The notes beneath the pieces are model-generated. The model did no database searches, was not told the origin of the DNA, and saw only the letters and a program-made list of their open reading frames with translations. Shown here piece after piece: positions 1-64,000 of a stretch of DNA of 64,000 bases. Position numbers and translations under genes: made by a program. Origin of the DNA: a virus; the IMG/VR virus record IMGVR_UViG_3300034069_001196, positions 1 through 64,000 of that record, one strand, 5' to 3'. Position 1 is the first letter of the stretch. Every line of letters begins with the position of its first letter.

Positions 1-70
1 CCATCAGCGCGACCTCGCCGGGCGCATAGACGTAGCCGCAGGCGATATGGGTGCCCGAAGTGAAAGCCAT
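1..70 (-). CDS. hypothetical protein, 5' fragment (continues left of window)
   Basis: ATG at 68-70 (minus strand), 8 nt after GGAGA. Reads MAFTSGTHIACGYVYAPGEVALM. Only 23 codons are visible. Confidence 0.35.
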   Translation of the reverse strand, partial: MAFTSGTHIACGYVYAPGEVALM

Positions 71-145
71 CGGTTTTCTCCAATTCGCTCTATTTCGCGC
101 CTGCCGAGCGTGAGCAGTTTTGACGCCTTGGCGCGTCGAGCCGGA

Positions 146-1222
146 TCAGCGATTCACCGCGTAGACGGCCACCGGTATCGAGTAGCTGCCCGCTACGGAC
201 AGGAGCGGCACGTTCATCACCGCCTTGAAGGTGTTGGCTGCGGTCGGCAGCGCATGGTGGATGGCATATCCATTCGGGAAGGTGCTGGGACTGGTCGGAT
301 AGACCTCCAGCAGGTCCGTCGTCAGCACGCCGGTGCAGGTGACGCCCGCGACCGTGCGGACGCCGGCGGCGACGGTGATGAGGTTCGTCTCGCCGATCGT
401 GGCGTTGCAGATGAACTGACTGGCCTTCGGTCCGGCGGGGCCCGTCGCGCCGGTGGCGCCGGCTACCCCCTGCGGTCCGGCAACACCCTGAGCGCCAGCA
501 GGACCGCTAGGGCCAGCAGGGCCAGTTGCCCCAGCAGCACCTGTTGCTCCGGTAGGCCCAGCAGGACCAGCGGCGCCGGTAGCACCAGCGCTGCCAGTGT
601 CACCGCGTAGCCCAGCCGCGCCAGTGTCGCCCTTCGCTCCTGTCGCACCGGTCAATCCTTGGGGGCCTGCGCTTCCCTGAGCGCCTGTATCGCCTTTTGG
701 GCCTGCTGGTCCGCTCGGTCCTGCCGGACCTGCTGCTCCCGTTGCGCCTGTTGCGCCTGTCTGGCCCGTTGGTCCCGCCGGTCCTGCATCGCCCTTGGCT
801 CCTACAGCACCCGGAGCGCCTGCCGGGCCAGCGGCTCCGGTATCCCCCTTCGGACCAGTCGCTCCATTCGCGCCGGCTGATCCCGCAGGGCCCGCTGGAC
901 CGGCGATTCCTTGCGGTCCGGCGGGACCAGCAGGTCCAGCCACACCATCGTTGCCATTACGGCCAGGAGACCCAGCCGGGCCGACAGGTCCAGGGCCACC
1001 GTCTGCGCCGCGAGCGCCTGCTGGCCCAATTGCGCCAGCGGGTCCGGGGATTCCTTGCTGTCCGGCATTGCCCGGCTCTCCCTTGTCACCTTGCGGACCG
1101 GGCGGCCCCGCAGGACCGGCGGGCCCCTGCATGTTCTTGAGGCTGTAGCCAACCGGCCGTGCGTCAGCCGGGATCGGCGCAACAAGCGCGAGGCACAGCG
1201 CGAGATGGAGCACGCGACGCAT
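146..1222 (-). CDS. collagen-like triple-helix repeat protein with N-terminal signal-like peptide and 92-aa C-terminal globular domain
   Basis: 358-aa ORF. N-terminus is [21 protein letters not shown]. It is followed by 78 uninterrupted Gly-X-Y triplets and a non-repetitive C-terminus. Confidence 0.85.
425..1126 (-). repeat. coding Gly-X-Y (GGN-NNN-NNN) tandem repeat, 78 units
   Basis: Counted directly in the translation ([12 protein letters not shown]...GPAGPK). It creates long shadow ORFs in other frames. Confidence 0.9.
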
Positions 1223-1725
1223 CAGCCGCCCCCGATGCCGTAGTGCATTTCAGGGGTGCAATCGCCGGTCGGCGTGCCGATCGTCATCGCGGAGATATAG
1301 ACGGGCCGGCTGGTCCCCATCGTCGCCTCGGTGCGAGCGAGGTACAGCACGCCCGTGCTCGTGGTGACCTGGTCTGTCGCGTTCATCACGCCGAGCAGCC
1401 GAATGTCCACGTCGCACGGGTTCACGATGCGATAGGTGGTGGCGTTGGCCGGGCGATTGATCGCGAAATTCTTCGGCGTCGGCCCGAGGCCGGAAAGCTG
1501 GATCGGCGCCGAGTGCAGCCGGGTAAATGGCGCACTCATGACGTTCATCGGCGCCAACAGAGAGCCGCACGGGGCGGCCTCGCGGGTGTTCCCGGTAGTG
1601 CAGTAGATGACGGTCCCGACGATGCCGGACCCGTCCGGGGAGTGCCAGGGCTCGTAGGCGGATTGGCCGGCGAGTCCGATCAGCGCGAGGGCGCTGAGCG
1701 CTGCGAGAAGGACAGGCCGGCGCAT
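1222..1725 (-). CDS. hypothetical secreted protein
   Basis: Internal ATG at 1725 gives [27 protein letters not shown] (signal-peptide-like). The stop overlaps the start of the collagen-like gene. The longer upstream extension is Arg-rich and looks like junk. Confidence 0.6.
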
Positions 1726-1729
1726 GGCG

Positions 1730-2020
1730 TTAGCTCCGACGCGGGCGGCCGCGGCGGCGCGGAGTGACCGAGGCCTGCGCGTCGCTGTCATCGTCGGGCT
1801 GCTCGGTCTCGGACTCCTCAGCTTCCGATTCCTCCTCGCCCTCTTCTTCCTCGTCATCCTCCGGCTTCGGAGGCCCGACAATCTTGGCGATGCCGAGCGA
1901 CACGAGTTCCTGCGCGTGGGAACGCGTGGCCTCGTAGGGCTCGCTGGCGGCGTTCTTCGGCTCGGAGCCCTCGTGGTAGGTCGAGATCGGCTGGACGAGC
2001 ACCTTGTCGGCTTTGGCCAT
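1730..2020 (-). CDS. small protein with highly acidic C-terminal half
   Basis: ATG at 2020 gives MAKADKVLVQPISTYHEG... followed by EDDEEEEGEEESEAEESETEQPDDDSD. Sits immediately downstream of the capsid gene. Confidence 0.55.
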   Translation of the reverse strand: MAKADKVLVQPISTYHEGSEPKNAASEPYEATRSHAQELVSLGIAKIVGPPKPEDDEEEEGEEESEAEESETEQPDDDSDAQASVTPRRRGRPRRS

Positions 2021-2097
2021 GGCTGATGACTCCGGCGAAAGGGGACCCACGGCAGGTAGCCGCCGCAGGTCGTTCATGATGATCGTCACGGCTGCGA

Positions 2098-3435
2098 TCA
2101 GACGGTGACGAGGTTGCCCTTCACGAAGGCCTGCGGACGGTAGACCGCCAGGGCCAGCCGCTCCTCAGCGCGGATCGTGATCATGTTCTTCTCGAAGTCG
2201 TCGTTGTTCTCGGTGGAGATCAGCACCTCGATCGACATGCGGTCGAAGATCTGAGCGCCGAGACGGAAGGCGCCGACGAGGAAGTCGTTGGGCGTCATCG
2301 CCAGGGTGGTGGCCACCGGAAGACCCCAGAGCGTCGGGCCGATCTGACCCTGCGGCTGGCCGATAATGTATCTGCCTTGGGTGTCTTTGGTGAGCTCGAT
2401 ACGGGCCCAATCAGTATCGTTCAGCGCGATGCCGGAGGCCGGGTAGAGCGCCAGGGTCGCCTGGAGGATGGCGAGGCGGAGGCGGTCGATCGGGGTCTCG
2501 GTCGAGACCGTGAACGGCGCGGTGTAGGGGCTGGCCTGCGGCATCACACCGAAGATGTTGCCGCTGGCGCCGTTGCCGTAGAGAAGCTGCGCCTCTTCGG
2601 CGAACAGCAGGCCGTACCGGGCCCGGCCGTCGATGTAGGAGACGAGGCCGACCGCGTCGTCGAGAAGCTGGCGAGAGCCCTTGAACAGGTGCGCGATGGT
2701 CTTCACCGGCACGTTGCGCATGTCGAACGTCAGGCTCGACTCGGGCTTCTTGGCGCCCTCGGCGACGATCGCCGCGGCGTTGGTGAAGCCGGTCTCGACC
2801 GGGTACTCGATGGAATTCGAGTTGGTCTGGCCGGGCGTGAACAGGTCACGGATGCGGAGCTTGCGATCCGGCAGGTTCACGATGCCTTGGCGGTCGGAGG
2901 CGATGAGCGAGTTGCTCAGCGAGGTGGTCGAGCCGGTGACACCCGGCACGGTCAGCATCGCCTTGGTCTCGACCGAGGTCCGCACGTTGCCGCGAAACTG
3001 GCTGCCGAGCTCCTTCACGCCCCTGAAGCTCTCGCTGTCGACGAGGTGCTGGCCGAGGGTCTTCACCTCGACCGGATCGCCGCCGCCGCGACGGGCCGAC
3101 TTCTGCTCGACCTCGGCGATCCGAGCGTCGAATGCAGTGATCTGCTTTCCAAAATCGACGAGGGCGGTATCGACCGCCGACTTGGTCTCACCGGCCATCG
3201 TGCCGGTCGACTTCATCTCCTTCTCGACCTTCTCGGCCAGCCGGGAGACCTCCTCGAACTTGCCCTTGAGGGCGTCGGTCGCGGCCTTGAATTCAGCCTC
3301 GCCGACGCCGCCATTCTGGCCGGTCGCGGCGCCGCCGCCGGTATCCGGCGCGAGGGCGACGCGAATTCCACCGATCGAGCACGACGCGAGGAAGGCAGCC
3401 GGGATCGCCCCGGCGATGAAAATCACCTTGGACAC
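2098..3435 (-). CDS. major capsid protein, HK97 fold family, with lipoprotein-signal-like N-terminus
   Basis: Coiled delta-like N-region (AEFKAATDALKGKFEEVSRLAEKVEKEMK) plus typical capsid core (IEYPVETGFTNAAAIVAEGAKKPES, LLYGNGASGNIFG). A GTG at 3435 lies 6 nt after GGAGA. No other plausible start exists before the conserved region. Confidence 0.88.
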   Translation of the reverse strand: MSKVIFIAGAIPAAFLASCSIGGIRVALAPDTGGGAATGQNGGVGEAEFKAATDALKGKFEEVSRLAEKVEKEMKSTGTMAGETKSAVDTALVDFGKQITAFDARIAEVEQKSARRGGGDPVEVKTLGQHLVDSESFRGVKELGSQFRGNVRTSVETKAMLTVPGVTGSTTSLSNSLIASDRQGIVNLPDRKLRIRDLFTPGQTNSNSIEYPVETGFTNAAAIVAEGAKKPESSLTFDMRNVPVKTIAHLFKGSRQLLDDAVGLVSYIDGRARYGLLFAEEAQLLYGNGASGNIFGVMPQASPYTAPFTVSTETPIDRLRLAILQATLALYPASGIALNDTDWARIELTKDTQGRYIIGQPQGQIGPTLWGLPVATTLAMTPNDFLVGAFRLGAQIFDRMSIEVLISTENNDDFEKNMITIRAEERLALAVYRPQAFVKGNLVTV

Positions 3436-3463
3436 AGGATTTCTCCAATACTTGAGGATTAAA

Positions 3464-4822
3464 TCAGCCGAACAACGACATGAATTCGTTGAATGCGGCC
3501 TTGCTTTCGGAGGGGCTCGCCTGACCGCCCTCATCGTCACGATGAGCTAGCAGTGTCGGAAAGACCGTCGCGGCGAAACGAGCGGCCTGCGATCGTGTGA
3601 AGCCCGCGTCGCGCAGGGCATCTTCACACTCACGTCGGTTAGTCGGCGCCGATTTGGTGCCGCCCTCTAGGAGAGGTCCGCCCACAGCGTCCTGCAAATC
3701 CTGGAGGTGAGAGAGGAATTCCGCGCGGTCTGCCGCCGTCGGCGAAGCCTGACCGGTCATCGCGCGGGTGTGCAGCGCCATCAGCGCGGCGATGCCGGAG
3801 CGGGCCCGGTCACTATCGACGACGCTCAACTGCGCCTTTACCTGGAGCACGAGGCTTTGCGCATTCGACGGGGTGTCGACGACGCTGATCTCCTCCAGAG
3901 CGATGTCCTTGAGCACGCGGCGGGCGCCGGTGGCGATGGCGGCGGCCTTCGTGCCGAACTCGGCACCGTTGGGCCGGACGCGATAGCCGACCGAGAGGCC
4001 GGACAGGGCACCGTCGCGAATGCCGGAATAGATGTAGCGGCCGGTCTCCGTATCCATGCCGGCGACCCTGCCCTTGACGTGCAGGCCCTTGCTGTCCTCC
4101 TCGACCACCTGCCAAGAGCCGACACCGCGACGGCCGCCGAGTGCCGGGAGGCCGTGGTTGAGGTGCATCGCGATGCGCCGGCCGGACGTCTTCACCTCCG
4201 CAAGGCCGGGCGTGAACGCGCCTGGCACGATGACATCGCCATGCCAGTCGACGTTGCCGAACACGGCGCCGTAGCCCTCGAATTCACCTGAATCGGCGTT
4301 GCCGGCGGCCTTCGCCTCGAAAGGCGCGACGTAGATGTCCGTCATGATTCTTGATCCCAACCTCGGTCTGCTCGACTTTTCCTCGACGTTGCTCGCCCAA
4401 TCGGGGTCGATCTCAACGAAGATCTCAGGGCCGAACATCAGCGGGCCGGGGAACGGCTCGATCTGGTCGAGATCGACGTCGCCGGGCTCGTATGTGAACG
4501 TGACGTGCGGCTGATAGGTCGGGAAATCGAATGAGGCGCCAGCGTCTCTCAGGAACCGCCACCGGGCCTGCAATTCGTCACTCGCGAAGGTCAGCACAGT
4601 TGCCTTGCCGAACGCCTTGACCGCTCGGCCGCCGCTCAGAGCCATGAGACCCTTCTCATCCGGGCGAATGCCGCTCCAGTCGAAAGGCTCATTGCTGTAG
4701 GCGACCGTCACATGCAGATCGGCCGGCAGCATCACCGTCGCGAACCCCTGCCCTTTCGCCCACGCGATCAGGTCGTTCGCGTTGAGCAGCGGGCGATTCA
4801 CGTAGAGCGTGCGGGCGGCCAT
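3464..4822 (-). CDS. 2H-phosphoesterase-like domain fused to HK97-type prohead protease and a scaffold-like C-terminus
   Basis: aa 1-150 carry two HxTx motifs: LHVTVAY (H37) and PHVTFTY (H106). From about aa 160 on: MTDIYVAPFEAKAAGNADSGEFEGYGAVFGNVDWHGDVIVPGAF (prohead-protease-like). The position between portal and capsid fits. Confidence 0.85.
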   Translation of the reverse strand: MAARTLYVNRPLLNANDLIAWAKGQGFATVMLPADLHVTVAYSNEPFDWSGIRPDEKGLMALSGGRAVKAFGKATVLTFASDELQARWRFLRDAGASFDFPTYQPHVTFTYEPGDVDLDQIEPFPGPLMFGPEIFVEIDPDWASNVEEKSSRPRLGSRIMTDIYVAPFEAKAAGNADSGEFEGYGAVFGNVDWHGDVIVPGAFTPGLAEVKTSGRRIAMHLNHGLPALGGRRGVGSWQVVEEDSKGLHVKGRVAGMDTETGRYIYSGIRDGALSGLSVGYRVRPNGAEFGTKAAAIATGARRVLKDIALEEISVVDTPSNAQSLVLQVKAQLSVVDSDRARSGIAALMALHTRAMTGQASPTAADRAEFLSHLQDLQDAVGGPLLEGGTKSAPTNRRECEDALRDAGFTRSQAARFAATVFPTLLAHRDDEGGQASPSESKAAFNEFMSLFG

Positions 4823-4832
4823 CGGATGCGCC

Positions 4833-5093
4833 TTAGGCAGTGATGTGGCGGACGGCGCGCATGACGGCGTCTTCCATGTGCGTGTTGGCCAGCGCCAAGT
4901 CGCGGCCTGCGAAAACCGCGGCGCCGGGCTTGGTCCCGCCGATTTCGTGCAGCAGCGCGATGAAGGCGGCGCCAGCGTCTTTCACGCGGACCATCTGCTC
5001 CTTCTCGATGTCGCTGAGCGTGCGATAGGTGTGCCGCACGGCATTGTTCTGTGTCCGCTCGTCGGCGGCGCTATCGAGGCGCGTCGTGGTCAT
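4833..5093 (-). CDS. small helical phage protein, function unknown
   Basis: 86-aa ORF between portal and protease. The C-terminal pattern RDLALANTHMEDAVMRAVRHI resembles a common small phage protein family, not identified with certainty. Confidence 0.55.
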   Translation of the reverse strand: MTTTRLDSAADERTQNNAVRHTYRTLSDIEKEQMVRVKDAGAAFIALLHEIGGTKPGAAVFAGRDLALANTHMEDAVMRAVRHITA

Positions 5094-5102
5094 AATCGGT
5101 CC

Positions 5103-5306
5103 TCAGGGATGGAGGCCGACCGGCACGTAGACCGGTCCGACCAAGGTGTAGAAGGCGACGCCGGGCTTCCAGGTCTCCTCCTCGTCGACCCAGCGGGATC
5201 GAGCAGGCTCCCAGACGTAACCGGGCCGGATTCCCAGCATCACGGTGCTTTGGCCGGACGCAGGCGCGACGAGGCGGGCCGCACGGCGCAGCCATTCCCA
5301 GAACAT
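5103..5306 (-). CDS. hypothetical small protein
   Basis: 67-aa ORF. Third-codon positions are mostly G/C by eye. Tightly packed after the portal gene. Confidence 0.55.
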   Translation of the reverse strand: MFWEWLRRAARLVAPASGQSTVMLGIRPGYVWEPARSRWVDEEETWKPGVAFYTLVGPVYVPVGLHP

Positions 5307-5321
5307 GACGATGCTCCCGTG

Positions 5322-6653
5322 TTACGTGGCTGCGCCCGTGGCGGTCTGATCGCCCACGGCAGCGGCATCGCGCGAGACGCCCGGCTCGCCCTTCGGCAGG
5401 TTGCCAGCGGCGGCGATGGCCTTCTGGATCTCCTTGGCGACCTTCGCCTGCTGCACCAGCACGTCGAGCGGCATCATCGCGCCCTGGACGAGGAGGTTAT
5501 CGCCACCTGGCTTCGGCGGCAGGTTCTCCAGCGCCCGGATCTCGTTCGGCGTCATGAAGCCGCTTTGGCCCATGGTCCGGTAATACTCGGCGCGCCCCTT
5601 GCTGTCGGCGCGGAGCAGGCCCTCGACGTTGAACTCGGCGTAGAAGCGCGTCTGATCGCCCGGCGTCAGGCACTTCATGCTGAGTGCCTGCTCGATCTCC
5701 TTCAGGTGCGCTCGCAACGTGTACGTCAGGAAGCCGAGGTTGATCTGCTCCAGCCCGGTGCCCCAAGTGGTGCTCTTTTCGGTATGGCCGATGAGCGAAG
5801 GCGGCACGCCGAACCACCGGCAGATCGTCTCGACGTTGAAGCTGCGCGTCTCCAGAAACTGCGCGTCATCCGGCGCGATCGACAGGGGAGCGAACTCCCA
5901 CCCGCCCTCGAACATCGGGATCTTCCCGGCATTCTCGCCTCCGGTGAAGCCTTGGAGGTATTCGCGCGTCTGCTGGCGCTGCGGGGCCGACAGGAACTGC
6001 GGAATCTTCAGGTAGCCGGACGGCTTCATGCCGTTTTTGAACATGGTGCCGGCGACGCGCTCGGCGCTGAGGGCGGTGCCGAGGCTCTGGCGCCCGGCGG
6101 CGATGGCCGAGATGCCGCTATAGCCGTCGAGGCTGAAACCCTTCAGGTGGAGGATGTCCTCCTCCTGATAGACCGTGGTGAGGCCCTCGAACACATAGGT
6201 GTAGGTCCGGCTGCCATCCCGTTGGCGGTCGATCCGCACCCGGTCACTCGGCAGAGGGTCGAGCGAGATCACCGAATTGTCGGTGCGCCGCTTCGTGATG
6301 GCGGCATAGGCGTTGCCCCGTGCCAGCTTGTTGGCGACCATCGCCGTCCAGAAATCGACCGCCGTCATGTCGGCATTGGGCCGGTCATGGATCACGCGAT
6401 AGAGCGGGTGCTCCGTCGCCACGATGGCTTGGCCAGCGCCGGAACCGCGCTCGTAGAGCATGACGGGCAGCGTCGAGATGGTCTGCGCGACGAGGCGGAT
6501 GCAGGCGAACACGGCATCCAGTTGCAGAACCGTCTCGACCGACACCCGCTCGCCGGAATGCGTCTGGCCACCGGTCGCCCAATCGAGCAGAATCGGATTG
6601 GTGAGGCCCATCCCTGTCGCCAGGGTGCCGACCGACTTCTTGAACAAGCCCAT
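5322..6653 (-). CDS. phage portal protein (HK97 family-like)
   Basis: 443 aa, positioned after the large terminase. Typical portal blocks (FWTAMVANKLARGNAYA, FNVETICRWFGVPPSLIGH). Confidence 0.88.
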   Translation of the reverse strand: MGLFKKSVGTLATGMGLTNPILLDWATGGQTHSGERVSVETVLQLDAVFACIRLVAQTISTLPVMLYERGSGAGQAIVATEHPLYRVIHDRPNADMTAVDFWTAMVANKLARGNAYAAITKRRTDNSVISLDPLPSDRVRIDRQRDGSRTYTYVFEGLTTVYQEEDILHLKGFSLDGYSGISAIAAGRQSLGTALSAERVAGTMFKNGMKPSGYLKIPQFLSAPQRQQTREYLQGFTGGENAGKIPMFEGGWEFAPLSIAPDDAQFLETRSFNVETICRWFGVPPSLIGHTEKSTTWGTGLEQINLGFLTYTLRAHLKEIEQALSMKCLTPGDQTRFYAEFNVEGLLRADSKGRAEYYRTMGQSGFMTPNEIRALENLPPKPGGDNLLVQGAMMPLDVLVQQAKVAKEIQKAIAAAGNLPKGEPGVSRDAAAVGDQTATGAAT

Positions 6654-6661
6654 CGCAGTCC

Positions 6662-8353
6662 TCAGGCGTACAGGGGCGCTTCGAGGAAGGCGTCGAGCGT
6701 GCCCTCGAACTGCAGGGGCTCCGGGTTCCGGACCATCAGGAACACGGCATTGAACAGGGCCATCGCGACGTCGATCTTGGCGTCACCGGCATTCTGTTTC
6801 GTGGCTCTGACCGCGGTCGCGGTCGGCTCGATCTTGAGGTTGCCGACGCACCAGCCCGCCAGGGCCGATCCGCAATGTACCATCTGCCGGCTGACCAGCT
6901 TCCGCTCGGCGGTCTTGATCGCGTTCATCAGGCCGAACCCCTGATTGACGCCGACCAGACCCTTCTCCGCAGTGACGCCGATGCCATCGAGCGCCTCGAC
7001 CAGGGCGCCGATGCCGGCCGGATCGACGCCGACCCCGCCAAGGAGGCCGCGGTCCTTGATCCGCTCGACGATGGCGACGATCTCCTCAATGTCCTGCAGA
7101 TCATCATCGACCAGCGTGACCTCGTCGGCCTCAGCGAAGCCGCGCAGCACCGATTCGATCGACTTGCGACGCTCCAGCAGGATGGGATGGGCCCACCCGT
7201 GCGCCCAACCGAGCCACCGGCCCCCTCCCCGCTCCCGACCGAGCACGTAGAGGCCGAACAAGTCGTCAAGGCCACCGCCATCGACGCCAACCACAGCCAC
7301 CTCACACCGGTCGAGCAGGGCTTCGAGATCCTCGATCTCCTCGTCCGCTTGCCGGTCCCAATAGGCGGCACCTGGCCAACCGTCCGTCTTCTGCCCGACA
7401 CCGATTTCGATATTCAGGTGCTGCGACGCCCAGACCGAGATGGCGTGCGGACCCTTCCGGTTCTCCTGCGTCCAGTCCTGCACGAGGCTGTCGAGTTGCA
7501 GCGAGCGCCCGAGGTTCGGCATCACCATCGGCCACACCGCCGGATCCTGCCAGCGCTCGGGCTTCTTCGCGATGTCCTCCGGCAACTCGTACAGGATCGG
7601 CAGCATGCGACCCTCGAACTTCCCGTCGCGGATCCCGCGCGCCAGGGTTAGCTCGTCCTTGAACGCGCCGGCCGGGCGATCATCGCTCTGCGTTGTGATG
7701 ATGAGGAGGAAGCCCTCCGTCATCTTCTCCAGCCCCCCTCGGATCTGGCGCATCACCTTAGTCGTGTGCGCGCTCTTGCCGAGCAGGTGAAGCTCGTCGA
7801 CCAGAACGCCGGTCGGCTTCGGGCCGGTGAGAGCGTCGAGGCCGAACGTCTTGATCTGAAGCTCTGCCTTCGTCAGCCGATCCTTGATCACCTTGATGTG
7901 GTCACGGATGTGGAATCGCTTCGACAGTTCCTCGTCGTCTTCGATCATGCCCTTCGCCGCATCGAATGCGAGGGCTGACGTGTCCTGCGTCGGAGCAACC
8001 AGCAGGAAGCGAGCGCTCGGCCGCTTGTTCATCAGCAGCGCAGTCATCATCAGCCCGGCGCCGTATGTCGTCTTGCTGTTCCCCTTCCCGACCAGGGCGA
8101 AGATCTCGCGGATGTGCCGGATGTTGGTCGCCGGATCGCGCGAGCCGAACAGGGCGCGGACGATGTCGCGGAACCAGTCGCCGGCCGCATCTTCAAGGAG
8201 CGGCTTGCCCGGCACGTCAGGCAGGTGCAGCGCGTTGAAGAACTCGACCGCCGCGGAAGCCTCGCTCTCGAACAGGGGCAGGTCCGGCACGAGGCTGCGC
8301 CCTTCGCGCAACCGCTCGCGCCAGTCCGGGCAGGCCAAATTCCAGGTGGTCAC
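6662..8353 (-). CDS. terL: terminase large subunit
   Basis: 563 aa. Walker-A-like GKGNSKT, LLVAPTQDTS, nuclease-like C-terminal half. Lies between the small terminase and the portal. Confidence 0.88.
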   Translation of the reverse strand: MTTWNLACPDWRERLREGRSLVPDLPLFESEASAAVEFFNALHLPDVPGKPLLEDAAGDWFRDIVRALFGSRDPATNIRHIREIFALVGKGNSKTTYGAGLMMTALLMNKRPSARFLLVAPTQDTSALAFDAAKGMIEDDEELSKRFHIRDHIKVIKDRLTKAELQIKTFGLDALTGPKPTGVLVDELHLLGKSAHTTKVMRQIRGGLEKMTEGFLLIITTQSDDRPAGAFKDELTLARGIRDGKFEGRMLPILYELPEDIAKKPERWQDPAVWPMVMPNLGRSLQLDSLVQDWTQENRKGPHAISVWASQHLNIEIGVGQKTDGWPGAAYWDRQADEEIEDLEALLDRCEVAVVGVDGGGLDDLFGLYVLGRERGGGRWLGWAHGWAHPILLERRKSIESVLRGFAEADEVTLVDDDLQDIEEIVAIVERIKDRGLLGGVGVDPAGIGALVEALDGIGVTAEKGLVGVNQGFGLMNAIKTAERKLVSRQMVHCGSALAGWCVGNLKIEPTATAVRATKQNAGDAKIDVAMALFNAVFLMVRNPEPLQFEGTLDAFLEAPLYA

Positions 8354-8853
8354 TGGACCGTCTTCGTGCCCTGAGCACGGCGGGCCATCAACGCGCCCAT
8401 CTTCGTGCTCTTGTCAGGGTTCTGAGCAGCCAGGGCCTGCTGCTCCTTCTTCCCGAGCTTCGGCGCTTTCTCCTCAATCGGCTCCTCAGGCTTGGCCTGC
8501 GGAAGCTCGTAGGGCTTGTCCTCCTCGGGCAGCGCGGTGATCTCCATCGCCAGTTTCAGCATCGAGGCATTGCCGTCGAGCGCCTTCTCGAACATCACCG
8601 CGAGGAGCGCCGAGCGCAGCTTCAGGCGACCGTCGGCGATCTCGTTGGCATACCGATCGCGGAACACGGGCTGGCCGATGCCGAGCAGCTTGCCGATGTT
8701 CTCGTGGCTCTCGCCGGCGGCCACCAAACGCTCGACCATCGCGCGCTGCTCGGCGGCCGGCACATACCGGGGGCGGCCACGCGGGGCTTTCGCCACCGGC
8801 TTCGGCGCCGGGGGGCGGCCGCGGCGTCGCTTTGGCTGCACAGAATCGGTCAT
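8350..8853 (-). CDS. terS: terminase small subunit-like DNA-binding protein
   Basis: 167 aa with a basic N-terminus (KRRRGRPPAPKP). HTH-like segment. The stop overlaps the terL start. Confidence 0.65.
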   Translation of the reverse strand: MTDSVQPKRRRGRPPAPKPVAKAPRGRPRYVPAAEQRAMVERLVAAGESHENIGKLLGIGQPVFRDRYANEIADGRLKLRSALLAVMFEKALDGNASMLKLAMEITALPEEDKPYELPQAKPEEPIEEKAPKLGKKEQQALAAQNPDKSTKMGALMARRAQGTKTVQ

Positions 8854-9095
8854 GACTGCGACGGAAGCCCAAGAGTTTCGAGTGCGTCAGCCATCTGCTG
8901 AGCGTCTGCTCGCAAGCGAGCGGCTTGAGCGCGAAGCTCGTCAGCACGTTGGACCAGGTTGCTGACCTCGGCATCGAGGTAATCAGCCTGATTCCGGCGC
9001 GACTTCACCTCGCGATGGAGAAGCGCGTGCGCCTGATTCGACCAGGAGCTATAGCTGCCCTTCTCTGCGAGATAGCCTTCGATGTCCTGAGCCAT
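8850..9095 (-). CDS. hypothetical coiled-coil protein
   Basis: 81-aa ORF, translationally coupled to terS. Confidence 0.5.
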   Translation of the reverse strand: MAQDIEGYLAEKGSYSSWSNQAHALLHREVKSRRNQADYLDAEVSNLVQRADELRAQAARLRADAQQMADALETLGLPSQS

Positions 9096-9100
9096 GGGCG

Positions 9101-9436
9101 CTACTCGTCACTCACTTCGGCGTGGATGCGCTGCGCACGGGCAGCAGCGGTCTTTCGGCTGTGACATGCACCGCATAAAGCCATGCCATTGGCCGGATCC
9201 AGCAGGGCCCCGCCGTCCCGGCGCTCGATGACGTGATCGGCGAACAAACGATTGGTCGAGCCCGACGCGCTGCACTTCTCGCATTTGAAGCCGGCCCGCC
9301 GCATGACTTCGCTCCGCCACCGGCGATGCGCCTCGGTCGAGATCTCGGCGTCCTTGACCTTCTTTGGCGGGATGACGGTGCGGAACTCCGCCGCCTTCAG
9401 CCGGGGCTTCAGGAATTGCACGCGCGCCATCATCAC
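9101..9436 (-). CDS. HNH endonuclease (terminase-associated type)
   Basis: CEKCSASGSTNRLFADHVIERRDGG...CGACHSRKT. Its position directly upstream of the terminase genes is typical of cos-type HK97-like phages. Confidence 0.85.
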   Translation of the reverse strand: MMMARVQFLKPRLKAAEFRTVIPPKKVKDAEISTEAHRRWRSEVMRRAGFKCEKCSASGSTNRLFADHVIERRDGGALLDPANGMALCGACHSRKTAAARAQRIHAEVSDE

Positions 9437-9593
9437 ATCCTAATTCGCGCCGCTGTTCGGCCGCTGGCCTGCGACCGGGCTTCGGTCCCTGAGCCGCGCA
9501 CGGCGCAGCATCGGTTCCTCGCGCTCTCCCAATTGGCTCCGATGCGGGCCAGGGGGCATGCCACAGACGCTTAACGCGCGGCCCGCATCGAAC

Positions 9594-9664
9594 TGGCACC
9601 GGCCCAAGGAGTCGAACCCTGATCGCGGGCTTTGGAGACCCGCTTGCGCCCTGCGCTGGCCGAT
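9594..9664 (-). tRNA. tRNA-like gene, anticodon CCA (Trp), atypically short D-arm
   Basis: Hand fold of the minus strand. Acceptor ATCGGCC/GGCCGGT. Anticodon arm GCGGGT-CTCCAAA-GCCCGC. T-arm CAGGG-TTCGACT-CCTTG. Encoded GCCA end. Only 15 nt are available for the D-arm (GCGC-AGG-GCGC). Confidence 0.45.
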
Positions 9665-9667
9665 AAT

Positions 9668-9751
9668 TGGTGAGGGGAGCAGGGCTCGAACCCGCCTTGC
9701 CATAGGCGCCGGATTTACAGTCCGGTGGACGTCCGCCCGTCCATTCCCCTC
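9668..9751 (-). tRNA. tRNA-Tyr (GTA), class II with long variable arm
   Basis: Hand fold. Acceptor GAGGGGA/TCCCCTC. D stem GGAC/GTCC. Anticodon arm CCGGA-CTGTAAA-TCCGG. Long variable arm. T-arm GCGGG-TTCGAGC-CCTGC. Encoded ACCA. Confidence 0.8.
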
Positions 9752-9901
9752 GAAGCTCGCCCGGCTCCCCTCCCCTGAAAGAGGAGGGGTTCATCAGGCC
9801 CGCCGACTGCCTGGCGCCCGGCTTTGCACGACAGGGAGAAGCGGACGCTCCCCTACCCCTATCGCCAGCACGCCCGTCGGGCGCCCGCACGGCATCTCGA
9901 A

Positions 9902-10081
9902 TTAGATCCGGAACCCTTTCCCGCAATGCCGGCACTCCAATCGCTCGAAGTGCTGCGGAACGCGGTCCTTGGTATCCGTGTAGTCGTGGAAGTCGTCGTA
10001 ATCGCCTTTGCCGACGCTCGCCATGCAGACGGCGCGCTGGGAAAGCCGGAATGCAGCCAGGAACACGATCAGCAGGCGCAT
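9902..10081 (-). CDS. hypothetical small protein (59 aa; below the ORF-track cutoff)
   Basis: MRLLIVFLAAFRLSQRAVCMASVGKGDYDDFHDYTDTKDRVPQHFERLECRHCGKGFRI. About 83% G/C at third codon positions by hand count. Confidence 0.5.
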   Translation of the reverse strand: MRLLIVFLAAFRLSQRAVCMASVGKGDYDDFHDYTDTKDRVPQHFERLECRHCGKGFRI

Positions 10082-10106
10082 GGCGACGATCCGAACTTGG
10101 TTGCGA

Positions 10107-10328
10107 TCAAGCCGACTCAGCCGATTTCAGCATGGTCGGCGGCACCCACACACACTGCAGTGTGCCGTTGTGCATCCACGACACCTCAACCTGCGGAAAC
10201 TCTGTCCGCCAGCAAATCGCCGTGACCATGCCTACCGTCTGATCGTCGTCGCCAATCAGGACGCGGTCACCCAGCGCGAAAACGGACTCGTAAGTGGTCG
10301 AGCGCTGAGTTGCCGTGCCCTTCATCAT
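10107..10328 (-). CDS. hypothetical protein
   Basis: 73-aa ORF between tRNA genes. Protein-like composition. Confidence 0.55.
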   Translation of the reverse strand: MMKGTATQRSTTYESVFALGDRVLIGDDDQTVGMVTAICWRTEFPQVEVSWMHNGTLQCVWVPPTMLKSAESA

Positions 10329-10347
10329 GGTTCCTATGTCAGCAAAT

Positions 10348-10424
10348 TGGTTGCGGGGGTCGGATTCGAACCGACGACCTCTTGGTTATGAGCCAAGCGC
10401 GCTACCGGACTGCGCTACCCCACG
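10348..10424 (-). tRNA. tRNA-Met (CAT), initiator-like with divergent anticodon stem
   Basis: CGTGGGGTAGCGCAGTCCGGTAGCGCGCTTGGCTCATAACCAAGAGGTCGTCGGTTCGAATCCGACCCCCGCAACCA. Has a C1xA72 mismatch. The 3' half nearly matches my recollection of bacterial tRNA-fMet. The anticodon stem is CTTGG/CCAAG, so only 2 of the 3 canonical G:C pairs are present. Confidence 0.85.
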
Positions 10425-10430
10425 GTGAAC

Positions 10431-10631
10431 CTAATAGTTGTCCGCGCCCTCGAAGCGCGCTTCCATCTTCTTCTGATGGATCTGTTGGCGCCCCTGATTG
10501 ATCGCCATCTTCGCCTGCATCACGGCTGAAACAGCCGTCGAGTAGGCGGGATGAGCCTGCAAAGCCTCGATCCGATGAATCAGGCTATCGAGGTCATTGG
10601 CGATGATCGCAACCTGCCGATCGTAATCCAT
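10431..10631 (-). CDS. hypothetical protein
   Basis: 66-aa helical ORF; the start codon of the neighbouring small ORF abuts it. Confidence 0.5.
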   Translation of the reverse strand: MDYDRQVAIIANDLDSLIHRIEALQAHPAYSTAVSAVMQAKMAINQGRQQIHQKKMEARFEGADNY

Positions 10632-10632
10632 G

Positions 10633-10797
10633 TCAGTTCGCCTTCACCTCGTCGGCCGCCACCGGAGCCGCGGCCGCAGCCTTCACGAGCCGCTCGATCA
10701 TCTGCTCGACGTCGGCAACGACCTCGAAGATCGTCTTGTCCGGGTGCGTGCGCCGGATCTCGTCGAACAGGAGACGGACGAAAGCGGAGGTGTTCAT
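10633..10797 (-). CDS. hypothetical protein
   Basis: Internal ATG at 10797 (MNTSAFVRLLFDEIRRTHPDK...) chosen over the longer ORF. Confidence 0.45.
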   Translation of the reverse strand: MNTSAFVRLLFDEIRRTHPDKTIFEVVADVEQMIERLVKAAAAAPVAADEVKAN

Positions 10798-10990
10798 GAG
10801 GGGCGTCCCCGGCGCCAATTCGAGGCGCAATTCGCGGTGTGCTCAAAACGTACCGAGCGACCCGCAATTGCGCAAATGGGCTTTTTCCAATTCGTTGAAT
10901 TTATTTTGTCCGGATCGGCCAAGGGCGCAATTAAATTCAAAGGGCTAATTCCGACAATTGCTACAGGCGGTCGCAGGGTACGCAGGCACG

Positions 10991-11019
10991 AAAAAGGCCG
11001 CCCTCCGGAGAGAGCGGCC
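10991..11019 (-). terminator. Rho-independent terminator after the zinc-ribbon HNH gene
   Basis: Minus strand: GGCCGC-TCTCTCCGGAGG-GCGGCC followed by TTTTT, about 25 nt after the stop at 11046. Confidence 0.6.
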
Positions 11020-11045
11020 CTAGCCGAGCAGCGGCGATTTGACGG

Positions 11046-12002
11046 TCAGATCGGCGGCGGCAGGCCGCGTCGGCGCCAGAATTTGATATGCGGGAACGGA
11101 TGATCGCCCTTTGCCACATTGCACAGACGGCAGAGGCACTGGACGTTCGAATAGGCGTGATCGCCGCCGGCCAATAGCGGAACGATGTGATCTATCTCGG
11201 GAGCGTCGGGCTGGAATGTGCCGCGATGTGACGGCGGCGTGTAGGTACAGCAGATCGCGCAGCGCCATTCGGCAGCCTCGAACACGCGACGCTCCAAGAC
11301 CATTTCGATCTTCATCGGGCGGCCACCCGACCGCTTCTTCGCGACGTGCATAGCTTTTCTGGCACGGGCAACTGCCGCCTCACATTCTTCGCAATAGATC
11401 CTCGGACGGCGAGTGCCGCGACGCGGAAACGTTACGCCGCACAACCTGCAGTCACTCTCTGGTGCCGCAACTGAGACATATCTAAGCCTAGCCGCTAGAA
11501 GTCGGCAGTCGTCACCGCACCACTTCTTGGCGCGTTCCGGCAGCGCTCCTCCGCACACTGCGCAGGGCCTGAGTTTCGGCGGGGATCGCCTCATCGCAGC
11601 CGCGCACGCCTTCGAGCATGCCCTCTGCACGTAGCCATCTGATCCTTGCGGAGGATCAAGCCGAGCCGGGATGAAAGTCTTGCCGCAATGGCCACACGCT
11701 CGGCGACGAGCTTCGCGAGCCTCGGCGTGCGCCGACCTAACATTCCGGGCGGCGTTGATCCGCACGCACTCTGGGCTGCAACAACTCGCAACATTCTGCC
11801 TACTTTCGAATTTCGAGCCGCAGACTTTGCAGGTGAAGCTCTTGAGTGCCCGCACCTGCTGCCGCCTCACCGCCTTCCGGCAGTCGGCGCCACAACACTG
11901 GGGGGAGCGGCCACGTGCCGGCCTCATGAAGCTGAAGGGCGTGGCGCAAACCCGGCAATCTGCCGTCATAACCCCGTCGTCACATTGGAATTGGCTGCTC
12001 AT
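11046..12002 (-). CDS. HNH endonuclease with about five N-terminal CxxC...CxxxC zinc-ribbon repeats
   Basis: Repeated units such as CRVCATPF..CCGADC, CKVCGSKF..CCSPEC, CGHCGKTF..CSKAC, CAVCGG..CGDDC, CRLCGVTF..CEEC. C-terminus is EIDHIVPLLAGGDHAYSNVQCLCRLCNVAKGDH. Confidence 0.8.
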   Translation of the reverse strand: MSSQFQCDDGVMTADCRVCATPFSFMRPARGRSPQCCGADCRKAVRRQQVRALKSFTCKVCGSKFESRQNVASCCSPECVRINAARNVRSAHAEAREARRRACGHCGKTFIPARLDPPQGSDGYVQRACSKACAAAMRRSPPKLRPCAVCGGALPERAKKWCGDDCRLLAARLRYVSVAAPESDCRLCGVTFPRRGTRRPRIYCEECEAAVARARKAMHVAKKRSGGRPMKIEMVLERRVFEAAEWRCAICCTYTPPSHRGTFQPDAPEIDHIVPLLAGGDHAYSNVQCLCRLCNVAKGDHPFPHIKFWRRRGLPPPI

Positions 12003-12159
12003 TGGCGGACCGACTGCAATTTCCGAATAACACCAATTTCGCGGATAAATTGGAGTTGCGCCAGCGATTCGCCCGAGGAATTTCGATTTGTTTTTTGGGC
12101 CGGCTCAAAGAAAAAACCCATAAGTGAGCCCATGTGCGGGCCAGCGCTCCCAGCGGCCA

Positions 12160-12462
12160 CAGTCTTTCCCCTACCCCTCCCCTATGGGATGGCATGCCCA
12201 ATCCGTGCGGCCGTGCGTGCTGTATAGGCGCGAGCGTATGGGCGTGCTGATAGCGGGACGGGGACGAGCTCCCCTTGGCTATGGCGTGCCTTTGCTGAGG
12301 GGCTGAGGCCTTGTGCTGGCCTATGGGGGTGAGGCTGAGGGGTGAGCTCTCGCCTTTGGTGCGGCCGCTATGGCGTGGCGTGGCGCGTCGAGGGGCGCGA
12401 CCTGGCCGGCTCGATCGAGGGGCGCGGCGTCGAGGCGGGCCCGGCTCAGCGTCGAGGCGTGG
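12160..12462 (+). repeat. non-coding iteron-like direct repeats
   Basis: CTATGG(C/G)GTG-like motif at about 12182, 12237, 12279, 12321 and 12368, all in the same orientation, 42-55 nt apart. CGTCGAGG(G/C)G-like motif occurs 4 times between about 12386 and 12458. ORFs here are Arg/Gly-rich junk. Confidence 0.5.
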
Positions 12463-12543
12463 CGCAATTTGGCGGCATTCGTGCAATTCCGTGATTTTTG
12501 GAATTGACGGATTTCCGCAATTGCCTATTCTGGAATTCCCAAC

Positions 12544-12562
12544 GCGCCCGGATTGTCGGGCC
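12544..12562 (+). promoter_or_regulatory. conserved stem-loop (GCCCG-GATTGT-CGGGC) 13 nt upstream of the start codon
   Basis: GCGCCCGGATTGTCGGGCC. Related to the 14454 and 15460 copies, with a compensatory G:C to C:G swap in the stem. Confidence 0.55.
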
Positions 12563-12575
12563 TGGAGATTCTCAA

Positions 12576-12779
12576 ATGACTCATCCCGCTTTCCGCGCCG
12601 GCTACGTGGCCGCTCTCGCACGCATCGTTGCCATGGTGCGCGATGGCGCGTCTCCGGCAGACGTGGCCGCCTTCATCCGCTCGCTTGGCATTCTCCGCGC
12701 CAGTGTCGCCCGTGCCGTTATCGGCATGGCGGCCGATGGCACCTATGCGGCCGCCGTTGTTCCTATGCTGGCCGATTGA
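12576..12779 (+). CDS. hypothetical protein (67 aa)
   Basis: ATG at 12576 after GGAGA. MTHPAFRAGYVAALARIVAMVRDGASPADV... Confidence 0.55.
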   Translation: MTHPAFRAGYVAALARIVAMVRDGASPADVAAFIRSLGILRASVARAVIGMAADGTYAAAVVPMLAD

Positions 12780-12809
12780 GCCGGGCCGCATTCCCCTCCC
12801 CTCGCATCC
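12771..12809 (+). repeat. repeated intergenic element copy 1 (hairpin with ATTGAGC loop, then C-rich tract)
   Basis: GCCGATTGAGCCGGGCCGCATTCCCCTCCCCTCGCATCC begins at the stop codon of the preceding gene. Near-identical to the copy at 13036. Confidence 0.6.
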
Positions 12810-12823
12810 CCGGAGTCGCCGTC

Positions 12824-13045
12824 ATGTCCAATTCCTTCGCCAGCAAATTCGAAACGGTCGGCGCCGAATTGGCCCATCTCGTTTTCATTCTTCCGGACGA
12901 TGCTCTTACGTATCACCGTGACCTTCTCGACTTGTGGGAGCGTGTTATGGCGCGCCCGTTCCCGCCGACGGTCGCCCATCAGGGCGGTCTCTATTCCGCA
13001 ATTCGCGATTGCGTTGCCTACCTTTCCGCTCGCTTGCCCGATTGA
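12824..13045 (+). CDS. hypothetical protein (73 aa)
   Basis: ATG at 12824. MSNSFASKFETVGAELAHLVFILPDDALTYHRDLLDLWERV... Confidence 0.55.
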   Translation: MSNSFASKFETVGAELAHLVFILPDDALTYHRDLLDLWERVMARPFPPTVAHQGGLYSAIRDCVAYLSARLPD

Positions 13046-13077
13046 GCCGGGCCGCCCTTCCCTTTCCCTCGCATTCC
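13036..13077 (+). repeat. repeated intergenic element copy 2
   Basis: GCCCGATTGAGCCGGGCCGCCCTTCCCTTTCCCTCGCATTCC. The stem GCCCG/CGGGC flanks the loop ATTGAGC. Confidence 0.6.
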
Positions 13078-13090
13078 GAAAGTCACGCTG

Positions 13091-13303
13091 ATGTACGTCT
13101 CCTATGTCGTTCAAATCGAGTCGCACGATGGCGCGTTTCGCGTCTACTCGCAGCACCATAAGGCCTTGCCGGCCGTGCGTTCGGCGGCGCGTGCGCACCG
13201 TCGGCTCCGTCCTAACTCGATCCGCATTTGGTGCGCTGAGGACAACCGCGGTTGGTCGCCCGATGGATTTAGCGCCGCCGTCGAGCGTGGCGACTACGTC
13301 TAA
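13091..13303 (+). CDS. hypothetical protein (70 aa)
   Basis: ORF MYVSYVVQIESHDGAFRVYSQHHKALPAV..., directly after repeat copy 2. Confidence 0.55.
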   Translation: MYVSYVVQIESHDGAFRVYSQHHKALPAVRSAARAHRRLRPNSIRIWCAEDNRGWSPDGFSAAVERGDYV

Positions 13304-13334
13304 TCTCATCCCTCGCAATTCAGGAATTCCGCAA

Positions 13335-14261
13335 ATGGCCATGCATCCCCTTAGCCTTTCCGCTCTCCGGACCTACCAGTCCGCAGGCAAAGCCCGGCTC
13401 GCGCCGTATCCTGTCGCCGATGCCGCATTTGACTATGCGGGCGCGGTGGAATTCCAGGAGTCGGAACCGGCCGGACTCTATGCGTCGCCGTGTGAGATGG
13501 TTCGCCGTAGCATGCGGGCGAAGGCTCGCGACCTTCTCGCCGTGTGCCGCAGAATGCGCCGTGACATGGCGGGGGGCGCGTGGCGCGGCGAAGGTCCGCC
13601 GATGGCTCTAGCGGCCGCTCAAGCTGATCTGTGGAAGGCTCGCGACTATCGCCGGGCATTCTATGATGCGGCCGCGGACCATGCGATTGCAGCCATCGAG
13701 TCCGCTCTCGACGTCTCCGGAGAGGCCGAGCCGGATGCGCCCGCCATGGCGTCACCCTACAGCGTCGCCAATTTCCCGCATTTTGTCTGTCACCATGGCA
13801 ATTGGGATATTTGGGCGAACGGCTCCGGATACTGCGCTTCCATCCCAACGGCGCATGGTGCCGCCATTGGCTGCAAAGCAACGCATTTCGGCGACTTGGC
13901 CTATGTGCGCGCAACGCTAGGCGTCACTGTCATGGTCCCGCAGGTCGCACAGCAACCGCAAGCAAAGGCACGGGGCCCGGCTCGCGGCGAACGGCGCTAC
14001 GTCACGGTACGGGACACAGAAACCGGTGAAGTCCATCGCGTGCTTACCTCAGTCGCCCGCGTAGGCGCCGCCGTGATCATTTTCACGCCCTCGAACCGTC
14101 ACCGGCAAGGCGCTATCGGCGGAATGCTCATCATTCATGACGACGTCCGCAAGGCTTGGGTTTTCAATGATGAGAGCGAGGCGCGGCGGATGCTCTCGCG
14201 CAACCGGGCACCGGGCGAGCGGACGATTCGCGCGGAGCTCATTGCGGATCCGGCTCAATGA
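13335..14261 (+). CDS. hypothetical protein (308 aa)
   Basis: Internal ATG at 13335 (MAMHPLSLSALRTYQSAGK...) in the 13104 ORF. No family recognised. Confidence 0.6.
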   Translation: MAMHPLSLSALRTYQSAGKARLAPYPVADAAFDYAGAVEFQESEPAGLYASPCEMVRRSMRAKARDLLAVCRRMRRDMAGGAWRGEGPPMALAAAQADLWKARDYRRAFYDAAADHAIAAIESALDVSGEAEPDAPAMASPYSVANFPHFVCHHGNWDIWANGSGYCASIPTAHGAAIGCKATHFGDLAYVRATLGVTVMVPQVAQQPQAKARGPARGERRYVTVRDTETGEVHRVLTSVARVGAAVIIFTPSNRHRQGAIGGMLIIHDDVRKAWVFNDESEARRMLSRNRAPGERTIRAELIADPAQ

Positions 14262-14453
14262 CGGGTCCGGACCTTCTCCGCCTTCTCGCCGTGGCGCTAT
14301 GGGTCGCAGGCGCCGCGTTCTATGCCGCGCGTGCGGCGCGCTAGGCGAATTCAATTTAATTCCGAGAATTCTACCGAAATACGGATTTCGCTATTGCGTT
14401 ATTCCCGTATTTCGGCAATTCTCATTTCAGCGGCGGGGTTCGCCGCTTCTCTC

Positions 14454-14472
14454 GCGCCGGGATTGTCCGGCC
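14454..14472 (+). promoter_or_regulatory. conserved stem-loop (GCCGG-GATTGT-CCGGC) 15 nt upstream of the ardA start
   Basis: GCGCCGGGATTGTCCGGCC, identical to the copy at 15460. Confidence 0.55.
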
Positions 14473-14487
14473 ATAGGAATCGCTCTC

Positions 14488-15063
14488 ATGTCCGACCTTC
14501 GTTTCTATGCCGCGTGCCTCGCCTCCTACAACGCTGGCACGCTTCACGGCGCTTGGATCGATGCCAGCGACGACGTTGACGCAATGGCGGCCGATATTGC
14601 TACCATGCTCCTCGCCTCGCCGTTCCCGAATGTCACCGTCGAGCATCCGGAGACAGGCGAGTCGGTCCCATCCGCTGAGGAATTCGCCATCCACGATTAT
14701 GACGGCATCCCGTCGAGCCTTGGCGAATATCCGTCGCTGCAGTCCATCGCCGATTATGTCGAATTGATCGAGGCGGCTGAGGAACGTGGGCTTGAGTCCG
14801 ATGTCGTCGCGGCCGTGGTCTCTCATTTTTGCGGCGACGTTGCCGAAGCAAAGGACGCGATCGAGGACAAATATCACGGCGCCTTCGATAGCCTCACTGA
14901 CTATGCCGCCGACTACGTCGAGTCCGCCGACATGCTCCACGGCGTTCCCGACACTATCGCCCGTTATTTCGACTTCGAGTCGTTCGGCCGCGACCTGGAG
15001 CTCGGCGGAGACATCTACACAATCCGCGTCGACGGCACGCTTCACGTTTTCAGCGGCCATTGA
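14488..15063 (+). CDS. ardA: ArdA-family antirestriction protein (DNA mimic, anti type I R-M)
   Basis: FYAACLASYNAGTLHGAWIDA, EEFAIHDYDGIP and YFDFESFGRDLELGGDIYTIRVDGTLHVF match ArdA blocks as I recall them from Tn916 Orf18. Acidic, 191 aa. Confidence 0.85.
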   Translation: MSDLRFYAACLASYNAGTLHGAWIDASDDVDAMAADIATMLLASPFPNVTVEHPETGESVPSAEEFAIHDYDGIPSSLGEYPSLQSIADYVELIEAAEERGLESDVVAAVVSHFCGDVAEAKDAIEDKYHGAFDSLTDYAADYVESADMLHGVPDTIARYFDFESFGRDLELGGDIYTIRVDGTLHVFSGH

Positions 15064-15065
15064 TC

Positions 15066-15164
15066 ATGCGCGCCGCCCTTTTCCTCGCCGCTGAGGCTTT
15101 CGCCTTTGTCGCTTTCACGGCCGCCATTTGCGGCGCCGTGCTCATCCTGGGAGTCATGCTGTGA
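15066..15164 (+). CDS. possible 32-aa membrane peptide
   Basis: MRAALFLAAEAFAFVAFTAAICGAVLILGVML. GTGA overlap with the next gene. Too short for certainty. Confidence 0.3.
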   Translation: MRAALFLAAEAFAFVAFTAAICGAVLILGVML

Positions 15165-15400
15165 TTGGCGCCGTCCACCCTTACAGCGCGGCCGATACCG
15201 TCGAGGCGGCGCATTGGCTCTCGTATATCGCGACCGTGCGCGAGGCGGTTTGCTCGAACCCATATGCCGGTGTCGCTGAGGTCGACGCCGCAACCGTCGA
15301 GGCAATCGACAAGCTACAGCGTCGCGGCGTGATTTCGTTCGCCGCGGCGGCCCTCCTAGGCGAGATATTCGATATTCCTGCCGACCACGCTTTTGCGTGA
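15161..15400 (+). CDS. hypothetical protein
   Basis: GTG at 15161 overlapping the upstream stop. VIGAVHPYSAADTVEAAHWLSYIATVREAV... Confidence 0.45.
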   Translation: MIGAVHPYSAADTVEAAHWLSYIATVREAVCSNPYAGVAEVDAATVEAIDKLQRRGVISFAAAALLGEIFDIPADHAFA

Positions 15401-15459
15401 CGCGCCCCAACTGTCCGGGATTTCCGGGCAGTTCAGCCGCCTCATGATGAGCGGACCAT

Positions 15460-15478
15460 GCGCCGGGATTGTCCGGCC
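15460..15478 (+). promoter_or_regulatory. conserved stem-loop (GCCGG-GATTGT-CCGGC) 12 nt upstream of the start codon
   Basis: GCGCCGGGATTGTCCGGCC. A related CCGGGATTTCCGGG lies at about 15413. Confidence 0.55.
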
Positions 15479-15490
15479 GGAGTTTAGACC

Positions 15491-16579
15491 ATGTCCAAGC
15501 CCTTTCAGATCACGCTCATTCCCGGCGCCGCTGAGCCGAAGCTCAAGCCCGGCTGGCACAAACGCGCCCTCACGGCCTCGAAGCGCTTCACGCCTTCCAC
15601 AGCGCCTCAGCGCGGCGATTCTCGCGCGGATGCCAAGGCGGTCGAATATGCGCTTTGGCTGGCCTCCCGCGACGGCCTAATTATTCCGGGTGGCGACGTC
15701 GACACGCGAGTCGATTGGCAACCGTGCGCGCATGGCGTGCGGCCCCGTGCGGTCGAATGGGTCCCGGCGCGGCAACCCTACCGGCCGGCGGCCCGTGGCA
15801 TGGCGCAACCCGCCGTTGTGCCGCTCCTCCGAATCGAACTGCCGCATTGGGACTATGAGGCTCCCGCCGTGATCGAGGAGACGCTTCTTGAATGGGCGGC
15901 GCCTGTGGTGACTGAGCTCGATGCCTCCGCCCCATGCGCGGCTGATTCCGTGACCGCTGAGCCGATTGCGGCGGCGCCGTGCTCTCACCTGGAACCCATG
16001 GAGCTTTGCCCGGCAATTGGCATGCCTTGCACCGTCCATTGCGGGTTCCGGCCGACCTGTGTCCGTCGCGATGCGGGCGCCATCAAGGGAATTGCAGACG
16101 GTCAGGAAAGCGGATTGCAGACTTTGGCATCCTACGGAAAGCCTGACGACATTGCCGACCCACTAGACGCAATCGACGATGAGCCGTTGGCCGCGCTGTG
16201 CTCAGACGACGATGCGCCGACCGCGCCGGGTCCCGTCACCGTGCTGTGCCTATCCGATCGATCCCGTGCGCTTGTCCTGGCGCGAACCCATGGGCGCGCC
16301 GTCGAGGCGGCTGGCCATGTCGCCAAAGCCGGCGCGTTCCGCCTCAGCCTCGCCGATGCGCGAGCGTGCGCAGACATCAAGTCGGTTCGGTTCATCGGCC
16401 TCCCGCGCAAGGCTTACACGCGATCCGTGGTCGCCGTGCGGACCCCTGGAGTGGGAATTCAGGGTCCGACCCCACTCAGCGCAATTCTGGCAGACGTGGC
16501 GCCGCGTTCATGGGTTCATCCGATCGTTGCCGGGCTGGCGCGTCCGCCGGTAGTGCTTCACGCCGCGTCAAAGCTCTGA
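15491..16579 (+). CDS. hypothetical protein (362 aa), Cys-rich central segment
   Basis: ORF with SD GGAG. CSHLEPMELCPAIGMPCTVHCGFRPTC. No family recognised. Confidence 0.6.
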   Translation: MSKPFQITLIPGAAEPKLKPGWHKRALTASKRFTPSTAPQRGDSRADAKAVEYALWLASRDGLIIPGGDVDTRVDWQPCAHGVRPRAVEWVPARQPYRPAARGMAQPAVVPLLRIELPHWDYEAPAVIEETLLEWAAPVVTELDASAPCAADSVTAEPIAAAPCSHLEPMELCPAIGMPCTVHCGFRPTCVRRDAGAIKGIADGQESGLQTLASYGKPDDIADPLDAIDDEPLAALCSDDDAPTAPGPVTVLCLSDRSRALVLARTHGRAVEAAGHVAKAGAFRLSLADARACADIKSVRFIGLPRKAYTRSVVAVRTPGVGIQGPTPLSAILADVAPRSWVHPIVAGLARPPVVLHAASKL

Positions 16580-16586
16580 GGCATCT

Positions 16587-16862
16587 ATGTCCCGTCATTT
16601 CGACCACGAACGGCTCTCGGCGGATGAGTTTTCCGCCGGGCTCGATCAAGCGGATCTGTCGCCGATCGAGTTTCAGCGCCTCACCGGCGCAGGGCACAAC
16701 ACGGTGATGTCGTGGCTGAAGCCGGCCGGGCATCCCAAGGCGCAAGAGCCGCCCTTTTGGGTGACGACGTGGCTCAGCCTGTACCTTTTACCGGGCGGAC
16801 CTGACCGGGCCCGCGCCGTCGCCGAGTCCAAGCTGCTGAGAGATGACGATGACACAGCATGA
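16587..16862 (+). CDS. putative HTH DNA-binding protein
   Basis: SPIEFQRLTGAGHNTVMSWLKP resembles a Cro/XRE-type helix-turn-helix. Confidence 0.5.
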   Translation: MSRHFDHERLSADEFSAGLDQADLSPIEFQRLTGAGHNTVMSWLKPAGHPKAQEPPFWVTTWLSLYLLPGGPDRARAVAESKLLRDDDDTA

Positions 16863-17220
16863 CCCTCTAGAGGGAATGGCGCGGGCGCTTGTGCTGGCGG
16901 CCATGCCGGCGCTCTCGGCGGCTCTGATGCGCGGGACGGTCTACCAGCGGGCCGCTGAGCAGTATCTATCGGTTGCCATGCCCGGATGGATCGCGCGGCG
17001 CGGCGAGGCTGTTGCGGCCCGTGCTGCTGCCAATCTCCGGCGCATCAACGCCGCGACCGTGCTGACGCCCTACGGCCTCGAACTGTGGATGCGTGAGTAT
17101 CCACTCGTGGGAATTCCGAGGCTGACCCCACCCGAGGCAAACGACAACACCAAGACGCCGCGTCGACGCCGTCATGTCTGGGACTGGCTATGCCGACTCA
17201 GGCCTGCGTCCAAGGCTTGA
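16843..17220 (+). CDS. hypothetical protein
   Basis: 125-aa ORF overlapping the upstream gene by 20 nt. Last gene of the plus-strand island. Confidence 0.45.
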   Translation: MTMTQHDPLEGMARALVLAAMPALSAALMRGTVYQRAAEQYLSVAMPGWIARRGEAVAARAAANLRRINAATVLTPYGLELWMREYPLVGIPRLTPPEANDNTKTPRRRRHVWDWLCRLRPASKA

Positions 17221-17366
17221 AGGACAAGCAGGCGAATCGCTTCGGCCCGGCTTGGAATGGGCCGGCGGATGCTCCGCCACTGATCTATGCGGTCGATCAG
17301 CGAGACCGGCGCCACGATTTGCACCCGAACAGTGTCTGATTCCGCATCGAGTTTCGGCCTTGCCAT
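17172..17366 (-). CDS. ribbon-helix-helix (CopG/Arc-like) protein
   Basis: Internal ATG at 17366. MARPKLDAESDTVRVQIVAPVSLIDRIDQWRSIRRPIPSRAEAIRLLVLQALD shows a beta-strand, helix, helix pattern. Confidence 0.6.
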   Translation of the reverse strand: MARPKLDAESDTVRVQIVAPVSLIDRIDQWRSIRRPIPSRAEAIRLLVLQALDAGLSRHSQSQT

Positions 17367-17632
17367 TCGAGATTCGGAATCACCCCTACCGAGGCAAATG
17401 GCATAGGGCAAATCAAGCTTCGCTTGCAATCTTGTGTAACATACGTCAGAGGCTGCGGTGAGTATTCGGCGCGGCCAAATCCCCTGCGTAATCAACTAGG
17501 GGGTGCGGATAGTGCATTCGTCGTTGCGTTTTTGTTCTCATGTGAGATTTTGCTTCATCCGCGAGTGGGGTCCCCATGGATGGTATCAGCATAACGCCCG
17601 TGCGCGGGAAACACCTGTCGCCTGGTTGGTAC

Positions 17633-17893
17633 ATGGCTAAGCATCGGAAATCGGCTCCCGAGACACGATGGTCGCTCGTTTGGGTCTATCGCCTTGAGGA
17701 AGGCGATTCGACCAAGGTTGCGGTTCTGCAGGTCGGATCCGACGTGCCGGAGTCGCCGAAGAACTGGCGGTTTCGGCTGAAGCTTCTCGGCGTCGAGGGG
17801 ATTCCTGATCGGCCCAAGCCCCTTCCGAAAGCTGAGACGGCGCAGGTAATCCCAATCCGGTTCGAGCCGCCGCGAGGGCGCTACCTGTCTTGA
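17633..17893 (+). CDS. hypothetical protein (86 aa)
   Basis: MAKHRKSAPETRWSLVWVYRLEEGDSTKVAVLQVG... Hand-counted GC3 is about 70%, against about 48% for the overlapping minus-strand frame. Confidence 0.45.
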   Translation: MAKHRKSAPETRWSLVWVYRLEEGDSTKVAVLQVGSDVPESPKNWRFRLKLLGVEGIPDRPKPLPKAETAQVIPIRFEPPRGRYLS

Positions 17894-18950
17894 AGAAGGT
17901 CGCCAGCGCGTCGAGCGCCGCAAGTGTCGTCGCCCCGATGGTGCGCTCCGTTCCGTAGCCGGCGCGCACCAGGGCGACGAAGGTATGGCGATGGTAGATC
18001 CAGAGCCGGAGCATCTCGACCACGTTGGCGCCGAGGGCGTTCGTGATGTCGCCCATTTCCGCGAGGCCGGCGGCGCGCTTCGCCATCACCAAGGCGCCAG
18101 GTCCGTGGCCTGAGCCGCTCTCATGCTCGAATCGTGGCTCTGGGAACAGGCCGGAGTCCGCGGTGCCGCACAGATCGTCAAACCGCTCCATCGTCTCCAG
18201 CCGGGCGCGCGTGCGCTCCTGCGGCTTCCTGATGAGACTGGCATAGTCGCGAAGGCTGGCGACCGCGATGCCGCGCCCTCTCCCACCCGAGGCAATTTCC
18301 CGTTGGCCGGCGGCCGTCATCGGATCGCCGACCACGCCGAGATCGGTCCGGCGCTTGGCCTCGTTCTTCACCTGCGACTCACGGCGGCGCTTCGCCTTGA
18401 TGGCCATCTTCAGTTCGCGCGCCAGATCGCGCGACGTGCCGGCCTGGACCCGCTCCGCCTCGGCCCGCCACTCGACGGCCTGCTGGCGCGCTCGTGCTGC
18501 CCCACCCGTGGAAATCTCGGCCTTGCTCTTGTCGCCGGCGCGGCTGTAGGCGCGGGCATTCTTCTCGAACCGGGCAACGTCCTCCTCCAGCGCGGCGGCG
18601 GTCTGCAGGGCCTCGCTGTAGGCGTCGAGGGGGTCGATCGCTGGCAGGGCGGCGGCAGCGGCTGCGGCGAGCTCCTGAGCCCGCACCATTTCCATCGCGC
18701 GCTCGGCCGCCGTCATCTTCGCCAGCGCCTGCTCGCGAGCCCGCTGGTCGAGGCGCTCGATGTCACGGCGGTGCTGCTCGGCGATTCGCTCCTGGCGGGC
18801 CGCGGTGGTGGCATACCCATTCGCTTTGTCGGGCTTGCCCTGAGTCCTGCAGGATGCCTCCCGCGCCCGGTATTCGGCTGCCCTGGCCTCGGCCTTCTCA
18901 GCGCGCTCCCGCAGGTCGGCGCGACGCTCAGCGTGTGTTCCCCAAGCCAT
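17637..18950 (-). CDS. hypothetical protein downstream of DnaB (Ala/Glu/Arg-rich coiled coil plus globular C-domain)
   Basis: 437-aa ORF. The last roughly 85 codons overlap the plus-strand ORF 17633-17893 and look non-coding by composition. Confidence 0.55.
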   Translation of the reverse strand: MAWGTHAERRADLRERAEKAEARAAEYRAREASCRTQGKPDKANGYATTAARQERIAEQHRRDIERLDQRAREQALAKMTAAERAMEMVRAQELAAAAAAALPAIDPLDAYSEALQTAAALEEDVARFEKNARAYSRAGDKSKAEISTGGAARARQQAVEWRAEAERVQAGTSRDLARELKMAIKAKRRRESQVKNEAKRRTDLGVVGDPMTAAGQREIASGGRGRGIAVASLRDYASLIRKPQERTRARLETMERFDDLCGTADSGLFPEPRFEHESGSGHGPGALVMAKRAAGLAEMGDITNALGANVVEMLRLWIYHRHTFVALVRAGYGTERTIGATTLAALDALATFFKTGSALAAARTGLGLPAPSQLSEGAWADQESPRRREASAETASSSATPARRIRPAEPQPWSNRLPQGDRPKRATIVSREPISDA

Positions 18951-18954
18951 TACG

Positions 18955-20712
18955 CTACTCGGCTATCAGTTCGACGAGGTAGACCACCTTGGTGCCTTCC
19001 GAGTTGTTGAAGCTCTCGGTCAGCTTGTGGCGGCGCAGATTGTCCGAGGCCGCCTGCAGCTTCCTGGCGCCCTCCGCAGGAGGCAGATCGGCGACCACGC
19101 GCTCGAAGAAGACCTTCTTCGCCTCATCTCGAGGGATCAGCATAGCGTTCGGCGGCAGGCCCGGCTTTGCCTCGATGTCGGCTATCGTGGGCCGAGTGCC
19201 GAACACGCTGGACAATTCGCGGAGGATCTCGCGCAACGCCATGCCGTGATCGGTGAGGGTGACCTTCTTGGTGCGAGCTTCCTCCGGATCGGCAAAGCGA
19301 TGCGGCGGCTCCGGGGTGAAGCGGGTAAACTCGCCGACAAAGCCCAACTCCACGGTGCCGGTGCTGCCGTGGCGATTCTTCGCGACGTGGACCTCAGCGA
19401 CGCCCTCCCACTTGTTCATTTTGGCGTACCAATGCCCGAGCGCCTCGCCCTCCTCTCGAGGCTTGGCGTTCCGGAGGTAATATTCCTCCCGGTAGATGAA
19501 CACGACGGCGTCGGCATCCTGCTCGATCGAACCGGACTCGCGCAGATCCGCAAGCATGGGGCGCTTGTCGTCGCGCTTCTCGACGTCTCGAGATAGCTGC
19601 GAGAGCGCGATGATCGGGATGTTGAGTTCCTTGGCCAGCGCCTTCAGCCCGGTGGTGATTTCGGTCACCTCCTGCGTCCGGTTCACGTCGCGCCCCTTGC
19701 GCTCATTCCCCGAGAGCAATTGCAGATAGTCGATCACCAGCAGCTTCAGCCCACGGCGCTTCTTCAGGGCTCGAGCCCGCATCTTGACCTGACCGATCGA
19801 CAGGCCGCCGGTTTGGTCGATCTGCAACGGCAGTCCGCGAAGATCGCGCTCGGCATCCACGAAGGCCTGCATCTCCTCTGCCGTCGCGAGCCCCTTGAGC
19901 AGCTTCTTGGCAGAGACAGACGCCATGTCGGAGATGATGCGGTGCTTGATCTGGGCGCCGGACATCTCGAGGCTCGAGAAGCCGACGACCCCCGGCTCAT
20001 CGCCGGCCTCTGCTCGAGACTTCAGGTATCGGGCCGCCGAGACCGCGATGTTGGAGGCGAGGGCTGATTTCCCCATACCGGGGCGACCCGCAACCACGAT
20101 GACATCCGAGTTCTGGAGGCCGTTCAGAACCTCGTCGAGGCGCGGTAGGCCGGTCGACATGCCGACGATGCCGCGCTGCTCCTTGTAAGCCTCGTGGACC
20201 TCTGCCGTGGAAATGTCGTCGAAGCTGTAGAAGCCTTCATCGTCCTTCTGGACGGACGGTCGCAGCGCCTCGAGGGCACGCTCCGATTCGGCGAAGATCG
20301 TCTCCGCTGTGGCCTCGACCGGCGCCTCATAGGCGATCGAGGCGAGCCGCTCCGACATAGCGACGAGCTCGCGCCGCAGGTGCAGGTCGCGAACCGTCCG
20401 GGCGTAGCTCGGCGCGTTCATCACCGTGGTCGCGCTGGTGGCGAGTCCGGTCATGTAGGAGAGCAGGGTCTTGCCCTCGCCGAATTCTGGGTTGCCGAGA
20501 TAGGTCTTGAGCGTGACGGGCGTGGCGACTTGGCCCTTCCCGATGATCGCCGCTATGGTGGACCAGATCGCTTGGTGCATCTCCTCGTGGAAGTGCTCCG
20601 TGGCGACGATGGCGGACACCTTCATGAAGGCGTCGTTGTTGAGGAGGACCGCACCAATTAGTGCCTGCTCTACGTCGATGTTGAAGGGAAGCGTGCGCTC
20701 CTGCTGACTCAC
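18955..20712 (-). CDS. dnaB: replicative DNA helicase DnaB-like, with C-terminal extension of about 130 aa
   Basis: Walker A GRPGMGKSALASN. LKLLVIDYLQLL. ALSQLSRDVEKRDDKRPMLADLRESGSIEQDADAV. GTG start. Confidence 0.9.
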   Translation of the reverse strand: MSQQERTLPFNIDVEQALIGAVLLNNDAFMKVSAIVATEHFHEEMHQAIWSTIAAIIGKGQVATPVTLKTYLGNPEFGEGKTLLSYMTGLATSATTVMNAPSYARTVRDLHLRRELVAMSERLASIAYEAPVEATAETIFAESERALEALRPSVQKDDEGFYSFDDISTAEVHEAYKEQRGIVGMSTGLPRLDEVLNGLQNSDVIVVAGRPGMGKSALASNIAVSAARYLKSRAEAGDEPGVVGFSSLEMSGAQIKHRIISDMASVSAKKLLKGLATAEEMQAFVDAERDLRGLPLQIDQTGGLSIGQVKMRARALKKRRGLKLLVIDYLQLLSGNERKGRDVNRTQEVTEITTGLKALAKELNIPIIALSQLSRDVEKRDDKRPMLADLRESGSIEQDADAVVFIYREEYYLRNAKPREEGEALGHWYAKMNKWEGVAEVHVAKNRHGSTGTVELGFVGEFTRFTPEPPHRFADPEEARTKKVTLTDHGMALREILRELSSVFGTRPTIADIEAKPGLPPNAMLIPRDEAKKVFFERVVADLPPAEGARKLQAASDNLRRHKLTESFNNSEGTKVVYLVELIAE

Positions 20713-20724
20713 GGGCGCACCAGA

Positions 20725-20967
20725 TCAATAGCGGGGACGCGGGTTGGCGAGACAGAGAGCGGCCCGAGCCTTCGCGGCGCGCTCGTGATGCATCTTCCGT
20801 TCGGTGAGGCTTCGGCGGTCGTAGCAGCGCGCGGCGTGCTCATCGCAATAGACCGCGCCATCCTCCTCTGTCGGCTCAGCGCAGAACAGGTGCAGCTTTG
20901 CGCCGTCGGGCGTGATCGAGAATTTGCATTGGTTGCGGCACAATTCGTAGATGGGTTTGGCGGTCAT
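20725..20967 (-). CDS. small protein with a GcrA C-terminal-domain-like Cys motif
   Basis: CKFSITPDGAKLHLFCAEPTEEDGAVYCDEHAARCY aligns with my recollection of Caulobacter GcrA CKWPIGDP..FTFCG...GPYCVEHARVAY. The GcrA N-terminal DNA-binding domain is absent. Confidence 0.6.
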   Translation of the reverse strand: MTAKPIYELCRNQCKFSITPDGAKLHLFCAEPTEEDGAVYCDEHAARCYDRRSLTERKMHHERAAKARAALCLANPRPRY

Positions 20968-21533
20968 TTCGCGGATACCCCGAATTTCTCAATTTCGGTG
21001 CCCCACGATTCCCAGCCAGGGCGTCGCTCGCGGCTGAAGACGTCGGCGCGCCGTGCGTTCGGCATGAGGCGCTCGGCCTCGACATACGCCTCGTCCGGCT
21101 TGCGGCTGTGCTCGCGGACCGGGCCCATGATGAGGCTGCGGACAGAGCGCGTGGTCTTGGGTTTGCCCTTGGCGCCGATGAGGATCTGCTCGCTGGCGCA
21201 CCGGAAGACAAAGCCGGTGCCGAAGGCCTGCTTTCCGTTCTTCGTCATCTTGGCCCATGTCCCGGCCGTGACGAAGCGGTAGCCCCACGCTCTCAGTGTC
21301 TCGATGCCCTGAGGCAGCATCGGGTTGGTAGCCCATAGCCAGCAGAGCGAGTCAGGCTTTCCGAGGCCGGCGATCGGTAGGCGCTGGATCTGTTCCAGCG
21401 TCATGCATCCGTATTGAGCCTGCGCCGACTTCTCCTCGCCCTTTTCCGAATAAAGCGCGAAGGTCCACGGCGGATCGACCATAACGAGGTCGTAGGCGCC
21501 GACTTCCAGCGGATCGAATGGCCAAAACGACAT
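20964..21533 (-). CDS. MT-A70 family DNA N6-adenine methyltransferase
   Basis: DPPW catalytic motif (DLVMVDPPWTF). 189 aa. ATGA overlap with the downstream gene. Confidence 0.85.
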   Translation of the reverse strand: MSFWPFDPLEVGAYDLVMVDPPWTFALYSEKGEEKSAQAQYGCMTLEQIQRLPIAGLGKPDSLCWLWATNPMLPQGIETLRAWGYRFVTAGTWAKMTKNGKQAFGTGFVFRCASEQILIGAKGKPKTTRSVRSLIMGPVREHSRKPDEAYVEAERLMPNARRADVFSRERRPGWESWGTEIEKFGVSAK

Positions 21534-21536
21534 GGC

Positions 21537-21902
21537 TCAGCGTTCGGGGCGCACGAAGTCGAGGAGCGAGACCACCGAGCCGTTCGCCTCCGCAATGACG
21601 GCATCGAGGGATACGGGCGCGAGATCCGCCGCAGCCTCCTCGCGCTCGATCTCCCGGCGCACCCTGTCGTAGGCATCGCCATGCTGAGCGAGGAAGATCG
21701 CTTGGTCGCGGAGCCACTCAAGGCAATCGGCCATGCGGTCCTCGTTCACGGCTTCGCTGATGGCCGCGCGGATCGTCCCGCCGTAGATGTCGTCAACCGC
21801 CGCCGCGATTTTGCGTATGTCGTGAGCGTGATCCCTGGCGCGGCGTGTGTGGACCTCAGCCGCGACGGCAGCGGCGCTCCAGGGGCAAGGTTGCGGCAGC
21901 AT
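21537..21902 (-). CDS. hypothetical protein
   Basis: ATG at 21902 with GAGGAAAA upstream. High GC3 from the first codons on. Confidence 0.55.
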   Translation of the reverse strand: MLPQPCPWSAAAVAAEVHTRRARDHAHDIRKIAAAVDDIYGGTIRAAISEAVNEDRMADCLEWLRDQAIFLAQHGDAYDRVRREIEREEAAADLAPVSLDAVIAEANGSVVSLLDFVRPER

Positions 21903-22249
21903 TTCAGGGTTTTCCTCGGTTCGGTGTGAAGCCAGTAGCCGGCGCCCTCGATCGTCTCGATGGTCATGCCGAGCTCGGTCAGCACGGCGTCGCTGGCGGT
22001 GATGAGGTCGCTGATGCGCTGAGCCGAGACATTCAGATTTCCCAGCGCAACGCCGATCGCCTCGCGCGCCTGCAGCATGTCGGCGGATCGGAACATGAGC
22101 GCGAGGAAGCGGAAGTGCTGGCCGGGGTGGATCGTCCAGCGATCCAGCCCTCTCCTGATCATCCGAGCGTCGTAGTCGATGACGACGGCGTCCCGGTTGT
22201 CGATGGCGGCGTACTTGCCGTCACGATGAGCGTGCAGCACCCGAATCAT
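21746..22249 (-). CDS. putative winged-helix regulator (OmpR-like C-terminal wHTH)
   Basis: ATG at 22249 (ATGA overlap). ...RISDLITASDAVLTELGMTIETIEGAGYWL. The last roughly 50 codons overlap the next gene and look like a read-through tail. Confidence 0.5.
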   Translation of the reverse strand: MIRVLHAHRDGKYAAIDNRDAVVIDYDARMIRRGLDRWTIHPGQHFRFLALMFRSADMLQAREAIGVALGNLNVSAQRISDLITASDAVLTELGMTIETIEGAGYWLHTEPRKTLKCCRNLAPGAPLPSRLRSTHAAPGITLTTYAKSRRRLTTSTAGRSARPSAKP

Positions 22250-23175
22250 GATACGGGCTCGATCGCGCGAAGCTGGTAGAAGTTGCCGACAAGCCCGATG
22301 ACTTGAACGCCGATCTCTATCAGCCGAGCATTTAGCTTCCCGACATCGAGGTCGAACCTCGCACCGGTTCTGTAGCCGCAGATCTTGAGTGCCTCGTCCA
22401 ATGCCGCCGGCAACCCGGAGTTGAGCAGAACGAGCAGGCGAAGCTCCCACCGGACCAACTGAATGGTCTCCTCGTCGAAGGTCGCCTTGCAGTCTTTGAG
22501 GTCGAGGAGGAGGATCTCGCCAGATTGCTTGGCTCGCGGCAGGTTCGGCTCGTCCTCTGCGAGGCGCCGCAGAAACTTCGACTTCGGCTTCCTCCGCCTA
22601 TCCGTCTCATCGCCATGTCGGAGGAGGTCGCCGGCCGCTGCTCGGCTATCGCCACTTGCTCGCCCTGACCGGATCTGGATAGCGACCGCGAACCGTGTGA
22701 TGCCAGCCCGACGCGCTATCTCATCGACTCCGAGCGCCTCTGGCAGCACGTAGAGGTTGAGCACAGCATCCAGCGGGGAGACCGTAGCGTCCGGACCGGC
22801 CTCGGGATCATTACGGACCGCAACGATCCGCTCCTCCGAGGCCGCATCCGCGACAGCTTGCTCAGGTTCGGCGACTAGACGCCCGCGCGCTACCCCCGGC
22901 GCCACTACACCTGAGCCGTTATTACCCTCCTCGCTGTCCTGAGCCTGAGGGCGGAACTCCGGGGATTCCTGAATTACGGGCGCATTTCCTTTTTCCGAAT
23001 TAACGCGCTCACAGATCGGCGCCGAAATTCGCTCCTCGCCGGCCATGAACTCCAACTGGATCCGGAGCAGATTGCTGCGCCGGAGCGCCTCGATCGCCAA
23101 CCTCGACGCTTCTGCCCCGAGCTTCACGATCTCGTTCTGCTCGTGAACCAAAGCGTCCAGCATCGAGGTCGGCAT
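22246..23175 (-). CDS. hypothetical protein with C-terminal wHTH-like segment
   Basis: Internal ATG at 23175 (MPTSMLDALVHEQNEIVKL...). C-terminus is ...LNARLIEIGVQVIGLVGNFYQL. Confidence 0.5.
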   Translation of the reverse strand: MPTSMLDALVHEQNEIVKLGAEASRLAIEALRRSNLLRIQLEFMAGEERISAPICERVNSEKGNAPVIQESPEFRPQAQDSEEGNNGSGVVAPGVARGRLVAEPEQAVADAASEERIVAVRNDPEAGPDATVSPLDAVLNLYVLPEALGVDEIARRAGITRFAVAIQIRSGRASGDSRAAAGDLLRHGDETDRRRKPKSKFLRRLAEDEPNLPRAKQSGEILLLDLKDCKATFDEETIQLVRWELRLLVLLNSGLPAALDEALKICGYRTGARFDLDVGKLNARLIEIGVQVIGLVGNFYQLRAIEPVS

Positions 23176-23179
23176 CGAG

Positions 23180-23413
23180 CTACTCCAGGGTCTCAGCGAA
23201 AAACTGCGCGGCGTATCGGAGGTCCGGAGGTGCGTGGTCGCGGCAGTAGAAGGCTTTGCCGTCGCCCCACGGACCGAATGCGCCGCAGGCACATGCCTCT
23301 TGGGATAGGTCCGGCCCTGGCGCGTGCTTGGCGTCTTGCTTCAGCTTCGCTCGGGCGGCTTCCTCGGCGGCAGTGTCGCCGAGGCCTTTGAAATCGATCC
23401 GGGCCGTTGCCAC
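23180..23413 (-). CDS. hypothetical small protein (weak GcrA-C-terminal-like motif)
   Basis: GTG start at 23413. CACGAFGPWGDGKAFYCRDHAP. Confidence 0.45.
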   Translation of the reverse strand: MATARIDFKGLGDTAAEEAARAKLKQDAKHAPGPDLSQEACACGAFGPWGDGKAFYCRDHAPPDLRYAAQFFAETLE

Positions 23414-23416
23414 GGA

Positions 23417-23854
23417 TCAGGCAGCTTCCGCCGTCGCCCGCTGCCCGAGGCCGAGCGACTTCGCCAAAGCCGACCGCTTCTCCGAGTAGCTCGGGGCGAC
23501 GATCGGATAGTCCTCCGGCAGGCCGTAGCGCTCGCGATAGCCGCGCGGGTCGAGCCCGTGCCGCCGGAGGTGCCGCTTCAGCGTCTTGTAGGGCTGGCCG
23601 TCGATGAAGCTGATCAACGCGTCGTTGGTCACCGACCGCTTGATCTCGGCCTTGCTGGGCTTCTCGACGGTGCCGCCCAACACAGGCACCTCAGGCTCGC
23701 CTCCGATGGCTTTGCGGACCTTCAGGAACAGGTCGGGAAGCTCATCGCTCTTGATGCTGTTGTGGGAGACGAAGCTAGCGACCAGCGTCACTGCCATAGA
23801 GTTGATCTCATACTCGCGGTCAGCCGAAAACGACTTGTCGTTGGTATCGGTCAT
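23417..23854 (-). CDS. MucR/Ros family transcriptional regulator lacking the two zinc-binding cysteines
   Basis: YKTLKRHLRRHGLDPRGYRERYGLPEDYPIVAPSYSEKRSALAKSLGLGQ matches the Ros/MucR core. The CxxC position reads SFID. Confidence 0.85.
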   Translation of the reverse strand: MTDTNDKSFSADREYEINSMAVTLVASFVSHNSIKSDELPDLFLKVRKAIGGEPEVPVLGGTVEKPSKAEIKRSVTNDALISFIDGQPYKTLKRHLRRHGLDPRGYRERYGLPEDYPIVAPSYSEKRSALAKSLGLGQRATAEAA

Positions 23855-23914
23855 GTCTGGATTTCCTTCGGGGGTGCCGTTGGGATTTCAGGATTTAGCA
23901 AATTCGGAATTTCG

Positions 23915-24472
23915 TCAATATACGAAAAACGCAGAAAGCAGGAAATCTCCGACGGGCTTCCGTGCAAAGTTGGCGGACGCATAAACGAAGTTCGCCGCGG
24001 CATCGCAGCGATCGTCGTCCCGGCAGCCGGCCTCGACCAGCCCGGCGCGGATGCAGGCCTCGATGACGGCCTTCTTGCCGGCCTCGCGGGAGCCGTGCTT
24101 CGCCTTCCCGGTCATGTGGACCAGCACGCTCTGGCGCCGGACACCGCGGAATGGGATGCCGTAGCGGACGCACATGCCCGTGATGATGGCGCCCAACTCC
24201 AGGCCCGACTCCACGCCGTTCGCGTCGGTCGGGAATTCCCTCTTCTTGTTCATCTGGAAAAAGGCAGGGACGCTGAGCGGCTCCTCGTAGACGACGAGGT
24301 CGGGACGCCGGTGCTTCCAGACGTCCTGTAGGTAAGCAATCAGGTTGCTGTGCCCGATGGAGCGGTCTTGGCTGGGCTGGCGAAGCTCCACGAATCCTGA
24401 TCGCGGAACCTCGCCAGCGTTGCCGAGCGCGTAGCCCATGCGCCGGCCGGGGTCGAGAACGTGCATGAGCAT
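23915..24472 (-). CDS. RuvC-like Holliday junction resolvase
   Basis: N-terminal VLDPGRRMGYA (RuvC-type Asp) and C-terminal DDDRCDAAANFVYA acidic motif. 185 aa. Confidence 0.65.
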   Translation of the reverse strand: MLMHVLDPGRRMGYALGNAGEVPRSGFVELRQPSQDRSIGHSNLIAYLQDVWKHRRPDLVVYEEPLSVPAFFQMNKKREFPTDANGVESGLELGAIITGMCVRYGIPFRGVRRQSVLVHMTGKAKHGSREAGKKAVIEACIRAGLVEAGCRDDDRCDAAANFVYASANFARKPVGDFLLSAFFVY

Positions 24473-24487
24473 GGCGCCGGCTCCAGA

Positions 24488-25453
24488 TCAGCCGACGCGA
24501 TAGGTGGCCGGTGCCGATCCGAGAGCGTCGGGCCGCGGCGGCGCGACGTTGGTCTCCACTACCTCGTCCTCGTCGTCATCCAGCGGCGGCGGGGGCGGCG
24601 GAGCAGCGGGAGCGGCCGTGGCGGCAGGCTCGGCCTTCTTGCGCGTGCGCTTCGGCTTCTCAGCCGGTGCAGCCTCAGCGGCTTCCTCTGCCGGCGGCGG
24701 AGCGGTCGGGCCGCTGTTCGCCATGTCGCGGAGGTGCGCCTCGGCTTCGGCATTGCCCGCGCGCAGACTCTCGGTGATCTCGCCGGGTTTGGCCTCCGGC
24801 AATTCCTCGACGACATCCTCGGCGGGCTGATCGGCGACCTTCGCGTCCTCGTACTGCTTTTCCAAGCGGACGAGTTCTGCGGCCTTCCGCCCGCGCTTTG
24901 GCGGGTTGGCGGCGCGATAGGTCTCCAGTTGCTTCTCGGCCTCAGCCAGCGGGATGCCGGGCGTCGGCTCCGGCGTGTGGCTGGCAGCCATCTCCTCGAC
25001 GGTGCGGGGCTCAGCCTTTGTCCCGCCGCGGCGCTTGCCCTCGGAGGTCTTATCGAAGCCGGCGGTCTCCCCAGCCTCGTCCGCCGACCCGACTCCGACG
25101 GCATTCAGGTCGAACAGGTCGCGGAAGAACCAGCCGAAGTCGTCGGAATAGCCGAACACGGTGCCGAGGATACGGGCCCGGATGACCGGGTCCTTCTTGC
25201 GGAGCTTCAGCAGGAACGTGACGGCTTCCTTTTCCAGCCCCCGCTTGGTGGTCAGCACCTTCATGGCGTCGGCGGCACCGACCTCCTCCTTGGCCTCCTT
25301 GACCGCCTTCTTCTCCTCCTCCAGCTTCATATCGAGGCCGTAGATGAGGGCGATGCGCTGCTGCAGGTCGGCCGGGCATAGGCTCCGCGCATCATTCTGC
25401 GCGTTGCGAATGGCCTCTTGCTCAGCCGTCAGCTTCTTTTCGATCTTCGTCAT
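24488..25453 (-). CDS. hypothetical protein, Lys/Glu-rich N-domain and Pro/Ala-rich C-tail
   Basis: 321-aa ORF in the replication operon. No family recognised. Confidence 0.55.
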   Translation of the reverse strand: MTKIEKKLTAEQEAIRNAQNDARSLCPADLQQRIALIYGLDMKLEEEKKAVKEAKEEVGAADAMKVLTTKRGLEKEAVTFLLKLRKKDPVIRARILGTVFGYSDDFGWFFRDLFDLNAVGVGSADEAGETAGFDKTSEGKRRGGTKAEPRTVEEMAASHTPEPTPGIPLAEAEKQLETYRAANPPKRGRKAAELVRLEKQYEDAKVADQPAEDVVEELPEAKPGEITESLRAGNAEAEAHLRDMANSGPTAPPPAEEAAEAAPAEKPKRTRKKAEPAATAAPAAPPPPPPLDDDEDEVVETNVAPPRPDALGSAPATYRVG

Positions 25454-25499
25454 GTCGGGGGGACTCCGGGTACGCAGGGCGAATTTCCGAATTCGCGAA

Positions 25500-25730
25500 T
25501 CAAATCTGCGCCGCTACCAGTGTGTCGGCAAGCCCATATTCGGAAAATTCGGGAATCATCCTGGCGGGTGCCATCAGGAAGCCACGCCGGAGGATGGGGC
25601 AGGTCTCACCGCCATGGCGATCGCTGTAGCGCCGGATCACAGCGCCCTCGTCCTCACCGGCCTCTATGACTTGGTGCCAGGTGCCGTAGACGACGAGATC
25701 GCCGGCTGGGGAGACGATGATCCACGTCAT
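25500..25730 (-). CDS. hypothetical protein
   Basis: 76-aa ORF, ATGA-coupled to the upstream gene. Confidence 0.5.
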   Translation of the reverse strand: MTWIIVSPAGDLVVYGTWHQVIEAGEDEGAVIRRYSDRHGGETCPILRRGFLMAPARMIPEFSEYGLADTLVAAQI

Positions 25731-25954
25731 CGGCTGGCCCGCAGGTTAAGTTCCTGACAGAGCAGTCTTGCCGGCTCCTGACCCACGAATATGGCCCGCA
25801 ACCCATCACGAGGGAACGCGAGGCAATTATCGCCATCACGACCGGTCACCATCCAATAGCCACCGCCGGCCGCCTGCATCAGGAATGGCGGATACCCGGC
25901 GGCGAGAACAGGCTTGCCCTCGAGGTGGACCGTGGCGACGAAGGGGGCGCTCAT
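25727..25954 (-). CDS. hypothetical protein
   Basis: Internal ATG at 25954 (MSAPFVATVHLEGKPVLAAGYPPF...), ATGA overlap. Confidence 0.5.
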   Translation of the reverse strand: MSAPFVATVHLEGKPVLAAGYPPFLMQAAGGGYWMVTGRDGDNCLAFPRDGLRAIFVGQEPARLLCQELNLRASR

Positions 25955-26211
25955 GCCACCACCTGCTGGCGCGGCACGAGGCGCGAGACCGCAGGGATGC
26001 GGATGACGGGCTTGTATGTGTCGATGAGGTAGCCGTCGGGGCCGATGCCACGCCACTCGCGGACACGGATGCCGCCCCAGCACAATTCCAGCCAGCGGCG
26101 GCCGATGTCGTCGGTGTGCAGGTCGAGCGGCTTGCCGACCGGCAGGGCCTCGTACTCAGCGACGGTCAGGCGGAGCGTCGGAGCGGGGACGTGGAATGGC
26201 TTGCGAGTCAT
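25951..26211 (-). CDS. hypothetical protein
   Basis: 86-aa ORF MTRKPFHVPAPTLRLTVAEYEALPVGKPLDLH... Confidence 0.5.
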   Translation of the reverse strand: MTRKPFHVPAPTLRLTVAEYEALPVGKPLDLHTDDIGRRWLELCWGGIRVREWRGIGPDGYLIDTYKPVIRIPAVSRLVPRQQVVA

Positions 26212-26337
26212 GGCCGCCTCGATTTCGCTGAGGGGCCGATTGTGGGGGCAATTCTGGAATTACGTCAATTAGGCTGATCGCATATTTCCGGTAATTCGAC
26301 TCGCACAGTATCGAGCCGCCCGTAGGCGGCCACGGTC

Positions 26338-26991
26338 TCAGGCGTTGGGCGTGGGATCGACGTCAGGATCCACCGGATCAATCTCGGCGAAGAACTGCGC
26401 CAGGGCCATCTGGCGGCCCTCCTCCCATGCAGACGACGGACGGCCGGCGCCTTCGCCCTCGCGGAGCTTCTCCGGCGGCACGCCGTTGCGGAGCTTCTCC
26501 AGGCATCGAGCAGCAGACGCCTCGACCTCGCGCTGCCGGGCGGTCAATTGCGTAGCGCCATAGGAGGCGAGGCTGCCATCGCGGCCGAACTGGCGAGAGG
26601 CGCCCCGCATGCGCTGTGCCGTGCGAGTCCGGTCCATCACCGGGGTCTCATCCTCTGGCTTTTCGACAGCCTCGTTCCAGCCTTCAAGGCTCGCGACGTA
26701 GAGCAATTGGGTGAAGCCGACGGATGCCTCGTACCGATTGCGCCCGAACTCCTTACGCCAGAACTCCATCGACTTGAGGCAATTGCGCCGGAGGCCGAGC
26801 TCGCGCTGGGCGGTCTCCTCGTAGTCGCTGATCTTGGCCTCTTCTCGAACGCGAGCGATCTCCGCAGCGCGCTTCTCACGAGCCGCAAATAGGCTGCCGA
26901 TGAAATTCCCGACCTTTGATGGGTCGGACGGCAGGTGCTCAATTGCGGCTTGGTGAGACGTGAGCGTGGTGGTCGTGCTTTGGTACGACAT
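26338..26991 (-). CDS. hypothetical protein (217 aa)
   Basis: Internal ATG at 26991 with AGGGGACAAGGA upstream. First gene after the internal terminator. Confidence 0.55.
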   Translation of the reverse strand: MSYQSTTTTLTSHQAAIEHLPSDPSKVGNFIGSLFAAREKRAAEIARVREEAKISDYEETAQRELGLRRNCLKSMEFWRKEFGRNRYEASVGFTQLLYVASLEGWNEAVEKPEDETPVMDRTRTAQRMRGASRQFGRDGSLASYGATQLTARQREVEASAARCLEKLRNGVPPEKLREGEGAGRPSSAWEEGRQMALAQFFAEIDPVDPDVDPTPNA

Positions 26992-27233
26992 GGTCCTTGT
27001 CCCCTGGGGGAATTGGGCTCTGCCTGGGTGGGCCGGCGAATCGATACCTAGTGGCTGCTTTTTTCTGAGACAACACGCGCACGTTAATAATTGGGGCGCG
27101 AAATGCATATTGGCCCAGGATAATTCTGAAATCAGCGTGATTGCCGGAACAGAATGAGAACATCGCTCGGCCATTACCGCGTGATTAGTGGCAAAATATC
27201 GTATCTCAATAGCGACCGCGCTCCATAGCAGGC

Positions 27234-27273
27234 AGAAAAACGCCGCAGACCGAATCAGAGGATTCGCTGCGGC
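27234..27273 (-). terminator. Rho-independent terminator inside the leftward early operon
   Basis: Minus strand: GCCGCAGCGAATC-CTCT-GATTCGGTCTGCGGC followed by GTTTTTCT, about 30 nt after the stop at 27301. Confidence 0.65.
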
Positions 27274-27300
27274 GCTAAAAACGAAACGGGGTCGGCAGGT

Positions 27301-27711
27301 TTAGGCTTTGGAGTTTGGCTTCTCGAACTTGGCTTTCAGCGCCTCATAGGTCTGCCGCTCCTGTCTCTCAGCGGCTTTCGCCATCCGTGCCTTGCGCTCA
27401 TTCCAGAACGCGGTCTCCCCCGCATCGGGTGGGCGATCGTACGAGATCCTGATCGTTGCGGTGGACCCGTTCTCATCACCATCAGAACCAAACTCGCATC
27501 GCGCCTCGTGCTGGTGCTCTGAGGGGATCGCATTGCGGATCTTGCACAGAGCCGCGATCAGCCTGTTAAGCGTTCCCAACTCGCCGGGCGGACAGAACTC
27601 GAAGCCAGCCCCCTCGTCGGCAGCATCCTCGTAGACCGTGACGCACGCGACAAGGCGCTTCTCGCCTTCGAGATCACGCTCAACCAGTTCAATCTTGTTC
27701 CCTTCGGACAT
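27301..27711 (-). CDS. hypothetical protein (136 aa)
   Basis: ATG at 27711 after AAGGAGG. Confidence 0.55.
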   Translation of the reverse strand: MSEGNKIELVERDLEGEKRLVACVTVYEDAADEGAGFEFCPPGELGTLNRLIAALCKIRNAIPSEHQHEARCEFGSDGDENGSTATIRISYDRPPDAGETAFWNERKARMAKAAERQERQTYEALKAKFEKPNSKA

Positions 27712-27988
27712 CGCCGCCCTCCTTCTCGCTTTGTCTTGCGGCTCGACGCGCTCCGTCGGCGGGCAATATCACGACGGCCTCGATTTGCGCGAGGTCGATG
27801 CTGTCGACGATCACGCGGGCAAAGCGCGGGTCGAGGGACTGCTTGAGCGTGAGCGAGATCACTCGGCCCTCCAGGTGCTTCATCTCCCAACCCAGCACGC
27901 CGTCGACCATGATCGAATTGCCGGAGCGCAGGAGGAATTTGAGGCGGGTGTGTTCCGGCTCGGCGGCCGCGGCTGTTTCGTGTGCCAT
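27689..27988 (-). CDS. hypothetical protein (99 aa)
   Basis: ATG at 27988 after AGGAGAG. Overlaps the next gene by 23 nt. Confidence 0.5.
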   Translation of the reverse strand: MAHETAAAAEPEHTRLKFLLRSGNSIMVDGVLGWEMKHLEGRVISLTLKQSLDPRFARVIVDSIDLAQIEAVVILPADGARRAARQSEKEGGDVRREQD

Positions 27989-27996
27989 GTGCTCTC

Positions 27997-28284
27997 CTAT
28001 TTGTGTGTCGGCCCGAGGCGATTTAGCTTTGCGCGTCGCCCGGTGAATTTCGGCTTTCTCGGAATTCGATTGGCCTTTGGCTTTTCAGCATAATCAAATT
28101 TGGCGCGCTGGCTTTCGGTCAGCGATTTGCGCCATTTCTCCTCCGCCGCGGCCGCACGCGCCGCCAACGAGTCCTTCCTCACGATCGGTGTGCGCTGACC
28201 GTTTTTCATCTCGACGTCGACGCCAAGCACGCTTTCGGTCGGGCCGATCTTCCTGGCTCTTTTCCAATTGATCTTCGCACCCAT
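27997..28284 (-). CDS. hypothetical basic protein, first gene of the leftward early operon
   Basis: ATG at 28284 after AGAGGGGA (MGAKINWKRARKIGPTES...). Lys/Arg-rich. Confidence 0.5.
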   Translation of the reverse strand: MGAKINWKRARKIGPTESVLGVDVEMKNGQRTPIVRKDSLAARAAAAEEKWRKSLTESQRAKFDYAEKPKANRIPRKPKFTGRRAKLNRLGPTHK

Positions 28285-28308
28285 GGTCCCCTCTTTGATT
28301 CTGGACAC

Positions 28309-29071
28309 AGGTCCGCTTTCCGCTTCCCTCCCCCTCCCCGGTTTCCCGGCTTGGCGTAAGCGGCTCTTAGGAGGGTCACTCTTCCAGTCCCGATTACCCT
28401 GCGTGCCCGTATCGTGGGCCAGTCGCTCCCCCGCCCTGTAGATACCGGGCAGGCAAAGGGGGGGTGTACGTAGCGCAGGCTATCCCTCAGGTCGTGCCAC
28501 CAGTCGGGGCGTCGGAATCCCTGAAATCAGGGCAAGTTCCGCCAGGACGTTTCCGGCTGAGAGGCAACCGGCAACCTCGGTCTAATCAAGACGCCCGCCA
28601 AAGGCCGCCGGGGGTGATAGGCCGTCAGAGAGACCCCGGTCTGTCCTGTCCGGCATCGGAGAGCGATCGGTGGTGCTGGCGGGATCCTCCGAGCAGGCCC
28701 AGCACCGACGAGCGCACCCGCAATTCCGGGTGTCGTGCCGACCGATTTCGCGATTTGCAAAGGGATGGTGGCTGGCGGAATTGCGCGATTCGCGCTATAT
28801 CCTCGCTCAACCGGGCCATCGCTATTGCGGGTAGCGACACCGACCAGATGCCTCAGGCGCTTTGGCGAGCGCTTGGGGCTTCGTCGTTTATGAGGCAATT
28901 CCTGAATTTCCGCAATATCCTGATTTACCGGCAATTCGGGCTGTGCCATGCTCGCGCTGTGCCCCGGTAATTCGACCCAGCCGGTCGCGGGGCAGGCCCG
29001 AGCAGCCAATGCATACCCCCTGCTCTACTGCTCGGGCCGCACGGAATCCCCTCCGCACAGCGAGCAGACTA
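28309..29071. other. ORF-poor, hairpin-rich intergenic region at the divergent early switch (possible ncRNA, operator array or origin)
   Basis: The only ORFs (28464-28970 plus strand, 28527-29009 minus strand) have third-position G/C near background by hand count and junk-like composition. Contains GCAATTCC/GGAATTGC 8-mers at 28720, 28777 and 28895, and several GC hairpins. Confidence 0.45.
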
Positions 29072-29272
29072 ATGATCTGGCCCATCTTTCAAGCTCTGAC
29101 TTGGTTGGTGATGTGCATCGTCATGGCGATAGCCTGGTGGCTTGATCTGCCGTTTGGCACAGGTGCGAAGCTGATGATCGCCTATGCCATGCTTGATGTG
29201 GGCGGGCGCTACTTTGTCGAGGCATTTCGAGCCATAGATCGCTACCTCGACCGCCGCTATCGCCGGAATTGA
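29072..29272 (+). CDS. small membrane protein (66 aa)
   Basis: ATG at 29072. MIWPIFQALTWLVMCIVMAIAWWLDLPFGTGAKLMIAYAMLDVGG suggests two hydrophobic helices. Confidence 0.5.
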   Translation: MIWPIFQALTWLVMCIVMAIAWWLDLPFGTGAKLMIAYAMLDVGGRYFVEAFRAIDRYLDRRYRRN

Positions 29273-29275
29273 TCC

Positions 29276-29325
29276 CCTCAAATTTTGTTTCGCCGATTAC
29301 GCTTGGAACGAAATTGAATTTGAGG
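29276..29325. promoter_or_regulatory. AT-rich 50-bp imperfect palindrome upstream of the MerR-like gene
   Basis: CCTCAAATT (29276-29284) pairs with AATTTGAGG (29317-29325). An inner TTTCG/CGAAA pair is also present. Confidence 0.4.
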
Positions 29326-29428
29326 TATTCCACGCACATAGCGCGAGCCCCAGGACGTCCGGGGTGCAGGTGAAGGCCTCGGAGCAGATGCTGCCTCCGG
29401 GGCCTTTGCTTGTTGGGTAGGAGCGCAC

Positions 29429-29719
29429 ATGCCCGCCCAGACGCCTCAGTCCCCGTACAAGACGATCTCTGAGGCGGCGATGCTGCTGGACCTGCCGCAG
29501 CACGTCCTGAAGTTCTGGGAGGCGCGCTTCGCCGAGGTGCGGCCGCTTCGAAAGGGCAAGGCTCACCAGGGCAATCGGCGCTACCGGGTCGAGGACATCG
29601 AGCTCCTCAACGGCATCCGGTTTCTGCTCCACGCCAAGGGCTACACGATCCGCGGAGTGCAGCGGATCCTGAAGGAGCAGGGTGCGCAGGCAGTGCGCGA
29701 CGCGGTACGAAGCGCCTGA
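29429..29719 (+). CDS. MerR-family HTH regulator, first gene of the rightward early operon
   Basis: YKTISEAAMLLDLPQHVLKFWEARFAEVRPLRKGKAHQGNRRYRVEDIELLNGIRFLLHAKGYTIRGVQRIL. Typical of small alphaproteobacterial MerR-like proteins. Confidence 0.8.
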   Translation: MPAQTPQSPYKTISEAAMLLDLPQHVLKFWEARFAEVRPLRKGKAHQGNRRYRVEDIELLNGIRFLLHAKGYTIRGVQRILKEQGAQAVRDAVRSA

Positions 29720-29888
29720 ATTTCTGGATTTCCGATTTTCTCTATTGCCAATTATCGGAATTTCCCTACCCTGAATTCGTCACCGCAAATCGCCCGAGCG
29801 ATAGCCCCGACCATCCCCCCACCGCGCATTTGAAAGGTCGAGCGTTCGTGCGCGCGTGGGTGGAGCGGTGATGAGAGGAGATCTCGTC

Positions 29889-30209
29889 ATGAAACGCCAC
29901 GCGCCCAGCGCCACCGGCTTCGACATCACGTTCGGTAGGGGCTTTCACATCACGTTCGAGAATGGCCACACCGTCAGCGTCCAATTTGGTGGTGGCAATT
30001 ATTGCTCGAATTACGACGTTGAGATCGGCGCAGGTCGAAACGGTCGGCATTTGCCACCTTCTGCAACGGCGGAAGTGGCCGCTTGGGATAGCAATGGCCA
30101 ATTGGTGCGACTCGGTGATGGCGACGATGTGATCGGCTACCAGACGCCAGCCGAGGTGCTCGCCCTTCTCAATAAGATCGCGGCCAGACCCCATGCCGAT
30201 CGAAGCTGA
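29889..30209 (+). CDS. hypothetical protein
   Basis: ATG at 29889, 8 nt after AGGAG. ...TVSVQFGGGNYCSNYD...VIGYQTPAEVLALLNKI. Confidence 0.55.
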   Translation: MKRHAPSATGFDITFGRGFHITFENGHTVSVQFGGGNYCSNYDVEIGAGRNGRHLPPSATAEVAAWDSNGQLVRLGDGDDVIGYQTPAEVLALLNKIAARPHADRS

Positions 30210-30378
30210 TCGCAGCCTCAACTCCCTCCGTCTCGCCCTCGACACCATGGTGGCCAAGGCGACGCGAGAGATGGTCGAGCACGAGCGGCGCGCCGCCGAA
30301 GCGAAGCGCCGCTGCCATCACCTGAGCAACCTCCGCGCGTGCCTGGATAGGCCGCCAGCCACAGGACGCCGCCCATGA
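30193..30378 (+). CDS. hypothetical small protein
   Basis: 61-aa helical ORF overlapping both neighbours. Confidence 0.45.
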   Translation: MPIEADRSLNSLRLALDTMVAKATREMVEHERRAAEAKRRCHHLSNLRACLDRPPATGRRP

Positions 30379-31352
30379 CCGTGAAGACGATGACGCTGGA
30401 GGAGTCGCGCGCCTCCGGCTGGAAATTCTATTATGCGGCGCTGAAGGGCGAGTCCTTCCCGACCCATCCGCATCACGCGCCAATCGGGTTTTTTCGGTAC
30501 TGGAACCGTCACAAGGACAAAAGCTGGCCCGTCGCCATTTGGGAGCACGAAGGCCGGAAGTTTGTTCAGGTCGGCGATGCGGAGCCGGTCGATCTGACCG
30601 AACATGCGGCGGAAGAGGACTTCATCGACAAGACCTTCCGGCACTGCTCGCGGAACGCCATCGACTACGCGGTCTATGAGCACTGGAAGAACAACCGGGA
30701 ATGGCCCCCGGAGACCGGCGCGGCCGCGGCGATCACCGCCAGCCGGACCGCGCGGGAGGAGCCGGCCGGCATCGGCGACAACAGCGGCGCCGATCCGCAG
30801 ATCGAGCATGAGACCTTCCTCGACCAGGTGCGCGCCGCGCTGGCGGGCGCCAAGGACGTGAAGATCGCGAGCGATGCCGACCTGCCGACCGCGAACGGCC
30901 TCCGGAATCGGCTGACCGAATTGGCCTCCGAGGGCGACAAGAAGCGCGTCGTCGAGAAGGAGCCGCACCTCACCGCCAGCCGCGCCGTGGATGATCGCTG
31001 GAATCCGACCATCAAGGAGGCCAAGGAAGGCGCCCGGCGCATCAAGGCCGCCATCGACGCGCACGAGACCGCGAAGCTGCGGAAGCGGCGCGAGGAGGAG
31101 CAGGCTCGCATCGCGGCTGCCAACCCCGTCACCGAGGCGCCAGAGCCCGAGCGCATCGAGAGCACATACGGCAAGCGCTCGACCGTAAAAACGTACAAGG
31201 CCGCGACCGTCACCGACTACGACGCCGTCTTCCGCCAGATGCGGACCAACCCCGAGGTCATCCAGCTTCTCGACAAGCTCGCGCAGAAGGTGATCTCCGC
31301 CGGCGGCACCCTGGAGGGCGTCACGGTCGAGGAGCGGGCCGCAATCCGGTAA
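30375..31352 (+). CDS. hypothetical protein upstream of RecT (325 aa)
   Basis: ATGA-coupled ORF. No nuclease motif recognised. Confidence 0.6.
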   Translation: MTVKTMTLEESRASGWKFYYAALKGESFPTHPHHAPIGFFRYWNRHKDKSWPVAIWEHEGRKFVQVGDAEPVDLTEHAAEEDFIDKTFRHCSRNAIDYAVYEHWKNNREWPPETGAAAAITASRTAREEPAGIGDNSGADPQIEHETFLDQVRAALAGAKDVKIASDADLPTANGLRNRLTELASEGDKKRVVEKEPHLTASRAVDDRWNPTIKEAKEGARRIKAAIDAHETAKLRKRREEEQARIAAANPVTEAPEPERIESTYGKRSTVKTYKAATVTDYDAVFRQMRTNPEVIQLLDKLAQKVISAGGTLEGVTVEERAAIR

Positions 31353-31381
31353 TTCATTAATTCGCTATTCGAGGAATTGAG

Positions 31382-32875
31382 ATGTTCACTGGCACCGCTG
31401 TCGCGACCACCGAGCGCAGATCCGTCATCCGCGAGATGGCGAACCGCTACGGCATGGAACCCGACACCTTTGAGGCGACCGTTCGGGCTACCTGCATGCC
31501 GCAGGGTCGCGACGTGCAGCCGATGACGCGCGAGGAATTCGCGGCCGGCATCATGGTGGCGGAGAAATACACCCTCAATCCGATCCTTCGGGAGATCTAC
31601 TTCTACCCGCGCAAGGGCGGCGGCATCGTGCCGGTGGTGTCGATCGACGGGTGGCTGAGCCTCATCAACCGCCGGAAGGAACTCGACGGGATCGAATTTG
31701 ATGAGGTCCATGACGAGAAGGGCAAGCTCGTCTCGATCACCTGCCGAATCTACCGGACGGACCGCAAGCACGCGACGATTGTCACCGAGCACCTCAGCGA
31801 GTGCTGGCGCGACACGATTCCGTGGAAGATGCCTCACCGGATGCTCCGCCATAAGGCGCTGATCCAGTGCGCCCGCTACGCCTTCGGGTTCGCTGGCATT
31901 CACGACGAGGACGAGGCTGAGCGCATCGTCGAGGGGACCGCTGCGGCTGTCCAGCAGCAGATCGCGCCGCCGGCCCCGCCGCCTCCGCCCGCGCCCGCAG
32001 AGCCGTCCCGCCCTGCCCTGCAGCCCGAGCCGCCCGCCAACGCCAATGCCGGCCCCGCCGCGCCGCCGGTGGAGGATGTCGAGGAGGCTGAGGTGGTCGA
32101 GGAGCGCGAACCGAATCCCGCGCCGATCCCTGTCGAGCCGACGCAGGAGGAGACCTTCGACGCTGAGGCCTGGCTCGACGATGTCCGCGATCGGTTCGGC
32201 GAGGCGCGCACCGAGGCGGATGTTGACGGCGTACATGAGGTCTTTGGCGACACTGTCGAGCATCTCGGCATGACCGAGCGCCAGAAATACCAAGACATGC
32301 ACGAGGCCGCGATGCTGCGCGTCGAGGTCAAGGACCAGCCGGAGCAGGCTGAGGTCACCGGCGAGCCGGGCCCGCCGCCGGCGGATGACGAGGACGACTT
32401 CCCCGGCAACGACGCTATCGCCGAGACCGCGCCGCAGAAGACACCCGGCCAAGTCTACATGGACCGAATCCGCGCGGCGATCACCGATCCGGTCCGGACC
32501 CTGGAGAGCCTCGGCAACCTCTGGAAGGCGACCAAGCCCGAGCGCCAGCAACTGGTCAACGACGGCCACATGACCGCCGAGCAGGTGAAGGTGCTCCACG
32601 GAGAGGTGATGGCGCGCTGGCCCAAGCCCGCAGCCGCAGAGGAGAAGCCTGCAGCGTCTCCCGGCCCGTCGGCACCGCCCGCCGAGCAGGATCCCGCCCT
32701 CGCCTACGATCAGACCTTCCGTCAGCGCGTCGAGGCCTGCGGCACGGTCGAGGAGATCAATGCCCTGGTGCCGGCCACCTTGAGCGAGCGCAACAAGTTC
32801 TCCGGCCACGCCCTGCACAAGGAATGGTCCCAGCTTGTGACGCAGAAGCGGAAGCAACTCTCCGGCATTGCGTAG
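31382..32875 (+). CDS. recT: RecT-family single-strand annealing protein with long Pro/Ala/Glu-rich C-terminal extension
   Basis: GGIVPVVSIDGWLSLINRRKELDGIEFDEV...PWKMPHRMLRHKALIQCARYAFGF. Confidence 0.85.
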   Translation: MFTGTAVATTERRSVIREMANRYGMEPDTFEATVRATCMPQGRDVQPMTREEFAAGIMVAEKYTLNPILREIYFYPRKGGGIVPVVSIDGWLSLINRRKELDGIEFDEVHDEKGKLVSITCRIYRTDRKHATIVTEHLSECWRDTIPWKMPHRMLRHKALIQCARYAFGFAGIHDEDEAERIVEGTAAAVQQQIAPPAPPPPPAPAEPSRPALQPEPPANANAGPAAPPVEDVEEAEVVEEREPNPAPIPVEPTQEETFDAEAWLDDVRDRFGEARTEADVDGVHEVFGDTVEHLGMTERQKYQDMHEAAMLRVEVKDQPEQAEVTGEPGPPPADDEDDFPGNDAIAETAPQKTPGQVYMDRIRAAITDPVRTLESLGNLWKATKPERQQLVNDGHMTAEQVKVLHGEVMARWPKPAAAEEKPAASPGPSAPPAEQDPALAYDQTFRQRVEACGTVEEINALVPATLSERNKFSGHALHKEWSQLVTQKRKQLSGIA

Positions 32876-32884
32876 GAGGCTGTC

Positions 32885-33175
32885 ATGCTGCTGAGCGATG
32901 GTGAAACTAAAAACCGGTGGTGTCCATTTGGTCGGGGCTTAGTAGAAGTACGCCACAGCGTCGGCGGTGCACCGGTTCAAATCAGTAGCTGCAATCGCAG
33001 CGCGAAGGGCACCCCCACGGTTGCCTGTATTGGCAGCACCTGCATGGCGTGGAGGTGGGCTGGCTGGCGCATCAGGAATTACGACACGATCGCCCCTGAC
33101 CCTCACGATGATAATAAGGTTGGCGCTCGCCTCGGCTACTGCGGCCTCGCCGGCAAGCCTCACGGCGCGCCCTAG
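32885..33175 (+). CDS. hypothetical Cys-rich small protein
   Basis: RWCPF...CIGSTCMAWRW...GYCGLAG pattern, seen in many phage small proteins. Confidence 0.5.
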   Translation: MLLSDGETKNRWCPFGRGLVEVRHSVGGAPVQISSCNRSAKGTPTVACIGSTCMAWRWAGWRIRNYDTIAPDPHDDNKVGARLGYCGLAGKPHGAP

Positions 33176-33178
33176 GCC

Positions 33179-33595
33179 ATGTCACCGCGCGAAGACTCGC
33201 CTCCGCTGATCCTTCGGGTCACCCCCCGAGGGATCGTCCCAGCCAGCGCAATCGACGCTGAGGTGCTGGCGGGACTCCGGATCGGCAGCGACCTGCAGGC
33301 CAAGGTGCTGAAGGTCCAGCCAAGCAAGGCGCTGCGAGCGTATTGGGCACTGCTCACAGCCATCGTGAAGGCCGACGATCAATGGGTGACCGCTCGGGCA
33401 CTTTCGAACGCCATCCTCATCAAGTTCGGCCTCGTTGAGACAGAATTGTTGCTGAATGGAGGATGTCGCTTCGACCCTATGTCGTTGCGAGACTTCACTG
33501 ACGATCAGCTTTGGCTGCTCATCGAGAAGATAAAGCTGCTAACCGTCACCGAGATTTTGCCCGGCGTAGACATCGAAGATCTGATGCGAGGGTGA
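33179..33595 (+). CDS. hypothetical protein
   Basis: 138-aa ORF. Confidence 0.5.
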   Translation: MSPREDSPPLILRVTPRGIVPASAIDAEVLAGLRIGSDLQAKVLKVQPSKALRAYWALLTAIVKADDQWVTARALSNAILIKFGLVETELLLNGGCRFDPMSLRDFTDDQLWLLIEKIKLLTVTEILPGVDIEDLMRG

Positions 33596-33597
33596 TC

Positions 33598-34233
33598 ATG
33601 GGCTTACCAGTCGTAGTTCTTCCCGTTGGATCGCAGTACGGCAAATGGACGGTCTGCGACTATCCTGTGAGCAACGGCAAAAAGAGGATGCATCCATGCA
33701 GATGCTCCTGCGGGACGGAGCGACTAATTCAGGCCCATAAACTCGTAGCAGGAAATACGCTTGGTTGTTCCGCATGTCATATGGATCGGCTTCACGAGGC
33801 GAAGGTGACCCACGGCGCCTCACGTCCAGGTCCCGATAATCTCACGTACAGACGATGGACCGTGATGAAGGAGAGGTGCTCGAACGAAGCGCATCCGCAT
33901 TTTCATCATTACGGTGGGCGCGGAATTGTCGTCTGCGAGCGTTGGCAAAAGTTCGAGAACTTTTTCGCTGACATGGGTCATCCGCCAACGCCAGACATGA
34001 CGATCGAGCGAAAGGACAATTCCGGCAATTACGAACCAAGCAATTGCCGATGGGCCACGCGCAAAGAGCAGGTCAGAAATCGCCGTAAAACGGTAATGGT
34101 GGAATTTCGCGGATCGCGCATGGCGTTGGCAGACGCGGTTGAACTGGCTGGTCATGCTGTCCGCAGCCCTTTCTATCACCGCGCCTATCTTCGCATTCGC
34201 AACGGCGAGAGCGCAGACCTGGTGCTCGGATGA
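33598..34233 (+). CDS. homing-endonuclease-like / DNA-binding phage protein
   Basis: ATG at 33598. CRCSCGTE...CSAC zinc-like motif, then YGGRGIVVCERWQKFENFFADMGHPPTPDMTIERKDNSGNYEPSNCRWATRKEQ. GC content is visibly lower than the surroundings. Confidence 0.6.
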   Translation: MGLPVVVLPVGSQYGKWTVCDYPVSNGKKRMHPCRCSCGTERLIQAHKLVAGNTLGCSACHMDRLHEAKVTHGASRPGPDNLTYRRWTVMKERCSNEAHPHFHHYGGRGIVVCERWQKFENFFADMGHPPTPDMTIERKDNSGNYEPSNCRWATRKEQVRNRRKTVMVEFRGSRMALADAVELAGHAVRSPFYHRAYLRIRNGESADLVLG

Positions 34234-34742
34234 GGGAACGTCCGAAGCGGAAGGCCATCCCTGACCGCATCAAGCTGCAGGTGGTGCTGCGCCAGGACGG
34301 ACGCTGCCCGCACTGTGGTGAGCGCCTCGGCCCGCTGTCGGGACTAAACTTCGACCACCGACCTGCCATCATTAATCGGCCGGTGAACGAGGACGACACC
34401 GACTACGTGCCGCCTCAACTCGATCCGGAGTACATCGAGGCGATCCACGAACTGCCGTGCCACCGCGAGCGCACCATCGGCCGCGGCGGCGAGAAACGCA
34501 TCACGACTGCCGGCAGCGACATCGGCATCCGAGACAAGACGCGCCGCCTCGTTGAAGCACGCGAGGCCCGCGAGGCCAAAGCCTCAAATTTAATTTCGCC
34601 GAATTACGACGATGCCGAAAAAACAGATATTGCTGAAATTCAGAAATCGAGAAATGATCGGTCTCCCAAACGGAAACTCCGGAGCGCGAATCGCTGGCCT
34701 CCGAAGAAGATCCGTCAGCCCTACCGACGAAAGGGTGTCTGA
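34230..34742 (+). CDS. HNH-type endonuclease-like protein
   Basis: RQDGRCPHCGERLGPLSGLNFDHRPAI...HELPCHRERT. Basic tail. Confidence 0.6.
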   Translation: MRERPKRKAIPDRIKLQVVLRQDGRCPHCGERLGPLSGLNFDHRPAIINRPVNEDDTDYVPPQLDPEYIEAIHELPCHRERTIGRGGEKRITTAGSDIGIRDKTRRLVEAREAREAKASNLISPNYDDAEKTDIAEIQKSRNDRSPKRKLRSANRWPPKKIRQPYRRKGV

Positions 34743-34894
34743 TGTCGACTCTCGAAATGGTGCTCTGGGCCGCGCTGATCATCTTCCTTGGCGCACTCGC
34801 CATCGCCTGCTGCTGCTGCATGCTGCGACCGCCGCGTTGCGCCGAAAGCGACTTCCTTCTCAACCAGGCCGACGAGGAGGCGCGTCGTGGCTGA
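34742..34894 (+). CDS. possible 50-aa membrane peptide
   Basis: MSTLEMVLWAALIIFLGALAIACCCCMLRPP... Below the ORF-track cutoff. Confidence 0.35.
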   Translation: MSTLEMVLWAALIIFLGALAIACCCCMLRPPRCAESDFLLNQADEEARRG

Positions 34895-35096
34895 GGCGCA
34901 ATTCACCGCCGCCGATCTCGCCGAGTGCGCCGAGCGCGAGGTCCGTCAGCGTCAGTACGTCTACCCTCGCCGCGTCTCCAACGGCCAGATGACTCAATCT
35001 CTGGCAGATCGGCAGACCGCCATGATGCAGGCCATCGCCACGAAGCTCCGCGCCGAGGCTGATGACGAACGCAACGCTTCCGACCTGTTCGGCTGA
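34887..35096 (+). CDS. hypothetical small protein
   Basis: GTG at 34887, 7 nt after GAGGAGG. ...REVRQRQYVYPRRVSNGQMTQSLADRQTAMMQAI. Confidence 0.5.
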   Translation: MAEAQFTAADLAECAEREVRQRQYVYPRRVSNGQMTQSLADRQTAMMQAIATKLRAEADDERNASDLFG

Positions 35097-35107
35097 GAGG
35101 ATCACCC

Positions 35108-35530
35108 ATGTTCGTCGTATTCGACCTGGACGGCACCCTCGCGCTCACCGATCACCGGGCGCACTTCCTCCAGCAGCAGCCGAAGGACTGGCGCGGGTTC
35201 TATGCGGCCTGCGATCAGGATCAACCGTGCCAGCCCATCATTCAGGCGCTGCTCTCGTTCGATGATGACGGGCATGACGTCGAGATCTGGTCCGGCCGCT
35301 CGGATGAGGTGAAGGACAAGACGAGGGCGTGGCTCGCCGTCCACGGCCTTCGCAACATCCCAATCCGCATGCGCGCCGAGGGCGACCACCGCCCCGACCA
35401 TGTGCTCAAGGCCAAATGGCTCGACGAGGGTCGCGCGCCTGACCTGGTGTTTGAGGATCGAGCGAGCATGGTGGCGATGTACCGGGCCAGGGGCATTGTC
35501 TGCTGCCAAGTCGCTCCGGGGAATTTCTGA
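35108..35530 (+). CDS. stand-alone HAD phosphatase homologous to the 3'-phosphatase domain of T4 polynucleotide kinase-phosphatase
   Basis: DxDxT motif FDLDGTL at aa 5-11. The C-terminus FEDRASMVAMYRARGIVCCQVAPGNF resembles the T4 Pnkp end [25 protein letters not shown], recalled from memory. Confidence 0.75.
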   Translation: MFVVFDLDGTLALTDHRAHFLQQQPKDWRGFYAACDQDQPCQPIIQALLSFDDDGHDVEIWSGRSDEVKDKTRAWLAVHGLRNIPIRMRAEGDHRPDHVLKAKWLDEGRAPDLVFEDRASMVAMYRARGIVCCQVAPGNF

Positions 35531-35856
35531 TGGCGAAGGCCGTGAAATCCCTGCCTCCGCCGACCATGAAGGAGCGTGCGGCCGCCGCGCAGGCTCGCAG
35601 CGCATTAGTGTGCGCTCTGAATGGTGCGCCGTGGGGCGACGTTACCGTGGCGCACATTGACCTCAGCCGCCCGAGGCGAGGCCTGTGGATCCAGCGATGG
35701 TCCGGGGTGCCCGGCCTCTACGTGATGAACGGCGCTTGGTGCCACGACTCGCTGCCGGGCTGGCAATACCTGCGCCAGGAACTGGAGACGGAGATGGTCT
35801 CCGACCTGGAAGCTCTCGCTGAACGTGGCGTCCGGCCGACCGAGGCGACGCGATGA
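35530..35856 (+). CDS. hypothetical protein
   Basis: 108-aa ORF, start overlapping the upstream stop. Confidence 0.5.
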   Translation: MAKAVKSLPPPTMKERAAAAQARSALVCALNGAPWGDVTVAHIDLSRPRRGLWIQRWSGVPGLYVMNGAWCHDSLPGWQYLRQELETEMVSDLEALAERGVRPTEATR

Positions 35857-36758
35857 AGAAGCGGCTGCCCGACCTCGACCAAGCCTCGCTCGACTGCGTC
35901 CGCGAGATCTCAAGGCTGATCGGCGTCCGCAGCAACAGCGGCACGATGCAGATGCGAGCCACCGTGCAGATCATGATCCGCGAAAAAATGCGCGAGATCC
36001 TGCCGCCGAACGATCCCCGGAAGGATCGCGACTACCCCCTCACCAAAGGAGCAAAACCCGTGAAGCACGCACGCCCGGACTATGACCGCTTCCAGGATCC
36101 TGCCGGCCTGATCCCCGCCGACGAGCCCGTGTTTCTGCTCCGCGGGCAGGACTCGCTCGCCCATATGGCGGTACGGCACTACGCCTTCATGGCGCGTCAG
36201 GCGGGCGCAAATGACATCGCCTCGGCTTCCGAGCGGCAGGCTGAGGCGATGCTGGCTTGGGCGAAGAAGCTGCCGGACATGCCGGCGTCTGGCGATATGC
36301 CAATTCCGACCGAGTCGAATCTCGTAAATTACGCAAAGCAGGAATTGGCGCTGCTGCGCGGCCCCGCCGGCGAGCCTGACGAGATGCAGGATGCAATCGA
36401 GGCGAATGTCCTCCAGATGGTCGAGATTTTCTCCAGGGAGGGGCACAGCGGCTCATCGGCCGCATACACCATCGGCATCCTTGAGAAGGTGCTGCGGTTC
36501 GAGCCGCTAACGCCGCTGACCGGCGCCGACGACGAGTGGGTCATCCTCGACTACGGCCCCGAGATGGCTGCGCAGAATAAGCGCTGCTCGCACGTCTTCA
36601 GGCGCTCGGATGGGACCGCGTACGACTCGCAGGCAATTGTCTTCGAGGATCCGGACGGCACGCGCTGGAACACCAAAGACAGCAGCCGCGACATCACCTT
36701 CCCGTACACGCCCACGGTCGAGATCGTGAAGCGTGGGGCCAAGACGGTGGAGGGCTGA
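35853..36758 (+). CDS. hypothetical protein (301 aa); the central segment is paralogous to 40066-40290
   Basis: NYAKQELALLRG...VLQMVEIFSREGHSGSSAAYTIGILEKVLRFEPL compared with AYAKRELRHLPG...VLALVAVFQSQKHSGGSAQFVSDCLDRLLRWQSL. Confidence 0.55.
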   Translation: MKKRLPDLDQASLDCVREISRLIGVRSNSGTMQMRATVQIMIREKMREILPPNDPRKDRDYPLTKGAKPVKHARPDYDRFQDPAGLIPADEPVFLLRGQDSLAHMAVRHYAFMARQAGANDIASASERQAEAMLAWAKKLPDMPASGDMPIPTESNLVNYAKQELALLRGPAGEPDEMQDAIEANVLQMVEIFSREGHSGSSAAYTIGILEKVLRFEPLTPLTGADDEWVILDYGPEMAAQNKRCSHVFRRSDGTAYDSQAIVFEDPDGTRWNTKDSSRDITFPYTPTVEIVKRGAKTVEG

Positions 36759-36761
36759 CCG

Positions 36762-37286
36762 ATGGCCCGCTCCGCGCCCACTAAGGAGGACGTGTTCGCC
36801 GGAGGTCTGCGCGAGAGCGGGCATCTCAATTACGGACCCAATGGATTCGGATACACCTATCGCCACACGACGATCCCGCGCCTCTCGTGCATCGACCGCT
36901 ATTACAAAGGCGACGCGCTCATGAAGTCGGGCAAGTCGACTGCGCGGATATGGCAGGTCGACGGTGTAGAGGTCGCGGACCTGGAGGCCGCCCTCGAACG
37001 CCTGGCCAGCCCGCCGGTCCTGTCTCTCGGCGAATTCCTCGTGTTGCAGAAGGTGTCGTTCGAGCCCGACTGGCTCCGCGCGGTGCAGTCCCGAATCTCG
37101 GGAATTGCCGAGGAAGACGCGCCGGTCTGCCTGAATGACCACCCGCGCTATCACGGCGTCTTCTACGCGATCACCCGGCTCCGAGATCTCGGACTGATCC
37201 GACTGGAGCCACGCCCGGTCGAGCGGAAGGGCGATTTCGGCCCCCGCACCATGCCGACCATCCGCCGCGTCAACGAGGAGGCCTAG
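36762..37286 (+). CDS. hypothetical protein
   Basis: 174-aa ORF. Confidence 0.55.
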   Translation: MARSAPTKEDVFAGGLRESGHLNYGPNGFGYTYRHTTIPRLSCIDRYYKGDALMKSGKSTARIWQVDGVEVADLEAALERLASPPVLSLGEFLVLQKVSFEPDWLRAVQSRISGIAEEDAPVCLNDHPRYHGVFYAITRLRDLGLIRLEPRPVERKGDFGPRTMPTIRRVNEEA

Positions 37287-37288
37287 CC

Positions 37289-37552
37289 ATGCACATCGGA
37301 CGCATCACCGGGGCGACCCACAACCTCGGCGCACCCAAGGATTGGGATCCGGCGAAAGACGGCACCTGCGACGCCCTGCCGATCCGCGCTGAGCCGCATG
37401 GCGAGGATCTCCTCCGGATGTACTCGGCTTGGATGCCGACGCCGGAGGAGATCGCCCTCATCGCTGCCGGCGCACCCATCCACCTGATGGTCCTCGGCAG
37501 CTTCCACCCGCCGGTCATGCTGACCGTCGGCAATCCGCCATCGGAGGTCTGA
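37289..37552 (+). CDS. hypothetical protein
   Basis: 87-aa ORF. Confidence 0.5.
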   Translation: MHIGRITGATHNLGAPKDWDPAKDGTCDALPIRAEPHGEDLLRMYSAWMPTPEEIALIAAGAPIHLMVLGSFHPPVMLTVGNPPSEV

Positions 37553-37555
37553 GCC

Positions 37556-39211
37556 ATGCCGTCCACCACGACGACGACCGCAGAAGGCGGGGGAGACATT
37601 GCAAAGGCTCACGCCGAAGCGATCAGGCACACCGATTGGTGGAAGATCTCCGAGGAACAGTGGAGCCAGATCTATCGGGATTACCTGCCTGCCTTCGTCG
37701 CCGCCCTCGCCGCGCAATCGCCCCCGAGCCGGGGAGATGGGACGGCGGAAGGGTGGGTAATGCTGCCGCGCGAGCCAACCGAGGAGATGATCGCGGCTGC
37801 TCAGGCTGAATGTCACCGCATGGCAGGCGTGATTGATCCCGTGATGCACGTCTGGGACGCGTTCCTCGCCGCCGCGCCTGCCGCCCCCTCCGCAACCGAT
37901 GGGGAGGACGCACAGCGCCGGATCGCCTACGCCGAGCAACGGCGCGACCTCTACATCAACGAGGCGCAACGGCTGGCCCTGCTCGTCCGCAAGCTCGGAG
38001 GCGATCCCGAAGCCCCCTCCGCAACCGATGGGGAGACGGAGGCTGAAAAGCCTTGCCATTGGGGCGGCGGCAACGATGTGATCTGGTGCTCAACCTGCGG
38101 TGAGGAATACGCCTACGCCAAAGGCGAAAGCCGCCCGTTGTGTCCGCGAGAAGTGCCCGCATCGGTTGCGGGCGGTGGGGATGGGGGACTGGCGGGGCAG
38201 AAGCCGGTCGCGTGGTCTAGCGACATGGCCGCCGCACCAAGAGACGGGACAGTCATCCTGCTCTGGAAAGACGGCTGGGGCGACCCGAGCCCTGCATATT
38301 GGGGGCTGGCTCCCAAAGCCTACAGCGAGGTCGCCACGAAGCGGCACCCTTGGACATTCCTTGACGAGACGAACGGCTTAAACGGCTTTGAGGATGGCGC
38401 AGATGGGCCAAGCCATTGGAGGCGCCTTCCGTCGCCGCCTTCATCGCAAGCCCCCGCCGCCCCGGTGGGTGATCTGGCGGGGCTGAGCGAGCCCTACGAG
38501 CCGCTAACCATCTACTACCCGGATAGTGATGTCATCGAGTACCTACTCACGGACAGCGCCCATCTCTATCGCGAGATCGGCCACGGCGCCGCGTTAGTGC
38601 TCGACATGGATGGCCGGCACGTTGTCGGCTTTCGTATCCAGTCGCCGAAAACGTGGCTCTCCGCCCTCCTCCTCCCCGCCGCACACCGGCAGACGGTGAC
38701 TGAGGAGGAGATCGCGAGGGCGATCCGCAACGCTCTGACCGAGAACTGGGTCGAGGACGGCTGGAAAAAATGGGACGAAGATGTCCTGCTGACGGGCTGC
38801 AAGAAAGTGGGCGGAGGCAAGGGGTACGATAACCCCAAGCAAGCTGCCGACGCGCTGACGAAAGACGCTGCCCGCGCTGTCCTCGCCCTCCTCTCTGCCT
38901 CACCCGACGCCGTGAAAGTAGAGGCTCCCGATGGCTGGCAACCGATAGAGACCGCGCCGAGAAATGGGACGTGGGTGCTCATCTCGGGCGGCGATGTTTC
39001 CGAGGCTTGTCACGCGCAGGATGAATACGAAACACGGGGCGGCCCCGCTGTCGCTGCGTTCTGGCAGGGCGATGAAATCGACGATGAGGCAGGCTGGTGG
39101 AGCTATGCCTTTTGGGACATGAATTGGCGCAGTTCATTTGAGCGCCCGACCCACTGGCGCCCGTTGCCCGCCTCACCCGACGCCGTGCAGACGAACGGAG
39201 GCGAGCGATGA
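37556..39211 (+). CDS. multidomain phage protein with two DUF551-like C-terminal repeats
   Basis: ...DGTVILLWKDGWG...PSHWRRLPSPP and ...NGTWVLISGG...PTHWRPLPASP. Internal APSATDGE duplication encoded by a 23-nt direct repeat. Confidence 0.65.
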   Translation: MPSTTTTTAEGGGDIAKAHAEAIRHTDWWKISEEQWSQIYRDYLPAFVAALAAQSPPSRGDGTAEGWVMLPREPTEEMIAAAQAECHRMAGVIDPVMHVWDAFLAAAPAAPSATDGEDAQRRIAYAEQRRDLYINEAQRLALLVRKLGGDPEAPSATDGETEAEKPCHWGGGNDVIWCSTCGEEYAYAKGESRPLCPREVPASVAGGGDGGLAGQKPVAWSSDMAAAPRDGTVILLWKDGWGDPSPAYWGLAPKAYSEVATKRHPWTFLDETNGLNGFEDGADGPSHWRRLPSPPSSQAPAAPVGDLAGLSEPYEPLTIYYPDSDVIEYLLTDSAHLYREIGHGAALVLDMDGRHVVGFRIQSPKTWLSALLLPAAHRQTVTEEEIARAIRNALTENWVEDGWKKWDEDVLLTGCKKVGGGKGYDNPKQAADALTKDAARAVLALLSASPDAVKVEAPDGWQPIETAPRNGTWVLISGGDVSEACHAQDEYETRGGPAVAAFWQGDEIDDEAGWWSYAFWDMNWRSSFERPTHWRPLPASPDAVQTNGGER

Positions 39212-39486
39212 GCGAACAGTACATCGTTCTCTGCGGCGATATCGTCGGCAACATGCAGGACGGCTTCCAGACCATCTACGGGTGGGACGGCGACCTCTAC
39301 GACAAGCGCAAGGATGCGATCCGTGCCGGATGGAAGGAGCGCGGGAGCGACGACTTTAACATCGGCGTCGTTCGCGGGGGCCGGCTCGTCGGTCTGTGCT
39401 GGATGAACGAGCCGAACAAGGAACCCCCGGACGTCCTGCGCGAGATCGAGGCGCAGATCGACCTCTACGACGAGGAGGATGAATGA
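39208..39486 (+). CDS. hypothetical protein
   Basis: 92-aa ORF, ATGA-coupled. Confidence 0.5.
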   Translation: MSEQYIVLCGDIVGNMQDGFQTIYGWDGDLYDKRKDAIRAGWKERGSDDFNIGVVRGGRLVGLCWMNEPNKEPPDVLREIEAQIDLYDEEDE

Positions 39487-39860
39487 TGCCCTGCGCGCAC
39501 TGCGATGCCGACGTAGACGATGGCTGCACCGGATTGGCGTCAGCGGTTGACTGTCTTCTCACGCAGCTTCGAGCTTGCGTTAGTATGCGCCACGCGATCC
39601 GCGCGGACCTAGAAAGTCTAACGCGGGAGCTGTCGATTGTTCGAGCAACCAACGCTCGGCTAGATGCGACTCTCGGCAATATAGACGCTGAAAACACACT
39701 CATGAAAAGGGCGCTCCGCGAGATCGCGGAATGCACCGCACTTGTCTTTGACGAGACCGAAGAGCGCGAAGTGCAGGTGTGGATGGACGCAGACGATTGC
39801 CAAGAGATCGCGCGCCAAGCGCTCGCGGAAGTCGATGTTAGAGGCGGAGGCGGCCGATGA
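39483..39860 (+). CDS. hypothetical protein
   Basis: 125-aa ORF. GC content is locally lower. Confidence 0.5.
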   Translation: MMPCAHCDADVDDGCTGLASAVDCLLTQLRACVSMRHAIRADLESLTRELSIVRATNARLDATLGNIDAENTLMKRALREIAECTALVFDETEEREVQVWMDADDCQEIARQALAEVDVRGGGGR

Positions 39861-40069
39861 GCGAGCGATACGAGAAGGCCCGCGCCATCGCGGAGGCCGC
39901 TGCGAACCGCTGGGATAAGTTCGGTGATACCGCCGGGGTCGGATGGCTTGCCGATCAGATCCATCGGGCCATGACGCCGGTCGCTCAGCCTGATGACCGA
40001 AGCCTCTGCGGTTGCCGGATTGGTGAGTGCCGGTTCCTCACCGAGCGCTGCCGTGAGGTCGAAGTATGA
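39857..40069 (+). CDS. hypothetical protein
   Basis: 70-aa ORF, coupled. Confidence 0.45.
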   Translation: MSERYEKARAIAEAAANRWDKFGDTAGVGWLADQIHRAMTPVAQPDDRSLCGCRIGECRFLTERCREVEV

Positions 40070-40290
40070 GCGACCTCCTCGCATACGCCAAGCGCGAACT
40101 TCGACACCTACCCGGCGCCCGCTCTTACGAGCGCAAGATGCTGGAAGCCGACGTGCTCGCGCTCGTGGCTGTGTTCCAGTCGCAGAAGCATTCCGGCGGC
40201 TCGGCTCAGTTCGTCAGCGACTGCCTCGACAGGCTCCTGCGCTGGCAATCGCTGACGAGTGCGGCAGACAAGCATGAGGCCCGCCCATGA
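40066..40290 (+). CDS. hypothetical protein (HSG-motif domain, paralogue of part of 35853-36758)
   Basis: See the shared motif listed under 35853-36758. Confidence 0.5.
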   Translation: MSDLLAYAKRELRHLPGARSYERKMLEADVLALVAVFQSQKHSGGSAQFVSDCLDRLLRWQSLTSAADKHEARP

Positions 40291-40796
40291 CCGACCTCAC
40301 CACCGCCGAGGAAGGGGCGAAGGAGCCCGGCGTCGAACTGCTCGAAAAGTTCAGCAAGCTCACGATGGAAGATGCCATCCGAGCAGCGGTGCGATCCGAG
40401 TTGAGTTTCCGAGCGACGGAGGTTCGCCTTAAAGCCGCCGAGTCCCGCGCCGCCTCTGCCGAAGTGGAGATCGAGATGCTGAAGACCCTGGTTGCCGATT
40501 ACGAAGAGGCGATGGCCGACAAGCGCCGCCTCGCTCGGATGATCGACGTTGCCATGCACGGCGAAGAAGGCGCCGCGCTTCAGCCGAGCCTGTGCGATCT
40601 GGTTGGCCCCGCCTCTGCCCTCCGGGATCGTGTGGCGGCTTTGGAGGGCGCGCTGAAGAAGATCCGAGACAACGCCGAATATGGGCGCGAAACGTACAGC
40701 CAAGATCGCAGCGAAACAGGACGATCTCTCAGCCGATGCTGGGGAATAGTTCGCGACTACGCTGACGCCGTTCTCACCGGAGGCCCCCATGAATGA
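40287..40796 (+). CDS. hypothetical coiled-coil protein
   Basis: 169-aa ORF, coupled. Confidence 0.5.
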   Translation: MTDLTTAEEGAKEPGVELLEKFSKLTMEDAIRAAVRSELSFRATEVRLKAAESRAASAEVEIEMLKTLVADYEEAMADKRRLARMIDVAMHGEEGAALQPSLCDLVGPASALRDRVAALEGALKKIRDNAEYGRETYSQDRSETGRSLSRCWGIVRDYADAVLTGGPHE

Positions 40797-41145
40797 CACG
40801 GGACAGGACGACGCGCGTCGGGCGCTGGCGATCCGGTTGGCGACGAGCCTCGACGTCTCCATGCGGCATGAGATCGGGAAGCAAAAGTTCTGGCTCTCCG
40901 ACACGGAAATGGGACTGCTTCTAGACGCCCTCCGCGCATCACCGGAGCGCGCTGCTGAGGAGATGAGGGAACAAGCCATCGCAGCAGGCGAAGCTGAAAT
41001 CCATGAGATCAAGCGCCTCGGGGCCAATGCCGGGACATGCGCCGGGTATGGCCTCATCACCTGCAGCAACATCATTCACCGCATCAAGCGCCTCCGCGCC
41101 GATCCCCTTCCGCAGGAGACGGGCGACACAGGGGGGCGGCCATGA
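40789..41145 (+). CDS. hypothetical protein
   Basis: 118-aa ORF. Confidence 0.5.
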   Translation: MNDTGQDDARRALAIRLATSLDVSMRHEIGKQKFWLSDTEMGLLLDALRASPERAAEEMREQAIAAGEAEIHEIKRLGANAGTCAGYGLITCSNIIHRIKRLRADPLPQETGDTGGRP

Positions 41146-41363
41146 TTGGCTTCCCGATCCCCGGCACCACGAAGCACATCACGGGCGCCGTTTTCAGAAC
41201 GGATCCGAAGACCGGCACCCTGATCTGCGTCCATCCCGGCATCACGACGTGGAGCAGCGATTGGCCGGAGGATGCAAAGAAGCGTGTCGCTCACCTCGAA
41301 GGCCAAGTGGCCGAACTGCGTCGATTACTTGCGCGGCAACAGATGGGAGAGAGCGATGCGTAG
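41142..41363 (+). CDS. hypothetical protein
   Basis: ATG at 41142 (ATGA overlap). MIGFPIPGTTKHITGAVFRTDPKTGTLICVHPG... Confidence 0.5.
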   Translation: MIGFPIPGTTKHITGAVFRTDPKTGTLICVHPGITTWSSDWPEDAKKRVAHLEGQVAELRRLLARQQMGESDA

Positions 41364-41772
41364 CCTTCTCATGCTCGTCCCGCTCGTGGCGCTGTCGGCT
41401 TGCGGCGCGAGCGACATACCCCTGATCGGCCCCTGTTCGGCGTCCAAGCGGGTCGCCCCGGACAAGGTCTATCGCGACCTTGCCTTGACCCACGTCGTCC
41501 GCGCTCTCGACCGTGTGGACGATTATCCGCTGAATTCGGAAAATGAACGGGCGACTCGACTTCAGCGAATTGCCCAATATCGGGCAGTAGCAGTGCCACT
41601 GATAGCCGACGGGTGCCTGCGGGCGCACACCGACGAGTGGATCGGCTTCTACGAGAACAAGGTCCGTGGAATGACGGTCGGTGGCTACGACGTCAGTAGC
41701 TTCGAACGTCAGCAGGCCGAAAAGGAAGATCAGCGCCGCGCGCTCGCCGAGAAGCTGGGGGTGCGCCCATGA
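41356..41772 (+). CDS. putative lipoprotein
   Basis: MRSLLMLVPLVALSACGASD has a signal peptide with lipobox L-S-A-C. Confidence 0.6.
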   Translation: MRSLLMLVPLVALSACGASDIPLIGPCSASKRVAPDKVYRDLALTHVVRALDRVDDYPLNSENERATRLQRIAQYRAVAVPLIADGCLRAHTDEWIGFYENKVRGMTVGGYDVSSFERQQAEKEDQRRALAEKLGVRP

Positions 41773-41900
41773 CCCACTGGAAACTCGGCACTCTGTGGGC
41801 GCTCGTCGTGGCGCTCGACATCATGGCGCTGGCGAGCGGGGACGCAGTGTTCATCGCCGCCGGCATCCTCGGCTGCATGATCGCGGTGGCCCACACATGA
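41769..41900 (+). CDS. possible 43-aa membrane peptide
   Basis: MTHWKLGTLWALVVALDIMALASGDAVFIAAGILGCMIAVAHT. Coupled on both sides. Confidence 0.35.
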   Translation: MTHWKLGTLWALVVALDIMALASGDAVFIAAGILGCMIAVAHT

Positions 41901-42232
41901 GCGACGCCGCAATCATCATCTTCGCTGGGGTCGGCGCAGGTTTGTTCGCCATAGCTCTAGCCGCCCCTGGATTCGCTCTCGTCGCGTCGCATCGGCGGGA
42001 CCGCCGGAGGCTTGCTGGTAACCGCATCATCAACGCCCTAGCCGGCGCAGCACCGCACGGCATGTCCAGCGCCGAACTGTGCAAGGTCACCGGGCTCGGC
42101 CCTGCGCGCGCCTTCCCTGCTTTGGCGGCGCTCGAACGACAGGGCTTGATCACGTCCGAATGGGAGAAGCCGAGCCCGGCCTTCGAGCCGCGTCGGCGGC
42201 TTTATTGGATCGCGGGAGGCGGGAATGGCTGA
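41897..42232 (+). CDS. membrane-anchored winged-helix (PadR/MarR-like) protein
   Basis: N-terminal TM segment AAIIIFAGVGAGLFAIALAAPGFALV, then MSSAELCKVTGLGPARAFPALAALERQGLITSEW. Confidence 0.5.
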   Translation: MSDAAIIIFAGVGAGLFAIALAAPGFALVASHRRDRRRLAGNRIINALAGAAPHGMSSAELCKVTGLGPARAFPALAALERQGLITSEWEKPSPAFEPRRRLYWIAGGGNG

Positions 42233-42593
42233 CCTGCTCGACCCGGCACAGGCTGCCGCCCGCCTCGGAATTTGCACGCGTACTCTTCGCGAACACGTCC
42301 GCCACGGGGAAATTCCATATATTGCGGTCGGACGCGGGTCGACACGCGAGCATCGCATGTTCCACCCTTCCGACCTCGATTCGTTTATTGAGGCTCGGAG
42401 GAAGACCGCGTGTCCACCCACAAGCCAAAGGGCCGACCGTACTACCTCTACGACTTCTGGATGTCGGGTGTACGATTTCACGGTTCCACGAAATGCGCCT
42501 CGAAACGCGATGCTGACAACTTCGAGCGGGAGCGCCGTAAAGAAGCGGCCGAGCATCTCAAGGCCAGCGCCGGGCCCAGCCAAGGGCCGATGA
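42225..42593 (+). CDS. xis: excisionase / HTH_17-type DNA-binding protein
   Basis: AAARLGICTRTLREHVRHGEIPYIAVGRGSTREHRMFHPSDLDSFIEARR. The ORF tail runs into int without a stop, so the functional end is uncertain. Confidence 0.6.
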   Translation: MADLLDPAQAAARLGICTRTLREHVRHGEIPYIAVGRGSTREHRMFHPSDLDSFIEARRKTACPPTSQRADRTTSTTSGCRVYDFTVPRNAPRNAMLTTSSGSAVKKRPSISRPAPGPAKGR

Positions 42594-43525
42594 CATTCGA
42601 GGTGGCGGCCACCCGCTATTTCGACGAGGTCGGGCAATTCGCTAAGACGCACGACGACATCTGGCGAACGATCGGCTGGCTCCAGCGAGAGCTCGGCCCA
42701 GGGCGGAGAATCGTCCGCATCGACAACGCCGTCGTCATCAACCTCAAGACCACGCGCCGCCAGGAGACCACCCGCACCGGCGGGAAAGTCACGGCCGCGA
42801 CTGTCAATCGGACGCTTGAGACGCTCCGCGCCATCCTCACCCGCGCTGGCCGCCTATGGGGCCAACCGGTCGCACAGATCGACTGGCGCCGCCACATGCT
42901 CAAGGAGCCAGACGAGCGCGTGCGCGAATTGCGCCCTGACGAGGAGTCCTCACTGTTTAAGGCGCTCCGGCCCGACTACCACGCCATCGTCCGCTTCGCC
43001 CTCATGACCGGCTGCCGACTGGCCGAATGCGTGAACTTGCGATGGAAGGATGTGGATTGGGGCGGGCGCCAAATCTGGATCCTCGGCAAGGGCGACAAGC
43101 TCGCACCGATCCCGCTGCCGCCGGCCGTGCGCGAGTGCCTATGGCCGCTTCAAGGCGAGCACGAGGAGTTCGTGTTCACCTATGTGGCCGAGCGAACCAG
43201 GGATGGCCGACTGAAGGGCGACCGCTACCCTATCACCTATGAGGGGCTGAAGACGGCGTTCCGGCGCGATGTGTCGCCGGCGATCTCAGGCTATCGGTTC
43301 CACGACAACCGACACACGGCCGCCACTCGCGTGCTCAGGGCCTGCGGAAACCTGAAGGTCGCGCAGAAGCTGTTGCGGCATTCCGACATCGCCACCACGG
43401 CCAAGTACGCGCACGTCATGCATGATGACGTTCTGGCGGCGATGGAGCAGGCTGCGCGGGGAGCGGTTGCACCGAGTCCCAACGAAAGTCCCGACATCGC
43501 GGCGTCGGGCACAGCATCTAAATGA
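42410..43525 (+). CDS. int: tyrosine integrase
   Basis: FALMTGCRLAECVNLRW (Arg), HDNRHTAATRVL (His-x-x-Arg), LLRHSDIATTAKYAHV (His...Tyr). GTG start. Confidence 0.9.
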   Translation: MSTHKPKGRPYYLYDFWMSGVRFHGSTKCASKRDADNFERERRKEAAEHLKASAGPSQGPMTFEVAATRYFDEVGQFAKTHDDIWRTIGWLQRELGPGRRIVRIDNAVVINLKTTRRQETTRTGGKVTAATVNRTLETLRAILTRAGRLWGQPVAQIDWRRHMLKEPDERVRELRPDEESSLFKALRPDYHAIVRFALMTGCRLAECVNLRWKDVDWGGRQIWILGKGDKLAPIPLPPAVRECLWPLQGEHEEFVFTYVAERTRDGRLKGDRYPITYEGLKTAFRRDVSPAISGYRFHDNRHTAATRVLRACGNLKVAQKLLRHSDIATTAKYAHVMHDDVLAAMEQAARGAVAPSPNESPDIAASGTASK

Positions 43526-43581
43526 AATTCTGCAGTGATTACATCGAGTTGAGTGGGATGCCGATGCTGTAGGCCGGTTGC

Positions 43582-43620
<39 letters not shown>

Positions 43621-43792
43621 ACGGGCATCCGCCGCCTGATTTCCCTACCGAATTCGAGTTCGAGGCACAAGGAGGCGGATGGGGTCGATGTGAACGCAAG
43701 GGAAACGGCGGGCGCATGTTGGGACGGGGAGTCCCGACAAAAGTCCCGACATCACGAGATCCACGAGGCGAGCAGCGGGGGGGGGTAGGATC

Positions 43793-44086
43793 ATGCAGGA
43801 GGATAGGTTGGTTGAGGAAGGTCTGAAGCGAGAGATCGCTAAGCTGACGAAGGAGCGAGACGCGCTGCGCGCCGACTTGCGGACGGAGCGCGGCGAACAG
43901 CTTGCCGATGAGGTGTGTGTGAGCCGATGGGGTACTTTCTCGACTGACCCGGCCACGTTCCACGTTCGCCTCAGTGTCAACGTGATCGAGGCCGCACGGC
44001 GCGGCGATTCGTATATCGACGAGATGCTGCTGAGGATGCGTGCAAGCATCCAGCGCGAGCTAAAAGTTCGGGGCGGCGGAAAGTGA
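43793..44086 (+). CDS. hypothetical coiled-coil protein
   Basis: 97-aa ORF. Confidence 0.45.
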   Translation: MQEDRLVEEGLKREIAKLTKERDALRADLRTERGEQLADEVCVSRWGTFSTDPATFHVRLSVNVIEAARRGDSYIDEMLLRMRASIQRELKVRGGGK

Positions 44087-44100
44087 GGAGGCGGGGCAGA

Positions 44101-44262
44101 TTGAGCGATAAGATCCGCGCGGTTGAGAAGGCCGTTTCGATTCTTCTCGACAGCCTTTCGCCAGCGAGCCGCGAGCTCGTGCGTCAACATCTCGTCGCTC
44201 AAGGCACGACCCTGCCGAAGCCAGGGAAGCCCGGTCGACGCCCGCGCGTCGCAGTCGAGTAG
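44101..44262 (+). CDS. possible small protein (TTG start)
   Basis: LSDKIRAVEKAVSILLDSLSPASRELVRQHLVAQG... GGAGG lies 9 nt upstream. GC3 is about 70% by hand count. Confidence 0.3.
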   Translation: MSDKIRAVEKAVSILLDSLSPASRELVRQHLVAQGTTLPKPGKPGRRPRVAVE

Positions 44263-44288
44263 GAAAGCAGGGGCAGGAGACAGCGCCG

Positions 44289-44477
44289 ATGGATCACCGC
44301 GATTTGCTCAAGAAATACATCCGTCTGGTGCGCGACAGTGAGGGCGCCACCTTTATCCCATGCACGGCGACGGACCGCACCGTGACCGGGGCTCTCACGG
44401 TCAGCCTATCGGCCGAAGAGGTTGCCGAACTGCAGGCGCTCGATGACGAAAGCACTGCCGATGATCATCGCGAATGA
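44289..44477 (+). CDS. hypothetical small protein
   Basis: 62-aa ORF. Confidence 0.4.
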   Translation: MDHRDLLKKYIRLVRDSEGATFIPCTATDRTVTGALTVSLSAEEVAELQALDDESTADDHRE

Positions 44478-44577
44478 TATTGGATGGGTCATACCCTGAA
44501 ACGACGGAAGCCCGCCGCGGCGTCATGCCGGGCGGGCTGGAATAGGATCGGAATAATCTGGTCCGGTTTGGACAGGA

Positions 44578-45126
44578 TCAGTCCGGCAGGTCGGGGTGCT
44601 CCGCGAACCATGGTTTCAGAGCGCCAGCGAGTTGCCGCATGTCGGGGCTGGTCGCCATGATGCTGATGCCGATCAGCACGCCGAACGCCGTCGCTATTCC
44701 GAGGCGAATCCAATTCGGACGCGGGATGTCATCCTCGACAGAGTGCTTTGCGGTCAGGTGCAGCGTCGCGCCGAGGATCTGCAGCCAGAGGAAAAAGCCG
44801 TTCACATTCGAGTCGATCATCCACTGCGGCTGTCCAGCCATGGACCAGATCAACACCCATCCTGCGGAGCCCGCGACGCCAGCCCACGACAAGACGATGC
44901 CGAGGATGAGTTGCCCGCTGTAGGTCGGCCAGGGCGTGCGCAGGGCCTTGAAAACACCGGGCAGAAAGGCGATCGACACCGCGATAGCCGCAACGAACCG
45001 ACCGACGCGGAGAAACTCGTTCTGCGGTTTAGTCGGCACGAACGGCACGATGAGCCAGAAGCTCCAGATCACCACCATTCCGACCCACAGCGTCCGACTG
45101 CGGACGATTTGCGAAACCACCTTCAT
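44578..45126 (-). CDS. integral membrane protein (about 5 TM segments)
   Basis: 182 aa with repeated hydrophobic stretches (WVGMVVIWSFWLIVPF, FVAAIAVSIAFLPGVF, LILGIVLSWAGVAG...). Confidence 0.6.
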   Translation of the reverse strand: MKVVSQIVRSRTLWVGMVVIWSFWLIVPFVPTKPQNEFLRVGRFVAAIAVSIAFLPGVFKALRTPWPTYSGQLILGIVLSWAGVAGSAGWVLIWSMAGQPQWMIDSNVNGFFLWLQILGATLHLTAKHSVEDDIPRPNWIRLGIATAFGVLIGISIMATSPDMRQLAGALKPWFAEHPDLPD

Positions 45127-45410
45127 CGCGATTTTCTCAGCAACTCTCTCGTCGCCTCGGCGACCTTGATGGCGGCCTCGCCAGCGCTCGGCTTCTCGAT
45201 AAGGCGATCTCCCGAGCGCCCCTCAATTCGATGAATCGTCGCTTCCATGAGTGATGCACGGCTATCTGCGGCCAGGGTGACCTGCACGAGAGCGCTGCGC
45301 CGCTTTTTGTTCGCGTGAACGCTGGCGGCGATGGCGCGCGTGAACTCTGCGTGGACGTCCTTCCGAAGGGCTGGAGGCAGCAAGTGCGCGAGGGTGGATC
45401 TCCACGTCAT
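45123..45410 (-). CDS. hypothetical protein
   Basis: Internal ATG at 45410 (ATGA overlap with the upstream gene). Confidence 0.4.
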   Translation of the reverse strand: MTWRSTLAHLLPPALRKDVHAEFTRAIAASVHANKKRRSALVQVTLAADSRASLMEATIHRIEGRSGDRLIEKPSAGEAAIKVAEATRELLRKSR

Positions 45411-45853
45411 GAGGGGCGCCCCTCCAACCGCCGCTTGATCTCTTCCTGATTTTTCAGGATCTGTTCGCTGCACGAGGCCGCGGCTTGAGCGGAGAGCTCT
45501 GTCTGATGCGACAGCTTCTCGACACCGTCGTCTGTGGCTTGGAGCGTCACTTGGAGGGCCGTGATCGTCAGGTTGCCCGCGACGGTGGCGGCGGTGTTCG
45601 CTTGCAGCGCTGTGATCACCTCGCGCATGATCGAGGTGCTGAGGCGGTCGAGTTTCCAGAACAGGAACCCGACCGCGAGGCAGAGGAGGATGCAGACCGC
45701 ACCGAGCACCTTGTACTGAAGCAGGGTGTCGACGGCATCGACCGCCGCTTTCGTCGCCTCAGCAGCCTGCGCCCATGCGGCGTCCGCCACCGCGCAGCAG
45801 GCAGCCGCCAGCGCAACGGTGAGCAGGCGGCGTGCAGGCGATCGCGATAGCAT
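45407..45853 (-). CDS. membrane-anchored coiled-coil protein (possible spanin or lysis accessory)
   Basis: Signal-like N-terminus plus a TM segment (VLGAVCILLCLAVGFLFW), then a helical C-terminus. Confidence 0.5.
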   Translation of the reverse strand: MLSRSPARRLLTVALAAACCAVADAAWAQAAEATKAAVDAVDTLLQYKVLGAVCILLCLAVGFLFWKLDRLSTSIMREVITALQANTAATVAGNLTITALQVTLQATDDGVEKLSHQTELSAQAAASCSEQILKNQEEIKRRLEGRPS

Positions 45854-45863
45854 CGGACCGGCG

Positions 45864-46367
45864 CTACTTGATCAGACCGCGCTCGGTGAGTTCCCTCATC
45901 GCCGGTTCCAGGACCGACTGCACGCTGGCATGCTCATCGAGCGGCAGGGCACGGAAGATCATCTTGGCGATGCCGGGGGCGCCGCCGGCCTTGTCGAGCA
46001 CCCGCTGCGGAGTCGTGTTGACGACATGCTGCACGCCTTCCGCGATGACGGCAGAACCCACGGGCACGGTCAGAACCTTGCCCTTAGTCGCCCCGGCCAC
46101 GGCGTTGATGCCATAGTCCGCGCCGGCCTGGATCGCAGACTGAATGCGGGTCCGGGACAGCACGAGCGAGGCCCACGGCGAGATCTTGGCGACGCCGGCG
46201 GTCACGGCAGCGGCGGCGATCGGGACGAGGATGGCTGAGGCCGGCTGCAGGATGGCGGTGATCCAGTCGCCCCACGGGAGATCGACCGAGGTCTTTGCCG
46301 CCTCATCCGCCATGGCGGATGAGGCGATGCAGGCGAGCGCCAGCGCCGCGAGAAGTGTGCGGTTCAT
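45864..46367 (-). CDS. secreted or membrane protein
   Basis: Signal peptide MNRTLLAALALACIASSAMADEA plus an internal hydrophobic segment. Confidence 0.55.
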   Translation of the reverse strand: MNRTLLAALALACIASSAMADEAAKTSVDLPWGDWITAILQPASAILVPIAAAAVTAGVAKISPWASLVLSRTRIQSAIQAGADYGINAVAGATKGKVLTVPVGSAVIAEGVQHVVNTTPQRVLDKAGGAPGIAKMIFRALPLDEHASVQSVLEPAMRELTERGLIK

Positions 46368-46468
46368 GTCGGGGTCTTTCGATGGGACGTTAATTTTCGC
46401 GGTCAGGATCGTGGTGCGAAATCAACGTGATGCGCGGCGGGCCCGGCCGGCGCGGGTCTATCTCGGGC

Positions 46469-46651
46469 TCAGGTGACGAGCGCGAGGAAGCCGAGAATGA
46501 GGGCGAAGGTGATCGCTCCGCCGCCCATGATGAGGGGGACGAGGCCGCCGATTCGCACGTCGGCGGATTGGCCCTCATCTTCCATGGCGCGGTTGCCGAT
46601 CCAGACAAGGACGGCGCCGCCGAGGAGCAGTGCTGCCGCCGCCCAGATCAT
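46469..46651 (-). CDS. holin-like two-TM small protein
   Basis: MIWAAAALLLGGAVLVWIGNRAMEDEGQSADVRIGGLVPLIMGGGAITFALILGFLALVT. ATGA-coupled to the amidase gene. Confidence 0.55.
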   Translation of the reverse strand: MIWAAAALLLGGAVLVWIGNRAMEDEGQSADVRIGGLVPLIMGGGAITFALILGFLALVT

Positions 46652-47427
46652 GCCGCCACCTTCGCAACGTCGATGGCCGACCACGTCGCTGGCCCAGCAA
46701 TGCCGTCCGCGACGAGGTGGTGGAGGCGCTGATAGGTCCGGAGTGCGGCCTCCGTGGTCGAGCCGAACTTCCGATCCACCGTCACGCCGATGGCGCGCTG
46801 CAGGACCGCCACATCCTCGCCTACCGCGCCTCTCCGGAGGGTCGGGCGCTTCTTGGCATCCTGCGCCGGGATGGGTGGCCGCGGCGCGGCGCCATTCATC
46901 AAAGCCGCCACGCGCGCCCTGAATTTGATCATGTCGAACGTCGGGTCGATCTTCCGCCCCTTCGGCAAGGCGTACTCCTTGTGACCGCAGCACATGATGG
47001 GCTCGGCACCGATATGCGTGAGCACGGCGGCGATGCCGCGGGCGTAGGCCTCGACCTGCACCTCCGGCCAGGGGTCGTTGGCGAGCCCGGTGTTCTCGGC
47101 CTCGATCCCGATCATCTGGCTGTTGCCGGCGGTGACGCCGCCCCAGATGCCTCGACCTGCGTGATAGGCGAGTCCGGCAGCGACGATGTACCAAGTGCCG
47201 TCGCGACCGAGCGCCAGATTGCAGAGGGGTCCGGCGAGATCGACTCGTCCGCGCACCACGGTGTCGAGCGACGGCATGTTGCCGATCAGCGGCCCCGCCG
47301 TGTGGTGGCAAATCGCGCCCTTGATGTCGCCCATTGAGGCGTGACCGCGCGTCTTCCAGCCATCGACCTCAGCGACCTTCAGCCCCGCAGCGCGGAGCAC
47401 ATCGGCGAGCCAGAGAGCGTTCGCCAT
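46648..47427 (-). CDS. N-acetylmuramoyl-L-alanine amidase with C-terminal peptidoglycan-binding domain (endolysin)
   Basis: ICHHTAGP...GIEAENTG...CCGHKEYALPKGRKIDP (Amidase_2-like). LRRGAVGEDVAVLQRAIGVTVDRKFGSTTEAALRTYQ...ADGIAGPATW (PG_binding_1-like). ATG at 47427. Confidence 0.85.
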   Translation of the reverse strand: MANALWLADVLRAAGLKVAEVDGWKTRGHASMGDIKGAICHHTAGPLIGNMPSLDTVVRGRVDLAGPLCNLALGRDGTWYIVAAGLAYHAGRGIWGGVTAGNSQMIGIEAENTGLANDPWPEVQVEAYARGIAAVLTHIGAEPIMCCGHKEYALPKGRKIDPTFDMIKFRARVAALMNGAAPRPPIPAQDAKKRPTLRRGAVGEDVAVLQRAIGVTVDRKFGSTTEAALRTYQRLHHLVADGIAGPATWSAIDVAKVAA

Positions 47428-47615
47428 CACGCTTCTCCCTGGACAGAGGTGCGGTCGCCCTTCCGGCGCGCCCTGGGCTTGATGTCGCCTTCGACGCCTC
47501 CCTGCGCCTCCGGCAAGTCCCGGTCGCGCGTGGCCTCGATGGCGGTGACCGGGGCGTGGCACAGGCAGCCGTCATGGTCCTCGTGCTCATCGCACGCAGG
47601 CTTGGTGGTCATCAT
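47427..47615 (-). CDS. possible small Cys/His-rich protein
   Basis: MMTTKPACDEHEDHDGCLCHAPV... Lies between the two lysis enzymes. Confidence 0.35.
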   Translation of the reverse strand: MMTTKPACDEHEDHDGCLCHAPVTAIEATRDRDLPEAQGGVEGDIKPRARRKGDRTSVQGEA

Positions 47616-47626
47616 GGTGGGTCGCC

Positions 47627-48163
47627 TCAGATGTCGCCGGGCTGCAGGTGATACTGCTCGCGAGGCGTGGTGCGCGGGTCGCCGCGGTAGAAGGGGATCA
47701 CGGATAGATCGCCGTAATCTCCACGGAGGAAGACGGACTGCTCCAGAAGGCGCCGCTTGAGCAGCCCGTCCTTCGGCTCGCCGGCGGAATTGTACTTGCA
47801 CTCCGGGAGGTAGTCGGCGGCGGCCTCGAACTTTCCGGCGTTCATCAGCCCGACCATGTGCTCGAACCCGCGTCGGCCATGGCCATCGAGCTTGTTGCCA
47901 TTCTGGTAGTACAGGTCGAACATGGCATCGAACTGCTGCTGGGAGACCGGCACCTTCAGCGAACGGGTGACGATCTGCTCGCGCGAGGTGACGTCGCGCT
48001 TCAGGCGCGCGAAGGCCTCGGCCACCGTGATGGTGTCGCCGGGTCGCAGGTTGGGGTCGTTGCTCCCCATGCCGATCGAGAGGTGCTTCCCATCCTGGTA
48101 GGCGGTGAGGACGATCGCCTCCCGGCAGGTCAGGAAGATCAGGCCGTTCCGTGACAGTTTCAT
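47627..48163 (-). CDS. phage lysozyme (GH24/T4-lysozyme-like)
   Basis: ATG at 48163. GLIFLTCREAIVLTAYQDGKHLSIGMGSN...QQQFDAMFDLYYQNG. Confidence 0.7.
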   Translation of the reverse strand: MKLSRNGLIFLTCREAIVLTAYQDGKHLSIGMGSNDPNLRPGDTITVAEAFARLKRDVTSREQIVTRSLKVPVSQQQFDAMFDLYYQNGNKLDGHGRRGFEHMVGLMNAGKFEAAADYLPECKYNSAGEPKDGLLKRRLLEQSVFLRGDYGDLSVIPFYRGDPRTTPREQYHLQPGDI

Positions 48164-48212
48164 ACCTGCCTCCGCTGGTGCGCGAGGCGACCGAAGCCGC
48201 CCCGCGCTTGGC

Positions 48213-48464
48213 TCAGTTGCCGGAGGGCTGGAACTGGATGAGGCTGCCGCTGATCTCCTCGATCTTGGCGAGGGCCGCCTCGCGGGCAGCCGCAGCCTTC
48301 TCGGTGTCCTCCCGAGCCTGCGCGGCCCGGCCGTCGGCGATGGCGGTGGCGAGCGCCTTGCGGGCGTCCGCGAGTTCCTGGCCCTTCTGAGTCGTCCAGG
48401 TAGCAACCTCCTGCTGAAGCTGGGTGAGGCGCTCCAGCACGGCGCTGTCGTTGTCGGCCATCAT
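48213..48464 (-). CDS. hypothetical coiled-coil protein
   Basis: ATGATG at 48464 after AGGAGAGA. MMADNDSAVLERLTQLQQEVATW... Confidence 0.55.
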   Translation of the reverse strand: MMADNDSAVLERLTQLQQEVATWTTQKGQELADARKALATAIADGRAAQAREDTEKAAAAREAALAKIEEISGSLIQFQPSGN

Positions 48465-48664
48465 TCTCTCCTGTCGGGTCTGGTTTTCGATCACGAGGTC
48501 GAGCTTCTGCTCGAGCCTGCGGCTTCTGCCCGGCCTGCATCGCGCTTGGGCGAAGGCCAGCCGGACGAAGGGGGCGATGCGCGTGCGGTGAACACGCGCG
48601 AGCGTCTGCATCGCGGCTGATGCTGCGTTCATGGATTTGCTCGCGATGTTGGAGTGGTGAAGCG

Positions 48665-48838
48665 TCAGCGCCGGCGGCGACGCGGCAGGACGCAGGCCTG
48701 CACTGTGCCGACGCCCTCGATAGTCAGATCAGTCGGGGCCTGATCGTGCCGACGGCGCGGCGCCGCCTCGACGCTGGTGATGCTGGCCAGCGCAAAGACG
48801 GCGGCCAGGAGGGCGAGTGTCACTGCAACGTGGCGCAT
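48665..48838 (-). CDS. possible small secreted protein
   Basis: MRHVAVTLALLAAVFALASITSVEAAP... Confidence 0.35.
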   Translation of the reverse strand: MRHVAVTLALLAAVFALASITSVEAAPRRRHDQAPTDLTIEGVGTVQACVLPRRRRR

Positions 48839-50547
48839 TTGATCGTGCCGCCATCGTTCGCGCAGAGCTTCATCGAGCCATCGCCGCTGTTTTTGTACAT
48901 GCTGAAATAGGACGGAAGAATATCGGCTGTGGTCGGTGCGGAGCCTTTCAGCTTCCATTGCCCGACTGTGCCGCCGAAGGTGTCGAGGACCGTGTTGCCA
49001 GATCCTGTATCAGACACGTTGGCTGTGTTTCCCGAATACAGGTTGCTGACGACTTGGTTGCCCGACGTGCCGGAGATGAGGGCGACGGCGACCGGGAAGT
49101 TGGTGAAGTTGTTGCCGGACACCAAACCGTTGGTCGCCCCGGTCACGAGATGCACGCCCACGATGCCGGTCAGGTTGGTGCCGAACCCCTGAAAGCGATT
49201 GTTCGACACGTTGAACCCAGGCGCCGCCAAGCGAACCCCGGCTTCGTTGGCGTTCAAGATGATGAAGAAGTTGCCCTGGATGTTGATGGAATACATCTGC
49301 GAGAAGATGCCGATGCCGGCCGTATTCACGTTGAACTGAGATCCGCCGTAGACCGACAGTCCATCGTTGGCATACTGGCCAGAGGCGGCATAGATCCCGT
49401 AATTGCCGACGTTGAAGTTCGACCCGTCGACCGTGAAGCCCTGCGCCACGTCGCCGATCTGGATGCCGTAATTGGATCCCGCGAAATAGCACTGGTTGAA
49501 CGAGTAGTGGACTGCGTAACAGGCGGTTCCGCCGCAGGCCGTTCCATTCTGCCCGGCGATGTAGGTGCCGATATGGGCCTGCGAGCTCGGCGTCCCGCCG
49601 AAGAACTGGCTCTGATTGAAGTCGATGCTGCTGACCAAGGTGGCGGCGACATCCACTCCCCAATGCGCCCCGGCGAGGAAGCCGTCGTGCCCCCTGAAGA
49701 TGACGCGGCTGAACGTCTTCTTCGGCTGCGATGCCGGATCGAGGTCACCGACCGGTCCGAAGAGGGCGATGCCGATGCTCGTCGTCGTGTCGGTGTCCGT
49801 CGTCCACGTCAGGTCGGAGACGTCGAGGGCGCCGTACTTGTTTGCGAAGGTGGCCTTGAGGCCGTTGCCGGTCTGCCCCGCGAACCAGACCTCGACGCAA
49901 CTGGTGTTCGCTCCGGTCAGGCTGAGCTTCTTGCCCGCCGCAACCGTGATCGTCTGCCCCGAGGCAATCTTGTAGACGCCGCAGGGGAAGTAGCCCTGGC
50001 CTCCGCCGCTGGCGAGAGCCGACAGCATCCCGCTGAATGCCGCGCTGTCGTCGGTCGTGCCGTCGCCCTTCGCCCCCCAATCCTTGATGCTGATCCGCTC
50101 GGCAAACTTGTCATTGAGCGATCGGACGACAGTGCCCGACACGTTGGATTTCGCGCTCATCGTGGAGATATCGCCGGTCGAGCCCGTGCCGGTCAGGTTG
50201 AGCGCCGGCATCGAGGGCGTGCCGGTGAAGACCGGCGAGGCGAGACCCGCCTTCGCGCTGATTGCGCTCGCCTGATCGGCCACGGTGCGAGCAAGCGTGC
50301 CTGCAGCGGCAGATCCAGACGGCGTGACGCTCATGCCGGAGACGTCGCCGGTCGAGCCCGTGCCCTTGATCTGCAGGGTGTCGGGCGTCGAGGTGAACTT
50401 GCCGCTCTGCCATAGCCCGAGAGTCGGACCGCCCGGCAGGATCACGCGCGACGAACTGTCGATGCGGCCAGGTCCGAGGATCTGGTCGGCATGCGCCGGG
50501 CCGAGGAGGAGCGTTGCGGCGATGGCCGCTGGAATGAGCTTACGCAT
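48820..50547 (-). CDS. right-handed beta-helix (pectate-lyase-like) tail fibre / depolymerase with signal-like N-terminus
   Basis: MRKLIPAAIAATLLLGPAHADQ. ISIKDWGAKGDGTTDDSAAF (Pectate_lyase_3-like). Many GxNxxI/V beta-helix turns. TAATG junction with the upstream gene. Confidence 0.75.
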   Translation of the reverse strand: MRKLIPAAIAATLLLGPAHADQILGPGRIDSSSRVILPGGPTLGLWQSGKFTSTPDTLQIKGTGSTGDVSGMSVTPSGSAAAGTLARTVADQASAISAKAGLASPVFTGTPSMPALNLTGTGSTGDISTMSAKSNVSGTVVRSLNDKFAERISIKDWGAKGDGTTDDSAAFSGMLSALASGGGQGYFPCGVYKIASGQTITVAAGKKLSLTGANTSCVEVWFAGQTGNGLKATFANKYGALDVSDLTWTTDTDTTTSIGIALFGPVGDLDPASQPKKTFSRVIFRGHDGFLAGAHWGVDVAATLVSSIDFNQSQFFGGTPSSQAHIGTYIAGQNGTACGGTACYAVHYSFNQCYFAGSNYGIQIGDVAQGFTVDGSNFNVGNYGIYAASGQYANDGLSVYGGSQFNVNTAGIGIFSQMYSINIQGNFFIILNANEAGVRLAAPGFNVSNNRFQGFGTNLTGIVGVHLVTGATNGLVSGNNFTNFPVAVALISGTSGNQVVSNLYSGNTANVSDTGSGNTVLDTFGGTVGQWKLKGSAPTTADILPSYFSMYKNSGDGSMKLCANDGGTIKCATLQ

Positions 50548-51404
50548 TACAGGGTCCACAGGTTCGAGCCGTTGGAATGGAAGACGAGCTTTTGGTAGGG
50601 GCTCTGCACCGAGACGTTCGGCTGGCCGCCGATCGTGTCCTGCCCCGCCGCCGCGATGATGATGGGCTTGCTCGTGCCGCAGGACCCGCTCTCGTCGGCG
50701 ATGTAGAGAGGCTGGCCCAGCGGGTACTGCGCAGCCGGCGGCAACGTCAGGGTCCGGGGTGCGGAGATCGCGGTGACGCCGACATAGGTGTCTGTCGCCT
50801 TCACCGAATAGGGCGTGTCGTTGACGGTGGAGCGCCCGATCGAGGGGACGCCGAGCGCCTGGCGGGCGGCGGCGGCATCCGTCGCCTTCAGGACGGCCCG
50901 GCCGACATCGGTGCCGTCGGTGATGGCGGCAGCACTGATTTGGGAAGGCCCCGCCGTGCCCTGTTGGGTCGCTACCACCAGGGTCACGGTCGTGCTCTGC
51001 GAAACCAGCGCGGCCGATGGGATCTGGTCGATGGAGCGCGTGTCGGCCGCGTCGAACACGTCGAAGAAGATCAGCCCGAGCGTCTGGCGCTTCCCGTTGG
51101 TGTCGATTTTCGCGATGAGGATGCGGGTATCCTGATCGGGATCCGCAGCCGAGTAGCCGCCGGGAGCGTTTGCGGTGAGCAGCCGCGAGGCCACCACGTT
51201 GAACTTGCCCTGAGCATCTGAGACGCGAACGATGCCGCCATTGGAAACGGTCAGCGGCTGAAATGTCGAATATCCGGGCAACCACAATTCCGCGACGAGA
51301 ATTGAGCCGGTGAGATCCTGAGCCACGCCTGAGGCATCTTGGTAGATGCACGGAATGACCCAATCATCGCGCGTCCAGCGCTGTAGGGGGGTGATCGCAT
51401 TCAT
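50547..51404 (-). CDS. tail fibre-associated protein
   Basis: ATG at 51404 (ATGA overlap). The longer upstream ORF extension is junk. Confidence 0.6.
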   Translation of the reverse strand: MNAITPLQRWTRDDWVIPCIYQDASGVAQDLTGSILVAELWLPGYSTFQPLTVSNGGIVRVSDAQGKFNVVASRLLTANAPGGYSAADPDQDTRILIAKIDTNGKRQTLGLIFFDVFDAADTRSIDQIPSAALVSQSTTVTLVVATQQGTAGPSQISAAAITDGTDVGRAVLKATDAAAARQALGVPSIGRSTVNDTPYSVKATDTYVGVTAISAPRTLTLPPAAQYPLGQPLYIADESGSCGTSKPIIIAAAGQDTIGGQPNVSVQSPYQKLVFHSNGSNLWTL

Positions 51405-52375
51405 GCCTGCACCTGCTGATTGGTCCCGCTGATGACCCACTTCGAGCCGTTGTCGGTCACCTCGACGCCGGTCCCGGCATTCGCGGCTTCCAAATTGCCG
51501 ACGGCATCCGGCGCGCGGCCGTCGCTGGCGAAAGCCTTCCGACCGCGATTGCCGGGCCGCGGAAGATCGGCCACGACGTAGCTCGGAAGGATTGGCGCGC
51601 TGAGCGGCAGTCCGGACGAAAGCTGCCCCTCGATGGTGCCGATGCGGCCCGCGAGATCGCTCAGATCTGGCGCGTAGGCTCCCGCGAAGGTCACATTTGT
51701 CACGGTGAGGCGATCGACGGCGGTGGCGCCATCGGCTCCGTAGGTCTTGATGAACGGGCGCCATGCCACCGCGCCATCCGGCGGCCTGATGGCGGCGCGA
51801 TCCCGCGCAGTTGACGGAACACGCAACGACAGCGACCGAGATCCTCCCTGAATCTGTAGATTCAGATCCCGGCGGATGAGAGTGGTGCCGACCCCGTTTC
51901 CGCCCGCGTCCAGCCACTGGATGCCGATGTCGATGGCGTTGTTGTTGGGATCAAGGACATCCGTCAGGCGCCAGTACCGCGCCGTCAGGACATAGATCGC
52001 GTCGGGGTCCAGTCCGATCGGTGCAATGGGCGCGATCAGCCCTGCGCCAACGATGCGATAGGCGCGCCCTGAGTTCGTGGAAACCACGCCGGACGGGTCG
52101 AGAGGCTGCAGGGTGGCCGCGTCACCGATGGCCGTCGCAGCATAAGCACTCGGCGCGAGCCCCGGCCCGTTACCCTGGACGAGCGAAAGCAGCAAACCGA
52201 TAAAGGAACGCGTCACCCGGTCGTTGAGCGCATCGAACTGCGCGCGAATGTCATCGAGTTGACCTTGGACGCCGTCGAACTGCGCCTGGACGTCGTCGAA
52301 CTGAGCAAGGCCGTCGTTGATCTTGTTCCTGGTCGTGACCGGATCATCGCCGGCGGAGATCTTGGGTAGAGACAT
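51401..52375 (-). CDS. tail fibre protein with N-terminal (A)QFD heptad-like repeats
   Basis: LAQFDDVQAQFDGVQGQLDDIRAQFDALNDRV, followed by a beta-rich domain. Confidence 0.6.
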   Translation of the reverse strand: MSLPKISAGDDPVTTRNKINDGLAQFDDVQAQFDGVQGQLDDIRAQFDALNDRVTRSFIGLLLSLVQGNGPGLAPSAYAATAIGDAATLQPLDPSGVVSTNSGRAYRIVGAGLIAPIAPIGLDPDAIYVLTARYWRLTDVLDPNNNAIDIGIQWLDAGGNGVGTTLIRRDLNLQIQGGSRSLSLRVPSTARDRAAIRPPDGAVAWRPFIKTYGADGATAVDRLTVTNVTFAGAYAPDLSDLAGRIGTIEGQLSSGLPLSAPILPSYVVADLPRPGNRGRKAFASDGRAPDAVGNLEAANAGTGVEVTDNGSKWVISGTNQQVQA

Positions 52376-52398
52376 GCGACCCTCGTCGGTGGCGTGTT

Positions 52399-53112
52399 TC
52401 AGAAGGCCTCGGCGAGGCTGAGCGTGATGTCCGAGAGCGGCGACGTGGCCGATTCGATGTCGCCCTGATCCGCGTCAGCCATCCGCATCACGCACTTCGG
52501 GTTGGCGAAGTTGACCACGGTGCCGGCGGGATAATCGTCCCTGAGCCAGGGGCGGATTCTGACGTCGACGACACCGGGCACCGCGAGGCCGCCGTCGCCG
52601 ACCGGGTCTTGCGATGCCAAGCCGACGATGATGTGCAGCCGGTCGCCGATCTGTAGATACTGGCCGCTGCGGAGCGGCCCGCCCGTCTCTCGGAGGATCG
52701 AGATCGTCGTCGCGTTCATCGCGACATCAGCGGCCAGCGAGAACACGAGGCCGCCGGCGAGCGCCGCGTTCGACTGGTACTCTGGATCGAGCTTCGCGCT
52801 TCTGGCGGCGAGGCCGGGCGTGATCTGCGTGCCGGTGAGCGGATCGACGGCCCATGGCTGGCCGCGCCAGTCCGTGGGGCCGATCATCATCGTGCCGAAC
52901 TGGCCGTCGAGGCCGGCAATGAACCCGCGGGCGTCGCTCTGCGCATTCTCATCGTCGAGCAGGTGGAACGACACCTTGGCGAGCCAGCGCCCGGACGGGC
53001 TGGCGGCGAACTGTTGGGTGCCTGTCATGCCCTGCCCGCCCGAGCGGCTGGCGCCTGAGATGCGCCACGCCTCGGAGAAAGGCCGCATCGAGGCCGGAAG
53101 CTGAAGCGCCAT
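52399..53112 (-). CDS. tail protein, function unknown
   Basis: 237-aa ORF coupled to the host-specificity gene. Confidence 0.6.
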   Translation of the reverse strand: MALQLPASMRPFSEAWRISGASRSGGQGMTGTQQFAASPSGRWLAKVSFHLLDDENAQSDARGFIAGLDGQFGTMMIGPTDWRGQPWAVDPLTGTQITPGLAARSAKLDPEYQSNAALAGGLVFSLAADVAMNATTISILRETGGPLRSGQYLQIGDRLHIIVGLASQDPVGDGGLAVPGVVDVRIRPWLRDDYPAGTVVNFANPKCVMRMADADQGDIESATSPLSDITLSLAEAF

Positions 53113-55181
53113 CAGGTCACCGTCACCGTGATCGGATTCGTCGTGCTCGTGGCATCGCCGTACCCGGAGCGGTTAAAGGCCCGGACCCAATAGGTGACCT
53201 GGCCAATCGGCGGGCTATCCGTTCCGTCGAAGGCTTGGTTCGGCGAACCGTTGAGCGTCCGGACCACCTGAGCATTGGCGAAGTTGGTGGTCGCCGACCG
53301 GTAGACACGGGCGAATGCGAAGTTGGCTGCGTTCGGAGATGTGAAGGCGTAGCGCGCTGAGCCGACACCGCCGGTCGCTGCAAATCCAGTCGGCGCCCCG
53401 GTCGAGGTGACATCCGATGTCGCTGTGATCGGGCTCAGCGCGGCCGGCAGATAGTCCGAGACCAACCCTCGACCGTAGGTGGCCACTGCACCCTGGACCT
53501 CATACTGAGCGCCATCGGTCAGCACTTGCGAGATCAGCGAGAACGGATCGTCGGTGTCCTGCGCCATCTCGGAGTAGTCGGCGCTGCCAACGACGCAATA
53601 GCGACCAATCAGCGAGAGATCCTGCCGGACGGGCGCGGTAGCCGTGAGGCGGAGGAAGGTCGCGTTGATCTGGCCGTTTACCGCGCGCCGCTCGATCGCG
53701 ACGGTGAGATCTTGTGGCGGTGCCGGCGGGGCATCAGACGCCGTGGTGTTCGGCAGCGCGGGCGGGACGCCCTCCTCGGTCTGCGCGTCGAACGTGTAGA
53801 TCGCCGGGTCGATGCTCGCCAGATCGAGCGTCACGGTTCCTTGCTGCAGGTTGGCAACCGACCGCTTCACCGCGAACACCAGATCGATGCCGTAGATCGG
53901 AGAAGTGAACCGGATCGACTCCTCGAACAGCGCCGCAGCGGCAGACAGCTTGAAGACGCCCGTGATCGTGAAGGCCGGATTACCCTTCCCCATCGCGATT
54001 TTGGCGAGGCGCCGCGCCTGCTCGAAATACGGCACCCACGGCCGGGAAAAGTCCTCCTCCAGGAGCTCGCCGGACGCCTGCTGTGCAGCCAGGTCGTCCC
54101 ACGGCTGCGCCTCGACCTGCTGATAATCCTGGTTCCGGTCGACATAGGTGATCTTCAGCCGGTTGAAGGTCGCCAGCTTCGAGCCGCCTGCCTCGATCTG
54201 CAGCGAGATCACATCGGCGTCGGTCAGGGTGACCGTCGGGACCGGGAATTGGCCGCCGGTGATCCCGATCGTGCCGTCGGCCTCCAGGGTCAGCGCCCCA
54301 TCGCAGGTCGACAGCATCGCGGTCAGGGTATCGACCGGATCATCCGTGAACTGGTACGTGCCCCCGAGGTAATAGCGGCTCCGGACCGTGCCGTCCTTCG
54401 TGGTGACGGGGCCGGCACAGAGGGCGGCGAACTGCCGGAACTTCTCCTGGTTGATGAGGCTGCGTGGGACCCGCAATCCCCATTCGTGCGTGAGGAAATC
54501 GCAGATGCACGGGCCCGATATGTCGCTCCAGCGCCAGGTGGCCGAGTTGTAGAAATCCTGCGCCGGGTCGAGCGGGTTGTAGACTAGAGATGATCGACCG
54601 ACGACGCGAAGGGTAGGCCAACTGCTTTTGGGAAAATAGTTCTTGAACTTCTTTTCGGTGGGAGCGGCCGACTTCACGGCAGAATAGACACATCCGTAGA
54701 GGTGGTGGCTGCCATCCCATCCGGGGGTCATGGACAGGATCGTCGATGGGGCCTGATTGTTCGTGCCGAGATGACTGTCGATCGCGACGTAACCGCGCCA
54801 GGGCGTTGTGTGGACGGTGCCGCCCAACGTGCCATTGTTGATGTCGGTCAGCAAATCGTCGAGCCACCACTCCTCGAATGCATCCCACGGGCCTTCACCG
54901 TGATAGAGGCCATAGTAGAAAGCCCCACCCACCGACTTGTACTGCACATATGAGCCAGCCAATTTGACCCGGCCGTAGCTGCGCTGGCGCACCGGCACGG
55001 GCTGCCGCGAGGCGTATTGCTGGCTGGCGACCTTCTGCGAATCCCCCTGCAGCGTGCCTGCGAGCAGGTTGATGCCGGTGCCGGCCACGAGCAGCGCCGC
55101 ACCGCCGATGATCGTGGCCGTGGTCGCGGTGACCTCGACCGCAACCGCGCTGGCGATGGCGAACCCAATTGCCTCAGCCAC
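53112..55181 (-). CDS. host-specificity / central tail fibre protein (lambda J or GTA g15-like)
   Basis: 689 aa. Hydrophobic Gly/Ala-rich N-terminus. Position after the NlpC/P60-like gene. FN3-like C-terminus. Confidence 0.8.
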   Translation of the reverse strand: MAEAIGFAIASAVAVEVTATTATIIGGAALLVAGTGINLLAGTLQGDSQKVASQQYASRQPVPVRQRSYGRVKLAGSYVQYKSVGGAFYYGLYHGEGPWDAFEEWWLDDLLTDINNGTLGGTVHTTPWRGYVAIDSHLGTNNQAPSTILSMTPGWDGSHHLYGCVYSAVKSAAPTEKKFKNYFPKSSWPTLRVVGRSSLVYNPLDPAQDFYNSATWRWSDISGPCICDFLTHEWGLRVPRSLINQEKFRQFAALCAGPVTTKDGTVRSRYYLGGTYQFTDDPVDTLTAMLSTCDGALTLEADGTIGITGGQFPVPTVTLTDADVISLQIEAGGSKLATFNRLKITYVDRNQDYQQVEAQPWDDLAAQQASGELLEEDFSRPWVPYFEQARRLAKIAMGKGNPAFTITGVFKLSAAAALFEESIRFTSPIYGIDLVFAVKRSVANLQQGTVTLDLASIDPAIYTFDAQTEEGVPPALPNTTASDAPPAPPQDLTVAIERRAVNGQINATFLRLTATAPVRQDLSLIGRYCVVGSADYSEMAQDTDDPFSLISQVLTDGAQYEVQGAVATYGRGLVSDYLPAALSPITATSDVTSTGAPTGFAATGGVGSARYAFTSPNAANFAFARVYRSATTNFANAQVVRTLNGSPNQAFDGTDSPPIGQVTYWVRAFNRSGYGDATSTTNPITVTVT

Positions 55182-55569
55182 GGGCGAGGCTCCACGCGCA
55201 CAGCATCGGCATGTCCTCGATCAGCACGCCCCGCTCGGCTTTGGCCGCCCAAGCGCCCGGCACTCGGATGGCCGCGATGTCCTGGCCGGGATGGCTCACC
55301 ACACCCACGTCGCCGACGGCGGGCGTGTCGGTCTCAACGAAGCCGGCGGCGGCCATGTGCTGGCGCCACATTGGCAGGAACCCGCCATAGCCACGGATCA
55401 GCCGGAGGGCGCCGGTCGCGGTCGAGTAGGCGCCGCGCAACGACACCGCCGGATCCACTCCGGTTTGCTGCCGCACCCAATCCGCCACCATGAAACAGCA
55501 GTCGTCATGCGGGCGTGCGAAAGGGCGCCCCATCGCGGCGTGAAGGTAGGCCTGAAGCTCAGGGGGCAT
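55174..55569 (-). CDS. NlpC/P60-like tail-associated peptidase (lambda K or GTA g14 position)
   Basis: HDDCCFMVADWV (candidate catalytic Cys) and GDVGVVSHPG. 131 aa. Confidence 0.6.
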   Translation of the reverse strand: MPPELQAYLHAAMGRPFARPHDDCCFMVADWVRQQTGVDPAVSLRGAYSTATGALRLIRGYGGFLPMWRQHMAAAGFVETDTPAVGDVGVVSHPGQDIAAIRVPGAWAAKAERGVLIEDMPMLCAWSLARG

Positions 55570-55572
55570 TGT

Positions 55573-55719
55573 TTAGCGCCAGCTACCCACGACACACACG
55601 CCGCCGAAGCCGCGCGGAATGAAAACCTGGTTCTCGCCACACGAGAACTGCTGTTGCCCGGCGAGCCACATCACGCCGAAAATCAAGGCCATGAGCGGCC
55701 AGACCATCCAAGGCTTCAT
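55573..55719 (-). CDS. possible 48-aa membrane peptide
   Basis: MKPWMVWPLMALIFGVMWLAGQQQFSCGENQVFIPRGFGGVCVVGSWR. Fills the gap between tail genes. Confidence 0.35.
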   Translation of the reverse strand: MKPWMVWPLMALIFGVMWLAGQQQFSCGENQVFIPRGFGGVCVVGSWR

Positions 55720-55726
55720 CGGGACC

Positions 55727-56290
55727 TCAGTACGTCGGCCAATTCTCAGTCGCCTGCACGAGGCGCGAGATCTCGCTGCAGCCGAAATCGCCCGGATACC
55801 GGCTCTGCTGAGTCGCGTCGGACAGGTAGGCCAGCGCGGGGCGGCGCCGGCGGTAGAGCAGCGTCACGGTGCTGACCGTGATGGTCGAGGCGCTGACGTC
55901 GGACGTGATCTTGGCTCGGTCCATGAGGCCATTCCAGATCGCGATCGGCTTATCGACGGGAGCGAGGTTCTCGTCGAAATACTGCTCGAAGATGATGCAG
56001 GGCTGGCCTTTGACCTCGTGCGAAGCGGCGAGCGCCCTGGCTGCGATCTCCGGATCGATTCCTGAGAGCGTGAGCGTCGGCGTCTGGCTCGATACCAAGG
56101 CCCGTTCCAGGTCGGACACCGTTCCGAGATTGCCGACGCCCTGCCACACCTGCCCGTTGGCATCCTTCAGCGGGCCCGGCCCGGTCCAGACGTACATCGT
56201 GCCGCTGGTGAATCCGAGTTGGACGAGCAGCGCCACGAACAGTTGCTGACGCTGCTGAATCGCACGGACGAGGTCAGGATAGCCGCTCAT
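55727..56290 (-). CDS. distal/minor tail protein
   Basis: 187-aa ORF. The start overlaps the tape-measure stop. Confidence 0.65.
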   Translation of the reverse strand: MSGYPDLVRAIQQRQQLFVALLVQLGFTSGTMYVWTGPGPLKDANGQVWQGVGNLGTVSDLERALVSSQTPTLTLSGIDPEIAARALAASHEVKGQPCIIFEQYFDENLAPVDKPIAIWNGLMDRAKITSDVSASTITVSTVTLLYRRRRPALAYLSDATQQSRYPGDFGCSEISRLVQATENWPTY

Positions 56291-59200
56291 CAGCCGAACG
56301 CCCGCTTGTCAGCCTTCTGCCGATCGAACTGCGTCCGGCGCTGCTCCTGATCGTAGGACGACAGCGTTGAGCGCACCCGAGCGTCGACTTCCGCCAGCGA
56401 CAGGTTCGATCCCCGCAGGTCGAAGCTAAATTGGCGCGCATCGACGGCCTGCTGCGGCCCGTTCGCATTGGCCGCGATCGGCGCGAGCGGCGCCTTCATG
56501 TCCGGCATCTCGACAAAGCCGCCGTCGGCATAGCCACGGAGACCGTCGAAGAAGCCCCGGCCGATCCGGCTGACCGTGCCGGAGTCGATCACGTACTCGC
56601 CGCGGTGGACGATGCCGGCCGGCTCGTACTTGCCCCCGTGACCGGTGTAGCCGCCGTCAGCAAAGCCGAACAGTTTGCCGATCCCGCCGAACAGGTCGAA
56701 GCCACCACCGCCACCGCCACCGGATGACCCGCCGCCTAGAATGCTGCCGAACAGCTTTGAGAAGATGGCATCGGTGCCGAACTGGATCAGCTTGTCGCCG
56801 ATCTTGTTCAGCGCGCTGGCGAACGCATTGGCGACCGACGTGCCGTGGCTGAGGTCGGTGATGATGCCGGAGAACGCGCCCTGGCTGGTGTCCTTGACCT
56901 GTTTCAGGGTGTCGAGCGCCTGCGACTGAGCGATGACGAACTGCGCGCTGGCCGAACTTGTGTCGCCCACCAGGGATCGAGCCTGCGAATAGGCCGCCCC
57001 CTCTGCTGCGGTCCGTCCGAGTTGGTCGCGCTGGAATCCGGTGTCGCTGGCGAACTGCTGCAGCTTGATCTGCTGAGCCGCGCTCGCCGTCTGCGTCGCC
57101 AGCCCCTTGATCGAGGCTGCCAGCGCATCGCTCGCCGGCACACCGGCATCGAGCAGGGCGTTGTAGCGCTTGGTCGCCTCAGCAGTCGCCTCCAAGGCGA
57201 GACCGTTCTGCCCGTAGTTCTGCGTGACGTTGCGCAGCGTGTCGTTCTGGTCCCTCAGGGCCCGCGTGTAGGCATCCTGATCGCGGCCCTGAGCGAGCGA
57301 CGAGGGATCGCCCATTTGCCCGGCGCGCCGCAGCACGTCGTTCGCATAGGCCGTGTTCGCAGCGTCGTCCTTGCTGCCGTAATAGTTCTTGAGCGCCTTG
57401 AACTGGTCGCCCCCGGCCTGATCCAGCTTCATCTGGAACACGCCCGCGATGCCGGCGGCCCCCTGCGCCGGATCGGTCCGGTCGAAGGTCGACGGCAGGT
57501 AACCGTTGCGGATCGCGTCCGCAGCCGTGCCTCTGGTGATCTGGCCAAGGCCATAGGCCGACGTGGACGGGCGACCGTCCGGACCAAGCACCTTCGTGCC
57601 GCCGATGTTCGCGTTGCCGCCCGACTCCTTATCCGCGATGCCGGCGATCAGCGCCGCAGGCACCTTCCCGAATTGCTGACCGGCCGCGATGATCTGAGCC
57701 TGCACGCTCTGCGACATGCGCGAGAAGGCGCCGCCGATCTGATTGCCCTCCAGGGTGCTGCTCTTTTCGAGGCTCTGGAGCAGCGTGACGCGCTCCTGCT
57801 CGATCGACTGCAACCGGGCATTGATATCGCTCTGGTTGCCGCCCTGGCGCCGAACGTCGATCTCCTTATTCGCGGCGTTCTCGTTGATCGTTGCGGCGCT
57901 GAGGCCCTGCTGCGTGAAGCCGATGGTGCGCTGCTGGAAGCCGGCGGTGCGGAGGGCATCGGCAAATCCGGACCCGCCGGCCATGAGATCCTCGCGAAGC
58001 TGCTTGGCCTGCGTCAGGAGTCCTTCCATGGCGCGCCGAGCGTTGCCCTGCTCGTCGAAGGGCAGCTTCGCGAAATTGGTAGCGATGTCCTTCGCCATGT
58101 CGCTGATCTTCTTGATCTGCTCATTGGCGGGGTCGAGGGCGCGGACGTAATCGCCGATGCGCGTGCTGGTCTGATTCTGCTGAGCCTGCTGAATGCGCTC
58201 GTCGCGCTTCCGGACGTCCTCCTTGAGCTTGTTGACCTCATCCTGCGCTAGGCGCTCGTCTCTGCTCGCTACACCCGGCAGGAGCGAACCGAATGCACCG
58301 GCGGACCGGGCCCGGCTGTTCTCCAGCACCTTCTGCGCGGTCGCGAGGCGCTCCTCCAGCGAACCGCCTGTGACCGCTTTGTCGACGGCGCCGCCGACCT
58401 TGTCCCAGACGTCGCTGATGGTGGCGCCGACCGCAGCCGTGGTCCGCCCCCACGCGCTGGTGAGCTCCGTCGCGCTGGTCAGACCGCTCTTATAGGTGTC
58501 GAGCAGGAGCTTCTGCGCACCGAGACGATCGCCCTGCGCGGCGAGGCGCTGGATGTTCTCGCGGGTGGTGTCGTTGAGGATGGCAAGCTGCTTGTCGAGG
58601 GTGTCGGCGCCCTTGGCCGGATCAGCGAACGCCTCCGCGAGGGCCTTCGTCGCGTCCGGCACGCTCTGCCCGGTCGTGGCCGCATAATCCTTCACCGACC
58701 CGATCAGGCCACCATACATCTCGGTGCCGATCTTGCCGGTGGCGGCGAACTCGCCCGCCATCTCCCGAGCCGACCGGACCGAAACACCACCGGCGGCGGC
58801 GCTGGCCGACGCAACGGCATTGATCTGCGCGACAGTTGCTCCCGAAGCGCGACCAACGCCCGAAAGGTTCTGTGCCAGAGCCGTCTGCGTCGAGGCATAG
58901 GACTGCTGCGCAGTCACGCCCGCCAGCACCGCCGCGGTCACGCCGGCAAAGGCACCCCCGACAGGGCCTATGCGCCGCGCAACGCTCATCGCGGTTTCGC
59001 CGATACCCGCCAGCGCACCGCGCACGCCGCCCTGGCCGCCCTGAAGCACCTGGAAGATCTGGCCGCCCTGCTGGGCGAACGTCTGCATCGGGGAGATGCC
59101 GGACGCCAAGGACGTCACGACATCATTGATCTGGAAGCTGAGATTCTGCCAGCCGTAGGCGGACAGGCCGACCCCCTTCGCCAGCCGGGCATTGGCGTCT

Positions 59201-60921
59201 TCAGCCTTCCGCAATTCGTTGGTCTGCGCGAGCAGCGTGTTCCGAGCACGGGCGACTGCCGCCTCGAACTCGCCTTGGTCGATGATCCCGGCTTCCAGGG
59301 CCTTGTTGGCAGATTCCTGCGCCGCCTCGAACTGCTGAGTGACAGCGAACATCGGCACGAGGGCGGCGCGCTGTTTCGTCAGGCTGGCCGCATACGCCTC
59401 AGCCTCCGCCCCGGCCTTCTGCGCGGCGGCATTGATCTGCGACTGCAACGCGGCATTGGCGCTGTCATCGCGCACCGTGCCGCTCATGTTACTCAGTGAG
59501 CCGAGCTTGTTCGATGCTTGGATGTTCTGGAACGCGGTCCGTCCCTGCTCTCCAAGCTGAGACCATGCCGCCCGCAGGTCCGAAGCCGAGCGCGCGGCGG
59601 CGCCTTGGATCTCAACCACGCCATTCAGCGCCTTGATCTGGTCCGCGAAAGCGTCCTTCTGCTGCGCGAGGTTGGTGTTGAACACCTCCTGGCTGATCGC
59701 GCCGGCGGCGAAGGCCTGCCGGAGATCCTGAAGCCCGGACAGGTACTGCTGCTGCGCCCGATACAGCGGGTCGTATTTCGCCCGCGTGTTGCTCAGCGCC
59801 TGGCCATAGGCGTCGATGTCAGCCGCTCGCGATTCGGTGCCGAAATCGTCACGCACTCCGAGCAGCTTGTTGAACTGCTCCTGAGCGGAGGCTGCAAGCG
59901 CGGTCGCCTGTGCGGCCTTCGTCTGCGCATCGACGACGCCATTGATCTTCGCCACAGCGGCATCGAGCAGTGCACCTTGCTCGGCGAACCGGGCATTGTA
60001 AACGCCCTGCGAGATCGCGCCGACCGAGAGGGCCTTGTCGAGTTCCTCGACGGTCCGGATGTAAGACTGCTCAGCGGCGAACAGCGGGTCGAACTTCGCC
60101 TGCAGCGCGTCGAGGCTCTTGGCGTAAGCCTCGATGTCTCCTCCCCGGTCCGGCACGACGAGTTGCGAATTGACCGATCGCTGGGCGGACTCCTTCTGGA
60201 CCTGCGCAATGCGCTCCAGCACCTGGATCTGGTCGTTGTACGACCGGGTCGCCTTCTGCCGCGCGTCGTTCGCAATCTCGGTGGTCAGGATGCCCGCGCG
60301 CTCGGCGTCGGTGACCTCCTTCACGGTCGCGGCATAGCGCTGGGCCGCCGCGAACATCTGGTCGTATTTCGCCCGCAGCTTATCGCCGGCAGCAGCCGCG
60401 GCCTCGAAAGCGGCCGCGCGGTCCTCGCCAGCGCCACCGCCGCCGCCCCCTCCTCCGACGCCAAGGCGCTGATTGATCGTCTTCTGGTAGGACGCGGCAG
60501 CGGCCTCCTGCGCCTCACGGGCCTGGATCGTGGCCTGAGCGGCGGCGCGCTGAGCAGCCTCGAACGCCTGCGCCTCCTTGGCTGCCGCACCGAATCGTGT
60601 CTGCAACAGGCCGATCTGCCGCTCATAGGTCGCGACGTCGGTGGCGCCCTGCTGGAGCGCTCGGTCAGCGTTCTCGAGTCCCCGCCGCAGGTTCTCAGCC
60701 GCGCGGAAGCTCTCATCGACCTTAAGCCGCCAGCGGTCGAACGCGCCCGCAGCCGATAGGGTCTTTTTCGATGCGAGGTCCGTGATGACCGCGGACGAAT
60801 TGACGACATCCCCCAGCTTCTGCTGGGCGTCGGCAGTCGCCTGGAGGTCGCGACGAACCGCGTCGCCACCCTCAGAGATCTGCTGCACCCGAATGCGGCG
60901 GATGGTTTCGATTGTCGGCAT
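56290..60921 (-). CDS. tail tape measure protein with internal lytic-transglycosylase (SLT)-like domain
   Basis: About 1540 aa, Ala/Gln-rich helical repeats. IADKESGGNANIGG...STSAYGLGQITRGTA. Poly-Gly runs. ATG at 60921 preferred over GTG at 60993. Confidence 0.88.
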   Translation of the reverse strand: MPTIETIRRIRVQQISEGGDAVRRDLQATADAQQKLGDVVNSSAVITDLASKKTLSAAGAFDRWRLKVDESFRAAENLRRGLENADRALQQGATDVATYERQIGLLQTRFGAAAKEAQAFEAAQRAAAQATIQAREAQEAAAASYQKTINQRLGVGGGGGGGGAGEDRAAAFEAAAAAGDKLRAKYDQMFAAAQRYAATVKEVTDAERAGILTTEIANDARQKATRSYNDQIQVLERIAQVQKESAQRSVNSQLVVPDRGGDIEAYAKSLDALQAKFDPLFAAEQSYIRTVEELDKALSVGAISQGVYNARFAEQGALLDAAVAKINGVVDAQTKAAQATALAASAQEQFNKLLGVRDDFGTESRAADIDAYGQALSNTRAKYDPLYRAQQQYLSGLQDLRQAFAAGAISQEVFNTNLAQQKDAFADQIKALNGVVEIQGAAARSASDLRAAWSQLGEQGRTAFQNIQASNKLGSLSNMSGTVRDDSANAALQSQINAAAQKAGAEAEAYAASLTKQRAALVPMFAVTQQFEAAQESANKALEAGIIDQGEFEAAVARARNTLLAQTNELRKAEDANARLAKGVGLSAYGWQNLSFQINDVVTSLASGISPMQTFAQQGGQIFQVLQGGQGGVRGALAGIGETAMSVARRIGPVGGAFAGVTAAVLAGVTAQQSYASTQTALAQNLSGVGRASGATVAQINAVASASAAAGGVSVRSAREMAGEFAATGKIGTEMYGGLIGSVKDYAATTGQSVPDATKALAEAFADPAKGADTLDKQLAILNDTTRENIQRLAAQGDRLGAQKLLLDTYKSGLTSATELTSAWGRTTAAVGATISDVWDKVGGAVDKAVTGGSLEERLATAQKVLENSRARSAGAFGSLLPGVASRDERLAQDEVNKLKEDVRKRDERIQQAQQNQTSTRIGDYVRALDPANEQIKKISDMAKDIATNFAKLPFDEQGNARRAMEGLLTQAKQLREDLMAGGSGFADALRTAGFQQRTIGFTQQGLSAATINENAANKEIDVRRQGGNQSDINARLQSIEQERVTLLQSLEKSSTLEGNQIGGAFSRMSQSVQAQIIAAGQQFGKVPAALIAGIADKESGGNANIGGTKVLGPDGRPSTSAYGLGQITRGTAADAIRNGYLPSTFDRTDPAQGAAGIAGVFQMKLDQAGGDQFKALKNYYGSKDDAANTAYANDVLRRAGQMGDPSSLAQGRDQDAYTRALRDQNDTLRNVTQNYGQNGLALEATAEATKRYNALLDAGVPASDALAASIKGLATQTASAAQQIKLQQFASDTGFQRDQLGRTAAEGAAYSQARSLVGDTSSASAQFVIAQSQALDTLKQVKDTSQGAFSGIITDLSHGTSVANAFASALNKIGDKLIQFGTDAIFSKLFGSILGGGSSGGGGGGGFDLFGGIGKLFGFADGGYTGHGGKYEPAGIVHRGEYVIDSGTVSRIGRGFFDGLRGYADGGFVEMPDMKAPLAPIAANANGPQQAVDARQFSFDLRGSNLSLAEVDARVRSTLSSYDQEQRRTQFDRQKADKRAFG

Positions 60922-60965
60922 GGATGATCCGTGCGAGTCGGGTCTAAGCCGTGAGGAGCAAGTGC

Positions 60966-61187
60966 ATGGGTTGGACCCTGATCTGGCTGACACTGAGCGG
61001 GACCGGGGCGCCGACCAGCGGCTCCGCTCATTTTGCTACGGTCGAGGCGTGCTTCGCGGCTCAGCGGGCCTACGGCGGGCTGAACTTCGACATCACGAAG
61101 GGCCGTCTTCTCACCCTCAGCAGCGAGTCGATCTGCGTGAACGATCAGACCGGCGAGGGTAGGACGGCTATCCAGCCTCGACCGTAG
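60966..61187 (+). CDS. antisense small ORF (73 aa) in the chaperone/tape-measure gap
   Basis: ATG at 60966, 7 nt after GAGGAG. Hand-counted GC3 is about 81%. MGWTLIWLTLSGTGAPTSGSAHFATVEACFAAQRAYGGLNFDITKG... Fits the 246-nt gap almost exactly. Confidence 0.5.
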   Translation: MGWTLIWLTLSGTGAPTSGSAHFATVEACFAAQRAYGGLNFDITKGRLLTLSSESICVNDQTGEGRTAIQPRP

Positions 61188-62006
61188 GCTTCTTAGCGAG
61201 CCGTTTGAGCAGCGCCGTGATGCCCTTGCCGTCGGTGATCGGAACCTCGTCCAGCACCTTCGCGCCGGGCGCCCTCATCCCGAGGTACTCAGCATCCATC
61301 TCCCGGATGATCGCGAGGAACCACGCATAGTCGTCCGGCTGGGACAGGTCGTGGTCGGCGGCGAACGAGCGGATCGACTTCGATGGGATCCGCCCCTCAG
61401 CGCCGAACCCTAGCTGCCTGTCGGTGCTGAGCTCCCAGAACGCGCTCCAGATGAACCCCAGATCCTTCGAGAGCATCGGCCGGGACAGAAACCCCGGCGG
61501 CAGAGGCCGTCCGGCCGCCTCAAGCGTGCGGAGATGCTTTGCCTGAGGCGACCATTCGATCTGCCACCGCAGGCACTCTAGGAGTTTCCCACCGCAGTCT
61601 CGACCTTATCGGCCTCGACCTCCTCGACCACATTGGCGGCCCACGCCACGGCATCGCGAAGCGGGCGGAAATCGGGATCACAGAGCAGCGTCATCGCCTG
61701 CTCCTTGGAATAGTCGACGGGCTGGTCATCCTCGTCGGTGAGGTTCTTCCAGTCGAGGAGGATGTGCTCGACCATGCCGCGCGTCAGGATCGCGTCGCGG
61801 ACGTTCGGGAGCAGGCCGCCAGCGAGCCGGCCGCCCTCCCGCTGATCGCGCGGTACGGCAGCGACCTCGCGCGCCATGAAGGCGGCATAGTCGGTATTCG
61901 AGAAGCCTCGGACGCGGAGAGCGAGATCGCCCATCTGCGGAATGCCGTCGATCCAGGCGCCCTGCTGAGCGCGCGTGGAATTCACTTTGATGCTCTTGAG
62001 TTTCAC
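61168..62006 (-). CDS. tail assembly chaperone frameshift product (gpGT-like, -1 PRF)
   Basis: The -1 frame is open from the slippery site through the 101-nt gap into ORF 61168-61476. I translated it by hand and found no stops. Confidence 0.65.
61578..62006 (-). CDS. tail assembly chaperone (gpG-like)
   Basis: 142-aa ORF after the tail tube gene. GTG start after AGGTGA. Ends ...VGNS*, with GGGAAAC immediately before the stop. Confidence 0.75.
   Translation of the reverse strand: MKLKSIKVNSTRAQQGAWIDGIPQMGDLALRVRGFSNTDYAAFMAREVAAVPRDQREGGRLAGGLLPNVRDAILTRGMVEHILLDWKNLTDEDDQPVDYSKEQAMTLLCDPDFRPLRDAVAWAANVVEEVEADKVETAVGNS
61584..61590 (-). promoter_or_regulatory. -1 programmed ribosomal frameshift slippery heptamer G_GGA_AAC
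   Basis: Minus strand GTG GGA AAC TCC TAG. Canonical XXXYYYZ; lambda G/GT uses GGGAAAG. Confidence 0.65.
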
Positions 62007-62083
62007 GATGTCACCTATGCTCGTCGGGAAAGCGAACCCGCGCCCGGAGGGTCAATCTGGGCGCGGGGATGGTTGGCGGAGGA

Positions 62084-62563
62084 TCAGGTCGGCGGGACCT
62101 CGATGACCGCCGAGTCGATGCCGATCATGAAGGTGCTGCGGATCACGTTGTCGGACGAGCCGACGTTCAGCCGCTTCGACATCACCAGACCGCGGAAATA
62201 CGCGGTGGTGCCGGAGCCATTGGTGGTGATCTGATCCGGCAGGACGACGCGGAAGGCATACTTCAGCGGCGTGGCCTCGGCGGCGACCAGCGCCTGCTGG
62301 CCGGGATCGGTGGAGTCGCGGCCGCAGGTCAGCGTCAGGTCGCCCGCGTCGCGGATGCCCTTCGCCTTGCGCTGCCGGCCGTCATTCAGCGCGGCGAAGT
62401 TGACCGCGCTGGACTGATCGCCGAACTCACCGAGCGACTCGACGAGGCCGACCTCGACCCAGCCGGTCAGCGCAGCGAATTCGGACGCGGTATCGACGCT
62501 CGGCGCAACCTGCGGACCGATGAAGATCTTCGCGCCGGTTGCGGTGGTAATATCTCCTGCCAT
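62084..62563 (-). CDS. major tail (tube) protein
   Basis: 159 aa with a strong SD. Position upstream of the chaperones. Ig-like beta-rich sequence typical of the TP901-1/lambda V class. Confidence 0.8.
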   Translation of the reverse strand: MAGDITTATGAKIFIGPQVAPSVDTASEFAALTGWVEVGLVESLGEFGDQSSAVNFAALNDGRQRKAKGIRDAGDLTLTCGRDSTDPGQQALVAAEATPLKYAFRVVLPDQITTNGSGTTAYFRGLVMSKRLNVGSSDNVIRSTFMIGIDSAVIEVPPT

Positions 62564-62634
62564 CTTTCTCTCCAGAGATCAGGCCACTGCGGGCCCCGTT
62601 GAACCTCGCCCGCAGCGAGGGTTTCAGCACCGGA

Positions 62635-63096
62635 TCAGGCGTAGAAGCCTGAGTTGTCGGTGAAGTCGAATTGGTACGGCACGCTGATCGAGACCGGGAA
62701 ATACAGCCCGTCGTCATTGCGATCGTCGATTGCCGGAGATGACGGCGCGAAGGTCTGCACGCCGTCGAACTTCTTGCCTCGAAACAGCGCCGCGAGACGA
62801 TCGGTCAGCAGCAAGCCGGTCTTCACGCCTAGACCGCGCTGCGCGTTCACGATGAAGCGGATGGTGCCCTCCTCGCGGTAGAGGCGGGCCGCGAGATCCA
62901 TCTGCCGGGTGGTCGCGACCGGGTACTGCACTTGGCCGAAGACCGAGCCGTCATCCGGCACGTCGCCCTGGAGGTTGATGCCGAAGATCGGGCACGCGGG
63001 AAGATCATCGGCGGCGCGCGCCTCGACCACCGCCTCAGCGCCCCATAGCTCCGCAAGCCGCTTCTCCACGGCATCGACAACAGCAGCTTTCGCCAT
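62635..63096 (-). CDS. tail terminator / tail completion protein-like
   Basis: 153-aa ORF immediately upstream of the tube gene. Confidence 0.55.
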   Translation of the reverse strand: MAKAAVVDAVEKRLAELWGAEAVVEARAADDLPACPIFGINLQGDVPDDGSVFGQVQYPVATTRQMDLAARLYREEGTIRFIVNAQRGLGVKTGLLLTDRLAALFRGKKFDGVQTFAPSSPAIDDRNDDGLYFPVSISVPYQFDFTDNSGFYA

Positions 63097-63099
63097 GGA

Positions 63100-63801
63100 T
63101 CAGCGGCCCGGATCTATGATGATGGCCGGCTGGCGGGTAAGCCAATCGGCATGCCGGTCCGGACGCCCGCCGCGGACTCGCTGCGCCAGATCACGAGCGC
63201 TGGCCGACTGAGCCCATTCGCCGACGGCGCCACCGGGGAACGAGCGCCAGCCGAACCCGACATAGGCGACGTTGCCGTACCGGCGCTTGGCCATCGTCGC
63301 GACGCCCTCGTAGACGCCATCGGGCGCCTGAGGGCTGAGGCCGCGCTCGATCTTCCTGGCGTAGGGCTGAGCATTCAGCACCACGTACCGCTCCGCCGGC
63401 GGCGGGTTGGCGACATCCTCGAACTCGACATCGTCGGCGAACCAGACGTGGCTCTCGTTGTACCGCTTCTGAATCTTGGGCCGGCTGCCGATCGGGGAGT
63501 GCAGGATCAGCATCTCGTCGATGAACTGGATCACGTCGAGCAGCAGGTGGAACTCGAAGGTGACGATGCTGCGCGGCGTCAGAGATCCGAGATCGGTCCG
63601 CCGCGAGCCGTCCACGAAAGTGTCATGCGTCGGCACGTAGCCGAGAGCCGCCCGGTTGGTCTCCTGCCCCTCCACCAGCGCCTGCGTCGCCGTTTGCCGA
63701 AGCTGCTCGGACTGCGCCGCGGGCGATAGCTCCTCGTTGAAGATGAGCTCGATGTCCCGCGCGATCGGGTCGAGGCGGATCCGGGTGCCGGCCGCAGCCA
63801 T
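63100..63801 (-). CDS. neck protein (HK97 gp10-like position)
   Basis: ATG at 63801 (ATGA overlap with the upstream gene) preferred over 63819. Confidence 0.55.
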   Translation of the reverse strand: MAAAGTRIRLDPIARDIELIFNEELSPAAQSEQLRQTATQALVEGQETNRAALGYVPTHDTFVDGSRRTDLGSLTPRSIVTFEFHLLLDVIQFIDEMLILHSPIGSRPKIQKRYNESHVWFADDVEFEDVANPPPAERYVVLNAQPYARKIERGLSPQAPDGVYEGVATMAKRRYGNVAYVGFGWRSFPGGAVGEWAQSASARDLAQRVRGGRPDRHADWLTRQPAIIIDPGR

Positions 63802-64000
63802 CACGCGCCCCGGAGCCACGTCTCATAGCGCACGACGACGTCGCGCATCCGAACCGGGTTGCAGACCTGGATCACCTGCATCTTCCCGGCGATGAGCATG
63901 CGGTCGAGGCGCTTCGGCACGCCATCGAATCCTGAGGCCGTCAAGGCGCTCGGCGAGAACACCGCGGTGGTGTCGCCCTGCTGGATACCGCCAGCAAGCT
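63801..64000 (-). CDS. head-tail connector protein, 3' fragment (gene starts right of window)
   Basis: Reads ...LAGGIQQGDTTAVFSPSALTASGFDGVPKRLDRMLIAGKMQVIQVCNPVRMRDVVVRYETWLRGA*. Confidence 0.5.
   Translation of the reverse strand, partial: LAGGIQQGDTTAVFSPSALTASGFDGVPKRLDRMLIAGKMQVIQVCNPVRMRDVVVRYETWLRGA

Follow-up and report, generated by a model that had tools for sequence, protein, structure and literature searches.

An Acb1-family domain joined in frame to a viral prohead protease, beside an Acb2-like gene

Acb1 is a monomeric 2H phosphodiesterase known from T4 (gp57B) and from Erwinia phage FBB1 (7T26/7T27; PMC9117128), and T4 needs both acb1 and acb2 against CBASS. Prohead proteases activate CD-NTases, CBASS signalling starts late, as proheads form, and the scaffold domain of the Bas13 protease triggers type I CBASS. 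Work done before Acb1, Acb2 and the CBASS triggers had been identified bears on how such enzymes might be deployed. Passages of Iyer, Burroughs, Anand, de Souza and Aravind (2017; PMC5512222) report fusions of 2H domains to MuF and portal proteins and note that polyvalent proteins have their assemblin-like (prohead) peptidases invariably at the C-terminus. They predict that such proteins are delivered together with the DNA and may degrade defence nucleotides.

Here we analyse a window of 64,000 nucleotides of viral DNA (positions 1 to 64,000 of IMG/VR record IMGVR_UViG_3300034069_001196) in which an Acb1-family domain is part of the maturation protease gene. The Acb1 proteins of T4 and FBB1 are free-standing, about 150 aa long and encoded outside the head module, whereas here a domain with the same 2H fold, as predicted, the same HxT/HxT tetrad and the same PF23474 profile match makes up the N-terminal third of a prohead protease. 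An earlier note on this DNA, made from the sequence alone, knew of no described system of this architecture. That was overstated, given the 2H-MuF and 2H-portal fusions in those passages of Iyer et al. 2017 (PMC5512222).

The fusion gene and its domains

The fusion gene lies at 3464..4822 on the minus strand, between the portal and major capsid genes in the list of open reading frames. From an ATG start it encodes 452 aa and a stop, comprising an Acb1 domain, a linker, an HK97-type prohead protease and a helical C-terminal region, and the Acb1 and protease parts share one frame without an intervening stop. The closest unfused relatives of the protease are 292-299 aa long, so the fusion has about 155 extra residues, and the earlier note was right that the gene is longer than usual HK97-type prohead proteases and that no stop separates its parts. 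A public collection holds an identical protein (P0001) and eight more fused clusters. These nine independent 90%-identity clusters come from different metagenomes and are 60-100% identical, and the open reading frame is uninterrupted in all of them. It is hardly credible, then, that a sequencing or assembly error, or an overlooked stop or frameshift, made a single reading frame out of separate acb1 and protease genes. Met160, with a Shine-Dalgarno-like element ahead of it, does look like an ordinary gene start, and beyond this the artefact is a general possibility alone; but the frame stays open across a variable linker in the nine clusters, which derive from independent JGI and Logan assemblies, and in three IMG/VR contigs. 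An artefact is effectively refuted already.

Residues 1-150 (4373..4822, minus strand) form an Acb1-family 2H phosphodiesterase domain. They match PF23474 (Acb1) over profile positions 1-143 of 144 (E 1.3e-35, 122.7 bits against a cut-off of 27), and phmmer against the PDB returned residues 469-618 of the Pam3 portal (1e-19) and Acb1 7t26 (1e-9). The AF2 model of the domain (pLDDT 91, pTM 0.85) has Acb1 7t26/7t27 as its top Foldseek matches (E 1e-8, TM 0.65-0.71). Identity to tested Acb1 is only about 25-30%, and the PHROG label of the domain is 'RNA ligase'. The earlier note had called this region a 2H phosphoesterase and proposed a profile search, a structure prediction with a fold search and a look at the conservation of two histidines; all of these bear it out and narrow the assignment to the Acb1 family.

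Both H-x-T motifs named in that note, 69 residues apart, were confirmed on the DNA. The first, H37-V38-T39 within LHVTVAY (4706..4714, minus strand; H37 codon CAT at 4714-4712), is aligned to LHTT, the first HxT in the chain of solved FBB1 Acb1, and the second, H106-V107-T108 within PHVTFTY (4499..4507, minus strand; H106 codon CAC at 4507-4505), to PHIT, the second HxT there. On this alignment we equate H37/T39 with H44/T46, and H106/T108 with H113/T115, of the Hobbs 2022 tetrad, where the two histidines are likewise 69 residues apart. Across 150 representatives the His and Thr of the first motif are invariant, while in the second the His is invariant or nearly so and the Thr nearly invariant. 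The domain ends in a conserved W..V-E-E-K tail, the pattern W-x3-[VI]-x-E-[KEQ] being found family-wide at the equivalent position, which matches that of the flexible C-terminal lid with which Acb1 covers its bound ligand (Hobbs et al. 2022; PMC9117128). The tail is probably a substrate lid. As Acb1 is monomeric, the domain should tolerate fusion. Going by these resemblances, we are fairly confident that the N-terminal domain degrades CBASS cyclic oligonucleotides.

The HK97-family prohead serine protease domain follows at aa 160-331 (3830..4345, minus strand). It matches PF04586 (Peptidase_S78; E 1.5e-21, 77.7 bits against a cut-off of 21), the TIGR01543 equivalog (81.7 bits against a cut-off of 59) and phrog_80, head maturation protease. 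This agrees with the protease-like block that the earlier note placed from about residue 160 on, where GYGAVFGNVDWHGDVIVPGAF is aa 183-203. His194 (4241-4243) and Ser277 (3992-3994), both on the minus strand, are each invariant in 16 sequences, and from this we infer that they are the catalytic dyad; presumably they are equivalent to the catalytic residues of HK97 gp4. A PDB sequence search for a solved homologue of the protease part gave matches at chance level only.

The remaining residues, 332-452 (3467..3829, minus strand), are predicted to be helical (337-355, 363-380, 396-405, 410-420 and 437-451). A profile search with this region gave no match, and it is conserved in the unfused relatives (P0010-P0018), so that the fused and unfused proteins have it in common. 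The layout resembles the protease-plus-scaffold arrangement of Bas13, which suits the scaffold-like character ascribed to the last 120 or so residues in the earlier note. Judged by its analogues, HK97 gp4 and the scaffold domain of Bas13, the region presumably targets the capsid or acts in a scaffold-like manner. The HK97 gp4 protease is reportedly encapsidated, and serves as the model for this role.

The upstream cassette and the junction

Directly upstream of the fusion lies a gene for an 86-aa Acb2-like cyclic-oligonucleotide sponge (4833..5093, minus strand), the first gene of the inserted cassette described below, whose stop is 10 nt from the fusion start. The protein matches PF24729 (Acb2_Tad1_hairpin) over aa 22-85 (E 2.6e-17, 63.2 bits against a cut-off of 27) and aligns weakly with PaMx33 Acb2 (p26, 8h2j/8ixz; E 0.13). 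The earlier note did not mention this neighbour. Further upstream come a small conserved open reading frame of 67 aa (5103..5306, minus strand), which stands between portal and cassette and marks the upstream edge of the insertion, and the portal gene (5322..6653, minus strand; PF04860, E 1e-103). On the other side is the major capsid gene (2098..3435, minus strand; PF05065, E 7e-56), whose likely start, a GTG at 3435, was placed by alignment with relatives. Its product has an N-terminal delta (scaffold) domain and is the protease substrate. The protease is thus encoded between portal and delta-domain major capsid genes, as in the HK97 family.

In unfused relatives the gene order is portal, small open reading frame, protease, capsid. 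Homologues of the small frame (60-66 aa) precede the cassette in fused loci and stand directly before the protease in unfused ones. An acb2 gene is directly upstream of the fusion in all eight loci whose upstream region is intact and about 78 unfused relatives lack it; in these loci acb2 and acb1 are always found together, 10-11 nt apart in every case. Fused and unfused states are intermixed on the protease tree with an identical in-frame junction throughout, and no split acb1 gene was seen in this protease clade. Comparison of these gene orders shows acb2 and acb1 as a cassette that, by all appearances, was inserted just ahead of the protease start. Among the closest IMG/VR relatives the fusion to Peptidase_S78 is rare (3 of 80). 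A genome scan found one related prophage only, in Methylobacterium sp. Leaf118, and this is unfused; the host is therefore assigned by similarity only.

The linker (aa 145-159; 4346..4390, minus strand) is predicted to be disordered, with a pLDDT of about 25 over aa 136-161. The full-length AF2 model from which this comes is moderate (pLDDT 62), and we therefore drew on it for nothing beyond linker disorder and helix content. The last linker codons consist of the former protease 5'-UTR and its Shine-Dalgarno element (TTGGGATCAAGAATC, then ATG), and the GGATC[A/G]AG element before Met160 has the same spacing as in the 5'-UTR of the unfused Methylobacterium Leaf118 prophage. Read in this light, the junction is shown to have arisen by an acb1 without a stop reading through the old protease 5'-UTR.

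The Met160 codon (4343..4345, minus strand) is the ancestral protease start, invariant in 16 of 16 sequences and aligned with Met1 of all unfused relatives. It is the internal ATG at 4345 from which the earlier note thought the protease alone might be made, and such a product is plausible on these grounds. In six of six fusion genes the Shine-Dalgarno-like duplex before Met160 has an energy of -4.0 to -6.3 kcal/mol, like those of real starts, and 10-26% of positions in these G-rich genes equal that signal, which is not unusual for background. The element is compatible with internal initiation, not proof of it, and we put the chances that Met160 is used as a start at about even.

A further feature of the linker, its 'NVEEK/SSR' sequence, resembles the ends of capsid delta domains, 'EVEQK/SAR' and 'VETK/A', and the idea that the maturation protease cuts here and so frees Acb1 within the prohead was considered and dropped. 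In a control on 106 family members, stand-alone Acb1-family proteins end at the same W-x3-[VI]-x-E-[KEQ] tail; the likeness reflects a family-wide Acb1 feature and is thus not specific evidence for release of the domain.

Function and delivery of the Acb1 domain

Acb1 domains are recurrently fused to head-interior proteins. Among the 150 closest representatives the domain sits mostly on portals, Mu-F proteins, prohead proteases and polyvalent effector proteins, and just 7 are 200 aa or shorter. The Pfam partners in this set are portals (17+12+5), the XkdF protease (17), Peptidase_S78 (3), DUF2213 (8) and Mu-F (16), with ARTs, LPDs, Zeta toxin and NUDIX as other partner domains; the 25 partner families listed per batch as the most frequent include no terminase, major-capsid or tail family. 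The domain is always N-terminal to the protease and C-terminal on portals, and these simple fusions all fall at one gene junction, that of portal and protease, with about 70 clusters of portal::Acb1 against 9 of the protease fusion. We had also taken cultured phages with a 'prohead protease' matching the N-terminal domain as candidate true fusions, and these proved to be stand-alone, mis-annotated Acb1 genes of 150-199 aa. The fusions have thereby led to free-standing Acb1 genes being labelled 'prohead protease' in GenBank phage records.

The account that we favour, and hold to be somewhat more probable than all others together, is a mobile acb2 and acb1 anti-CBASS cassette in the head operon of a Methylobacterium-type siphophage, giving an Acb1::linker::protease polypeptide. 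The Acb1 domain would open cyclic di- and trinucleotide alarm signals into linear molecules, its HxT/HxT catalysis needing no metal, and a separately encoded Acb2-like hexamer would mop up what signal remains, a nuclease-plus-sponge pair as in T4. Both would be made from the late head operon, timed with the CBASS triggers (prohead protease, scaffold region and capsid), and each long-form protease molecule would bring its own antidote. With its cargo on the protease N-terminus and a C-terminal part that enters procapsids, the long form would probably be co-assembled into proheads, and the enzyme would then already be present in virions, in the manner proposed for polyvalent proteins. The retained Met160, with its Shine-Dalgarno element, would probably act as a second start that gives plain protease, setting the ratio of the two forms.

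Capsid loading and injection can reasonably be inferred from the repeated occurrence of the domain on portals, Mu-F, proteases and giant polyvalent proteins. By these analogies, we see the Acb1 domain being encapsidated as about as likely as not, and an injection that matters for function as rather unlikely. As CBASS fires late, it is not evident that the enzyme would have to be injected. The Acb2 sponge encoded next to it is unfused and presumably cytoplasmic, which counts against packaging, and loss of a stop at the favoured portal/protease insertion site could create simple fusions whether or not packaging is selected for.

A serious rival to packaging is an enzyme that works in the cytoplasm only, late in infection, and we give it a smaller though considerable share of the probability. 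The fusion would be a by-product of the cassette's landing site, the enzyme would act from the late pool of unassembled polyprotein, and whatever Acb1 entered the capsid would be irrelevant or digested along with the protease. CBASS signalling at the late stage of prohead formation suits such a role, as do T4 Acb1 and Acb2, which work as free cytoplasmic proteins, and the virion protein Gp15, whose unincorporated cytoplasmic pool has been proposed to block CBASS; the adjoining sponge is unfused, simple fusions all fall at the portal/protease junction, and the junction here resembles read-through of an old 5'-UTR. Yet the domain is also found in giant polyvalent proteins, 1,300-3,300 aa long, that have Mu-F, ART and LPD domains as well, and stop loss between neighbours cannot explain these. 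Its partners are nearly all capsid-interior, the 25 most frequent families listed per batch being free of terminase, major-capsid and tail families, and the in-frame junction has been retained although the cassette was repeatedly gained, lost or exchanged, with no split acb1 in the clade.

Two other readings concern what the domain does rather than where. As a 2H enzyme it might instead act on 2',3'-cyclic-phosphate RNA ends left by anticodon-nuclease attack, as an RNase, on 2'-5' oligoadenylates or on CRISPR cyclic oligoadenylates, which we consider improbable. LigT, CPDases, Usb1 and viral 2',5'-phosphodiesterases belong to the superfamily, with folds that come lower in the Foldseek list, the PHROG label points the same way, passages of Iyer et al. 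2017 (PMC5512222) consider an RNase role, and this subfamily is only about 25-30% identical to tested Acb1. The best sequence and fold matches are nevertheless to Acb1 and not to LigT, the Acb1-type lid tail is conserved, and the immediate, always co-inherited neighbour is an Acb2-type sponge; an RNA ligase partner is absent, a point that passages of the same paper (PMC5512222) make for these 2H domains. Still more improbable, to the point of being barely worth entertaining, is a domain that serves mainly as a pro-domain or mask, keeping the protease inactive or hidden from protease-sensing CD-NTases until it is in the prohead, with nuclease activity secondary. CBASS responds to prohead protease activity and to the scaffold region, and the domain is tethered immediately ahead of the protease; but a mere mask would not need the strictly conserved catalytic tetrad, a predicted disordered linker of about 25 residues sets the domains apart, the same domain occurs on portals and Mu-F, where masking is unneeded, and the retained Met160 start would give unmasked protease anyway.

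Returning to the favoured Acb1::protease account, it could extend to the whole subfamily, as a rule capsid cargo that would enter the next cell with the DNA, the protease fusion also coupling the antidote to the CBASS trigger; we regard this wider idea as doubtful. If it is true, virion-delivered signal-degrading enzymes would be a widespread counter-defence strategy that the anti-CBASS field has left unexamined. Studies of Acb1 have so far dealt with a T4 enzyme that is free in the cytoplasm, and the closest relatives of the domain here are mostly capsid-interior modules. Since prohead proteases and scaffold regions are CBASS triggers, the fusion with its co-inherited Acb2 sponge makes a compact test system. 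Do virions carry pre-made counter-defence enzymes, and are the timing and stoichiometry of trigger and antidote important?

Comparison with known systems

Phage T4 moves its internal proteins and Alt into the prohead interior by attachment to the core or scaffold, and this cargo leaves with the DNA; a short N-terminal targeting peptide is removed by gp21. In the nested head genes C and Nu3 of lambda, an in-frame internal start yields two products with a common capsid-targeting C-terminus. Acb1::protease can be likened to both, with its predicted cargo and its candidate internal start.

Closer in content are the portal::Acb1 proteins of cyanophage Pam3 (gp3, 8HDS), Pseudomonas phiPSA1, Rhizobium RHEph04-06 and P. 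aeruginosa prophages, which have the same Acb1 subfamily (45-55% identical). As in the fusion here, the domain is covalently attached to a capsid-interior head protein and encoded at the portal/protease junction. There, however, it is on the portal C-terminus, so that each virion would have 12 copies, all held at the vertex, whereas here it is on the protease; and the P. aeruginosa example, unlike our locus, has no adjacent acb2. NCBI names the P. aeruginosa prophage proteins 'anti-CBASS protein Acb1 family protein'. The paper on the Pam3 virion structure does not report the Acb1 domain of the portal, and the anti-CBASS literature that we searched does not mention such capsid-protein fusions of Acb1; a literature search on the BCSR5 phage phosphodiesterase (PDB 9q2y/9q2g) gave no result.

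The XkdF-type (Peptidase_S78_2) fusions have the same order, Acb1 N-terminal and protease C-terminal, but a different protease family, and account for about 17-20 of the 150 closest representatives, against 2-3 for the S78 fusion. The polyvalent proteins in passages of PMC5512222 likewise combine an effector domain with a head module and are encoded among virion genes. A two-domain 2H::HK97-protease that uses the phage's own essential maturation protease is not explicitly described in those passages. The domain family, and the idea of attaching Acb1-type domains to capsid-interior proteins, are thus already known, and the protease partner is a reported CBASS trigger.

[quoted passage not shown]

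The window is a siphovirus-type phage genome of ~65% GC, with a tape-measure gene (56290-60993), tail genes, DnaB, RecT and three tRNA genes (Trp-CCA, Tyr-GTA and Met-CAT; 9594-10424, minus strand) directly upstream of the small-terminase/packaging region. The ORF listing and the DNA itself confirmed what an earlier note had read from the sequence: a fused ORF of 452 aa with an ATG start (3464..4822, minus strand) lies between the portal gene (5322..6653) and the major capsid gene. It carries the motifs LHVTVAY at His37 (codon CAT, 4714-4712) and, 69 residues later, PHVTFTY at His106 (codon CAC, 4507-4505); the protease block GYGAVFGNVDWHGDVIVPGAF falls at aa 183-203, and the internal ATG at 4345 is Met160.

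The same note took the N-terminal domain for a 2H phosphoesterase, and profile searching placed it in the Acb1 family: aa 4-144 match Pfam 'Anti-CBASS protein Acb1' (PF23474) over profile positions 1-143 of 144 (E 1.3e-35; 122.7 bits, cut-off 27). The active site of Acb1 is an HxT/HxT tetrad of H44, T46, H113 and T115 (Hobbs et al. 2022, PMC9117128), with the same His-to-His spacing of 69, and a PDB sequence search aligned both HxT motifs of the fusion with those of the solved Erwinia phage FBB1 Acb1. AlphaFold2, given a 51-sequence alignment, modelled aa 1-150 with confidence (pLDDT 91, pTM 0.85); among PDB folds this model comes closest to Acb1 (7T26/7T27; E 1e-8, TM 0.65-0.71), then to a 2025 Burkholderia-phage phosphodiesterase, and after that to LigT and other 2H enzymes. 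Taking aa 1-150 as query, phmmer picked out 2,059 proteins from 1.84 billion representatives, and among the best 150 of these the first His/Thr pair, that of His37, is invariant and the second, that of His106, invariant or nearly so. The assignment to Acb1 is strongly supported, and the domain probably acts on a CBASS-type cyclic oligonucleotide.

Further along the protein, aa 171-330 match Peptidase_S78 (Pfam, E 1.5e-21) with invariant His194 and Ser277, and the NCBIfam equivalog for the HK97 prohead protease (TIGR01543) scores above its cut-off. A full-length model predicts aa 136-161 to be disordered and aa 337-451 helical. The latter agrees with the note's description of the last ~120 aa as scaffold-like, in a layout that parallels the protease-plus-scaffold arrangement of the Bas13 prohead protease. 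This helical part is also found in unfused relatives, those whose protease has no Acb1 domain. The linker resembles the capsid maturation site, a likeness that was considered as a sign of cleavage and then dropped because it lies in a C-terminal tail found across the Acb1 family. This tail is probably the substrate lid that the C-terminal residues of Acb1 form (Hobbs et al. 2022, PMC9117128); with the likeness so traced, no release site for the Acb1 domain was supported in the linker.

Two genes downstream of the capsid gene might encode proteins of the head decoration or fibre kind: one product, of 358 aa, contains long stretches of collagen-like G-x-y repeats (146-1222, minus strand; PF01391, E 6e-37), and the other, of 119 aa, has a tail that is rich in E/D and highly acidic (1730-2089, minus strand). 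The capsid protein N-terminus (3289-3435, minus strand) has a hydrophobic segment of ~25 aa and then a Gly-rich stretch, PDTGxGAAxGQNGG, before the coiled-coil delta domain, both common to capsid proteins of the clade. Within the hydrophobic segment lies a lipobox-like L-A-S-C, the Cys of which is not kept in relatives.

Origin of the fusion and its acb2-like neighbor

Directly upstream of the fusion is a gene absent from the earlier note (4833..5093, minus strand), whose stop is 10 nt before the fusion start codon. Its 86-aa product is the size of Acb2, and Pfam recognizes in it the hairpin domain of Acb2/Tad1 (PF24729, E 2.6e-17). Because this match stands beside the Acb1 domain, the locus appears to hold both known kinds of cyclic-oligonucleotide countermeasure, sponge and nuclease; T4 is protected by Acb1 and Acb2 acting together (2026 protease-trigger preprint). 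The ORF immediately following the portal gene (5103-5306, minus strand) encodes 67 aa ending ...GPVY.x.G..., for which neither Pfam nor NCBIfam gave a family; kept in fused and unfused relatives, it marks the upstream boundary of the cassette insertion.

In the nearest proteases that lack the N-domain, which measure 292-299 aa and are 60-76% identical (the named ones come from Methylobacterium and Methylorubrum), the start Met aligns exactly with the invariant Met160. Unfused loci are ordered portal, 60-66 aa ORF, protease, capsid, and fused loci portal, small ORF, acb2, acb1::protease, capsid. The linker end in the fusion gene, …TTGGGATCAAGAATC-ATG, contains a Shine-Dalgarno-containing element, GGATC[A/G]AG, found at almost the same spacing in the 5'-UTR of the unfused gene of the Methylobacterium sp. 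Leaf118 prophage (…CAAGGATCGAGCCG-ATG). We therefore infer that acb1 reads through a former 5'-UTR into the protease. That the internal ATG could yield the protease alone, as had been suggested, is plausible: all 6 of 6 genes keep the SD-like element before Met160, which agrees with the ancestral UTR, but its predicted strength is unexceptional for these G-rich genes.

Within the clade acb2 and acb1 strictly co-occur, and neither was detectable near ~78 unfused relatives. The N-domain proved rare when relatives were surveyed (3 of the 80 best in IMG/VR), and the related prophage found in one species-representative genome is unfused. Fused and unfused states are interspersed in a tree of the protease part, with 0 of 100 bootstrap replicates splitting them; two fused proteins, P0002 and P0009, are 85% and 82% identical to the unfused Leaf118 and Methylorubrum proteins, respectively. 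It follows that gain, loss or exchange of the cassette has happened several times, and the in-frame junction is the same in every case. There is good support for the N-domain as an Acb1-type nuclease whose active site is intact and which is co-inherited with an Acb2-type sponge and expressed from the head operon.

Acb1 domains on other head proteins and the question of delivery

Among the best 150 of the 2,059 representatives, only 7 have a length of 200 aa or less, and 104 exceed 400 aa. Partner domains in this set are Phage_portal_3 (17), Phage_portal (12), Portal_Mu (5), XkdF-type protease (Peptidase_S78_2; 17), Peptidase_S78 (3), DUF2213 (8) and Phage_Mu_F (16), along with typical polyvalent-protein domains (ADP-ribosyltransferases, Zeta toxin, NUDIX, LPD1/5, PBECR3 and topoisomerase IB). 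Acb1 is N-terminal in every protease fusion found and C-terminal on portals. The best PDB sequence match of the N-domain lies in portal gp3 of cyanophage Pam3, at aa 469-618 (8HDS chain A, E 1e-19), the C-terminal ~150 residues of that portal being an Acb1-family domain; portal fusions also occur in cultured phages phiPSA1, RHEph04-06 and several Synechococcus phages.

In a P. aeruginosa prophage (L092:4001-6918), a 598-aa portal::Acb1 fusion is followed directly by a DUF2213/Pa193_gp24-family gene, the Acb1 domain again sitting at the portal|scaffold-protease junction, with no acb2 nearby. GenBank gives the name 'prohead protease (HK97 family)' to Roseobacter phage DSS3P8 gp129 (L010:3989-4441) and an Edwardsiella phage ZHS_4 gene (L009:2116-2715), of only 150 and 199 aa, in which the Acb1 match spans nearly all and most of the protein, respectively. 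Acb1::protease fusions are the probable source of this name, and the real proteases of both phages must be encoded elsewhere.

The head operon is a fitting place for such a domain. CBASS is triggered late, by virion-assembly proteins: prohead proteases cleave and activate CD-NTases, and an HK97-like protease scaffold domain (Bas13) can trigger a type I CBASS system. The antidote would thus be made with, and on, the trigger. Duda and colleagues reportedly found in 2013 that the HK97 protease is directed into the capsid by its C-terminal part, so cargo on the protease N-terminus should travel into the prohead.

As a whole this delivery model is plausible, with encapsidation of the Acb1 domain about an even bet and its functionally important injection rather doubtful. 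The main argument against packaging is that simple fusions could be created by stop-codon loss at one junction; all simple Acb1 fusions do sit at a single gene junction, portal|protease, and Gp15 sets a precedent, since CBASS is proposed to be blocked there by the share of a virion protein that stays in the cytoplasm. Adjacency of genes cannot, however, account for the Acb1 domain inside giant polyvalent proteins, and packaging is supported by this and by the partners, nearly all capsid-interior proteins among the best 150 of 2,059.

Relation to described fusions

Within the searchable texts of the anti-CBASS literature we found no discussion of Acb1 fusions: 'fused', 'portal' and 'prohead' are absent from Hobbs et al. 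2022 (PMC9117128), and 'fusion' and 'fused' from the 2026 protease-trigger preprint. The earlier note knew of no described system of this architecture, but a claim that it is unprecedented is not supported. Iyer et al. 2017 (PMC5512222) already describe fusions of 2H domains to MuF and to portal proteins, report assemblin-like (prohead) peptidases as C-termini of polyvalent proteins, propose that polyvalent proteins are packaged and injected, and suggest degradation of defence nucleotides as possible for their 2H domains; NCBI calls the portal fusions 'anti-CBASS protein Acb1 family protein'. Given these descriptions and this naming, Acb1-on-head-protein fusions are a known class, and the present one belongs to it as a capsid-interior protein that bears a 2H domain of the Acb1 family. 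Its points of interest are that the domain is inherited with acb2 as one mobile cassette, and that the partner is the CBASS-triggering protease.
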